NCBI GenBank assembly: GCA_001949185.1
Contig: BDGG01000001.1
Span: forward strand, 2,807,324-2,871,323
Length of the DNA: 64,000 nt
Source of the DNA: Ramazzottius varieornatus
Lineage: Eukaryota; Animalia; Tardigrada
Reading direction: 5' to 3'
The notes below the pieces were generated by a model. It was not told the origin of the DNA and did not search any database. It saw only the letters and a program-made list of their open reading frames with translations. The stretch's first letter is position 1, and each line of letters opens with the position of its first letter. Positions 1 to 64,000 of the stretch are shown here, piece by piece. Position numbers and translations under genes: made by a program.

Positions 1-3000
1 GCTAACACCAACCGTTGCGTCAAAGATCAGGCGCGTGGGTTCACGCGGGAAGGGCTGGCTGATGGGTTCTTTTTATTTCCAGTCCCTGTGGAGCAGTTTG
101 AAAATCGAGCATAAAACCGGATAAAGCACCATTAGAATTCCATTCGACACTTGCTTAGCTCTAAATACACTGATGGTCCACAGACACCAACGTTAACCCG
201 GGACCTAGTTTCTCTCCCACAAAACACCACGCCCATTAACCCGACCTTACGGGATAAATGGATATTTTGGTAAAATAATCGGCCTTGGCCAAATGCTTAT
301 CCCCCGAAGGGGAGATTAACAAATTAAGTTCCCATCTCACAAAGAGCTGGAGTTGGAAAAAGGAAAAAGTGTCGGTGATGTAAGGCTCACATAGAGGAAG
401 AATCGGCTAATCAAAGTTGGCTTATTCGGCAAAAATAAAAATATTCCCGCGTTTCAAAAGGCAACCCATCATCGAGATAAAAGTATTGCAACAAGAATAC
501 TTCAAAGTAAGATAAAGTGAAATCTCAAAAATTTAACCTTTGAGGATAGAGGTCTGAAATTCTGAGCCGTCATGATGCTTATTGAAAAGAGATATCGGGC
601 TACGTGCCGGGTTGAGATTCCCGTTTGAGACAAGCTAGAGTACCGGAACAGAATTATCGGAAAAGGAATGACTGACATACCTCATTCGATAATTGGCTTA
701 ACAAAAACCCGACAAAGGAATGGGTGCGGTTGACGTGTTAAATTTGCATGATCGGTTGGGTTCGCGTCATAAACCACCGCCGCACATGTACAGAGACCCA
801 TACTACAAAGCAACAGGACCACAGATGCCAGATGAAAACACTTGTTGAAATAAGCTCGATATCTTCGATCGTCGTCACCAACCGCACAAGAAAAACTTAT
901 CCATCACGGCCCGATCGGGAGAAGAGAGAAAGGGGAACAGCGCAATATAACTCTGTCGAGAACATAAAGTATGCGGCAAGATAAACACGAATCAGCTTGA
1001 CGATGCGATTACGTGAAGCTCGATCACATCGCATCGCATCACATCACAGGACTCTCTTACGCTGGGCAGTGCCTGCTGATATCCATTTTACCATCCAGGA
1101 TTCTATTTCTTCATCAGGGTGGTTTCACTCCTGCCAGCATGCATCTGTAGTACACTTGCGTTCCTGTTCCCTCGTCAACGTCAATGTTGAGGCCAACAGG
1201 GTTCCGGTGTGCGTGATGGCAAATTATACAGCTGCAAGGCTCGGGATAGAGTAGGGAAGGGAGTGGTGCCTGTTGACTTGCTAACTTAGGCCTGTGGCTT
1301 GGCGCTTGCGTATACATACGAAAGAAGGGCTCAAGCGCTGGTGGAATTAAGAATTCCCGTTGCTTCCTGCCTACTTTATGACCTAGGTTAGTCCTGCCGA
1401 GCTACATGCGTCGCTAGCTCTCCTTCATCCAGCTGCCACATCTGAGCCACCGAGCTCTAGCGCGCTGTTGTGGAGCTTCGTCTGGGAAGGCTGCTGGACC
1501 AAACTGTTGATGAGAAACGAACAGAGCACATACGCGCGTACCGGATATATTCCCGACGAATAATTGATTCACTGGGATTTGCATGACTGGCTGATTCCTC
1601 AATCCCTACGCCACAGCGTCTCTCCACAATCTTCACCGCACATTGGCTTCAGAAAAATCCGGACGCGCTTCCTCATTCTACCGAGTTACGGGAACTGTGT
1701 GCCTGACAAAACAACACAAAGGACCGCACGCCCGTAGACACGAATAAAGAAATTAAGTTAAAGACTTCCGTCACGCTATTAGCGTTCACATCCACATTTC
1801 TTAACAAAAACCGCTTAGTCCACATTATTTTCAGTCTATTGTATCATTCGAGAATTTGTTACCGCAGCATCGAAAAGTCGTTTTTGGTCCGGTCCAATCG
1901 AATTTTTTATACGTTCACTGATGCGGATACTTTCCCTGCTTTATATGCATTTCCTCACGTGGATCAACCGGGATGGGTCCTTAAGACTCTTCGCGTAAGC
2001 CACCGGCACCGAACATCTGTCAGCCCCCATGGACATAAAAAAACGTAACAGACAGTTCGAGCTGGGAAAGGCGCGGAAAACGCCACTGACGTACCATTGT
2101 ACGAGGGAGTTCATACTAACTCAGGCTTTGACGCGAAGGTCTTCCTCAAAGTCTATCCACTCTAATGAATTCCACACCACTTTACCATCTGCCTTTATTA
2201 CGCTTCTCCAAAGTCAAGCATGTACAAGCATCCAAACTGCCAGAGTGCTTTTTAGACAAAAACGGAAGGTCAACTTAATAAAACAAAGAGTCGTTTTTCC
2301 GGGTATGATCGATCAAACTGTGCATCATTTGAACCCGCTAGCACCATCCACAACTCACACGCTAACAACGCACGAACCCGATGAAAGTTCCTGACTATAA
2401 TATCACGAGGACAAGCAAAGGACAGGTGTCGAACAGGAAGACAGGAGGCAACTCCACAAAAGAAAATCAATATTCTATCGCATTCTCTTCCTTCTGAACT
2501 TCCGTCAGTTCTTCAGATCGAGCAGCGAGCATTGTTCTTGACGAAAGTCATACCCGGAAGCAGGTGGGCCAACCGGTACGCAGTGGGATAAATTAAAACG
2601 CTTCAGCGCGCCTTTACAGATTATTCTAGGGCGAGAAGCCAAAGGAGGAAGCCTTTACGTTAGCCTCTCTTAGAAAATATTAACTCTGAATATTACAGCG
2701 ACCGCGTGACGACCCTTTGGACTTTAGGGTGCGCTACCTAAGTTAACAATCGTAACAGCCTCACCGAGGTGATATGCCGTGTCGGCCTGACATTTACCGT
2801 GTACCTGTGGTGGTCGGCTGAAGGCAAATGAAGCCTCTGCGTGAGATTATATGAGCTCCTAACCTGAATGCGAACACGGAAATTACCACCAAACGCGACA
2901 TGCAAGTCGCCAATAGGCAAATTATTGGTCTTCTCCCCGGCGTCAGGAATTACCTGTCGAACCATGCTTATTTGTGGATCCTAATGCACAACAATTAGCT

Positions 3001-3047
3001 GAATGAAGTACCCTCAAAAACAACGCGACGAACCCACAGACCGAAGA

Positions 3048-3919
3048 TCATTCATTTGATCTAAAACCTCGTCGAACCACGCATTCTAAGACAGTAACTA
3101 TCGTCGACTCCTCTGGGTTTCTCGCCAATGTTGACTCCTGTTAGCACATCGACGCAGAAGCAGGTGCCGGTTCGCTTGGCTAGAGTTCCAGGTCGGCATT
3201 GCACTGTGCTGTAGGTACCATCTCGCTCACAGGAAGGCACAAATGTTCCGAGAGCCCGCTCTGAAAAATAAATTCAAGCAGTTGGACAAAGCGGTCTCGA
3301 CAGTCCGCTTCAAGGTTTTCAGTTGGGACGTGGGCAGATGAATTGTGGCCGATCGTTTTCTCAAGTGGCGCAGACTTTGTGTTAACAACAATGAGTACGT
3401 GCGCCACTTCGGGTGCCGATCTGGTTCAACACATTACCCTTCGTCGCAGCTACTACTCTAACGTCAAAGTTCCCCGCTCTTCTAAGTCCAAAAGCGAGAA
3501 CTGATATATCTAGTGAGAACGATGCTTACTTGTAGTCAGGGCCTCGTAGAAACGGTTAGGACAGTCGCAGTGCAGTGGGGTGGAAGGCGACACAGCTTTC
3601 GGCTGGTAGATCTTCTGTCCGTGGGGTTCCACGCAGAACGGAGTTCCAGAACGGTTGTGCTGAAGGCTGAGGAAGGCACCTTGGTTGTCACATTGTGGGA
3701 TCCAAGCCGAAGGTCCTTGCACTGCTGACTTCAAAGCTTTCTCGCGAGCTGCCTCACATAGTCCAAACTTGCTTGTGTTCGCCGTCACGGAAGAAATCAC
3801 TGCGAGAAATCCAAAAACCTGGAGACAACAGCTCTGCTTAGTACTCTCGACGGTCTCGGCACTGTCAAAAGGAAAAAAACCGAAGGAAAACTTGCCATCA
3901 AGAATATGGATTGATCCAT
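3048..3919 (-). CDS. Secreted protein with two thyroglobulin type-1 domains (thyropin-like protease inhibitor candidate); 3 exons: 3919-3896, 3818-3530, 3260-3048
   Basis: Spliced product begins with a signal peptide, MDQSIFLM|VFGFLAVISSVTA. It continues CEAAREKA..WIPQCDNQGAF..FCVEPHG..C and CPNR..FVPSCERDGTYSTVQC..CFCVDVLTG..C, the Tg1 pattern (P-x-C-x-x-x-G, QC, CxCV). Exon phases are compatible. Confidence 0.85.
3324..3440. repeat. Intronic palindrome family A copy (thyropin intron 2)
   Basis: gggacgtgggcagatgaattg..gatcgttttctcaagtggcgca-N27-tgcgccacttcg..cgatc. Confidence 0.85.
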
Positions 3920-5081
3920 GCTGGAGTGTGGAGTTGGAAGTCTTCGCCAAAAAAAAGAAAGGGTCCGTAATGCGAATGGTGAAGTCGAGAGAACTGAACT
4001 CACTATGCCGCGAAGAGCAGACTTATGAAGAGTCACGAAGACCTTCAAGAACCATAACACGAAACGAGAACGTTGCCTTCACCTGACCGACTGAACTTGA
4101 ATCGTTTTCTTGATTAATGAACCTTGATGGGCGTTAGATGACAGGCTTGCTTCTGTTCTCGATGGATTCTGCGAGGCAGATGAACAACAATAACATTTTA
4201 AGGTCGCAGAGGCCTACCAATGGTCCTTCAGGCGACTACAGCTGACCATTGTTTTGTTGTTCACGCGCAGATACCCGCAAGGTCCTCACTCTAGCAGAAG
4301 CATCTCTCTTCAAAGACTCGGGCTTCCCCTGATGCAATACGCGTACACGTTATGTCCAAGCTATGAGAGGAGAAGGCTGTTTTCGTGCGTCGCGATAATT
4401 CAGCCAAGGACCCTGCCTTCACTTACCAAACAAATCCAAACAGATAACTTAAGTTAGCATGACTACAGTACACGTACATAACCGGCAAAATCCAACCGTT
4501 TGTTCCATATTCCAAATCGATTGAACAGACAATTTAGATTTCAGAAAGGTAATCCATTGGAATTTTTAAACACGTGAAAGTGTGTTCTTCTTTCAGCTTC
4601 CGTGTTCTGAAATGCACTGTATTCCCTCGATAGTTCTGCGAATAACGTCATCACGCCCGTAAATTACACCCGCACTGGTATCGCTGATTGTTTGATTGTC
4701 GCCCTCATTACACTTGACTGGGGGTCTTTGATTGAAGGTATGATACTTTCTGTTCCCCGCCGGACAATATTTACCACGACAGTCACGTGATTCGCAGAAC
4801 TTTCGAGGGAATACAGTAAATCCTTGAAACGAAGCGCCACCTGTAAATTACATATCTCGTCACAGATGATATCGGTACGAATACCGTACGATATTGATCG
4901 GTCCAGGCACCACCGCCTGAAGCATTGAATACACTGCAAGTCTGCAACAGAGAACCCGACATTGCTGAGCAAGCAATCGGAAATCGACTTTGTGCACACG
5001 TACAAGGCTTCACAGACTGTCAGTCGGAAAATTCAATATTTTCCACAGGTTCTTTTTGGAAATTCCCCAAGTGATCGCAAG

Positions 5082-8000
5082 ATGGCCGGCTACTCTGAAA
5101 CCCGTGAAATCAACCGTGAGGATCCTACTCGCTTCTTCACCCTCAGCAGCCACGACCAGAAAGGCTTCGACGACGACAACAATTTCAGCCAGAACCGACG
5201 ACGCATCGGCATGTCTGACGACCAGATCCTTTCCGGAAATGACATCCACAGCTGGTATCGGCATTTGACGGGCGACCAGCCACCGATCACCCTGCGAGAC
5301 TTCAGCTCTTTCTTCGACCGCCATCCAGGAAGTACCTGGCATCGGGATCAAGACGGCACCTTGGTCATCCGCGAAAGCAGCACCAATAGCTTCTCTGGTC
5401 GACCGGAAGAAAAGCAGATTGACTACTACAACTTCCGTCCATGGGCTAATCAGAGAGAAGACCGTCAACCCTACTTCGATTACCAGCCTCAACAAGACTT
5501 CCACCGCTTCGATCGTGAACAGTGGGGCGGACGTGATACCGGCTTGAACTTCGGCTACAATACGGTAAGTGAAAATTTAACTTTTCTTTTTGAAATAAAG
5601 AAGATATCAATAAAAGAAGTCGGAGGAAATCAGTCTGCGTTATTTCGTTCAGAAACCGACAAAAGAAAGCTCGTTCAATGCACAGTGTTACCAAATAATT
5701 TAATTTGTAGTTCTCGAACTACCAACAGGACTTCCCCAACCTGCAGGAAAGCGAGTTTTTGACTCGTCGCCAGTATGAAAATGAAGGTCGGGATCGTCAG
5801 TTTGGAGGCCAAAACCAGTCGGCCTTCAGTCGCTTTAGCCAAGAACGTTGGGGTGACATGGACAGCGGGTTGCGTTTCCGTCAAGATGCGGTAAGCGAAG
5901 CAAACCTGATTGCTTCCGGGTATGGAAATTCCGCAGCAAAATCTCAGAATTTTATCAAGAGGCATTTCTGGTCGCTAGTTCCCTGGCCTAACAAACTACA
6001 ACACGAGTGGCTTCCAGCAGGAAGCTCAAGGTGGCGGATTGTTGAACGAAATACGCAACTTCGACTCTGGAACGCTGCGACATGTACGTTGATCTAACTT
6101 GATTATTTGATTGAATGGTCAGATGCTTTGGTCTTATAGGTTTCTCGAGACGATCAGTTCAACCGGGACCAATGGGTCAATCGTGATACTGGCTTCCAGT
6201 CCAACAACCGAACAGATTTTACTCAGCCTCAGCACCATACGGCGAACGCCAACCTAGAGTTCCATCCAGAGCTGATGAACGAAATCAAGAACTTTTCTTG
6301 GAGATCACTGCGACATGTAGTACCGCTCTCGGTTTTTAAGTCAACTTCAGAAAATATGGAAGCTGTGCATTTTCATGTTTTACAGGTTGCGCGCGATGAC
6401 CGGGATGGCCAACAGCGCTCGAACTATCGCGACGCTGGTTTCCAATTCCGTCAGAACACCGTAAGTCAAATACAAGTTCCTCAATGGAAATCCTTGAACA
6501 GTACATTTCATAGCTTACACACTGAGCCATTTTTTGCCATTTTGGAATCCTTTCTCAGTTTTAATTTGAATATTTTGGTTCCAGAATGGATTTTCGATGT
6601 ATGCTTTCGTGTTATTTTGCAGTTCGACTTCCAGCAAGAGTTCCCTCGATACGGTCAAGACCAACACTTCAATACCCAACAGAATTTCAGCACCCATTTC
6701 CAACGCGGGGATGTGGATCGGGATCGTCATTACGAGTACGTGCGTCAACAAGATCAGCCTCAAAATACGGTACGCAAAGAACTTGCTTACTCTTACAGCA
6801 CTCTCATGATTCAATCTGTTCACGCTCTTTATTCTTCATGTCATTCCAGTTTACCAACTTTCAAGAGGCAGCTCCTCAAAATTACTACGACACCTACACG
6901 CCTTTCCGCTTCGGGCGCAACGACCAGTTCGACTACCGCGACACGGTGAGCCGACAACAATTCCAAAGCGGAAACGACTATGGCCGCTACGGAAACATGG
7001 ACAACAACCACCGCTTCGACCGCCAGCCTGAGCAGCCATCTTCCAACTACGGTATGGAACATCAGTTCGACACCCAGCGCTTCAGCATGGATCGTCAGCC
7101 GTTCTACCCGACTTTCCAGCCCGAACAACGCAACTACAGCTACGGAACGGAACACACCTCTCAGCTGAAGCGCCTCCACCACGACGAACCCCTCGGAGGT
7201 CGTCGACAGCCTTTCGGACAGCACTTCGAGCGGAGACCTCATTTCGGACATCGACAACGTCAACAGCGCAGTCGCCCTCCAAGCCAAGGAGACCAGTGGA
7301 TGCATACCGACCTCGACAAGATCGACACGCACCTGTTCGATGATGAAGGGCGCGAACGACAGAACAGACGAGGATTCCAATCCGAGCAGAATACGGTAAG
7401 CGTAATATTCGTACTCAAGATTTCCGACGAAAAAACCACCAAGACGTAAATGAGCGAAAATCCTAATTTTTTGCTACCCTTTCACAGTTCTTCGACCAAC
7501 GTTACTCTCAGCCACGTTACAACCAAGAACATCAAGGAAACTACGGATCGAACTTCCACTCTGGAGAGAATATTGTGAGTGACGACCGCGCTTTGGTCAA
7601 TGAAAACAAATTCAACGTTTGTAGGAATGATACGTATAGCTCTATCGGGTGTGGCTGACATGTGCGAAATCTCAGTCAGGATTTCTAACTTGTCTTCTTT
7701 GCAGTTCAACAGCCTGCAGGGCTTCTCAGGACCTCAACACGATCACTTCATCGGTCGCCATTTCGAATATCAGGGTCAACCTAACTCTCAACAATACGGT
7801 AGAAACGACTGGGATAACCCACACACTGGCTTCCGGTTCCAGCAAGATATGGTAGAGAAAAACAAATTTACTCTGACATCGCGACTTCGCTGTGAAATGA
7901 TACGTCGGCAAATGATTGCACATGGCGCACACTTTCAGTCAATAACTATGAAAACGTGCACCACTTGAGACGATGACCATGCTAAGTCCATCTGTCGACG

Positions 8001-9687
8001 TCTCAGATTGGTTTTATTTGGTTAATCCCGGACTCCTACTGTTATCCCACATGGCAGTTTGCGTTTCTTTTTATCAGGCCCAACGAAACGACCAGCGCTT
8101 CGGCCCCGATCAGATGACGCACCAATTCGACACGCAACGCTTCAACATGGACCGTCAGCCCTTCCAAGAATCCTGGACGAGACACTTCCAGCCCCAACAG
8201 CGAATGTCCGACACCATCGAGCACCCGATTCCGTTCACTCGCCTGCAACATGACGAGCAGATGGGATACCAAGGACCTTCATTCTTCGCTGGAGGACAGA
8301 ACTTTAACCAATGCCAACAGTACGGCGGTGACCACCAGCGTCACGCTGGACGTCACCGACGCCAGCAACATGGTCGTGCCAGAGCCCAACGCGAGCAATG
8401 GGTCCACACCGATTTGGACAAGATCGACACGCACCTCTTCGACTTGGACCTCGGTCACCATGAGCGACAGCAGTTTGGACGTGGCAACCAGTCTCATCAG
8501 AACACTGTGAGCATAATCTTTCCCGTTTCTCTACTTGGGAGGTGCTGAGATTTCGCCAGACAAAGTCTACCAGATCATTTGTCGAAGTGGCGCGCGTTAC
8601 CAGCTGATATTACTGATAACATGCGCCACTTGAAATAACGGTCTGGTCGAGTATGTTTGCCCAGCTCTCATTTGTCTGAAGAGCTGATGAGCCGATGCGT
8701 TCTAGTTTTCTGGCCAGTGGGGGTACCCGCAACAACACCGCGACGACTTCTTCAACAACCAACCCCAGCACATGACCAACTACCAAACCGGAAACCGTGA
8801 TCGTCATTTCGACCAACGCCAAACACATTTCCAACAAGGCACCCAGCAAGGATGGGACGATCGTCATTTCGGTTTCCAGACAGGTCAAGCCATGGTAAGC
8901 AAGACTAAGTCTGCATCTGTTACCGATGGGGAAAAATATCTGCAAAACCTCCACAATCTTAGATGAAGTTCTAATTTCCGCTATAACTCGCAAACCGAAA
9001 ATTCATTTTTATAATTCATTAATTTTCCAGGTCGACCAACGTGACTGGATGAACCAGCAGTCCTTCCGTGGCCAACAACAAGACCAGCACTTTGGAGGTC
9101 GCCAACAGCACAGACCTGCCTTCTTTGGCGGACAGCACTTCGAGCACGGTCGTCAGTATGGTGTAGACCACGAGCGCCACATCAAACGCCGCCTACGTCA
9201 AGAACGCAACCGAAAGCGCGAGCAGGAAGAACAGTGGGTCCACACCGACTTGGACAAGATCGACACGCACCTTTTCGAGCTGGACCTAGGCCGTCATGAA
9301 GGACAGTACGGCATGAACCGGAACCAGCACGGCGGACAACGCTACCAGAACGAGTACTACCGTGGCCAGGACTTCTACCAGGGTCAAGGACAAGGGCGTT
9401 ACTCTCAGCACTCCAGTGGAGGACTTCGTGGTGGCTTTGAGCGCTATCAGACAGGTAACCAAAACTTCTAAACAGTTTTCTAATATTAATCCTACTGGTG
9501 TTTGAAAGCTTTCCTGGCAAACGTACGGTAGTGAATACTAATGAGAGGTATTTTTGTTTCAGGTGGACATGGTGGCAACTGGGGACGTCACAACGATGCT
9601 TACAGGAAGAAGGTGAACGATCTTGGCGGTCTTGGCCAGATCATCAACGCGCTGGCCACTGATGTGCAGCACGTCGTGCCTCAGTAA
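5082..9687 (+). CDS. ~1,000-aa low-complexity Q/N/G/R/F/D/Y/H-rich repeat protein with N-terminal LOTUS/OST-HTH-like domain; 13 coding exons
   Basis: Exons start near 5082, 5711, 5979, 6140, 6386, 6623, 6850, 7488, 7705, 8078, 8706, 9031 and 9563, with GT-AG boundaries and consistent frame. Stop TAA at 9685-9687. Internal repeats: WxHTDLDKIDTHLF x3, HQFDTQRFxMDRQPF x2, NEIxNFxxxxLRH x2. The domain call is by eye; the gene model is more secure than the domain call. Confidence 0.85.
7901..8004. repeat. Intronic palindrome family A copy (repeat-protein intron)
   Basis: acgtcggcaaatga..tggcgca-N27-tgcaccacttgaga. Confidence 0.75.
8570..8668. repeat. Intronic palindrome family A copy (repeat-protein intron)
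   Basis: ccagatcatt..aagtggcgcg-N27-tgcgccacttgaaataacggtctgg..tttgccca. Confidence 0.85.
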
Positions 9688-9896
9688 ACGTCCTGAAGCT
9701 TTGCCATTGCATTTTGTATCCTCATAGCCAAGTTTTTAGCTACATGTAGCTTTCATGAGTTCTCAATTCATGCACATCGGTTTTAGTCCACGCAAGTTTG
9801 GGTTCATCGCATTACCGGGTTTCTTTCTCCTTACATTCTTTCACAGACTGGCGCCTATCATGTTCTCAGAAAAATATTTTTACAATAGTAAAACTA

Positions 9897-10043
9897 CTGT
9901 ATAAATATTCGCTGCATCCGCGCGGCACGTCATCGTACAAGTGAAGTACAGCCCCAGTCCAGTTTCACAGATTGCGCAGCCCCCTACGGGGGTGCATCGT
10001 CCCGTACGAGTACGTACTGCGCGGATGCAGCGAATATTTACAG
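9897..10043. mobile_element. ~150-bp MITE with ~30-bp terminal inverted repeats and TA flanks (Tc1/mariner-type)
   Basis: Left end ctgt(at)aaatattcgctgcatccgcgc and right end gcgcggatgcagcgaatatttacag are inverted copies. TA at 9895-9896 and 10044-10045. Confidence 0.8.
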
Positions 10044-10168
10044 TATCTCATAAACCGCTGGCAGTTCGGTCTAATGTTGAGCACCGAAATAATAGTGAAA
10101 AGTTGGAAGAGAGATTCCATGTGTTGAAAAATCTGATTAAATTTTGCATACCTCGTGGTTTGATCGGA

Positions 10169-12158
10169 CTATAAGTACGAGAAGTGCATCCGAAGTAGCG
10201 GTGAAAGATCCTCCACGTGGGCTTGAGAGTGAGAGAGTGAAGCAATCTGGGGACTTCCATCTTGCTCGCGTAGGCTGGTACCGGTTGCGTAGTCAGCTGA
10301 GCAGTGCTTTCGAATGTACTCTATCAGGTCCCCGTAGACTCCTTCCGAATCAGCCTCTGCATCTAGAAGTCCACAGATATGTAATATATTGCAACCGAAA
10401 TGGTTGTCTACCGCAAGAAGTTTCCAAATGTTCGTTCGAGCAGAATTACTCGTAGGATGGATTGTGCTTACCTGTGAGGCATCTTTGCTCTCCATGGCGT
10501 TCCAGTACTAAAGACAGTAGAGTCCACACCAATGTACCGAACTGTCGGTTACCGCTCCGCCAAATGTCTAAGAAGGCTCCGTGCAAAAAGCTCAGTAAGG
10601 AACTTTCCAAGAAGGATGAGTTGTGCTTGTCCAGACAGTTCGGAAGTATAACTTCGTCAAAGAGGCTGGACAAAAACTGGATTTCTTGGGAGAAACTTGA
10701 TACTTTGTAGTGCAGAAGAAGAACTCCATACGGACGACCTAAACGAACGAAGCGCGTGAACGGGCACTGATAGATGACTCGTAAAACAAACCTTTGACAA
10801 CATTCTGGACGTTTTCGAGTGCTAGTTCTTCAAGCGTTGCATCGAGAAACATGACGAAGGCGGTGAGGATGGAGAACAGCTTCGACAACGCAGAAGGTTC
10901 TCCGTTTATGAAAGCCCCGGCGTAGTCTGCTCTTGCAGTCGTAAGGAACGATCGAACCTTCTGGAGAGTGTTGCTGCTGGAGCAGAAGTCCAGGAGAATA
11001 TTCTCCAGTACAGCCTGCAAAGAACGAAGCATAATCACCACATATGCTCGTTTGCAGATCGAAGATGGGACTTCCCCACCATCGATAAGTCTATCATTCC
11101 AACGTCGCCTGTAGCTGTCCAGCGTCCGTCTAGGTCGAGGCGATAAACAGACGATCCCTTTAGCCCCTTCAGCATCCTAACATGAATCGAAACATTGTTA
11201 TCATGCTGTATCAGCTGAACCGCACTCAAATTACCATATGGTTTCTTGAAGGATAATGTGTTCCGGAAGGACCCGATACTGGTGTCTGTAAACAGAAGAC
11301 TCTTATCGTACGATAAGCTCAACAAAACAGTATGTCTTAATCTGTATCCACTAACCTCAAGCTTTTTGCACCATCACCGGACCATTCTTTGCATGCGCCG
11401 TAAGTGGTAAGTGGGGTAGTTCGCTGGCTCCAATAGGCTGGAATAAGCCTGGACTTTAGTGCTTCCTCCTGTAAGGGCGTCAACGCGTCTGCGCTAAGAG
11501 TAACCATCCTAAGGCTCCGCTGTTTCCCCGGTGCTACTTCCTGACCAACCTTTCCGAAAGGAACTTGCGTCAATATGGTAGCGCTTCTCTTAAGGAATCG
11601 AAGATCTGAAATGCATAAGACAAGTAAGATACAGAAGTTTGCGCGGGCTTGTCCAGCTGAGTCCGCTGACAGCTGTTCCGACTTTTCTCCAGCTTCCAGT
11701 ATAACAATTACCAAACATCCAGCGAGCTGTTGGAGGTTCCAAAGCATCAAGCAACAGCGAGCAACACGACAATAATTACGGCAACGATAGCAATATACGT
11801 GACGAAAATTTTCATTCTTCGGTTAACCGAAGAATGAAAATAGCGCTTCTTCCGTAGTTAACCTAATTTTCTTTTTTAATTAACAGTATCAGACTGTTGA
11901 GATTGCGAAAATCCCGTGCATGCAGAGACTGTACTACAATGCAAATGTTGTATGCTTACGTCATCGCACGATGAATGAGTCACGTTTGTTGAGTTGATCC
12001 GGCGGCCTGTCTCTATCTCCGGCTGGTGCAACTGTAATTTGTTTCGTACGGCTTGCTTAAACGACATGTGCTCCATTACACAGCCCTGCAGTAGACGATT
12101 CCAAGCGTGAGATCCGACTCTTCTCCTTCTCATCGAGCTGAAGTATCCTCATCGACAT
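10169..12158 (-). pseudogene. Gamma-tubulin complex component 5 (GCP5)-like, N-terminal half only; truncated gene or pseudogene
   Basis: Spliced minus-strand fragments QLDEKEKSRISRLESSTAGL, LIPAYWSQR, YRVLPEHIILQETIWMLKGLKG, DAEADSEGVYGDLIEYIRKH and HVEDLSPLLRMHF match, in the same order, remembered GCP5 segments (RLDAQQERDVRELVRGVAGL, QYW, VIRETLWLLSGVK, DAERKSLY, HDPLLAINF). Clean introns near 11287-11354 and 10739-10791. Apparent frame disruption near 12060. Ends at 10169 without a GRIP2 region. Confidence 0.65.
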
Positions 12159-12290
12159 CGTTGCCTCTGGTCGGACTATCTTGCACTACGGATGACCTTC
12201 CACGGACATATGAAGCACCCAAAGAGGCGAAAGTAACGTCTTGGAAGGATACAACGCACCACGTATCAACTTCCGATTAGCTGATTCAAA

Positions 12291-15200
12291 ATGGCAAAAG
12301 TCGACCTTCGTTCTCGCGGTAAGACTTGACAAATTTGTTTATTTACATTCTTCGAACGAGCGGTAATGTGGGTCTTGGATATATCTCTCTTCGAGAACGA
12401 GTGGAATCAGTGGATCCAAGATGGAATAATCTCTATTCTTTGCGTTTATGTGAAATGAACGTTGTTGCATAATGTGTGTGCTGATCAAGCAATCTAACGT
12501 ATAATTCTATTGTTCCAAAGAATGCTAAGGAATCGACTCTCTTCTTCTTGCAGCTCCGGATACTCGAGATGAACCCGATCTGATCAAAGTAAGAACGAAG
12601 AACATATCTCTTAGCATACGGAATGTGACATCCTTGCCTGTTACAGAGTGCTTTCAAAAATGGAGCAGCTCGAGCCCAGAGTGTGCCACCAAAAGCCCGG
12701 ATGGGAACTGCTGTGAAAGCAAGCGGAGCCAGTAAGTCAACTTGTTCTCGCATTCTTCTTGCTGTGTTCATAGAATGCATAATCATTTAGCTTGACTGGT
12801 GTTGACGAATCATGTCTGTGTTTAGAAGATGCGGGAGCCATCGACGAAGAAGGATTCCAGGCGATGTTCAACGAGTACACGGAGCTTTCGTTAACGTCCG
12901 GAAATGAGGTGGAAAGTGAGCTGAACAAGTTCACCAAAAGGCTGGCGCTGCAGGATGAGGACTGGGAGAAACGAGTTGAAGCGGTAACCAGGCTTTCGTT
13001 TCCGGAAACTGAAAATGCACATCCTTTTCTTCTGTTACAGCTGAGAAGGCTTCGCGGTGTGGTTGTCGCAGGCGGTGCTGAAACCAAAGAATGGCAGAAT
13101 ATGCTACAGTACGTCAGCATTGCGCTTGAACATGGAATCAAGGATCTTCGATCGCAAGTCGTCAGAGAAGCCTGTGTAACTTTGGCGTAAGTACTAGAAA
13201 CCTGCGTTTAGAATTGACTGTTAAAAGCCCATCTTAATGGTCCCATGTTATTTATGCATTAGGTTCATGGCTGAGAAGTTAGGAATGAAGGCTGAACGAC
13301 CGGCAGAGCTGAACTTGCCTGCGTTGTTCATCTTGATTCCAAACTCTGTGAAGATCATGGCAACGTCTGGGATAGTTTGCATCAAATTCATCCTAGCGGT
13401 AAGTAAACAGGAAGAAGTTTTGAATATCGGCTTCCGCCAGTGCATTTTTGATGGATCTGTAATTTCGCATGTGATTATTGTGGAGTTGCGATAATCGATT
13501 GTCTTTCTGTGCAGAATGTGCCGTCGCAGAAGCTCGTTCCATTGATAGTCCGAGAATTCCTCAATTCGAAGTCCAAAGAAGTTCGAAGGTTGGTTGCTTA
13601 TCGATTTTGTCACGTCATCCTGTATAATATTGAACCATGTAATTTGCATTGGATATTTGCAGATCCTGCTGTGAGTTCATATGTTTGTTCTTGGAGAGGT
13701 TTCCAAAGATTGCGTTAGACAAGCACGTTACCATTATCCAAGAGGCCATTAAGAAAGGCCTGACAGATGCTGACAGTGAAGCGCGATCATTTGCGAGATA
13801 GTACGTGCCAACTTTACCATTCTTTTGTATACTTTGACTGAGAATATTTCTTTTTGTCAATACAGCGCTTATTTTGCCTTTGCCGGACACTTCCCATCGA
13901 ACGCCAATGTTCTGTACCAAGGTCTCGACACGGCAAACCAAAAGAAGCTGGATGAGAATGTCTCGCGAAGCGGAAGTCAGTCCTCGCTGAAAACGATGGC
14001 TTCAGCTCTCAGAAAGCCTGCTGTCAATGGCCGCCAGAACGGACCGGACAACTTAGGGTGTGTTTATACAGTTTGAAGCGACATGATCGGTTTAGCATGT
14101 GCCTGGATACAATCGATCTCTGAACACTCAGCCAACTGTATGCAGGTTCATGACTTTTGCCGCTTTTTGTTTCGCCTGACATGTACCTGCATACATGCAC
14201 TGCGCTTAGATATGCAGCCAAGTGTACGCAGATCCATGATTATTGATGCTGAGCCTGGGGTCGTCTTGTTTGTACTTCAGGCGTGTCCTAAACAGCGAGC
14301 TCTTATTACTCTTCAAACGACTATACGTTACATTCATTGTTGCGTTTTGTTTGACAGGTTGGCGGTTGCGCTTAGAATAGGAAGAGATCAAGGTATGCTA
14401 CACATTCGTCTAGACTCAGCGCGATATCTGTTCTTTGTTGTTGTTATTAATTCTATAGCAAGGTCTTGGTTGATCCGTGCGATAAGCCCTTGTGGTTCCT
14501 TTGCAGCTGAGACTGTGGCAGGTCCGGACCCGAAGATTAACCCGAGGTCCACCAGTGCCATTGATATGGGGGCAGCTCGACGTGCCGCTAAAGCGAAGGC
14601 CGTACTTCCGTCGCAGAACCGAGCTATTCGACCACCGACTACCCGACCAACACCGCTGGTGTCTCGGGGCAAAATCCAGCCAAGTCAAACTTACACTCGC
14701 TCACAACGTACTAATTGAATTTCGTACATGAAACTTATGAACATTAGGAAGCATGAAACAAAATTCGTATTATTGTTCATTAGCCGGAAGTCGTTCATCT
14801 TCGCCTACTGGACTTAGGCTGCCACCAGCGCTTAAGAAAACTCCGCACGGTAAGGATAGCCGTGATGCAAGTCCTGGTCGAACAGTTGGCCGGTCGGCTT
14901 ACAAGATTCTACCAAGAAGCAACTCGGCTGCCCGGAGAGATGAGTTCAACAACTCTCGGAAGAACAGTCGAGATGGTAGTCAGCTTCAGAGTGACGACGA
15001 AAGCGAAGCATCGAGTTTGATGTCGGATCACTCGAGTACTCTTGCTCGCTATGTGACTGGCGCCCCTGTAAGTCCGGAATTTATGTTTCTCAGTGTAGAG
15101 GGTTTAAGAATGGGAATGTTTCGAATGTCAATCGGTTTTATTTAGTTGCCGGAGAATCTGCCGGATATTCTCTCACATCTGAGCAGTGGAAACTGGTCGA

Positions 15201-18200
15201 CGAAGAGAGATGGTTTGCTGGCTCTGCAGCAATATATGGGTCGGGAGGAGAAGTTGCTTTCGTAAGTCCGATGTTTGTTGTTCTTGTAAAGTAATTTCAT
15301 GGCTTTTAAGGCAGTGACAATCTTTGATTCTAAATGCATTCCAGGCACAGCGAGATGGAGAAGGTTTGCTCAATTTTCACCAGAATGATGAACGATCCAA
15401 CTACCAAAGTCATCGGAATGTTCCTGGACACTCTCCATGAGTTTGTCCGCATGCATAAACTGGAGTTAGGTCCCTGGTTGTCCACTCTGCTGACGAAGCT
15501 ACTATCCAAGCAAGGAGCGGAGCTGCTGCCCACGGTCCAGTCTAAGATCGACAGACTCTTCGAGCTCATGAGGTAATCGTTGTCGTGAAAACTGTAAGTC
15601 GTTTAGCGGTAGACAGTTTCGATGAATTTCTCACGTTCCTGCATACACGGACGTATGATGGGCTTTGGTCAGCTGTGCATGCAGGTGCGTGCGTCTGGCG
15701 CTCCTACATACATGTCTGACCGCCGTCTTGCGGTGTTGATGGTATGCAGGTATCAGATCTTTCGGCATGAAACATCGATGGAACTGTAGTGTTTGCTCCA
15801 TTGGTTTTCTGTTCCTGCAGAGGATCATTCCCGGCCGAGAGCCAGTTTCAGCATCTCATGCGTTTCATCACGGATGAGCGACAGACTCCCAACGTCAGAG
15901 TGATCGCGGCTGTGCTGAACTACCTCACTGTCTTGGCGCAAGTGAACATGAAGCCGAACGACCTGAAGAACTCGAGCTCATCCCGGCTGGGGTTAACGAA
16001 GATCATCAACTGGTGCATGGATGGTAAAACGCCTGACATCCGCAAAAGCTCGCAGCAGGTGTTGGTCGTTTTGAGGCAGTTGAATGAGCAAGAATTTAGC
16101 GCGATGGTTGATACGCTGGATCAGTTCCTTCGTGTAAGTACACCGTTTCTCTTTTTACGAGTATGAATGAAACATATAACATCCGCTTTCATTAGGAAAC
16201 CGTCATCAAATTAGTCAACGGATATCCACGCCGACCATCTGGCCTCCTCGGAGAACTTCGCGGTTCGCCTGGTCCTTCAACATCACAGCATTCACAAGGA
16301 AGGAAAGCAACCCCGAAAAACATTGCACCTAGCCCCATGACGTAAGTTTGGTTTCTGACAGAGCACAGTTTCAGTTCCCCTAGATTTTTCCCGAGATTTT
16401 CTCTGGGACCTTCGAAATTCAGGAGGCCGACAGACAAGCTCGGCAAGGCTTCCCAAGTGGCGCACGTTTCCACTGTTATGGACGGATAGCGTGCGCCGCT
16501 TGGGAACTCTTGTCGAATTTGTTTGCCGAGCTCCCACTTTTGGATGCTCTTTGCAGTCTCTATCCGGACTGTTTTCTTACCGTGCGTTATGCGTTGTGCT
16601 TCACGCTTGATTGCTTTAATAGGCGAGGTTTCCGTCATTCGCCGGTTTCGTCGCCCTCGCAAGGCTCAGCCGGGAACGATGAGAACCTCAACCCGGAATC
16701 GATACTACAAAGTCTCCGCCAAACCTCTCAGGACATCCAGAAGTATGGCTTCCGCTCTCCGCGTTCAGGTGATGCCAGCGTGGAGCGACGAAGACCAGGA
16801 GGCACTCCAGCTCGCCAACATTCCGGAACGCCACCGCGCCTGTCTGGTGCCACGGCCATGTTCCCACAATACGAAGACCATACCATAGTCCCCATCTATG
16901 CTAGTCCAGAAGAACAGACGGCTTACGTCAACACACTTTCCGCCAGGCTCATCGAAACTGTCCCCGAGTATGTTGTAGCAGAGCAAAAATTAAAATTGAA
17001 CTTGATAAATAGTCTTGAATTTCTGTTTTGCAGTCGACAGTTTTGCATTCTGCGACATTTCCATACGTACATGTCCTTGCTCACCGACGACATTTGGAGA
17101 GACCACATGATGGACATTCTGTCCTTCGTGTACGCTAACTTTCAGAACACCAACCTGGATTGCATTACGTGGGCTCTCGCTTGCTTCACTCGCATACTGC
17201 AGCTACAGCCCGATCGTATGCGAGAGTTCCCAGAGTTGACCATTGTCAGCCTGATCGAAATGCAGAAATGCGCTCCCAAATCCGTAAGCAACCTTTCTCA
17301 ATCTAAAGATGGCTGTGAACATTTCTCCTGCAGAATTCAGCATTCTGTTCTCCTGAATGTTTTTTTGTACTGATCTTTTTCTTCAGGTGGTCAAGGCTGC
17401 AGACGAATGTATGCTTCAAGCCGCTAAAATTTTCCCCTGTGATATCGTCATTCGCATCCTGTTGCCCTTCATCAATACTCGACCGGGTCCGGAGAACGTG
17501 TCCGCGGTCCGTTACTACATTCACATGGTTCGTGAAACTCTGCTGGACAAGCTGGTGCCGATACTGAACGAAATTGTACCGACTTTAGTCTCGGTAAGAC
17601 CCGTGTGGATCTTTTTTGCACGAAATCAGGTCCCAACCTTTGGTGTGTGTGTGTGGTCCGTGACGTTAAGCTTATGTGTTAATGGTACCAATATTTCAGT
17701 CTTTATTGCGTGGTCGTTTGCTTGTAGGCGTACGCGGACCATCGAGAATCCAACATGAGGAAAGAGTGCGTCTACGCACTGATCCATACCCAGACCAAAG
17801 TTGGGGAGGAAATGATGGCGCCATATCTGCAGTCTCTACCGGCCAGCAAGGTAAGTGTTAAACGCCGTTAAAATGTTCATGGACGAACGGCGAAGATGTT
17901 CGCTGGCCTGAATCTGTTCTTCAGCAGTAGTAACTGCTGCTGTTGCCCATCACGCACTGACAGTATAGTAAACCATAGTTCGAACTAGAGAATGATGATG
18001 GTTATTATCATGGTAGATACGACTGCTGCGACTTTATCTCAAACGGACAGTTGAGCTTGAAGCTGGGTAAGAACGGTGCTTTTTTCTCTTTTGGTGTTGG
18101 TTATAGAAGAAGTTTTATTGAAGAACGTGAAATGGCTTTTTTAGTGGTGGTGGCGGCAATGATCCAGATGGCAGAGATGAAGGTACAATGAATACCGGCT

Positions 18201-18220
18201 CAGGTGACACTCCGACGTAG
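12291..18220 (+). CDS. CLASP: CLIP-associating protein (CLASP/Orbit/MAST family) paralogue 1, multi-exon, starts just before TOG2
   Basis: DAGAIDEEGF, DWEKRV, KDLRSQVVREACVTL, LIPNSVKIMATSG, IKKGLTDADSEAR, RSTSAID, FTRMMNDPTTKV, NDENLNPE, and C-terminal CLIP-interacting region ESNMRKECVYAL..IRLLRLYLKR. Start exon MAKVDLRSR is phase-compatible with following exons. Confidence 0.92.
14096..14239. repeat. Intronic palindrome family B, two tandem copies (CLASP1 intron)
   Basis: catgtgcctggatac-N27-gtatgcaggttcatg and catgtacctgcatac-N29-gtacgcagatccatg. Confidence 0.75.
15631..15757. repeat. Intronic palindrome family B, two tandem copies (CLASP1 intron)
   Basis: tcacgttcctgcatac-N30-gcatgcaggtgcgtg and cctacatac-N30-gtatgcagg. 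Confidence 0.75.
16425..16537. repeat. Intronic palindrome family A copy (CLASP1 intron)
   Basis: ttcccaagtggcgca-N27-tgcgccgcttgggaa..tttgccgagctccca. Confidence 0.85.
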
Positions 18221-20359
18221 AGGCTGGCTGGTTTACTGACGGAAAAACGACGTTCTTTTCGGTTTTTAAGACGCTCTTCCTATTTATTGCTCGTACGTGT
18301 ACTTCTTGCACTGTGGTGTGCGTACTCTGTGGCTGTAAAGGCTGTGTGTCGAATATATATTCCTTTTTCTTGTGTGTGGGAAGAAGGCGTTTTCTGGTTG
18401 TGGTGGACTTCCTCCTCGCTCTTAATTCTTAGCTAGCTGTCTGGCAAATTTTAGCCATGCTTTTGTTTTTCCTCCCCTTTGATATTGACTGATCCTAGTT
18501 TTCTATTTTTGAAGAAGGTTCTGATGTGAATTTTGAGTTGCAAGTGAAGCTTCCGCACATATAAATACCGTCAGCTTCAGTCTGAAGAGTCTAACTCCTA
18601 GGATGAGAAAGGAAGAAGAGTCAGAGTCTTTGGAAGCTTAATTGAATGAAGAGGACCGCGAAGAACTCAAGCTGTGCCGTTGCACCATCTGAGGGCAACA
18701 CCAACCCTGACTTCAGAGACAATTTCCCCTCTTCTCTTTTTTACGAAGTTGTAATGGTGTCGATCAATCGATCTGACTTCCGTTTTCTGGCATGCGAAAC
18801 TTAGGTCTGTTGGGAGTGAAAAGCTGCTAACGAGGCAGGAAAACGATGGGGTGTAAACTATTGATCCTGAAAATAATGGAGTGAGTTCTGAGGGAGAGGG
18901 TAACATCGCGGATTTCCGAGGAGCTTCGAACAGCCAGAGAGGTCCTTGGTAATTCGTCGGTTCGAAGATCTTGGCAGAGAGTAGGGTACAGTACTCTAAC
19001 AGCGGGGACTTTGTAGGCACAGAGATCAATAGAAGCTTCCTAAGTCGCGCTTCTGTCTGATTAGCTTAGGAGGCTCTTGCAAGGCAGAGCTTTCATTGGA
19101 TGTCTTTTCGAACTGCAAATCAGGAATTAATTTTTCGGGGTCCTCCGAGTGACGGAGAAAAGTCTGTAGAAGGCTTACAAGAGCGAGCGATTCCGCCACC
19201 CTGTGGGGTTGTGAGTACCTGCAACAGCCGGCCTTATATCGTCGTTATCGAGAAAACAAAGCTATAAAATTGTTTATGTCCTTGATACATTTCACCGTCC
19301 AACGCCAGCATTTAGCAGGGCCAAGTACAGGTCCCGCTTGTGAGTGATAATATTGTAGTCAAACAGATTCATTGACGCTGGTGAGCTTGGACAATCTTTT
19401 GTAAAGTTTTCCGACTACGCCCCGTTTTTGCGCGAGTGTACAGAGACTAGCAGCTGCTTCCGGCTGTAACCTGAGTTTTGAGTACAACGCAAACCTTGTT
19501 GTGTGCGTTTAACTTTAGACTTGATTGAGCTTTTTTCTCTTGCTTCCGCCTTCTCCGCTTCCCTCCAGCTGTACATTTGGTCGCTGTATTATCGGCCCCG
19601 ATGAAATTTCGGGGAGACCAATAAGCTTTTGTATGTCGACAAATTCTAATTTCGCACAGTAATTTTCTGCCTGCGAAGAGAAAACTCGTGTTGACCAGCA
19701 CATGATCTAATTTGTTGTGGGCCGGGAATCCAATCTGCTATTGATTCAGCCCGCAGCTGTGGCTGGACTGACCGGTCAAACAGGGTCTGAAAGCCACTCC
19801 AGTGCTAAATCCTATCCTTATCTTCGGACCACCGGGCACGGCTATTTCGACCAGCTGGTAAGTCAGCCTTGGTTGGTCAGCGCGATTGTAGCCACTTATG
19901 GATTTCTGCTGATACGCTTTCTGACTTGTTGTACGGTACTACACGCTACATTCCACTTCGACACCAGAAAATCAATATGACTGTACAGTGCGTCCGTTTC
20001 ACCGTGGTACGATTCCCTTATAGAAATCATTGGTCGTGGACAGTGGGCGCCAAAAATTAGTACCCTGGTTTTTACTTGGAAAAACCATTCGGTTAGATAC
20101 GTACTTACGAGCGGCACAATCGACGCATCAAAGAGAACCATTATTATTCTTTCGGACGAACGACGCGCTTTTTCTAAAAGGTATTCTGCTCACAGTGAGA
20201 CGATACAATTCTGCATCTGCATGAATGACTCGATTATTCACTTTACTCTTACATAAGCCGTAACCAGGGAAAGCCGGGGATTACGGTTCAATGGGAGCGC
20301 ACTGATCACGGAATTCATATTACATATTAATAGGCGGATTAGCCACGCCGGAAGGAAGC

Positions 20360-23300
20360 ATGGCTACCTCCAACACTCACCTGTGGAAGAGCGATCAAGA
20401 CTGGATTTTACTCTTCGACAACCTGATGAAGTATCCCAATGGGAGACGGGCTTCCTCTGCTGCCGTCATGACCACTTCTGCTCTGACGCCTTTACAAACA
20501 CCGATGCAGGGTAAGTGCAAACAAATCAATAATATTTTCTTGTTTGTTTTTCCTAGAGTAATAGGGACTATGTTTGCAAGAACTCAATATGGCGCCCATT
20601 ATAAGCTAGGTCTTCGATGGTTTCCTATGCTCCTTCTCAAAGTGATTTCTGCCGTCCTCGCTGAAGTTCAAGTTGTATAGTCGAGCGAGGGTTGATGTGA
20701 TGGACAGATGTCCAGATGAATGCCTGACTCTGGTAATGGTGGCCATTAGAGCGGTGTTATTTTTCAACAACTCAGTGCTTGATGTGGCTTTCGGCATATT
20801 AATCTGTGTGAATAACGACCATTTTGAGCTGGCTGAAAAATTTTCTTCGACCAATATATTGCTCGTTCCTTTTGAAGATTCTGGAAGTTTTATCTACGAG
20901 GAAGTGATATGTATGCCGCAGGGTATAGATTAGTTGATTGAGAGACGTGGTATATGTTTACTTTAATTCCTTCCGGTAAGCACACTCTGCAATATTTTCA
21001 GAAATATTCTCTGACGGAAGGGTTTCTCCAATAGCTTGATTGTTCGCTGTCCGGAGGATTACAGCACAGTTGACTTTTTAAATATTGAATTTCAATTGTT
21101 TACTAAAGCGGAAAGAAAAGTTGTCAGGAGGCAATATTGTTGACTTGTTTTTTGTGCGGCACTTGGCCGGTGCTTGTGACATTTCTGGCCGGATTAAGGG
21201 CGGCACGAGCTTGCCTGAAAGGTTGGCCTGCAGACAATCAGCCGAGCGTGAATTAATAATGAGGCAAAACTGGGCTGAAATTTGTAAAGATAAAGATGAA
21301 CATCTTGTCTTTGAGTTTCTTCGGCGGGTTTCTGCTGTACAAGGGAAATTATCGTCGCTTCATCAGCTTCGTTATGTCGAACCACGGCGGACTCTTCACA
21401 CCATTGCAGTCTGCCAATCACATCTGACGTCCTTTTTGCATTGCTAATGAACAAAATCTGTGGGTCCTTATTTTATCCGCGTATATTTTAGGTTCAGTTA
21501 AAACCGAGAGCTCCGATTAGCTATCATCTTCTGTCGTCAATGAATTATGGTGCAAGCTGTAATCCGAATAATAATGGAGTCACTTGTCCATTGCGCGCGC
21601 GATAGATGGGCTCGTGCGTCGGGGTCGCTCGACTTGCGAAAGGAATATTGAAAAGATAAGAGTGTCAGTGCATGTCGAACGACTTCAAAATACTTTACAG
21701 TGGTGCGCGAATGTGTAGCGGAAAATCAGGGAGCTCGCATGGCGACACTTCCGGTTCTATTGTGTCTCGCCTGATATCAGTTTGACGTGTGTCCACGATC
21801 ACTTCTCTCTACTTCGTCGAATGTGGTGAAGCATGGGATGGGTGTTTTGCTGTCAGGGCTTTTATCCACAGCTTCAAAGTGTGGATTTTCAATGCAAGAT
21901 ACGAAACCCACTCGGAGCTGTGTCAGCGCTCACTTTTGCTTAGTTCTCTCTTCTCCGGACATCCATCTTGGTCTTCCGCAAATACCGGCCTGTTGGTTAT
22001 GCATGATGATCTACCCATGCTTGAAGAATCAATGCCCAAGGGCTGTATGTCGGCATAGTTTGTGAGAAACTTCCCACTACTACTGTAAATCGAACACAGC
22101 CGATATTGTGGGAGAGAATAGTCGATATTTAGACGGAAGAGGGTAGTGTAGGACAGACATAACTGCGACCACTGACACATGACGACTGACGAAAGATGAT
22201 ACTGTGAAATTATGGGCCATTCCCCATAGATGCCTTGGTCCAGGCATGATAGGAATTATGTGTTTCACAGTTGAAAGTGGTACAAGATAGCACTTTGATC
22301 CTCTTTGCGGCCACTGACCATTGAACATCTATTCAAAAATCATTAGGCGAAACGTTTAGGTTGAAATATCGATTCGCGCACAATATGAGCAAGTTACCGG
22401 TACGTCCTGCGGGAATGAAGTTGGGTGTGCCGGCTTTTGTGAATTTCTGTAGAACGAGAGTTTGCTTGCGTGAGATAATCACTGATTTGTTCTGAAAAAC
22501 TGTTTGAAAATTTGGAAACGGCTGTTTTTCCAACATTCTATCTTTCCGCCAAAACAAATATGAGATACTTAAGGACATGTCTTGGAATTCGATATGCTAT
22601 CTTATGCAGCACTGTCGTGCCGGAATTTCTGCTGAGAAAGAAACCCAGCGAGAACGTGCAAAGTGCGCTGATTACTTGTCCATCTTAAGAAGGCGGTGAA
22701 GTGTTTATGGTTAATCGCAATAATTTGGCATTCCGACTTTTACGACAAAGTCCGCCGTAAATACTTGACTCTTCTTCGTTCCATTGTATAGGTGCTGAAG
22801 ATGCTTGATGAGCGAGAAAAAGCCGGTTGATGACAAACTCCGCGTCTTTTGGCATGACTTTATGGGTAATTGTAAGACGAAAACTGGGCTTTGGGTCTTC
22901 CATAAAAGCAAAGGAACAATCCATTTCGTAAATGATTTCTTTCCTGTTTATCTGCGGAACAAAGGCTCGGCTTACGGAAGGCCTCGTAGGGGTCAATTTG
23001 GCGTGAATGCTCATTTGCCGATTCCGACCTTCTTTGTTCGTCTTTGCACAATGGCGCTAAGAGAAGTAATCATTACCACTTCAGTTTCTTGGTCGATAAA
23101 AGTTGCGTGGAGCAATATTAATTTTAATTATTTTTATCGAATATGTCTGGTCGAAGCGTCAGATGTTTTGCATCTGAAGTTTATTGCCAAAGTAATCCAT
23201 CTGCTAAACTAACCCAGATCTCGACAAGTACTCTTTAATCGCCATAACCCTTTCTCTTAAGTCGTCTACCGCCGGTCCACTGTATTACTTTGTAGTCCAT

Positions 23301-26300
23301 TATGGCTCTTTCCCTGTTGATTTACCCCCATATCCATCGAACATATATCTGGGGCAATGTCAAGCAGATCTGCTGAGATGAAAGACGCAAGCTCAACCGG
23401 ACATCCTTTTCCCATATGTGTTTCAAATCAATAAATAATACTCTTCTGGCGCTGATCTCAGCCGGCTCTCATTTTGCCCGGACCTCAGAGGGATTTGGCT
23501 GGACTGGACAGTGGTAATTCTGGCTTGACCAACTGTCGATCCCATCCGGCCATCCCGACAAAATCTCCCGCCGAGACAGTTTGTCGTTGTTTACCGAAGC
23601 AGAGACAGATAAGAAAGGGCTGGTGACTGGTCATCTGGCAGTATTTATTGTCGCTGGTCTGGAATGATAGAAACGTGGATATATTGTGAAGTTTAATTTA
23701 TTCAAACTTTTCAGAACTTTTCTGTCGTTTGGTGTGATCTTGAAGAGAGGAAAAAGTTGATCATCAGCAGATGCCTCGACGAGTAGACGTATGCCAGTTC
23801 ACGATGGGCATCGGATAAGATACTTTCTAGTTGATGATAGATGCGAAGAAACGTGCGATAAGACAAGTCGCGAGCGACAAGATCAACGAGGACGGACTGT
23901 GGTCATAAGTAATCGAAAGATCATTCTACGTCGCGCCAAGTTAAAACACTGGCTAATTACGACAGCAATTTATATCTTCGGAACTGCATCAAGCTAGGAA
24001 AACAAGCTCTTAAAATCCACTCTGCTATCCGCCCTGTCCGTTCTCATTTTGTAAACCATTTTGGGGGTTGGCTCTCTTCCGAGTCGAGTGCTTCTTGAGG
24101 GAAATTGCTGGTTTCACAGCGAGGGACAGTTCAAATATGACCGACCGCACACAAATTACCCCGAATCGAATGACCCACTGCGCGACGATCGATTTTGACC
24201 ATGTGCGAGTGACGATTGACGAGGCTCTAATTTTCCCGACAGTCATTATTTCCATTGCCACAACGGCGATGTCCCGTCACATGGACACTGTCCCGTCTGC
24301 CCGGCACCAGCTGAGCTTGGCGGCTTTTGAAGCGGACACCCCTACTTCCAGTTGCACGAGTCGGACACTATGCAGAAGCCGAATGTCTGACGTCATTGTA
24401 AATAACCGCAGTGACGTCAGACGAGTAGTTTGTTTGGGTGTCCGACTCATCTGACCCCACGTTAGGGTGTTCGACTTGGCCTAGCTCACCTTGTGCTTTG
24501 CCGAACGGTAATGACCGCGAAATTAATTCATGCCTTCTGGCGACAGGCCTTATCAAGACCATGAGTGTGCTCCCCGACGGACCCCGGGTGGCCCACTGAC
24601 ATCGTCGGACGATTCCGATTGAAAGAATCTCGGCGGTGGCGTTTGTTCGTGAGGTACAATTTTATAAGGATGTTTGTTACTACTGTTTTGATGCTTTTGT
24701 GACGGTTCAGTGGACTAGTCGTCATAAAGTAAGAGGCAATAAAAAATTATGGAATTAATTTATGTAAGAAGCACTTGGTTGACCACTGGCAAAATGGCCA
24801 ATATGGAATTCTCGCTCACGAGGTTGTTTCGACAAAGGAACTTCGTCGTCGCAAACGACAGCAGTCCTCTCTTTCGAGCTTTCTCTCACGCGGAAAAAAA
24901 CCAATTCCTTGTTTCACAAGACCAAATCGTTTTCGCAGGGTTCCCATCCGTTAATATTCTTCTGGAATGCCCATGATGCTTTTTGGCGGTTATTGACTGT
25001 CGGACGTGATGGGTCTTGGAAACTGCATCGACTTCGCGGCTAGATTGTTGAGGGTTCGATCTTTGCCAAGATCCTGTCAGTGCTGGCTGACGCAGTTCAG
25101 GGTGAAGGAATGTGCTCTGCTCTTTAGTGACGTCGACCAATATACGTGGATGAATGTCGCGTGAATTTTCTCTTGTGTATCAGACATCATCGAGCAAAAA
25201 AAACTATGAGGGGTTGGCAATGGTTGAAAGTAAAGTATAGGCTACAGATTCAACTGAGCAATCATAATGGGGTATGACGAAGAGTATTGCACTGCTCGTT
25301 ATGTGATTTCTGACATGTCTGCTTTTATCTGTTCTAGGCCATCAATATAATCCATCAGTAGCAACTGCATCTCCGACGGATTTCTCAAGCTTCGTTCGGA
25401 GCAGTAGCCGTAGCTCTGGTCGATTTATAACTCCGCTTCGAAGTCGAGTAAGTGCTAGTTTTCAATTGCAAAATGATCGTTCACATTCTACGGGGCACTT
25501 GAGAAAAAATTAATCAACTACCGCCACTTTCGTGATACCCTGTTATTCCACTTCCGTATAACTTTTGAAGTTACATCTCGAAGATCGCTGCCCAAGAGTC
25601 GCTCTCTCAATGTCAAGTCAACCAGACAAAGCATTATGGCATGAACTCTTGATGGCATCCTGCCGATCTTCTTATGTTGATAATTACTTTTTACGCCGAT
25701 ACCCATTGACGACTAATTGCTAAGCTTGGGTTTTTTGCTACAGATGACAAGCGCTACCGGCTCTGGTCAATCGTCCGTTTCTCCACTGCAACCGTCACAA
25801 GGAACTTGGTCAAGTACCACCAAATGCTCGAGAGAGATGCCCCTTTCCAGCGGTTCCCCTTCGTCGACAGCTTTCAACAGTAAGGAAAACAAAAATGATT
25901 TTCGGGCCCTTGTTCGAGCACGCCTTATTTTCCTAGAAAATAAATCGAACGTGGGCAAATGAATTGAACTAGATCGTTTTACGTCAAGTGGCGCATGTTT
26001 TCATCGCTTCTGGCGGAAAGTGTGCGCCAATTGGGAAAAACGATCTTGTCTTAATCCTTTGCCCGTACTCGTATCCCAAATTTCACTTTTGGAATTTCGG
26101 TAGATTTATTGCTGTTTGGCATGAGCGGAAATAAAGCTCACGCTGGAACGCGTGTGAATCTTTTACTGTTGAAAATTATCCACACAGACCTTGGTCGCAT
26201 CACTGATGCAGAAAACTGCATCTGCACAAACAGTCTACACCCTGGCGTTCATATGTTTTCCTGTTACTCAAAATAGATGTTGGGGGTGTGGAAGCTGACG

Positions 26301-29300
26301 ACTTTATTGACTCCTTCCTGGATGTGCCTCGCATCACTCACATCGTCTCCGGGTCTGCCGTCGAGGCGGAAATGGCAAAAATCAGTCAGGTTCTTTCGGA
26401 CGTGATGCTTGATTGGGCAAAGCGGGTCGACGCGGTACGTCTCATCAAAGATAGGGTTTTGTGACCGTCATATTTTGTGCTCACAAAGCCCCCTTGTAGT
26501 TCTTGTTTGCATTCTGCATAATTTATGCATTGAATGGATGTTTGTCTTGCAATATAGCTCAAGCGGCTACGAAGTGTAGTCTTGGCCGGTGGAGACATCT
26601 ATAAGGAGTTTTATGCCTCATTGCGCTTCACCGATGTCTCGCTACAGATCTCCGTCAAAGATTTACGCTCCCAAGTGGTCCGTGAAGCTTGTGTCACGCT
26701 AGCGTGAGTAATATGGGGCCTCCTTGACGAGAAATGTGTTTGATTTTCAACCATAAAATTCACTTTATGGACAAACGTCAGCCAACCGTACTGTTCGTTT
26801 TCGCAGGTTCTTTGCGCAACAGCTCGGTCCGAAGTTTGAAAGAACCGCTGAGGTTCTTCTGCCACATCTCATATCACTGATTCCGAACTCGACAAAGATC
26901 ATTTCGACATGCGGCATTGTGACCATCCGCTTCATTCTTCAAGTGAGAATAGGCCGGCAGTAAAAAATCGTTTAGTTAATTGGAGCTGAATATCATTAGT
27001 CTATTTGAACTGTATTGACGCCGAACATTTAAACTTTATTGGCGATAATCGTCACATAAGGCTATTCTTTGCAGAACACGCACTCGTCAAAACTAATCCC
27101 AATACTGGTCAATCACCTGCGTGAATCGCGCTCGAAAGATGTCCGCCGGTAAGTAATGAAGTACTCAATGGAACGACCGCGTGACAAATTTCGTCGACAG
27201 GACAGTTTATCACCATAGATTTATTCACCAAATTCTTGATATTCGGTTTTCACACCTGTAATTTGTCTTGCACTGTAGGTATTGCTGTGAGTTTGTCAAG
27301 CATATACTGTTTGTATGGCCTAAAGAACCTTTGGAAAAGTATGCCAGTCTGCTGCAAGAAGCCATCAAAAGAGGCATCACAGACGCCGATCCCGAGGCGA
27401 GAGCGCTGTCGCGACAGTGAGTCTTTTCATGTTCTTTTTCCCTCATAACACTGCTCTTGTGTTGTCTTTGATTACTCAACTGTGGCAATCACAACAAATA
27501 TCACACTGGGCCACAATTCATACTTGTCTGATTGACCATCGACCTCTCGTAGCAGCCAGTGTCAAAACCTCCGTCCACCTAATTGTACGGAAATTGATTA
27601 GACAAACAAAGCGTGAAGGACAGCCTGCGTCATTGAAGAGGCGCCATTGCCACACTTTATTTCCTTTTGCCATACAAAAACAATTCAGAAATCTTGAAGA
27701 ACCTCGGGTTCTAATTGAAGAACCCATGAAGAACGCTGATAGCCTATAAAACAGAAACCGAGGTAGTCTCACTGTCCAGTGACGCAGTACCCTGATTCCT
27801 ACGTATGTGTCCATACAAGCTTTAACGTTGAGCAACCACCCAAATTTTTGTTTTTTCAGGGCGTACTGGCAGTTGAACCACGTGTTTCCGGGTGCCGGGG
27901 AGAACCTTCTCAACCAGCTGGATCCAGCTAATGTCCGAATGCTACAGGAAGTCCGCCAGCCAGGATCAGCCATGCCGCAGCGAAGTCTACCCGAATCTCC
28001 ACGAGGAACGCCATCACGTGACTCTTCTTGCACCAGACCTCCTTCGCGGCTTCGGAAACCAACCGGTCATTCTGGTATGTTTACTGTTACACCATCACCT
28101 TCTTGCTTGCGGAAGTGACCACGCGTTGCCAATTTCAGAAAGTGAGAACGAGCCACTACAGCCAAGTGGGGCTCCGCCGCGTTCTTCGAGTGCTATTGAC
28201 ACAGAGGCCGCGCGCCGCGCACGAGCGAGGATTGCGCCACCATCTGGAAAGACTGTTGATCATTCAAGTGGTCTAGCGACGCCTTTGAGGAGTCGTCGAG
28301 CCTTAATCACCCCCTCTACCAGTAAGCACCTTGAGACCATTTAACGGTCTTACGTAATAAATAATCTAAACAAGTATTTCATTGTTCGGTGAATTTTCGT
28401 TATATTTTCTGAGTAACGCTTCTCGTCTTACAGCTGCCTCAAGAGGGACCTCACCGGCCTCAGCGCTTCGGAAACCCGGCGTATCGAGGTCCGTCGCGAC
28501 CAGTAGGGACAGCAGTCCAGATAAGAGAACCTTCTCTGGCCTCCCTGTTAGAAGAGCGCCCTCTGTCTCGTCGACGCCAGTTGCTACAAGAAAAAACTCC
28601 ACTGGATATCGCTCGGAGGACGAAGGCGATACAGGGAGCCAGCTTGGCTCGCAAACTTCCCTGTCCGGAAACGGCTCTTGTTATGTATGTAACGAACTCT
28701 GGACTGAAAATACTAAATTATAATGAAAGGGGATGACTGTTTCTGTGTTGCAGGATGTGCCGGAAATACTGTCACTGCTCGGAAATCCGAATTGGTCTTC
28801 GAGGAAGGAAGGCTTGCTGGGTCTTCGCTCGCACCTTCGAAGTGGCGGACGTCTCTAGTAAGTCGCACACTGTACTTTCATTTTCGATACAGTTGACGCC
28901 ACCGCATAAAAGAGCACCCTTCAAAGCGCACTTTTTACTCAATTACAGCCCAGCGGACGTGGATAATGTGCGATTATTGTTGACCCGCATGATGAGTGAT
29001 CCAACAACAAAAGTCTTCAGCTTGTTTCTTGACACTCTCTACGACTTCCTGAACGCTCACAAACTAGATTTAGGAAGTTGGTTATACACATTGCTCACAC
29101 GCTTATTCAACAAGATGAGCGTTGAGCTCCTGCCGACGGTGCAAGCCAAACTGGATCGCTGCTTTGACTTGATTCGCGCCTCATTTGCCGCCGAGAACCA
29201 GTTTCAGCAGCTCCTCAAGTTTGTCAACGACTCACTGCAAACACCCAACCTCAAGGTTAGCTAATTCTACAAGAAATGATCACCTGAATTTCTCTCATTA

Positions 29301-31129
29301 TTATTATAGTTCAACTTAAAACCACAAAACTTCAAGTAAAATAAAAATTCTCAAATGAGATACGGCAGTCGGAACGAACGCTCGCCAGTGTGCAAAAGAA
29401 TGGACCTGACCACTTCCTCGTTGAAAATCCTGATGAATTTAAAGCGCTCCGTGGGCAAGTGAGCTGACCAGATCTCCTGTTCAAGTGGCGCACGCTGTCA
29501 TGGTTTCCAGCTCACAGTGTGCGCTACACGCAAAAATGATTCAGTTCATTTGCCCACTACTTGTATTTCGCAAGTATGATTGGGAACTTGAAAGAAATTC
29601 TGAAAGTTTTTGTTCTTAGGTAAAGGTGGCTTTTCTGAACTACCTCGTAACGCTTATCACCTCCAACATGGGACCAAACGATTTCAAGAACACTAGCGCG
29701 GTACGCATCGGCGTGACCAAGCTGGTCAACTGGACGCTGGACGGCAAGAGCACCGAGCTCCGGAGAGCTTCACAGAGCGTCATCATCGCTCTCCATCACC
29801 TCAACTCCGGAGAGTTCACCGCGATGCTGGCCCTGATGGATGAATACCTCCGGGACACCGCGCTCAAGACGATTAGTGGACCGACCAGACGAGAAGGAAG
29901 AGGAGAAAGCAGCAGGCAGACATCGGCTGCAAACTCACGGCAAGCTTCTTCGAGCGACCTCCGGAAAGTGCCTTCCTCAGCGAGCTCACCCCAATCTTCG
30001 AACGACGAGAACCTGAACCCGCATGACTTCTATGCTTCGTTGAAGCAGACGACTGACGCGATTGACAAGCTCAATACGTTTTTGAACGTTGATCATAGTT
30101 CGGATGATGAAGGAAGAAGGAATGGTGGCAGTGAAGACAGTGGCTTCAGCCGAACCAGCCTGAATAACATTCCGGCGGCTGTCGAGCTGGAACACAGTAG
30201 CCAGGACGGCGAACTGGACCTGCCGGCGGAAAGTCCGCAGAACAAGTATGCCGACGTCTGGTTACTTTCAATAAAACTGATAGTATATTTTTCGGAGATC
30301 TTTTTAATCCAAACTTTCTAATCCTGTTTATAGAGACATTCTGAGCCTTCTGTGGAATCTTCAGTGTCAAGCCGAGAGCGGAGACACCAAGACTTGGTCC
30401 GGGCCCGATGGCGACTCGGCTGTTTACATCCTGCAAGAAGCGATGGAGCATGAGGCGCCATCTGTGCTAAGCGCTGCTATGCAGTGTTGTACAAACCTTG
30501 CTCGTGCTAAAGCTGCCTGTATAGAAAGGATACTTCCCAGTATTCTGAACCTGTGTCACAATGAAAGACAAGAGGTGATCTCCGAAGCCCACCAGTGCCT
30601 GAAGGAAATAACGAGCCAGCTTCCTCTTGATAAAGTGCTAGAAGCTCTGGCGGTTCCCTTGCTGTCGGAGAACCAACCCATGAACACCCGCGCAGTGTCA
30701 TTTCTGCTGAGGCTAGTCCAGGAAACGCCGACGCAAAAAGTTCGCGAATCACTTCCTTCGATCTTGACACCGGTTGTGCAAGTAAGAAATTTCTCTGCTC
30801 TTCTTGGCGGTACTGTACAACTGTGAAAGGTTTCCAACATCTGGCGGCCATGAACCTTCCTGCCGAGCTTTTTTCTACAATTTACTCATGCCGTTGTTTT
30901 CTGCTTTAGGGCTTCAGCGACTCACAGGAGCCCAATGTGCGGAAGGACTGCATGTTAATCATCGTGGATGTGCAGTCGAGAACCAGTACCGAAGCGGTGA
31001 CGCCATTCATCAGAAATCTTTCCCCGAACAAGGTATGAAGATGGCTTACTTAAGCTTCCAAATGGATCTCCATGCTAATGGCGTTTGTTTCAGATCAAAC
31101 TGCTGAACTTGTATCTACACCGGAAGTGA
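20360..31129 (+). CDS. CLASP: CLASP family paralogue 2, multi-exon (first exon 20360-20510 tentative; body 25339-31129 secure)
   Basis: DVGGVEADDF, DWAKRVDA, KDLRSQVVREACVTL, LIPNSTKIISTCG, IKRGITDADPEAR, RSSSAID, RMMSDPTTKVFSLFLDTL, NDENLNP, EPNVRKDCM..IKLLNLYLHRK*. Exon 20360-20510 ends in phase 1, matching the phase-1 acceptor at ~25339. Confidence 0.88.
21500..23250 (-). mobile_element. Heavily degraded Ty3/gypsy-like pol relic (RNase H / integrase fragments) in the putative long first intron of CLASP paralogue 2
   Basis: Broken minus-strand frames give TSDAST (TDAS-like), FRLTITHK (TDHK-like), YLVPLSTVKHIIPIMPGPRHLWGM (like the integrase His-His region), SDRGH (SDxG-like) and YRARNGQV (SNGQVE-like), in pol order. 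Many stops; no LTRs seen. Confidence 0.35.
25948..26070. repeat. Intronic palindrome family A copy (CLASP2 intron)
   Basis: acgtgggcaaatgaattgaactagatcgtttt..caagtggcgca-N27-tgcgccaattgggaaaaacgatc..tttgccc. Confidence 0.88.
29449..29557. repeat. Intronic palindrome family A copy (CLASP2 intron)
   Basis: cgtgggcaagtgagctgaccagatc..caagtggcgca-N27-tgcgctac..cagttcatttgcccac. Confidence 0.85.
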
Positions 31130-32147
31130 AAATTTTTTCCGCCCACGTTTGCTCGCCGCTCTGGAAACGTACTCCGTTGCATAGGTCTTGCTTGGTTGTG
31201 GATAATCGAGTTCGGAAGTGTGCCTCTTTGTCACTGTTGAACACCCATAGATTGGGTTTAGTTATACACTGCGGCTAGAGACTCTATTTTTTCGTTTGCG
31301 TATGGTTTGTGTGTGATCGATGTCTTCCATCAGAACATGTCATAAACGGCAAAAGGTTTCTTTCCATACGATGGCTCTTGCTTCCTGGTGGACTATGAAA
31401 ACGTTCTTCCGCGTTCTTTTCCCCACAGCCAGAAGTTCGTAGTACACAAAAAGCGATAGTGACGTCCTCCCACTGTAGTCTACCGCTGTGATTATGTCAG
31501 AGATGGAACCAGCAATCACCGAAGTGTTCAGGACCTCGAAATGCGGCTTGACTAAACACTCAAAAGCGTCGAATCGCTAGGCAGGCGTTCTTCCCGGGAA
31601 CCCGTTGTTACATTTCTTTATCTTCACGCGGTGAATCGGTTTGTTTTTTTCGGGTAAATTGCACCGGAGACACGAAGCACTCCGGGGCGGGTGAAGGAAT
31701 AGTCCGATCGATGTTTGACCAACCACTAAGACTTGGATGATTCGCAGTTGGTACACGCTTTCCTCCATCCATGAACAGGACGAGTTTTCGAACCGGAAAT
31801 TAAATCCGTGATGTTACGGCACGCAAACAAAACTAGGTTGTAATCATTTAAGACATCAGAAACTAAAAACATCAGGGCCTGAATTTGCTCCCAGGAAAAC
31901 TTCCGGCGCTTACTTCCGTGAATAGCTACGGTTATCAGAAAAGATTCTTTTCTCATACGCGACAGCAACAAGCATTTCCAGTCTTCTTCTACCAGAAAGG
32001 CTAAAAACAAACACAGGGGTGCTTCTGTTTAATTCAGAGCCAGTTCGGTCGATATTCAGTTGATTTATCGATACCGCAACAACAAAATTTCATAACCCCG
32101 AAAGGTCCATCGATCTAAACAGGGAGAAACATTCTCGAGGGGAAACA

Positions 32148-35100
32148 TCACAGGCCTTTCTGACCGGCATTTTCCACAAACATATTGCGCTTCTCTTGGC
32201 TGATCTTTTTAAGTAGCCAGTGCGTGACCATAGGACCTTTGCCCTTCACCTTGAGAAACACATAAACATCAAACCATATCCCGTGCACAGCGAAATGTGC
32301 GCTGCATACAGAACGAATCAAGAACCCACCACTATCTCTCCCCTGCACTCCATTTCGAAGCAACCGAAGTAGCGAAGTGCATCGTGAGTCGCTGACGTTA
32401 TATGAATTCTCTGCGACTCCCCGGTTGATTCCATTCGTGACGCAGTGTTGACGGTATCACCAAAACTGGAGACAAAAAAAGCAGACGTAAACTCCACAGT
32501 CAAAGAAATTTCTTCAGAAATGATTGTGGGAAAAAGGCCAAGGACGTGTGTGTATCCCCGAGCTGATCTTGATGTGGAATACTTTTGGCGAATATTCAAC
32601 GTCTTCCATGATTGATCCACTTAATGCTGTTGATTGCGAAAGCTAGGAACATCATGTTCAAGTTTGCCACTTACACGCAGTAGCGAGGCATTCGTGTGCC
32701 AATTATTCCAGCTTTGCAGCATACAAAAAAAGAAAAGTATCTTGATTAAAGTATTTATCATTATGTGAAAAAGGCAAAGAATTACCCGCACAGGGACCTG
32801 TATGCAGACCGATCCTCAACTTTAGTGCGTAATCGGGCTTATGTGGTATCCGAATTTGCGCAACATCTATGATTAAATCCAGTGACATGCTGGCAATTTC
32901 GTAGGAATGCCTGTAATAAGGAAAAAACAATGTGCGGGAAAGGCAGTTTCTTCCTGCAATAATTAGGAGAATTTCAACATGAGACCCTCTCATCACGAAG
33001 AAAAAGACTAATTCCGTGTTACTTGTTTCCGTTGCGTACGGGAAGTCCGCTGACGCACAAATAAGCATCGCCTGTAAGCACCACGAAGATGTCGGAGATA
33101 ATCCTGTTCTTTATCCGGTCGGTTAGCCTCGAATAAGGAACCCTTACCTATAGTTTCCACTTTGTACACGTCATACAGTTCAATTCTTCGGTCCATAACT
33201 ACGAAAAAGATGTACTTTTCAATACCAAACATCCGACATGAATCTTCATTCATGGTATCGCACCAATCTTGGAAGCAAAGGCGATAAGTACCAACTCATC
33301 ACGTACCTGCATACACTGTAGCTTTACATTCACGCGACGCGACCGTATGCAAGTACGTGACCAGAGCCGCACTGAGGTTTCTTACTTGTATACAGTTTGT
33401 TTAAAGTGTCGACGACTTGGAGTGGAGTAGAGACGGAAGAAAATGCAGTAAAATCCACGATATCGCTAAAGAATACCGTGACTTGGTCGAAGGACTCTGG
33501 ATACACCGATTCGCGGTTCTTGACCTTTTCGGCTACTTGACGCGGAAGTAGTTGATTGAGCACCGCTTCCGCACGCTTTTTCTCCTTCATCACTTCCTCG
33601 TTCTTGGCTTGTAAAATGGAAGCAAAGCTCTGTATTTGACCAGTGATGAAATGAAGAAGAACGATGGTTGCAGGGAATAAAATCACAGAGAGAATCAGGA
33701 TAAACAGCTGCACTCCGACTGTTCGGTTAGCGTTGTAGATTGACAAGTCCAGATTAGCTTTGATCTGGCTCGTCAAGTTTCTTTCGATATCACGCAGGAT
33801 GTCTTGGTAATTGGTCATGGCGGCGTACCAGAACTTTCCCCTTTCAATATCTTTCCGCCCCAGATCATTTCGATCTATCAATGCTCTTTCTGTCGAGATG
33901 TTCGCTTCCAGTTGACTACCATGATAGTACCGTTCTAGCATCTGAGATATGGTCGGCTCGTACTGTTGGCTTCTGTTTAAGAAGGCTTGACCACGTGATC
34001 TCTGATTGCGGTACCAGAGGTAAATTTCCTGGTTCATCTTCCCTGTGAATCAGAACGGCAATCAGAACTCGACTTTGAAATCCGACTGGGATCATGAGAC
34101 TGGTGCAGGAAGCTGTCAAGCCTCACTGGCAAACCTGCATACACAATCATGGTGCCGTAAGACAAGGTAGTGTATGCAGGTCCGTGATTTCGCTCCATAT
34201 GACGGACCTTACTGAAATATTGCCCACCTCTTCCATAAAATATGGTGCCGGCGGATCGTTCTGCCGCTATAAATTCTTTCCCGGTAATAAAGAGATGATA
34301 ACCCACTAGTAGTTGCCAACGTTGAGCCGCCGCTTCGGATTGGATTACGGAATCGCCGATCCACCTTAAGATGTAACTTATTATATCGGTGAAGAAGCTC
34401 AACTGCAGTTCCGGAGTGGAACTGTTGACCATCATCCGGTTAACAGCAATCTGAAGTTGCAAGTCTTGCTTCTGTAGGAAAAAGTTGTCCTCGGGCTTTA
34501 CTTCCGACCATCTCACTAAGGCTGATAGGGCCTGATCCACTTGCTTCCTCCTGTAATAAAGAAACCAAACGTTATCAAAATTCAGCCTTCTTCACATCAA
34601 TACTGAACCGATAAATGCGTTTCGAAAACGAATTAACTTTGTAAAGCATTATATCAAAGGGAACTGAATAGTTGGGACGTCGGCAAACGGACTTACTCTA
34701 ATCGTTTCTCCAAGTGGCGCACGGTCTCAGCCAAAAACCGTGAAAATGCGTGCCACTCGAGATACCATCTGTGTAAAACCACTTACCGACGTCAGAAAAA
34801 TCCTCAGTTATTACATAAAAGTAAGCAGTCAGCAGGATACAGTTTGAGTCAAATGACAAAGCCCCTTCTTCCGTAAAAAGAAACAAATTATCGCACTGGT
34901 GTCCGCACCTTATTAAAACCTCCGGTAAAAGTTGATCGTCGAGCATGCTGAGATAAAAAGTTGTAGTTCCCCGCTCAAGACCGAGGGTGTGAGCCACATC
35001 CCCCGCTTGGACCGCAAACTCTATCTGAGCTTTGAAATTACTAGTGTACCCTTGCTGCAATATTGCATCGTGCATACTCGTGCTACACTGAACTATCAGA

Positions 35101-35462
35101 ATAATAATGGGTATAGCCGCCATTCCAAGGATTTTGATCAGCTGCATCCGGCGACCCCTCGCGGTCCTCGGGTCGTCCACACAGCGACCAGTAAGAATGG
35201 TCAAGCGAGATAGCGAACTCCGACCAGTTCTGATCGATACTCCATCGTTCCTGGAACTCTTTAGGCCATAGTCCGAAGTACCGTCTAAAGTCGTTTGAGA
35301 GTCGCGCAAATGCTTCATGATTCCAATAGGCTGGACCGGATCCGGTTGGCTAAGAGGACGAGCGATACCATTGGGATGTCCGTTGGTCAGTGAGGCGTTG
35401 TGAACCTTATTATCTTCCATGCTGAAAACACTTTTCAGACTAGGAGCAGTGATGTCTATCAT
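32148..35462 (-). CDS. Membrane guanylate cyclase with NIT (nitrate/nitrite-sensing) domain between two TM helices; no kinase-homology domain
   Basis: TM1 [14 protein letters not shown]; NIT-like [34 protein letters not shown]; TM2 [20 protein letters not shown]; coiled coil [18 protein letters not shown]; cyclase [49 protein letters not shown]. The Glu (VETIGD) and Cys (RYC) indicate GTP specificity. Start codon uncertain. Confidence 0.9.
33299..33360. repeat. Intronic palindrome family B copy (guanylate cyclase intron)
   Basis: tcacgtacctgcatac-N30-gtatgcaagtacgtga. Confidence 0.8.
34128..34187. repeat. Intronic palindrome family B copy (guanylate cyclase intron)
   Basis: acctgcatac-N29-gtatgcaggtccgtga. 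Confidence 0.8.
34673..34770. repeat. Intronic palindrome family A copy (guanylate cyclase intron)
   Basis: ttgggacgtcggcaaa..atcgtttctccaagtggcgca-N27-cgtgccactcgaga. Confidence 0.82.
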
Positions 35463-37745
35463 CAAAAAGCACCGAAGGCGAAGTTCACGTCGTACCGAAG
35501 GATGGATGTGAGATGGAATTGTCCACGAGTGGGATCACGAGCTGTTGATCCGTATGAATCATCTGATTCGATTAAAAACACCAGCGACCGGGAACATACC
35601 CAGGAACCTGGAAGATCTGATTCGAAATAACGGGTCAAGATGCGCCCCAACCGGATCGCAGTTCTTGCTATCTCGGAAGATGGTTCTTCTGAAATCCGAA
35701 AGTTCCCTGAGTTTTTTCCAGCTCGAAGTGAGGAGCACGCTCAGTTTATGCTCAAATTATAACACAAAGACAGGACGAACTAAGCTTTAAATTTGAGGCA
35801 AACACGTCGTCTGTGAAAGCAGCAAGAGCCCTTTAGCGGCCGCTGCTTCTTTGGGACGGAACACAAAAAAACTTACCCATTCTGGGAGGTTACTGATGCT
35901 GTACGTGACGAAGGTCGCTCCTTTGTCTACTGGATGCGTGACGGTAATCTGTTTGGGAGTGCTGAGCCTAAGTGATACTGATTCCATTAGTAGATCCCCG
36001 ACAATTTATAGCATCACCGCAACACGCTCCTGCGCGCTAAGCCTAGATCCTCGATACACGGCAGTGCGTTCGAGATAAGAGGACTGAAAGATCTTCCTAC
36101 GTAGTCAACTGCTCGGAATGATTATTAAATTGCACTGTTCGCTGCATGACAGGAAGTTTTCGGTCTTTCTTCCAGAGATTCCGTGAGCATAATCGGCAAA
36201 ATATAATTTATCTGCCAAGCAGATCCATCATTACATTTCTCACGCAAGCAAGACCTGCAACGCCAATTATCAGTCTGACCTCCTGTATCGGTTCTCCTGT
36301 ATCTATCAGGCCTCCGTATGAAGAGAGGAGGAAACCGAGCAGGGAGAGAGGACTATCGTGGCTCCATCTGCGATTTCGTATCTATCGATTCCCCGTTCGT
36401 TGGGACGACCCTGGTGGAGGACCAGGCCCCGCATGTATATACGCACTCGCCACACTGGCTGACCTATGAGATGGAAGGAGGAAGCTCCAAGCTACAACAT
36501 CAAATCTGGATCTGGGATCGTCTTAATCAGCGTAAGTCCGCAGCCGCCCTCTTACTCGACCTTATGGTCGACACCTGGAAGGAAGACCTTTGTCTGTCGA
36601 CGTTATCCGAAGAGCACACCCAGGAAACCCCATCTGCAGTCCAGCCGCTCTACCAATGCACGCATACGCTCGAAGATACTTCTGAAGAAGCATTAAAACT
36701 CCGGCGCTTACAGTAGAAAACTGGCTGGCTGGCAGCAGCGTAACGCGAACCCAACGCCGCCGCTGGCTTCTGTCTTTCGTAGGTGTACTGCCTGGCCGGG
36801 CCGTCGGGTACGCCAGCTGGAAGATGTTCAAGCCCTCTCTCTCTCAAGAGGATCGCAAGCCTACCGCGTGCGTGTCACGTTGGTCATTCTCGATCGGCCC
36901 CCACCCGATTTAATTCCATCAGGAGCTCCAGCAGGGCGATTCTGCAGAGGTGTGCTCCGAAATTAACTGCACCTGTAGCGCCACGCCGCCTCCGAGCACG
37001 AGAGATCCCCGAGGTGTGCTCCATGCCAATCACCTTGAAAGAAGCGCCCCAAACGACGAACAAACGTCAAACAAGCTACAGGATTTTGCCTACACGGAAA
37101 GCACCAAGATGACTTTATTTTGAGCTCTTAATAACTATGTTGTTTATTTAGACGTTCCTTTTACGTAAACTTCAATTTACACACGACAACAAGCAGCCGG
37201 AAAAACATCTTGTTCACAAAACTCTGCCCACACCGGCATCCCATAAGAGCTCGTCAAGGGCGGTAACCGAGTGACGACATGCTATAACTTCCAACCACTG
37301 ATAAGGAACGCTCTACAGGAGTTGGTGTCCTGGTTGCAGCCACTTATCCTCTCCGTTTTCGCAGCGAAAGACGGTAAGGTAAAGTAGCCCACCTCATTCC
37401 AAGATGAAGCTAATGATACAACTTAGAAGGATAATGTTATGGAAGACGAGCTTAAAGTTACATGTCCCTTGACGTGCTCGTCAGTAAGATCACAAGTTGA
37501 TTAACAAGTCTCTTCGTGTACAGTACGCAAATCGTCTCACTGCAGTCTATAGTCTTCCAGTCGCTAATCCATGCTCAGGTGATATCTTGGAAACGAACGT
37601 CACAAATCCTCATCCTCCTTATTTCGGCAGGTGGCTTTCGCTATATAACAAGTCTATCTTGAGTGTACCCATTTACGCTGTTATCGAGTCGGCAAGATGT
37701 TCTCGTAAATTCTATACTGCACGAAATCACCTGTTCATTCTGGAA

Positions 37746-39052
37746 ATGGTTTCTTCCGTGTCCTGTATTGGTCTACTGGCTATCTCCATGATGATCCTAA
37801 TGGTTCAGGCGAGACCTTCCCTGGACTTCAACCTTGTAAGTTTGCTGACCCTTTTCCGGACTATTGAAGTTCTGATAGCCTCCTGATCATGCGTTCTAGG
37901 AAGACTTTGGTGATCAACAGAAAGATATGGATGTGATCTACGATGAAGTTGATCGAAGCGAGAACGACGTCGATGAAGTGACCGGTAAGCTCACATTCAG
38001 TCAAGTACAAATATGGCAAAAGCCCGACCATAATATTATTGTGACAAATTTGAGCTATTGATTGGACAGAATGCGTGGACTACAAGTCAAGCCCCGGAAT
38101 CTACAAGGTATTCAGTGAGATACCGCGACCCAAGCCTTGCGGTCTGTATCTGGTGGCGCCCGTCGACCAACAAATCGAGCTAACGTTTCTGGACTTCCAA
38201 GTTCACTGCCAGCAGCACGGGATCGTGGAGATTGTGGACGGATACGCTTATGGCAACGGGATCTTCCCGCCACAAGAAGGAAGCGGGCAAACTAGCAGGA
38301 TCGATCGTCACAAGCGATATTGCGGAGCCCACAAACCTTCTTCGGTTTTTCTCTCCACATCCAACGCCGCAGTCATCCAAAATCGTATGCCTAATGACAA
38401 CGAAGGCTTTACAGTGCAAGTCAAGTTCATCAAGAACCCCCAACGTAAGTAACGCTACCTAGTGCGCAGAAACTCCGTCCCAAAACAGTAAACAGTGTTC
38501 AACAAGACTCGAATTTTCCCGACACAGCTTGCAATGCCGTGGCGATGGAGGAGAGAGGAGTAGTTACCCTGACCAACTATGGACTGGCGCATAATTGTAG
38601 CTTGTTGATCCTGTTCCCTCAGCGTTTGTCCGTCACCTTCGGCTACACCCAAGCACGCGCAGAAGTACCACCTAGGGTAGGTCGGAGCGTCAAATGTATT
38701 TGAAAGTAATCGTAATATTGATGTGATCTTTCACAGCACCACGGACAAGGTTCTGACTATCTGGAGATCTTGGGCGGAAATTCTAGCTCGGTGGACAAGA
38801 TGATCTCATTTGAGAGGAGCGCGGGTCTATCGTCGGATTTCAGTAAGCGGGGTTTCTCAATATCGTTCAAGAGTATGATCTAGCATGATAACGATGTTTG
38901 GTTTGTCAGGACTCAAGCGCAGGATTCCGTGTGAGAACGTCGTGGTCCGCCTGATCTCCAGTGGTCGATTCATCAATTCCGCCCAGATACATCACGAGAC
39001 TCTATCTCAAGATGAGACTTCCGGATCTTCGAGATCACAGTGTTTTTTGTGA
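37746..39052 (+). CDS. CRHBP: Corticotropin-releasing factor-binding protein (tandem CUB fold), secreted
   Basis: Signal peptide MVSSVSCIGLLAISMMILMVQA; C..SPG..PCGLYL..C..G.V...DG....G.FP; YCG; SNAAVI; EGFTVQVKFIKNPQPCN; NCSLLILFP; C-terminal CENVVVRLISSGRFIN. All match the CRH-BP pattern. Confidence 0.88.
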
Positions 39053-39538
39053 AGACTACATTTAAGATAGCGTGGCGGTGAAGCCTTGACGATGCAATGG
39101 AATCCTCTGATGAAGAAACCTCTCGCAATAAGCAAAATAAATTCTTTCCAGCCAAAGATATCCCATTGTATTTTTCTGTGGATAAGCGAACTAGTCTAGG
39201 CAGTTGGTGAGGTAAAGACTGCTGCGACACGCTCGTGAGCGCCACAACTTCGATTTCTTCCACAGGAAGACCCACAAAGTCGATGGAAGAATTTATCTGT
39301 CCTTTAGGCAGACAAACCCACCAAGATCAAGGTCTGAGTAGACCGGCATGTGTAAACTGACACGTAATCTGATCCGATAAGCTTTGAAGATACCGGATGC
39401 AGTTGTCTACTTTCATGGTACTGCAGTTTCTGACCTACTAAGCTGCTCTTTTTCATAGGAACGCAGTCAATTTACCTCGCAGTTCCATATGTGAGCAACT
39501 TCAAACTTTCTTATCGATGCAAACCAAACCTCTTTACG

Positions 39539-40937
39539 ATGTCCAAGCCTAAAAACTTACCCGTATACGTTGTGGATGCTTTTACCAAGTTCCCGTTTAG
39601 TGGAAATCCGGCGGCAGTATGCTTGCTTTCCTCCGAACAGGTATCTCATATCCATACCGTGTCTCGGCTTGCCTGTAGCAGCTGTCCAGCTTGTTGATTC
39701 CGTACTGCAGGATCTTGACGATGCTACAAAACAGAAGATTGCCGCCGAGATGAACCTTTCCGAAACAGCGTTCGTTACTTGCCTCCACACAACAGATAGC
39801 TTTGACTCATGTAAGAATAGTTCGAGGAACTTTTTTATCATCAGTTTTGCTCATCAGTCAAAACGTTTTCGGTCGGTAATTATTTACGAATTACAGCGGT
39901 AACCTTTCGCCTGCGCTGGTTCACGCCATCCGTCGAGGTTGATCTTTGTGGGCATGCTACGCTTGCAGCGGCGACCATCCTCTTTTTTGTCAGTGGTACG
40001 TACTGTTGCCAACTCCTTCGCACCGTTGCAGCCTGAAACTAATACATGGAAGTCGGTGAATGTTTCTAACCAGATCGTTGTCTCAAGTGCCGCATGCTCT
40101 AGCTGCTATTGACCGAAAGCGCGCGCCGCTTGAAAAAACAATTTGGGTGAATTCAATTGCCCACGTCCCTCACATTGTTTTCGCAGGAAACCAAAACCGG
40201 ATGTTGCATTTCGAAACGAGAAGCGGCACCTTACTGGCTATGCATAAAGAAGACTCCATTGCTCTGGGTTTCCCACAAGACCCGCCCATGCCGTTGGACC
40301 AGTGGAACAGGACAAAGATCAAACCACTTCTCGATTACCTTGGGGAGGTAGTTGGCGAGGACTCCGTTATCGATATCCAGTTAGCACCTACATCCCGGAA
40401 ACTGCTGCTCCGCCTTCGCGACAACACCTCCATGCCGACCTTGCAAGGTTTCAGAGTGGACATTCCGACGTCCATCGTGACGTCGAAATCCATCACCGAA
40501 ATCATCCGAGGAGTGATCCTGACAGTCAAGGGATCGGTTGAAAACCAGGCTGTCGACGGCGAGGGAGTACCTTATGACTTTGTGTCCCGATACTTTGCTC
40601 CATTTGTCGGCATACCAGAGGATCCTGTCACAGGCTCGGTTTGTATCACCTTTCAGTCGCGCCGACGAGCAGTCTGGTTAACACCTTGTTGTTTCATTCA
40701 GGCACATACAGTGTTGGGTCCCTACTGGAATAACCTACAAAACAAGAATACTCTTTACGGTAAGAGGAAAGACAAAGAATCTTCGCAAAATACTCTTACT
40801 TTCCACCCGGAATGTCTTTTGCAGCTTTCCAATGCAGTAGTCGCGGAGGAAGTTTACAGCTCACGCTGCAGCCCAATAACAGGATCGAGATTACCGGACA
40901 TAGCCGTATCGTGCTCCGTGGAGTGTTGGAGATCTGA
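39539..40937 (+). CDS. PBLD: PhzF / phenazine biosynthesis-like (PBLD) isomerase-family protein
   Basis: [67 protein letters not shown]|AH, RGG. Spliced. Confidence 0.93.
40050..40170. repeat. Intronic palindrome family A copy (PBLD intron)
   Basis: ccagatcgttgtctcaagtgccgca-N27-cgcgccgcttgaaaaaac..aattcaattgcccacgtccc. Confidence 0.85.
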
Positions 40938-41515
40938 AGAGTCTCAGAGCTCTTTTAGAAATGGGTCCTCAAGCCCTAAATACTAGATGAAGAGTAGCAT
41001 ACGACAAAAGCAGATCCCTCGATGATCATAATTATTCTCAAAAACAATGACTTCCGGGCGCTCCTGCGATCCTTGCTGAAAGCGTCATTTGCGATGTTGC
41101 GATTCCGTTCTGTCTGAGTTGATTTACACTCTGTTGATTGCCTGTCTGCGCAGCCTGGCTACGCTTACGTATGCACTACGAGTCTACGTCTCTACGACCA
41201 CGAGCAAAATAAAGTGTTTTGTCTTCGAAATCTGGAGCGATACCTCTTCGTCTCATCTGAATGTTTTCTCTCCTTTAACCTTAGGTACTTCTATTCGATC
41301 GTGGTATCCACAGTATCAGCTTGGGCAGCAGCGCGGTGTGAGGACGCGAATTTTGTACTCCAGACCTTGTACTGGATCAGCTGTTCGATTCGAACCCACT
41401 GGGATCACTCTGTCCATCTCGCTTCCACAACATACTGCACTAGTGGATGTGCTGAAAGTTATCGTAACCTTGTCTAGTTCTGCTTGTTAGTCTAGACTCC
41501 CGGACGGAACGAAGG

Positions 41516-44066
41516 ATGGCGCTTCGACAGGCGGCCGTTTCTGCGTTCAGAGTACGAGATGTCAAATCCGCAGCTACCCACTGGAAGAAGGCCCGAGCTC
41601 CGTCCTTGGATGACTTTCACCGACGGACACTATATGCGCTCCTTCAGCACCCCAAACCTAACCCAGCTCCGTATCCAGTGAGTTCTGCATCGAGCAGCAA
41701 GTCGGGGGATGGAGACTCGAATGGATCCAGGAGGGTGACCGGCGACCGGAAGTCACGATCTGCTGCAGGGTCGGGCTCTGGTTCTGGGGTAGGGGCATCT
41801 TCGTCTGGTGGAAACACTGGGAATGGAGACAGTGGAGCGCTGAAATGTCCGAAATGTGGAGAAAGCTGTATACATGTCGAAACGTTTGTTTGTAAGTCGG
41901 TTTGTAAACTTCAGACGTACATAACAAAAATTGTGTAATGTGGAATATTACAGTCGTTGTTCATTACGAATGTTTCTTCTTTAGCGTCGACAAGGTTCGT
42001 AAAGTGTGAAAATTGCCATCACTTCTTCGTGGTCCTTAGCGAAATGGATTCAAAGAAGACGCTGAAGGATGGTGTAGCAGATAAATCGACTAAAAGAAAG
42101 CCACCACCTGCACCGAAAAAGGTACCAATCAACCTTATCTTCCACTTTGTTTAAGGGTGAAATATCTAACCAGTTTTGCTTCGCAGATCTTCGACTTTTT
42201 GAGCAAGTACGTTGTGGGACAGGATCACGCCAAGAAGGTCCTATCCGTGGCTGTTTACAACCACTACAAGCGCCTCAGCAAGAACCTCCCTCCCCCACCA
42301 GCTACTAACAAAACAGCAAGGTCCGCGGACAGCCATACAACTGTGGATGTTCGGAATATGAACAGCTTCTCACATCGAGGTATGATTGTTAATCGTAAGT
42401 ATTCTTCTCAATTTAGTTTTACACTTCGGAGTTATTTTTGTGGTTGCAGATTTGCTGCATATCGCCGGTCTGAATCCCGGAAGTCCTCTAGGCGCTCACC
42501 TCCAGCAAGAAATGGACGATCAGCGTGAGAAAACTGCTGCTTTGCAGAAGCCACAGAACATCTCCGACGTGATCGAATCGGAGACTTACGAAGTCAAGCT
42601 AGACAAGTCGAATGTTCTGATGGTGGGTCCCACGGGATCTGGCAAGACACTGCTGGCCCAGACCATCGCACGCTGCTTGGATGTCCCCATTGCCATCTGT
42701 GATTGTACGACGCTGACGCAAGCTGGCTACGTCGGCGAAGACATTGAGTCGGTCATCGCCAAGCTGTTGAGCGATGCCGGCGGAAATGTCCCCAAGGCCG
42801 AACAAGGCATCGTCTTTTTGGACGAAATCGACAAGATCGGCGCTGTACCCGGTGTGCATCAGTTACGGGACGTCGGCGGTGAAGGCGTTCAGCAGGTATG
42901 TATCAAAGCTTCAACAACATAATACAAGTTCGATGTTTCGTTGGCATGCCTACATAATCAGGCTCAGCGCTGTAGACTCATTTGACTCGTTCTATTGACA
43001 TGTATCTCGGCCATTTTTCTACGCAAATTGTTGACAGGGCCGTACCGGGCACCACCATGTCTGCTGTTTTCGTTGACATTTTGTAGTACAGGGCTGAATG
43101 AGCTAAGTGAGTCCTCGTTGTTGGTAACGTCGGATTGACAACTCTTCCGCTCTTTTCAGGGTCTTCTGAAAATCTTGGAAGGAACGATCGTTAACGTTCC
43201 CGAGAGAAGCGGTAGCAGAAAGCTTCGCGGAGAGACAGTCCCGGTTGATACCACCAATATCTTATTCATTGGTTCTGGTGCGTTTAACGGTCTTGACAGA
43301 ATAGTCAGCAGGCGGAAGAATGAAAAGGTAAGGAGTAATCTGACACACCTGCAGCTAGTATACTTGGCTGTTCTAGTGATGGGTCAGTGATAAGCTTTAT
43401 CTGTTTTGTAGTATTTGGGATTCGGCGCAATGAGCAACGCGATGAAGGGTAACCGTCGGGAAGCTGCCCAGGAGAGCCTCAAGGAAGGTTCCGGTTCGGG
43501 CAACGTTGTTGAAGATAACGCGGAAAAGGACGCGTTGTTACGGGATGTTGAAGCCAGAGATTTGATTGACTTCGGACTAATACCCGAGTTTGTGGGTCGC
43601 TTACCCATTTTGGTCCCCTTCCACAATCTGAGCGTTGAGATGCTTGTACAGATTTTAACTGAGCCCAGGAACGCACTTATTCCTCAGTTTCAAACGCTTT
43701 TCGGAATGGATAGTGTAAGTTCAAGTCAAACTTGCTATTCTGCACTTCTCTCCGTAGTTTTGTCCTGCAGATTGCTTTTCGTTGTAGGTCGACTTAAAGT
43801 TCTCCGAGCCGGCCATCAAGGCCATTGCCACGAAAGCCTTAGCCCGGAAGACTGGAGCTCGAGGCCTGCGTTCCATCCTGGAGTCTCTTCTGCTGGACGC
43901 CATGTTCGAGACTCCCGGGTCGGCCATCAGTTCGGTGAATGTCGACGAGGATGTGGTGGCCGGAAAGAAACACCTGGAGTATATCATGAAGGTGGTCGAG
44001 ACCGTGACTGACGACCTAAAGCAGGAAGCTGATATGGAACCGAGCAAAGAACGAGCCAGTAATTGA
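41516..44066 (+). CDS. CLPX: Mitochondrial ATP-dependent Clp protease ATP-binding subunit ClpX
   Basis: Basic transit-peptide-like N-terminus, zinc finger [30 protein letters not shown], Walker A GPTGSGKT, Walker [21 protein letters not shown] loop, [11 protein letters not shown]. Start codon approximate. Confidence 0.95.
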
Positions 44067-44856
44067 TAGAATATATTCTCCAATCATCTGCTTGCACATT
44101 GTTGTTATGACTAGTGCTCTGAGTCTACGATACTGTAAACACTTTAAATTCTCATTGCATCTTGGCTTCGAGAACATACAAAAGTGAATTAAGTTATTCC
44201 TGTTGATTACACAGTACAGCTTAAAGCCGTGCCATCTCTTTTTATCTTTCATTTCTTCCGTATGCTTCAAACGAATTGGCACTCCAACAAAAAATATTGT
44301 GTTGAATATGTAGGGTCTGGAACTTCGCTTTTGGTAGTGTCCACGAGTTCCTCGCTTGGAAATCCTGACTGGCGAACCTGCTGCTTGACCAGCGAGTGCT
44401 CCTTACTCTTTCGTTGTCGTTTTCAAACCCGAAAATTTCGGTTCCCTTGCCTGCGACCATACCACGTAGAACGCTCCCGATCCCGTTCGATCTCGGAAGA
44501 TAAGCTTCGTCGGGCCCGGTCAGTACTAAGATGGGTGACCGCTTGGGAACACCGGGTGTTGCACGCTTTTTTTTGCTGGTCATCTGGCCGTATCGCAAAG
44601 TCGTAAACGTAATACAGCTGGCCTTTTTTCTCGGCGACAAGTAAAATCGATTTTCCTTTGTTCCAACATTTTGGTAAGGTCCGTCGATGCTCCGTGTTGC
44701 GTTTGTACTCGATGACCTGGGGCTGTCTTGGCCTTGGGGCTACCAGTCGGATGTCACACTTTTCCTGCGACTGCATTGCATAACTTCGGTGGAAGGAGGA
44801 CGAATGGCTGGACTGTGATTACACTCTATATTCTATGCAGGGCACCGTCGCTTCGG

Positions 44857-46790
44857 ATGCTGGAGGACCACAACTCTCCTGATACCCCATCCCGAATTAA
44901 TCATAATTATGACGGATACACGGACATTCCCCCAGAGGGAATATGGGAAACAACGGCAGAACTTACTCCGAATATGCGGGTGAGCGTTCGCTGCTTAAAT
45001 GTTATCCAACCTCTACAATGTACCATATGTGCTTTCTAGGATGACGCTTAAGTCTGTAGTGGACAAATTCTGCTTCAATGGTGTACTGGACGAGACGGAT
45101 ACTGACGTGGAAAACCTGCTGATAGTTCTGGAGAATATCTTGATGCATCGATGTACTAAAAGTAAACTGCGCAGCTGACTTTTTGCTTGCGGCTTGAAAC
45201 CTCATACGCTGACTGGTTCTCGTCTACGCTAACCATAAACTACTGCTTTTACTAATGAATATGTTTGCTGATAATGAGGGAAAGTTCACTCATTTTTGCA
45301 GAGTTGCCGTCGACGTGGTTCTCCGAAGAAGTCCCTTCTTATTGGCCATGCGTGGTACAATGCTGCTCCAAGATGACTCGAAGCTGCGTTCCCGCAGTGA
45401 TGGCCATGGATCGACGGCTAACTGGCTTGACACTCGTAAGCGAGCTCAATCTGTGCTCATGCTTGGCCAGAAAAGCGAAAGGGAGCTACCATAATGTGTT
45501 TTACAGGGTCGTATTTTTCTGCGGATAGCTTTGATGGAAAAACGGCTACCGGAATACTTGTCGGAGCTGGTAACCACGGAATCACGCGAAGTACTCCACA
45601 AGGCATACCACCACGAAGCCTTCATGCTACGAGACGAGGGTGTTTCATTGACTCACATGTGCTTGGGATTGAACAGCATCGACTTCAGGTATACCGCAGA
45701 TTAGCAGCATGTCATGATATGTCTTCCTACAGTCCGAAATAGGCTGGCGACCCATTTCGAATTTACCCCTTCGTATTTTTCTAGTTTCTGTGTGAAAGGG
45801 GAGGATCTCGCTCATCAGTATGTTCCATGGTAAGAATGGTTGATTTTGTCGTTCGCCGAATCGCTTTCTTATCAACCGGTTTACATGCAGCATTGATTTT
45901 ACTCCATATTTGGATTTCCAACCATGGTGAGTTCAGTTGGGGTTGACGTCGGCGGAGTGTTCGTTTCTCATGCCATTTACTCTGGTTAAAGATAGGCATC
46001 TTAATAGCCTTCTTTGTAGTGAACAAGCCGAACTTGATGACGAGCACGAGCAAGCGGTTCTTAACGGGCAGATTCCACGATTGGCCGATACAGCTTCGCC
46101 GGACAACTCCGCTGAAGACTCGTGGCGTCTCAAATACCAGACGCTGTACAACAAATACAGAGACCTCGCCCAGCAAAAGGTCTGTAAGAGTTCGTCCTTG
46201 AACGAGATACCTTTTACGGTACAATCATCTCGTGCTGCAGTGAATATTTGCTCTATAATACAGAACTATGCAGAAGAGATGGTGAACCTTAAACAAGGCA
46301 GAATCGAAAGGCTGGAATTCGATCTTGCAGCTGCGCAAGGCGACGCCGAAGCGACGAAGACAACGCACGCTCGAGAGATTAATAAGCTGCAGAACATCAT
46401 CTTGGAACTGCAGTCCGAACTGTAAGTATCATTCCTCTGTCTGTACATGCGAAAAACTAATGGTTAACATCATCGTTTTGGGGGCGTAGGTCCAGCGCAA
46501 GGACAGACCGGCCTCTGAACGACCGGAAGCGCCTCGAGACATTTTTCACCGGTCTCTCAAGGAACGGAAAATTCCACGAGTCCATCGCATTAGAGAGCAT
46601 TCCGATCGACCGCGACCAGTTCTCGTCCGAGGTGTCTTCGGAAGATGACACTGTTAGTATGTTAGGCGACCACGAGGAAACACCGTACGGCAGTACTGAC
46701 TACGGTCCTGACGGACTGTTGCGTACTAACTCTGAAGAATTCACGCCGTCCAAATCAAACAAGGCTGGTTCTTCCAAAGATACCAAGTGA
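44857..46790 (+). CDS. RUNDC3: RUN domain-containing protein 3 (RPIP8/RPIP9-like) with coiled coil
   Basis: LENILMHR, GRIFLRIALMEKRLPEYL, FMLRDEG, GLNSIDF|SFCVKGE, IDFTPYL, W..KY....QK|NYAEEMV.L. An upstream exon is possible (acceptor at ~44840). Confidence 0.85.
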
Positions 46791-47397
46791 TAATATGTCC
46801 ATAGTTATCCTCGTCTTTCTTTTTCTCGTTCTACCGTTTTATCGTCTCACTTTCCTAGGTTCAATCTGTATATAATTGCTATTTAGAAGTATCGTGGTAC
46901 TCGCGAACTTTATTAGCATGCGATGTTTTACTCGCTCCATCGTCTTTTGGGTCATTTTTAATGTTCTAGGGTTTTTCGTTGCCCGTTGATTCTGTCTTAA
47001 TGTTTTGATCGGTTTTCCCGGACTCCTCCTTCCATATTCCGCCTCCCGCGGCGCTCATAACAGTGCTGCGATGTTGTCCGTGCTATGAAGTCCGAAAAGC
47101 GACCCAACTTGGCTGCGCGAAACGACCACCTATACTATAAAAGTAATCTAATGTACAACGAGATATCACGAGGAAAAAGAAGCCGACAACAAAAAACATC
47201 CTTGGCAATCGCACATCAACAAATTAGTTTAAATTCCTCAAGTTCGATAGAGGACTATGTAAGTACACCATTACGGAAGAGCACCAAAACTGAGGACTGC
47301 TTAAGCAAAAAGTAAAATAGTAATAAGCTCTGTCTGATCACCAGGCCTTTCATCAAGTAAACATCATGCACTTCCGTTCAATAGAGAGTTCGAGACT

Positions 47398-50002
47398 TTA
47401 CTGCTGAGCACAGTTTGGCGGTCCATTGATAACCACACCAGCACCTGCCGCGTTGGCTTGATTCTGGATCCAGTCCCCCAATATCATGGTCCAGGGATCA
47501 GCATTCATTCTTCGTTGGTTAGCGTCAGTTGCCCGTGTCACATCCTCCACTTCAGTACCAATCGGACCGGAAGCCGGTTCCGCACCGGCGGGAGACCTTC
47601 TTGCTGGTTCCTCAGTCTCGTCCTTCTCCTCAACCGCTCGAGGAGCCCAAAGCCGAACTACAACAACAAAACTCGATAAGAATCTTTCAACTTCGAGCAG
47701 TTCGCTCTTATAGTCACGTTTCCACCTTCATTATCTATGCCACTGGTAGCAATGACACAGGAAGTCGGATGAGGCTGGAGACAGTTCACGATATTTGAGT
47801 CACCTCGAATAACTGAAAAAGATGACAAATTAACCACTGCAAAGAAGTTAGTGCAAAATCTTTAATTTCCAACCACCTTTCACAAGGTTCGTCGATTTAC
47901 GGTCCCATATGAAGAAAGACCCGTCGTCAGAGCCAGCCATAATAAATTCACCGTTCTGTCCCAAGAAGCCCGCTTCCTTGATATCTGTTGTCGTGTTGCA
48001 GTGCCCCACAAACTTGTTTCGGTAGTCACTGGCGGCTTCCCTCCACTTGATTTCCTGCGTTTCCATCGCTGAAAGCTCTTTGGTCTGCTGACGAGATCTC
48101 TTACCGTTGCGGTTAGCCTTTAACGCATCGGTGATCTGTTGCTCCAGCTCTAGGAACGACGGACTGGTCACCAATTGTCTGCAAAGAAAGACGAGGGTTA
48201 TCACAAACACATAAACGTTATACAGACGATCGAAATACCGATCATACCGTAATATGGTAGACACAGCCTGGTTACCTTCTGTTGTCGTACTGTCTGTGGA
48301 AATCCTCGCACCATTCCTTGGCTTCTTTCCATCTTTTTACAAGTGCAAGACCCTTGATGAGGCGGAAGTGAGCTTTTTCGTTGGCTGGATCCAGAACATA
48401 CGCCATATATGCGTCCAGCAAAGCTTGGTAGCTATCTGAAAACACACGATCAGCGCTGTGCGACGAGACGAGGCACCCAAAGTCTTGAGTTGAACGTACC
48501 TCCATCCCACTTCCGTTTGATCAATGCAACCGCTCTGTTGGAGTACAGGACGCTGGAGCGCGGACTCATGAGGAGAGCTCGGTTGTAGTAAGCAATGGCC
48601 GAGTTGTGATCACCCCTGAAAAAATAAGAGATTTCGTTAGATGCAGATTATGGATGGAAATTAGAGAGTAAACGGCTCACCTGTGGTAATATTCATTACC
48701 AAGGTCTTTGTTCTTCTGCGCATACTCACTAATCTCTTCTATATTCTTCGACCTCAATGGTGACTGCTCACCAATGGAAAATGTCTTCGCGACCTTGTTC
48801 GAGCTCTCCGACACGGAAAAGAGATAAATCTGTTCGCCACCAATGTTGGACAGGATACTAGTGCCATCCGCGCTAAACCTGACGTCCGTTATGGAGAAGT
48901 TTCTCCACTGATTCCGACTTTCTTGTTCCTTCTGCGGAAGATGCCCAGGGGCGAAATATTTCACACAGCCAGGTTCTAACGGTTCTACCTCCGTGTTGTG
49001 TGAGGAGAGCCATGAATACCGTCGAACCAAACCGCGGCTGTCATCGAACATGTGGTTCGGATAGGTTATGCTGGAGAGTTTCAATTTCCGTCTGTCATAC
49101 ATTCGAGTGAAACAGTCTGTCGCACCGACCGCCATGTAATGCATTTGTACGGGATTACAGGCAATACTCTTGCATTCGGGGTTCGTCATGTACGGGTTAA
49201 GATTGATCAGGACCTGGCGGCAGGTATTTGCATCACAGCGTTTGGGCTCCCGTAAGTCGTACTAGAAACAAAAAACCTTTTTTTCCATGACAGGGCCAAC
49301 ACGACAAGACCCTTTCATCAAGTGGCGAACGCTTGCAGCCAACAGTCGTGCAAAAGCGCCACTTAAGAAAATAACTCTGACTTCCAGATGTTAGCTACCT
49401 GTATCACAAGTCCGTCTTCACCAGCGCTCCAAAAGACCGAAGGTGAGTCGGGAGACACCGCGACACGTTTTACACGGTTAACATGGCAGGAAAAACAGTA
49501 CAGCATTTCTTGGTAATTCACGTCAAACACCCGAACAGTTCCATCAGCCGCGGCGGAGATCACTATGTTGTCCGCGGAACCTGGCAGGAACTTCACCCTG
49601 CAATAAAACCATGTCTTACACAGAGGATTCAAATCGTGCACTAGAATCGATGAGTGATGTTCACCCGAAGATGTTGCCAGTGTGTCCAGTTGCTATCACA
49701 TGTTTCTCCTTCCGGTGGGGGATGTCCCATATGCGCACTCGGTAATCGTCACTCCCGCTGGCCAGCAATGTTCCATCGTGGTTCCACTCGATGCAGTTCA
49801 CACAGCCTTCGTGCCCTTTCAGCTCCCAAAAGAGTCCCAGCCTACGTACAAACTCGACGCTCCACTGCTGCATCCGTCGGAACTGAACAGGCGATATCAG
49901 GCCATAACGAGCTTCGGACTGAAGTGCGTAGGAGCTTCTGATACCAAATGCTCCATATGAACTGCAGGAACTACCCCAGTGGAAGATCGAGTCTATCTCC
50001 AT
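47398..50002 (-). CDS. WDTC1: WD40 and tetratricopeptide repeat protein (WDTC1/adipose-like DCAF)
   Basis: ELKGHEGCVNCIEWNHDGTLLASGSDD, GHTGNIF, RVKR..FWSAGEDG, YFAPGHLP, TPR segment (GNEYYH, LYSNRAVALIKRKW, KAHFRL), FVGHCNTTTDIKEA, GSDDGSFFIWDR, VNCLQPHP..ATSGID, NQRRMNADP. Ends CAQQ*. Start approximate. Confidence 0.92.
49290..49380. repeat. Intronic palindrome family A copy (WDTC1 intron)
   Basis: tcaagtggcgaa-N25-agcgccacttaagaaaa. Confidence 0.7.
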
Positions 50003-50580
50003 AGTTGGTACTGTCGTCACCACCGCAGCAGTCCCAACGCAGCCTTCACTTCCGCTTAATCCTCTTCAACGGCACAGACCTTTGTGAAATTCAGACAGTT
50101 CCCGGCATGGCGAAGCTTTGCAGCTGGTATCCGCTGGATCTTCTCTACTGGGCAACGTGTAAACGGACCTGGACCAGAAGAAGCGGCGGAACGATGGTCC
50201 AATTAACAACACATAATGCGGAACAGACATACTAGTTATAACTAATTTTTGTTAATCAATTTTTCAGGTACAAGGATCGCAAGGGCGAAATTGCGATTAT
50301 CTCAACCGAGATCACCCCTCAACAAAGGGGACAGATCTTTTCTGGCTGCCAGACTTTGGTTTCCACCGGGCCACAGGCGATCTTCAGCGGAAGCTGGTTA
50401 GTCCACCCGGTTCGGACTCTTGGTGAAAAGGTAAACAATGAACAGCTGTTGGCCAGTTTGTAACAAGCGTCTGTTCGCCGGAAGTTAATGAATCCACCCT
50501 CTCCTCATCATTTCTTGGGCAGTTTCCTCTGGTCATTATTTCTCATGCTCACGGAGGTGTGAACGATTAAGGAACCGATT

Positions 50581-54238
<3,658 letters not shown>

Positions 54239-54496
54239 AGGTACTGTGTTGGATTCGCCATCTCAAGATGTGAGCGTAATCCTTCATGATTGCGGTTTTA
54301 GTTTCACAAAAAAGAAATCTTCCTATGCTCACGTCTTTCGAAACTTTAGGTGCCCATTCTTCCCAGTGTCTGCAGTTGTTAATTAGCATAATCTCATGTA
54401 ATCACAACATAAAAATGCTTCAAAAGGTGATCATGACAAGAACTCAGCCACCAAGAAGTTTGAACTGACTGAGCAGCAATCTCGTGTCCGACTGAC

Positions 54497-54896
54497 TCAG
54501 GGATTTGACGAAATCCACCTTTCTTCGACTACCTCCTCTTTCGTTTCCTCCAGGGGACAGCAGCGATAGCCGAATCTCACAGTGTAGTTCCCGGCTATCG
54601 TTTCGTCTTCTGCGATAGATAAGAACGTTAGGTCGCAAAGTTCTCTAATCTTGCGCGTGAAGTAATTACTCGAGCAACTCATTACTTGTCAAGGTTTTGA
54701 GCCAAGCGGCCACGCTGTGAAGGTGCCGTGATATCTGCTCGGCTATTCCTAGCGACTCCCGAACCGGAACGAAGGCAACCGTGGAGTTCCGTTTGGTAGT
54801 TTCTGTACTTATAGACTGGGAATAAGAAAAAGCAGGAAAAGCGGTTGATATCACCAGAATGACGCAGTAAACCCAAAGCAGGATATTGGCAAACAT
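54497..54896 (-). CDS. Small orphan secreted protein (~107 aa), 2 exons (54896-54686, 54609-54497)
   Basis: Signal peptide MFANILLWVYCVILVISTAFPAFS, a KR site and an amphipathic helix IAEQISRHLHSVAAWLKTL. A 76-nt GT-AG intron keeps frame into KDETIAGNYTVRFGYRCCPLEE..SNP*. Confidence 0.45.
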
Positions 54897-56156
54897 TTTT
54901 AATGGAAAATGATGGCTAGTAGGCCGTGGTAGTACAGGGTGCGGAAGGCAGCCTAACCATTTTTACGACCCAGACTATCGGTCGTAGCAAAGCCCCACAG
55001 GTTCTTCATGCACCAGACCTAACGCATTGCTTTTTGTTAGTTTTCCGAAGGAACGCCGTCCGGTGGAAATAACCATTCCCGGCGCGGTAAATATGAAGAG
55101 GCTTGTTGAGAATTTGCACATAATGCAATATTTGCGACCGGTTGTTGTTTACGTTCTGTTGAAGTGTTCTAGATTGGACCGTGCCGGCTGGGTTATAGGG
55201 AATTTCATCGATCAACTTCGCTGTGTCATTCCAATTTGCCTAGCAGAAAATTTGTTGACAGGTGACAGCCTTTCATCGAGGTCTTGAAAGAGATGGGTAG
55301 TTCGCCGAGGATGCCGGCTGAATTCGTCAATTAGTTTGTCTTTGCGTTTGATTGGGACTGCAGCGCATTATCGAACAATGGATGAAGACCGGTCAAGCTA
55401 GTTAAATAGCAGCGCAAACAGATTCTACGGCACGGCGGGCTCAATGAGGGTTCCACGCCGATAAATTGATCAAGACAGTTGGAACCGGTTTGACAAACGC
55501 ACTTAGCAATTTGAACGCAGGCGACTGCCCGGAGGGCTTGGGCATCTTACGGTACTGCATATCAAAAGAGATATTCGTGATATTCGGTGCGATAATGATT
55601 GATGATGTTGCAATTTTTCTTTTAGGGATTCTGCTCACCTCTGTTCTTCCAAAAGAACCGCGCTAACTTCCGGTGAGTCTTTATTCCTGCCTTTCATGGT
55701 TGTACAATAACACGAATTTGCATGCAAAGTTACAGTTACAGACTCGTCTATCAGCATCTTTTGCATATTCTATTCACTCCGGTTCATCATATTTTTCGAT
55801 ACTCGAATGCGATCAGTATCAGTTATACCGCCGCCGTCATTCATTTGAGTCATTTGTAAATGTCTGATCGTGCGACTGCGGTGGAGTTTGAAAATACCAA
55901 GTAAAGAGCATGCGTTCGATCACGAGCTCTACGGACGAGTGCTATAATTCCACACATCCGCTGTGACCGAAAGCTGCCAGTATCTTCGACAGATACAGTA
56001 CCTCATGTTCGCAGTTCCTCGTTTCATAAGTCGAACTAAAATCATACATCCGTCGGGTTTTATGTAGCACAAATGTGATAGTCTCTGGTTTTCGACATTT
56101 TTATTTTTGAAATTGTATTCTATTACTTCTGTCTTTAGAGTCTCGGGTCGCTGAAA

Positions 56157-59100
56157 ATGGACAAAGATTGCTGTCGCCATTCATGGCATCAGAACAAGAA
56201 AGAACCTGCATCGTCTCTGCGCTTTGCCTCGCTACGCTGCCGGCTGTTGTTGAGCCTGGGACTCATCTGTTGCTCGCTTCACGGAGCTACGGCTCATCTC
56301 CTTGAAAATCGTGTTTACAATGATGTGGCCAAGTCTTTTGATAGCCAGATTATCCACCTACCGGATTTGCAGACTATCATCGACAATGTGGTCATGCGAG
56401 TACACTGTAGCAGCCTTGACCGGAACACGTCCACTTGCACTGGATACAATGTCGGTTTGTCAAAACTTAATTGCCTCTGTCCATGAAACTCAACAGGTGG
56501 TTCTTGAAATCAACTGAAACCTTTCTTCGTGGTTATAGTGTGTGAAAGCGGACAGCGTCTTCGCCCAAGCCGGTTACATCCCAGGAACCGAAATCTTGAC
56601 ACCGCAAACTTTTGCTGGCGTTTCGGTACCTGTTCTGGTGCAAGTTCTGAACCCTCAGAAATACTGCGATTCTGGTCGAGGCCCATTTCCGTGCTCCACT
56701 CCATCGACTGTTCAAGACAGGCTGGACTGTTGGAGCCGACAGCTTCTCGGCAATTCTTCCTCTGGCATTTTCACGGAGAGCGACCTGGATCGCATTCTGG
56801 CAAGACTAAGTCTGACCTACCGCCCGACCACAAAAGATCAAATTGCCCAAAGCAAAGTACGTAAAACCCGCCAGAAAATAACACTTTTCCAAAAGGATTT
56901 CAGCTTTTTAACTTTTCTACTAGAAACTGACGGCGTCCTCGGTTCTGGCGGACCATCTCCAAGTCCCCAAGGGAAGCCCTATACAAACGCAAAACATTCC
57001 AGCGGTCTCGGCCCTCATCATTTCCCAACTGTTCAATGGTGAGATCTGGACAGACAAGAAAGAGGTTCTCATTAAGGACAGGAGCTTTTCTTTTTCGCTA
57101 ATGTCGAAAAACTGACTTTCCCCGATGAGTGACGATGAAAACTTCCGTATTACGATGTTATAAGGTGCATAGACCACTTAGACACAGAACTCCATAAAGT
57201 TTGAGCGCGCGCCTTAGCCCATAATTCGGCAAAACCGAAAATCATGAAAGGTGCCGAATTGCCCTAACATGCACTAACCATCAGATCGTCTCCATATTTG
57301 GATGCTAGATAAAAAAAGATATTCCCAGCCACATGCATCCAATCCAGCCCTTTCGGCCAGTAATAACGCTCTGTAGACCACTTCTAAACTTTCAAGCCCA
57401 TTTTGCGGCCGTTATTAAAATGGATTGAATGTATGTGGCTGGGAATGTCATTTTTTACCTACCATCCAAAGTTGGAGACGATCTGATGGTTAGTTCAAAT
57501 ATTGGGCCGATTCGGCACCTTTCATAACTTCGTATTCTGCCGAACTATGTTCATGGCGCGCGCTCAAGCCTTATGGCTTTCTGCGCCTAAGTGGTCAGTA
57601 CACCCATAGGATCGAGATACGGCAATTGCTTACCGACGCTCATGAGGGTAAGTCAGTTTTTCGACATTAGCGCAAAAAGAAAGCTCGTGCCTTAATCCAT
57701 CTCATCATATTCTTTGACAGGATTACCCATCGGAGCTTCTGGCAAACAACAGCACGATCAGGTCGACACGAACATCAGCAGTCTGACGCCTAACTTGTTC
57801 ATCGCCCTATTGTTTGATGTGGATACGGAGACCGGTTTCGCCTTGTCGGACGAGCGTAGGCATTATATTCCCGCTGTTTGGTTCCTTCTATAATATCTTC
57901 GATTTTTGGGTTTTCAGGTCTCCACAATATCGCCAAGAAGCTGAATATTGGAACAACTGTCGATCACAACCACGGGCATCATCGAGCAACGAGAAGCGTC
58001 GCAGCGCATCACGAGGAAGAGCAGGCGAAACCCTTCAACAGGACTTGCTGGTCGCTGGATACTATCCTAGCCGCGTACGGTGTACAAGAGAAGAAGCCTC
58101 TCACGCAGAACGAGTTCGAAAGTAATTAAACTTGATTACTTCAGTTTCCGGCTAACGACTAAAGATTCGCATATCTCTTTACAGAATTGTGCCCGGCGCT
58201 TATACAGCAGACTTTCTATGATGCATGCGAACCCTCCTTGTACGATGTATCTCAGGAGGCTCTCTCTACTATTACCGATGCCGAAAGTACGAAGAAATGG
58301 TTGTTGCTCCCATTGGTTCGAGAAATCAGAATACGATGTAATGGCTGGTTACAGAATATGGCTACGGAACAGTTGCAGTAGTCACGATATGTGCTTTGTC
58401 TTTGCTCGGCATCGTGTTTATCCCGCTGTTCAAACGGCGGTTTTACGAGAACGCATTACAAGGATTCATCGCGCTTGGAGTTGGCACTTTGAGCGGCGAT
58501 GCACTTCTCCATTTACTACCGGAAGTGAGTTGACCTATTGGGTCTCTCTCCTAGTTGAGGTTCATAGTTTAATGTGAATTTTCTTGTAGGCTCTCGCGGG
58601 ACATAAGGAGGAAACAGGCAAGGGCGACAAAGATTCTGAAGAAGCCAAGGACCTGACGGGACTATGGCGAGCAACCGCCTGCCTGGGAGCCATATATGGG
58701 TTCTACGTGTGGGAGACCGCACTGCATTCTCTGATCAGCCATCGGAACAAACGCCGTCACGCTCACGGAGATCAAGACCATCCGCACGATCACCACCACC
58801 ATGGCGAGGGAGGCCACCACGACCACTCACACATCCCCGACCCGGATGCATTCAAGGCCGCCATGGCTCATCCGAATGAGGCAGTGGAAGTTTGCGCTGG
58901 ACCGGAAATGGCAATAAAGGACTTGGGTAGTGATGGGAAGAGCCCTGAAGTTGTTATACACAAACGACGTGATGGCATATGCGGTAAGTTCTCTTCTTGC
59001 TGCGGTATGGATCGAATAGGCAGATGTCAAATCGAGGGGTTATTTTCCAGGGATGACGCCCTTGGCTTCCATGCTACTGCTCTCTGGATGTCTGCATAAC

Positions 59101-59670
59101 TTTGCCGACGGCCTGACTATCGCGGCTGCCTTCTCGGTAGACCTCAACTCCGGTATCTCCACGAGTATCGCCATCTTCTGCCACGAAGTTCCTCACGAAC
59201 TTGGTTTGAGACTTTCTCATATGTCTTAGAAATGTTACCGTATGCGGTCTTTGTATGTACAGTATAAATATGTCATCATATTGCTTGTTTCTCAGGTGAC
59301 TTTGCTGTTTTACTCGGCTCGGGAATGAGTTTCAAACGAGCAATGATCTTACACGGACTGACGGAAGCTTTCTCGCTCGTTGGTTTCTACATTGGTATCC
59401 CGATCTCTGAAAATGAGTCTGCTCGACAATGGATATTCGCGGTGGCCGCCGGGATGTTCCTCTACGTGGCTCTGGCCGATATGGTAGGTTCTTCACCCGT
59501 TCCACATTTTGTAACGAATTTCACCTTTGACATTCCTTTCCTCGCAGCTGCCAGAACTGAAACATGGAGCCAAGAGCATGACCATGGTGATCGTTCAAAA
59601 CATTGGGATCTTGCTAGGCTTCGCTATCATGATCACCATGGCCGTCTTCGAAGATGCAATAAAGATATAG
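56157..59670 (+). CDS. SLC39/ZIP zinc transporter, LIV-1 subfamily
   Basis: Signal-like N-terminus, CPALIQQ (CPALLY-type motif), [16 protein letters not shown], His-rich loop [41 protein letters not shown]|[19 protein letters not shown]|LPE. Confidence 0.93.
57076..57691. mobile_element. 616-bp foldback MITE with ~270-bp imperfect inverted arms, GG...CC ends and TTAA target duplication, inside a ZIP intron
   Basis: ttaa|ggacaggagcttttctttttcgctaatgtcgaaaaactgactt ... aagtcagttttttcgacattagcgcaaaaagaaagctcgtgcc|ttaa. Inner arms also pair (ctaaccatcagatcgtctcca / tggagacgatctgatggttag; attcccagccacat / atgtggctgggaat). Confidence 0.9.
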
Positions 59671-60120
59671 ATGTATCGGACAAAGTACGAAAAGCGGCGA
59701 GCAGATTTTATGCAATGTAACGGCGGAATTTTCTCTCACAGGTTCGAGCTGGAAGCAACAAATTTGCATCCCTGGAACTCGCGTTTCTGAACAATTCGGC
59801 ACACTCAGATTTCACCGTACGAAAACCTAATTTGCAACGATGTCTTTCGTACATTCATCTATCCCTACAGCGTATATTCTTGTTCGAAAACGATGGCGGA
59901 AAGCTTGACAGTAAAGAGTTTAATGAGAGCTACATTCCCGAAAATATATGAAGATGAGAATAATACCGAGAAAACATTAAACGACGAACCAAGTTACCGC
60001 AGCAAATCAACCGTATGAAATCCATTGTATAAACTACGCTATGAAGAAAGGGAACTAAAACCATGGAGCGGTGCGAATTTTACTGCTAGAGAAGATAATG
60101 CCGAAAAAAGAATTGCTGAC

Positions 60121-61237
60121 TTAGCGCTTTCCCTTGTTGGAGGAGGAAGTGTCGTGTTGAATGGGGATCTCGTAGTGGTCTCCGTCCTTGTTGGTTGGTT
60201 GTTGATACGGAGCCTCCAGCGACAAGACGCCATTTGGAGCCAGACGAGACTTCATGGCATCGATTTGCATCCCTGGAAAAGCGCAGCATAATTTGTACAT
60301 ATCATATGTACGTACTTCAGTACTTGGATCGTAAACGAAAAACTGATTTTAATCACCAAATCAATCAAGTCGCAAAAACTTGATCGTTCTCAAGTGGCGC
60401 ACGTTTATCAATCCAGTAACATAGAAAACTGCACCACCCGAGATAACGATCATCCCAAAATTGTTTGCCGGCCTGCCTAGTCTCAGACGGATCAAACTGC
60501 CTGGGCTTAAACTGAAGTTGCGAAAGACTTTAGAAAAAGAATGTTTGTGCAACAACGAGGAAGTACCGGAATCAGAAAATCGCAGGCCTGTGTGCTTACC
60601 CGGTGGAACGGCGACCATGCGACGGAACTCGCGGATAGCAACGTGGTCCTGAAGAAAGCACACATCAGACAGCTGTTCAATGATATTATGCTACACAAGC
60701 CACTTGGTAACTCACTTCACCCTTATCCTCATGACGAGCAGTGACGGTCACAACTCCATCGTTGGTCTTGACTAAAAAAGAAAGATGCGTAATAATCCCG
60801 CACATCAACGATTCAATGGCAAGAGCACTGACGGTAAATAAGCTTACTGGTAATATCGTCCGGGCGGAATCCCTTGACATCGAACTGGAATTGAGCCAGT
60901 TGCTGTCCGTCTCGCTCGATGAAGTTGGGCATGGTGCGCAGGCTACGATCCACCATCGATCCGACGTTCTGGCCACCAAAGCCACCAAACATCATGTTCT
61001 CCATACGGGCCAGATCACGAGCCATGGTGCGGATCTACGGGACAAAATGCAGTTCAGTATTTCACCAGCCACAATCAAACCTCCAGCCGAAGCTGGACTT
61101 ACTGGGTCCACGAAGCCACCTCCAAAGAATGGCTCCATCTCATTTCCGCGATGGCCATGATGATGACGACGATCGCGATCCATTTGCTGGTTGTTGCCGC
61201 CATAGCCGTTGTCGTATCCGTACTGTTGCATGCTCAT
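60121..61237 (-). CDS. Small heat-shock protein (alpha-crystallin domain), 5 exons
   Basis: FDVKGFRPDDITIK, VTVTARHEDK, REFRRMVAVP, SRLAPNGVLSLEAP, C-terminal IPI motif. Q/G/Y/N/H-rich N-terminal arm. Confidence 0.93.
60366..60470. repeat. Intronic palindrome family A copy (sHSP intron)
   Basis: tgatcgttctcaagtggcgca-N28-tgcaccacccgagataacgatca..tttgccg. Confidence 0.82.
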
Positions 61238-61730
61238 GGTTGCGGCTAGGTTCTCTACGAAGACGGAAGAATTACGGAATAGAAAGTTCGCACGAGGACG
61301 AAGCAAATTCTTTAGCAGAAGATGCTGTTGGAACGAAAACTGGAAAAAGGCAAATGAGTTTCGCGAAAGATCTGCGCCTTTATCCGTGTGGTTATCATTG
61401 GTGGCTGGTTGTGGGCTAAGACCGGGGAAAATCCAAAACTTTGGCACGCCCACAACACGTGATGCATGGAACCTTTTTGAGTAAAGTCACGTGTCCCCTA
61501 CTTGACTGTCGTCACCGTGACATCACAGATGTGATCTTGAGTCCTGACTGCCATGCCGATTACAAGTCCTTTCCAAGTTTTCCAAGTTTCTCGCTTTCCA
61601 AGTTTTCTCCCAGTCCCAGGCAACCATCCAGGAAAGCTATGCCCTGTAACCACTATCGGGATGACCGAGCTAAGTATTGCAGACTGGAAGTTTTTACAAG
61701 GATTCAAAAGGACAACAGCTCAGGTGGTAC

Positions 61731-62317
61731 TAAGGTTGCAAATTCCTAATTCCATTCCTTTCCAAATTCCGTTCCATTCCTGGAATTCCGTTCCGTTCCG
61801 AGGGGTAGCCGTTTGGAACGGTGGAATTCCTATTTGGAAAACTAGCAAAAATCGGAGAAAATTTAGGAATTCCACGAGGTAAACAGTCGAAGATCCAGCA
61901 GATTCTGTCGAAAAATTGAACCCGATGCTGGCTCACACATGCGTACCACTAAGGCCAATTGGTCGTTCAGCTGAACGACCAATAGCATTTTCGATCCGTC
62001 GCACTAAAGTATGCGGCGCATTCAGCTGTGCGTAAGACGTTGATTTTCCCTTGGACTTTCAGGTCCGACAAGACCGAAAGTTCGGATCGGTCAATCTCCA
62101 GCTGGCTTTCAGTCTTAAAACCAATATTTGTTGATGACTTCAGATCATGTTTACTGTTTTAGATGGGTATGTAAAAAGAACTAAACTGGCAAATGGGACT
62201 TTGGAATTCCGGATTTTTGCGAGGACCTTCTGGAGTAGAAAATAGGAACATAGTAATATTAGGAATTCCTTTCCTATTTTCCATCCAAGGGCATTCGGCC
62301 TGGAATTTACAACCTTA
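61731..62317. mobile_element. 587-bp non-autonomous hAT-like element with 8-bp target site duplication
   Basis: TSD ggtggtac at 61723-61730 and 62318-62325. TIRs taaggttgcaaattcc / ggaatttacaacctta. Many subterminal (gg)aattcc/ttcc repeats. Confidence 0.88.
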
Positions 62318-64000
62318 GGTGGTACGGTAGTTTCTCAATTAACACTCTGCGTACGACCGTCCTCTTTGTGTATACAATGACTCAGTTTTATTCACCTCCC
62401 AGTTTTAGCTTTTGGTCTTTCGGGTCTGGGTTTTTTTTTTTGCATGTACCTCGGTCTTCTCACCAAAGCAACACCAATGACCAGTGGTCAGCAAAACCTC
62501 AGCACGCTGGAAATTTTTTCTACGGTTTCGGGTGGTTTGGTGAAATTTGGTGTTTCGTCTCTTTGCGCGAGACACGTGCACAGTATTCGCTTAGAAAAAA
62601 ACCGGAGCACTGGGGACAGTCTTATCTATCGAAACCGAGCCTGGGATAAATTTTGTAGTCATCAGTGCGGTCAGAAGAAAATCAAGAGACCAGTTCTCCC
62701 TTTTGAGAGACGGCGTTCATGGCCTGCCCATTATCCAAATTATGAAATTCGGAAAATTGTCTATTGGTCGGACCAGCCTCCGCAATACGGTACCTACCAA
62801 TAGAATTCCTGTATACACAAAGAGGACCTTAGTATTCTGCGGACATGAAAACGATCGTGCTGAAAATGTTAAGCTGCAAGTCTGATTTGTAACTTCCCTT
62901 CTCGCACTATTTTTCTCATTCCTGCGCAAACTGGCAATTCTGAGCTGCAGATTCCATGGAATAAAACAAATAAAGCAATGGGGAGCTCCGACTTGGCGCA
63001 TTATGACTTGGATTGGATTAATCGGGTTTATCGTGCCGGACTTCGTGTAATATGGCACTCCACCTTTCTCTTCGTTGTTGCCAGCGTCGGTACTTGGATA
63101 AAGTTCCCCGCTTGTGGCCGCTGAACGACGTGCGGTCGTCACAACACCAAATTAGCGAAATCCTTCGCCTCTATCCTTCTTCGTTCGACAACCAAGTTGC
63201 ATGTTTACAGGCGAGGATGGCGCCACTGGCGTTTTCATCCATGCATCCACTTCAGACTGTAACGCAAACCCCACAACCTTCGTCGGAGTCCGGCTCGTTC
63301 TCGCATTCTTCCACCGCTTCCTCACCCATTCCTGTGATCTAATGCACGAGCATGAGATCACTACAGTCCGGTCGCTCGAAATCTGGTACCTGATTTTTCG
63401 ATTTAAAAATGAAGGAATCGTGCAAAATTAACGATACTGCGAGCCATACCGACACAGCCGGTCCACATGCGGGTTGATTACTTGATCATATCAGTAAAGC
63501 TACGGTACAATTTGGGTCTAATGTAATTTCGGCCTTGGCTTGTCGTGCTGTATGGCGAATGTATAGCAGACTTCAAAACAAAATCGGAGAAATAGGTACC
63601 AGATTTCAATCGACCGGACTGTATTGAACAGTTCGCTGACGGTCAATGACTGCGGTAGATTGTAACGAGCGCACCCCTCTGTACTCAGGGGTCCTTCAAG
63701 CCATGCATGCTAGCTCTTGCTAGAATAACTGCCGCTCCGGATGGTTATATCTGATTCACAATTCGTCTCCAACTTAAATATTTGGGAAAGGTTATCTCGA
63801 TCAACCGCATCCGGATGACGGACCTGACCATTGAAGAGCGGAGATTTCTACGTTGGTTTGAACTGTTCAATCTTCAGAACCCTGCTGTTGTATCCGGATC
63901 CGATTCGAGTTGTGTCCATCTACCATGGACTGAGCCGGATCAGTTGCAACGGTATGCGAGAGTTCCTCCGTTGTGTTTTTCCTAACCGCTAAATGCCACA

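Follow-up and report, generated by a model that had tools for sequence, protein, structure and literature searches.

A 13-exon tardigrade gene with an exon-duplicated, aromatic- and arginine-rich product that may belong to a biomolecular condensate

LOTUS domains are built of three helices and a beta hairpin, and binding of G-rich or G-quadruplex RNA is their most conserved activity (PMC7498356). In C. elegans, the proteins MIP-1 and MIP-2 (EGGD-1/2) combine LOTUS domains with disordered regions and organise P granules (PMC8331183). Tardigrade germ cells, according to a 2026 review, arise by induction and not from inherited germ plasm (PMC13120685). The known stress biology of tardigrades already depends on lineage-specific disordered proteins. 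An earlier note on DNA of the tardigrade Ramazzottius varieornatus proposed that one gene encodes a LOTUS-like domain fused to a long prion-like repeat region, and that its product is a candidate scaffold of germ granules or other condensates. Here, we followed up that proposal in a window of 64,000 nucleotides (contig BDGG01000001.1 of assembly GCA_001949185.1, positions 2,807,324 to 2,871,323). Our preferred reading, to which we give slightly less than an even chance, is that this single-copy gene encodes a lineage-restricted protein with a largely disordered, exon-duplicated chain, which serves a condensate as multivalent scaffold or client.

The locus is, on sequence grounds, a genuine single-copy animal gene. 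The span given for it, 5082-9687, was right, running from the first letter of the start codon (ATG) to the last letter of the stop codon (TAA). The gene has 13 exons and is not a single open frame. In the exon model, which was built from sequence alone, all 12 introns have GT-AG borders and keep the frame (11 are in phase 0 and the last in phase 1), and GC content is 54.2% in exons versus 39.1% in introns. Rfam gave no match in 3500-10500. The gene is laid out as follows, in window coordinates.

5082-9687, forward strand: whole coding span, ATG to TAA; 13 exons, 1,037 codons plus stop, 3,114 nt
5082-5564, 5711-5890, 5979-6083, 6140-6316, 6386-6460, 6623-6769 and 6850-7395, forward strand: exons 1-7
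7488-7574, 7705-7851, 8078-8506, 8706-8894, 9031-9454 and 9563-9687, forward strand: exons 8-13
5082-5564, forward strand: exon 1, 161 aa, with a polar N-terminus, a candidate small folded segment and the start of the low-complexity part; no Pfam family at E<=10
9563-9687, forward strand: last exon, a Gly-rich linker and then the tail, where the protein is most hydrophobic (30% aliphatic), ending in VNDLGGLGQIINALATDVQHVVPQ and the stop

Does this protein have relatives? Homology searches were run exon by exon, and the protein search was limited in query length, which placed full-length orthologues (about 1,000 aa) outside its reach. Against 1.84 billion representative proteins, exon 1 gave nothing but one short motif match, to a 2,418-aa receptor tyrosine kinase with repeated extracellular modules. 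The kinase modules and residues 72-96 have in common a beta-hairpin motif of 24-25 residues, PGxWFHxDGxGxLVI; we take it as local similarity and do not regard the kinase as a domain homologue. Exons 1 and 7 matched no proteins of similar length, and exon 10 matched none of the JGI metagenome contigs. Outside the gene, the animal's own genome yielded no paralogue of either exon 1 or exon 10; a weak match there lies in an unrelated gene. Searching the PDB by sequence returned antibody light chains only (E>0.3), and matches in the ESM Atlas were discarded, the best (0.78) falling within the range of shuffled sequences and EF-hand-like rows scoring 0.75-0.77. No Pfam family was found in any exon tested. 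With no detectable relatives in the libraries searched, the gene appears to be lineage-restricted, a result that may partly reflect coverage (tardigrade proteomes are perhaps missing) because the representative library did not yield the query's own protein.

The composition of the product is as had been described. Its 1,037 residues are rich in Q (14.2%), R (11.0%), G (9.3%), D (8.8%), F (8.4%), N (6.7%) and H (6.0%), whereas A, I, L, M and V together make up 10.4%, K 1.1% and C 0.1%. Arginine outnumbers lysine about ten to one (114 versus 11). Charged residues (R, K, D and E) account for 25.5% of the chain and are well mixed. The low-complexity part covers about 940 residues and follows a more ordinary N-terminal segment. 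The even spacing of F, Y and W was likewise borne out: within exons the gaps between aromatic residues average 6.5 with a CV of 0.73, versus 0.91 +/- 0.075 in shuffled sequences, and only 0.2% of 2,000 within-exon shuffles were equally even. Even aromatics and arginine far in excess of lysine are, at the level of sequence, the grammar of phase-separating scaffolds.

The description 'prion-like' did not hold under the classical count. The criterion of Michelitsch and Weissman from 2000 reportedly calls for at least 30 Q/N per 80-residue window together with depletion of charged residues; the maximum inside one exon is 21, and 25% of residues are charged. Charge blocks are absent as well, with charge-segregation z values of -1.5 to 0.1 in exons 1, 7, 10 and 12, and neither FG (z = 1.2) nor RG (z = -1.3) dipeptides are enriched. 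Therefore, phase separation is not guaranteed by the composition. Among known classes of low-complexity protein, we rejected a Ddx4-type region (FG and RG not enriched, no alternating net-charge blocks), an FG-nucleoporin, and a GW182-type Argonaute-binding GW protein, there being only one GW and four WG among 16 Trp. Composition and low AlphaFold confidence indicate that the long low-complexity part is probably intrinsically disordered. The charge-hydropathy plot did not discriminate as a test of disorder: it places even a real LOTUS exon on its 'disordered' side.

A lineage-restricted, highly hydrophilic and probably disordered protein, encoded by an extremotolerant animal, brings desiccation to mind. 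The product could be a protectant of the disordered kind specific to tardigrades, gelling reversibly or vitrifying on water loss as CAHS proteins do and not acting as a constitutive granule scaffold, and its high His content (6%) could confer sensitivity to pH. However, it has no similarity to any described family in Pfam, it lacks the abundance of amphipathic, helix-forming sequence seen in CAHS and LEA proteins, and its aromatic- and Arg-rich grammar differs from theirs. We regard this explanation as improbable.

What, then, is the N-terminal segment, on which the germ-granule proposal depends? Residues 40-98 form a short, less hydrophilic alpha/beta stretch, and the peptide that had been singled out as LOTUS-like is indeed present there (residues 40-96, window 5199-5369).

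5199-5375, forward strand: candidate winged-helix or LOTUS-like segment, residues 40-98; predicted helices at residues 46-51, 53-63 and 71-80 and a beta hairpin formed by 84-88 and 94-98

From the single sequence of the trimmed segment, AlphaFold predicts three helices and a beta hairpin with a pLDDT of 58.6. When this model was searched with Foldseek against 350,542 PDB chains, ranks 1-14 were all Drosophila Oskar LOTUS (E 0.026-0.07, probability 0.75-0.93, 19-23% identity), with the LOTUS domains of TDRD7 and MARF1 lower in the list (E about 0.7). Oskar is also the protein with which the earlier note had aligned the segment. A Foldseek search of the AlphaFold model of the whole of exon 1 gave no LOTUS match. 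Scored on geometry alone, the segment has no significant match and LOTUS does no better than generic winged helices, the best matches being winged-helix domains such as those of ORC2, Cdt1, MarR, KAT6A, SAMD1 and the eIF3 PCI.

The sequence profile of the family went against the call. The earlier note had proposed a scan against PF12872 (OST-HTH), and hmmscan found no match to it in exon 1 at E<=10 (the curated cut-off is 23.8 bits). When the animal's own genome was scanned with the same profile in six frames at E<=10, two other exons scored 38.6 and 29.7 (about 30) bits, both confirmed as OST-HTH, and the segment was not among the matches. BLASTP of the segment against these two real LOTUS exons gave nothing, in a test that is powerless because the real exons miss each other too; in a sequence search of the PDB, one of the two gets no further than E 0.26. 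On the predicted models, residues 40-98 may fold as a winged helix, and their LOTUS identity is weakly supported. As had also been noted, there is no Vasa-binding extension of the eLOTUS type: no helix follows the hairpin, residues 99-107 are coil in the trimmed model, and a longer AlphaFold model adds only a 4-residue helix at 121-124 with a pLDDT below 50. Nor did Pfam detect OSK or Tudor domains, in agreement with the earlier note, or NYN or RRM domains in the exons tested.

Could residues 40-100 nevertheless be a true, highly divergent minimal LOTUS? The protein would then be an organiser of germ granules or nuage like Oskar or MIP-1/MIP-2, with condensation driven by the disordered region and with the domain as the binding site for G-rich RNA or a helicase. 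The trimmed model has the LOTUS topology (PMC7498356) and leads to Oskar first and to TDRD7 and MARF1 further down; moreover, LOTUS domains with disordered regions and nothing else are a known architecture, that of MIP-1/2 (PMC8331183). Weighing on the other side are the blank PF12872 result beside two clear genomic controls, the pLDDT of the model and its tie with generic winged helices, the whole-exon model without a LOTUS match, the missing eLOTUS helix, and the absence of Tudor, OSK, NYN and RRM domains. The available tardigrade data point the same way, being interpreted as specification of germ cells by induction, with no germ plasm (PMC13120685). We therefore consider this explanation rather unlikely, and germ-granule function is unsupported. 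If the LOTUS were real, this would be a phylum-specific LOTUS-plus-disorder protein and a handle on how germ or other RNP granules assemble in tardigrades without oskar. At present the product is still an uncharacterised orphan, and the claim of a LOTUS domain and a germ-granule role has not been established.

The N-terminus also bears on secretion. A His-, Gly- and aromatic-rich protein might be a secreted structural material of cuticle, claw, stylet or eggshell matrix with its signal peptide on a separate exon, and an in-frame splice-acceptor-like site (ttttccacag) lies at 5040-5048 with no stop between it and the ATG. The earlier note had said that there is no signal peptide and had named an upstream exon adding one as a finding that would refute its proposal. 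The N-terminus is polar (top 9-residue Kyte-Doolittle mean 0.03), and no ATG frame in the 1.1 kb between 5048 and the divergent neighbour gene, whose first exon ends near 3950, has a signal-peptide-like start with a proper hydrophobic core; no plausible upstream signal exon was found. Moreover, 25% charged residues and 21% Q/N are unlike such materials. Secreted material is thus a highly improbable explanation, and the product is predicted to be non-secreted.

The repeat region is not featureless, because conserved motifs recur inside it. Three families were found: a motif at exon ends with at least six copies, W-x-x-(R/D)-D-(T/S)-G-(L/F)-x-F-x-Q-(N/D)-T; a pair of motifs with the consensus LxNEI(R/K)NF....LRH; and an invariant motif in three copies, each lying directly behind an Arg-rich tract in one of three long repeat units.

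5523-5564, forward strand: exon-end motif, first copy, with an intron directly after it (from exon translations)
5849-5890, 6173-6214, 6425-6460, 7810-7851 and 8853-8894, forward strand: further copies of the exon-end motif
6039-6083, forward strand: first of two motif copies, LLNEIRNFDSGTLRH, closing exon 3 (direct repeat family D3, 70% DNA identity)
6272-6316, forward strand: second motif copy of the same family, LMNEIKNFSWRSLRH, closing exon 4
7030-7395, forward strand: first long repeat unit, latter part of exon 7; HQFDTQRF-MDRQPF, then an Arg-rich tract, then QWMHTDLDKIDTHLF
8078-8506, forward strand: second long repeat unit, equal to exon 10 (from the three-way alignment)
9031-9454, forward strand: third long repeat unit, equal to exon 12; ERHIKRRLRQERNRKREQ at 9172-9225 is the strongest of the basic clusters
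7294-7338, forward strand: invariant motif QW(M/V)HTDLDKIDTHLF, copy 1
8396-8440, forward strand: invariant motif, copy 2
9232-9276, forward strand: invariant motif, copy 3

In a three-way alignment, the long units (120-140 aa) are 51-55% identical in protein and about 71% in DNA, and the repeats are the product of old exon duplication. The amphipathic 12-residue core HTDLDKIDTHLF is identical in all three copies. Among the copies its 12 codons carry four synonymous differences and no non-synonymous one, whereas the 23 codons flanking it carry 9-18 non-synonymous differences. This contrast argues for selection on the peptide and not for recent gene conversion. Since the core is invariant three times over despite synonymous changes, it is probably a docking motif. 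When the 48-residue motif segment was submitted to ESMFold2 as a three-chain complex, the score was 0.00, which speaks neither for nor against self-association.

The same units suggest a nuclear alternative. A protein associated with nucleic acids could bind DNA or RNA through a generic winged helix, use the Arg-rich tracts as nuclear or nucleolar localisation signals and the motif that follows as a CRM1-type export signal, and so shuttle or reside in a nuclear body. The best geometry-only matches of the N-terminal segment are winged helices, mostly of DNA- or RNA-associated proteins and complexes; one basic cluster and two weaker Arg-rich tracts directly precede the invariant motifs; and the second and third motif copies have the hydrophobic spacing of a class 1a export signal, I-x3-L-x2-L-x-L. 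We judge this explanation unlikely.

How might a condensate scaffold or client of this kind work? The chain is a well-mixed polyampholyte of R, D and E in a Q/N/G/H background, with Phe, Tyr or Trp every 6-7 residues. Evenly spaced aromatics and arginine would supply weak, distributed cohesion, and the three invariant helices, perhaps with the N-terminal segment, would dock one or more specific partners. In a membraneless compartment, the protein would thereby serve as a multivalent scaffold or as a client. A bolder version holds that it nucleates an RNP condensate unique to the phylum, in germ cells or under stress: an organiser of the Oskar, Bucky ball or MIP type built independently from a diverged minimal LOTUS-like winged helix and about 940 exon-duplicated sticker-spacer residues, whose three invariant helical motifs recruit a conserved partner. 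We hold that version to be distinctly unlikely. Even without a LOTUS domain, the protein is a clean natural case of a long sticker-spacer chain with strictly conserved putative docking motifs.

How does the product compare with known systems? Like CAHS, SAHS, MAHS and Dsup, it is lineage-restricted, hydrophilic and probably disordered. Unlike them, it is Q/R/D/F/H-rich where they are K/A/E-rich and form helices; it also has an exon-repeat architecture and a much greater length, and there is no sequence similarity. FUS- and hnRNPA1-type low-complexity domains and the N-terminal region of Ddx4, all of the sticker-spacer kind, are alike in their even aromatics, Arg far above Lys, prominent Phe, polar Q/N/G spacers and lack of a signal peptide. 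However, the product is far more charged (25%) than FUS-type domains and carries strictly conserved linear motifs, and unlike Ddx4 it has neither charge blocks nor FG and RG enrichment. MIP-1 and MIP-2 show the same outline (one or more small LOTUS-type domains, long disordered regions, no Tudor or nuclease) only if the N-terminal call is right; they have two recognisable LOTUS domains, whereas this product has one doubtful segment and no sequence relation to them. Finally, the LOTUS domain of Drosophila Oskar (PDB 5A49, 5A48, 5CD7 and 5NT7) shares its topology of three helices and a beta hairpin with the trimmed model, to which it is 19-24% identical over 55-69 aligned positions, and it likewise precedes a long disordered region.

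The gene of Ramazzottius varieornatus at 5082-9687 (plus strand) is described by a clean, predicted 13-exon GT-AG model rather than by one continuous open frame. We searched an assembly of 55,842,812 bases in 200 contigs; the window belongs to a contig of 9.33 Mb. All introns are GT-AG with pyrimidine-rich acceptors, 11 of them in phase 0 and the last in phase 1, and GC content is 54.2% in exons versus 39.1% in introns. The summed exons (3,114 nt) give 1,037 codons and a stop. This model has the same start (5082) and end (9687) as the earlier note, whose quoted peptide is present as residues 40-96. Introns 6317-6385 and 6461-6622 have lengths divisible by three and no in-frame stop, so isoforms that retain either of them with the frame preserved may exist.

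The gene has about 1.1 kb of promoter region in common with a divergent neighbor:
3510-3950, minus strand, thyroglobulin type-1 repeat exon of the neighboring gene (PF00086, E 8.6e-09)
The absence of a signal peptide, as first proposed, holds: the N-terminus is polar, and the 1.1 kb between the neighbor and 5082 contains no proper signal-peptide core in any ATG frame. An upstream exon may nevertheless exist, since 5040-5048 resembles a splice acceptor and shares the frame of the ATG. That the product is secreted material is extremely improbable.

Residue shares, calculated within exons and then pooled, were Q 14.2%, R 11.0%, G 9.3%, D 8.8%, F 8.4%, N 6.7% and H 6.0%, with K (1.1%), C (0.1%) and A+I+L+M+V (10.4%) scarce. 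Past residue 100, aromatic residues occur at a mean gap of 6.5 residues. The even F/Y/W spacing noticed at first reading is real and non-random, with a coefficient of variation of 0.73 versus 0.91 +/- 0.075 in within-exon shuffles, 0.2% of which were equally even. "Prion-like" proved a loose label, as Q/N reaches at most 21 per 80-residue stretch within exons and one quarter of residues are charged, well mixed and without blocks. FG and RG dipeptides are not enriched; HF, YG, GR and FD are. A disordered sticker-spacer scaffold is plausible for such a chain, and a gel induced by drying is quite improbable.

Repeat units, each 120-140 residues long, are formed by 7030-7395, by exon 10 and by exon 12; protein identity among the three is 51-55%, and DNA identity about 71%. 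Each has an Arg-rich tract at its end, followed by QW(V/M)HTDLDKIDTHLF. Within the 12-codon core HTDLDKIDTHLF, the three copies show synonymous differences at four codons and no non-synonymous one; across the 23 flanking codons, any two copies differ by 9-18 amino acids. We therefore rejected recent conversion as the source of the identical cores; the codon pattern argues that the core is held by selection on the peptide. It is probably an amphipathic helix, given the 4-3-4-3 spacing of its hydrophobic positions, and the equal invariance of its polar positions suggests recognition by a specific partner. The motif W..RD(T/S)G(F/L).F.Q(N/D)T occurs in at least six copies, at exon ends or internally, most directly followed by an intron, and LxNEI(R/K)NF....LRH occurs twice. 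Together with the repeat units, these motif families show that the gene grew by exon duplication.

The invariant-motif copies at 8411-8455 and 9247-9291 extend into LDKIDTHLF(D/E)LDL, whose hydrophobic spacing fits that of CRM1 nuclear export signals of class 1a; the first copy (7309-7350) has lost the last two hydrophobic positions.

Our preferred reading, held tentatively and at a little under an even chance, is that the product is multivalent, largely disordered, intracellular and restricted to this lineage. The regularly spaced aromatic residues, together with Arg, would provide distributed cohesion, and the three invariant helices, possibly with the N-terminal segment, would provide specific docking; the two combined would make the product part of a membraneless compartment, as scaffold or as client. 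A nuclear body component or shuttling nucleic-acid binder is unlikely.

Similarity searches covered the spliced model one exon at a time. Against 1.84 billion representatives, a library in which the query's own protein was not among the hits and from which tardigrade proteomes may be missing, exon 1 had one match, the 2,418-residue receptor kinase P0001. The match covers a hairpin motif of 25 residues that recurs along the ectodomain, and we read it as local resemblance, not domain homology. P0001 is a receptor tyrosine kinase with a long ectodomain of repeated modules that belong to no Pfam family; the module motif GDRxPGVWFHEDGSGKLVI resembles residues 72-96 of our gene. Exons 1 and 7 had no match among proteins of similar length, a length-limited search whose reach stops short of full-length orthologues. 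Exon 10 had none in JGI metagenomes, and the animal's own genome has no paralogue of exon 1 or exon 10.

The LOTUS-like domain proposed for the N-terminus found no backing in Pfam: exon 1 matches no family, OST-HTH included, at E<=10. Two other exons of this contig score 38.6 and about 30 bits with the same OST-HTH profile, so real LOTUS domains of this animal are within the method's reach:
G000:C1:2969867-2970058 (L004:1501-1692), plus strand, PF12872 (LOTUS) exon 157 kb downstream of the gene
G000:C1:2573919-2574098 (L005:1501-1680), minus strand, PF12872 (LOTUS) exon 238 kb upstream of the gene
At best, the candidate would be far more divergent than these. Pairwise comparison with them is uninformative because the two real exons also miss each other. 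They were the only exons returned by the PF12872 scan of the 55.8-Mb genome, and their sharing of the gene's contig could be coincidence or could reflect how far the scan reaches at its first look. ORFs neighboring them had no Tudor, NYN or RRM match. A short way 3' of the L004 exon lies another domain:
L009:9364-9687 (G000:C1:2971363-2971686), plus strand, Kazal-type protease-inhibitor exon (PF00050, E 7e-09)

Single-sequence AlphaFold folded whole exon 1 poorly (pLDDT 39.8), and that model returned only noise in Foldseek. Residues 32-107 alone reached pLDDT 58.6, with predicted helices at 46-51, 53-63 and 71-80 and hairpin strands at 84-88 and 94-98. With this trimmed model, PDB ranks 1-14 were Drosophila Oskar LOTUS chains, below the usual threshold (E 0.026-0.07, probability 0.75-0.93, TM 0.39-0.45, identity 19-23%), followed by TDRD7 and MARF1 LOTUS at E about 0.7. 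An unbiased search thus recovered the protein that the earlier note had named. A small winged-helix-like fold is a little under an even call, and true LOTUS membership, for which the evidence is suggestive, is rather doubtful.

Germ granules, the compartment first proposed, are unlikely. Published tardigrade data have been read as inductive germ-cell specification without localized germ plasm (PMC13120685), which counts against an Oskar-like role, though not against one in nuage. The model has no helix beyond the hairpin, in agreement with the original view that no Vasa-binding alpha-5 extension is obvious; if LOTUS, the candidate would therefore be of the minimal kind that does not bind Vasa. 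What its predicted fold would have in common with the LOTUS winged helix is the outline of three helices and two strands (PMC7498356).
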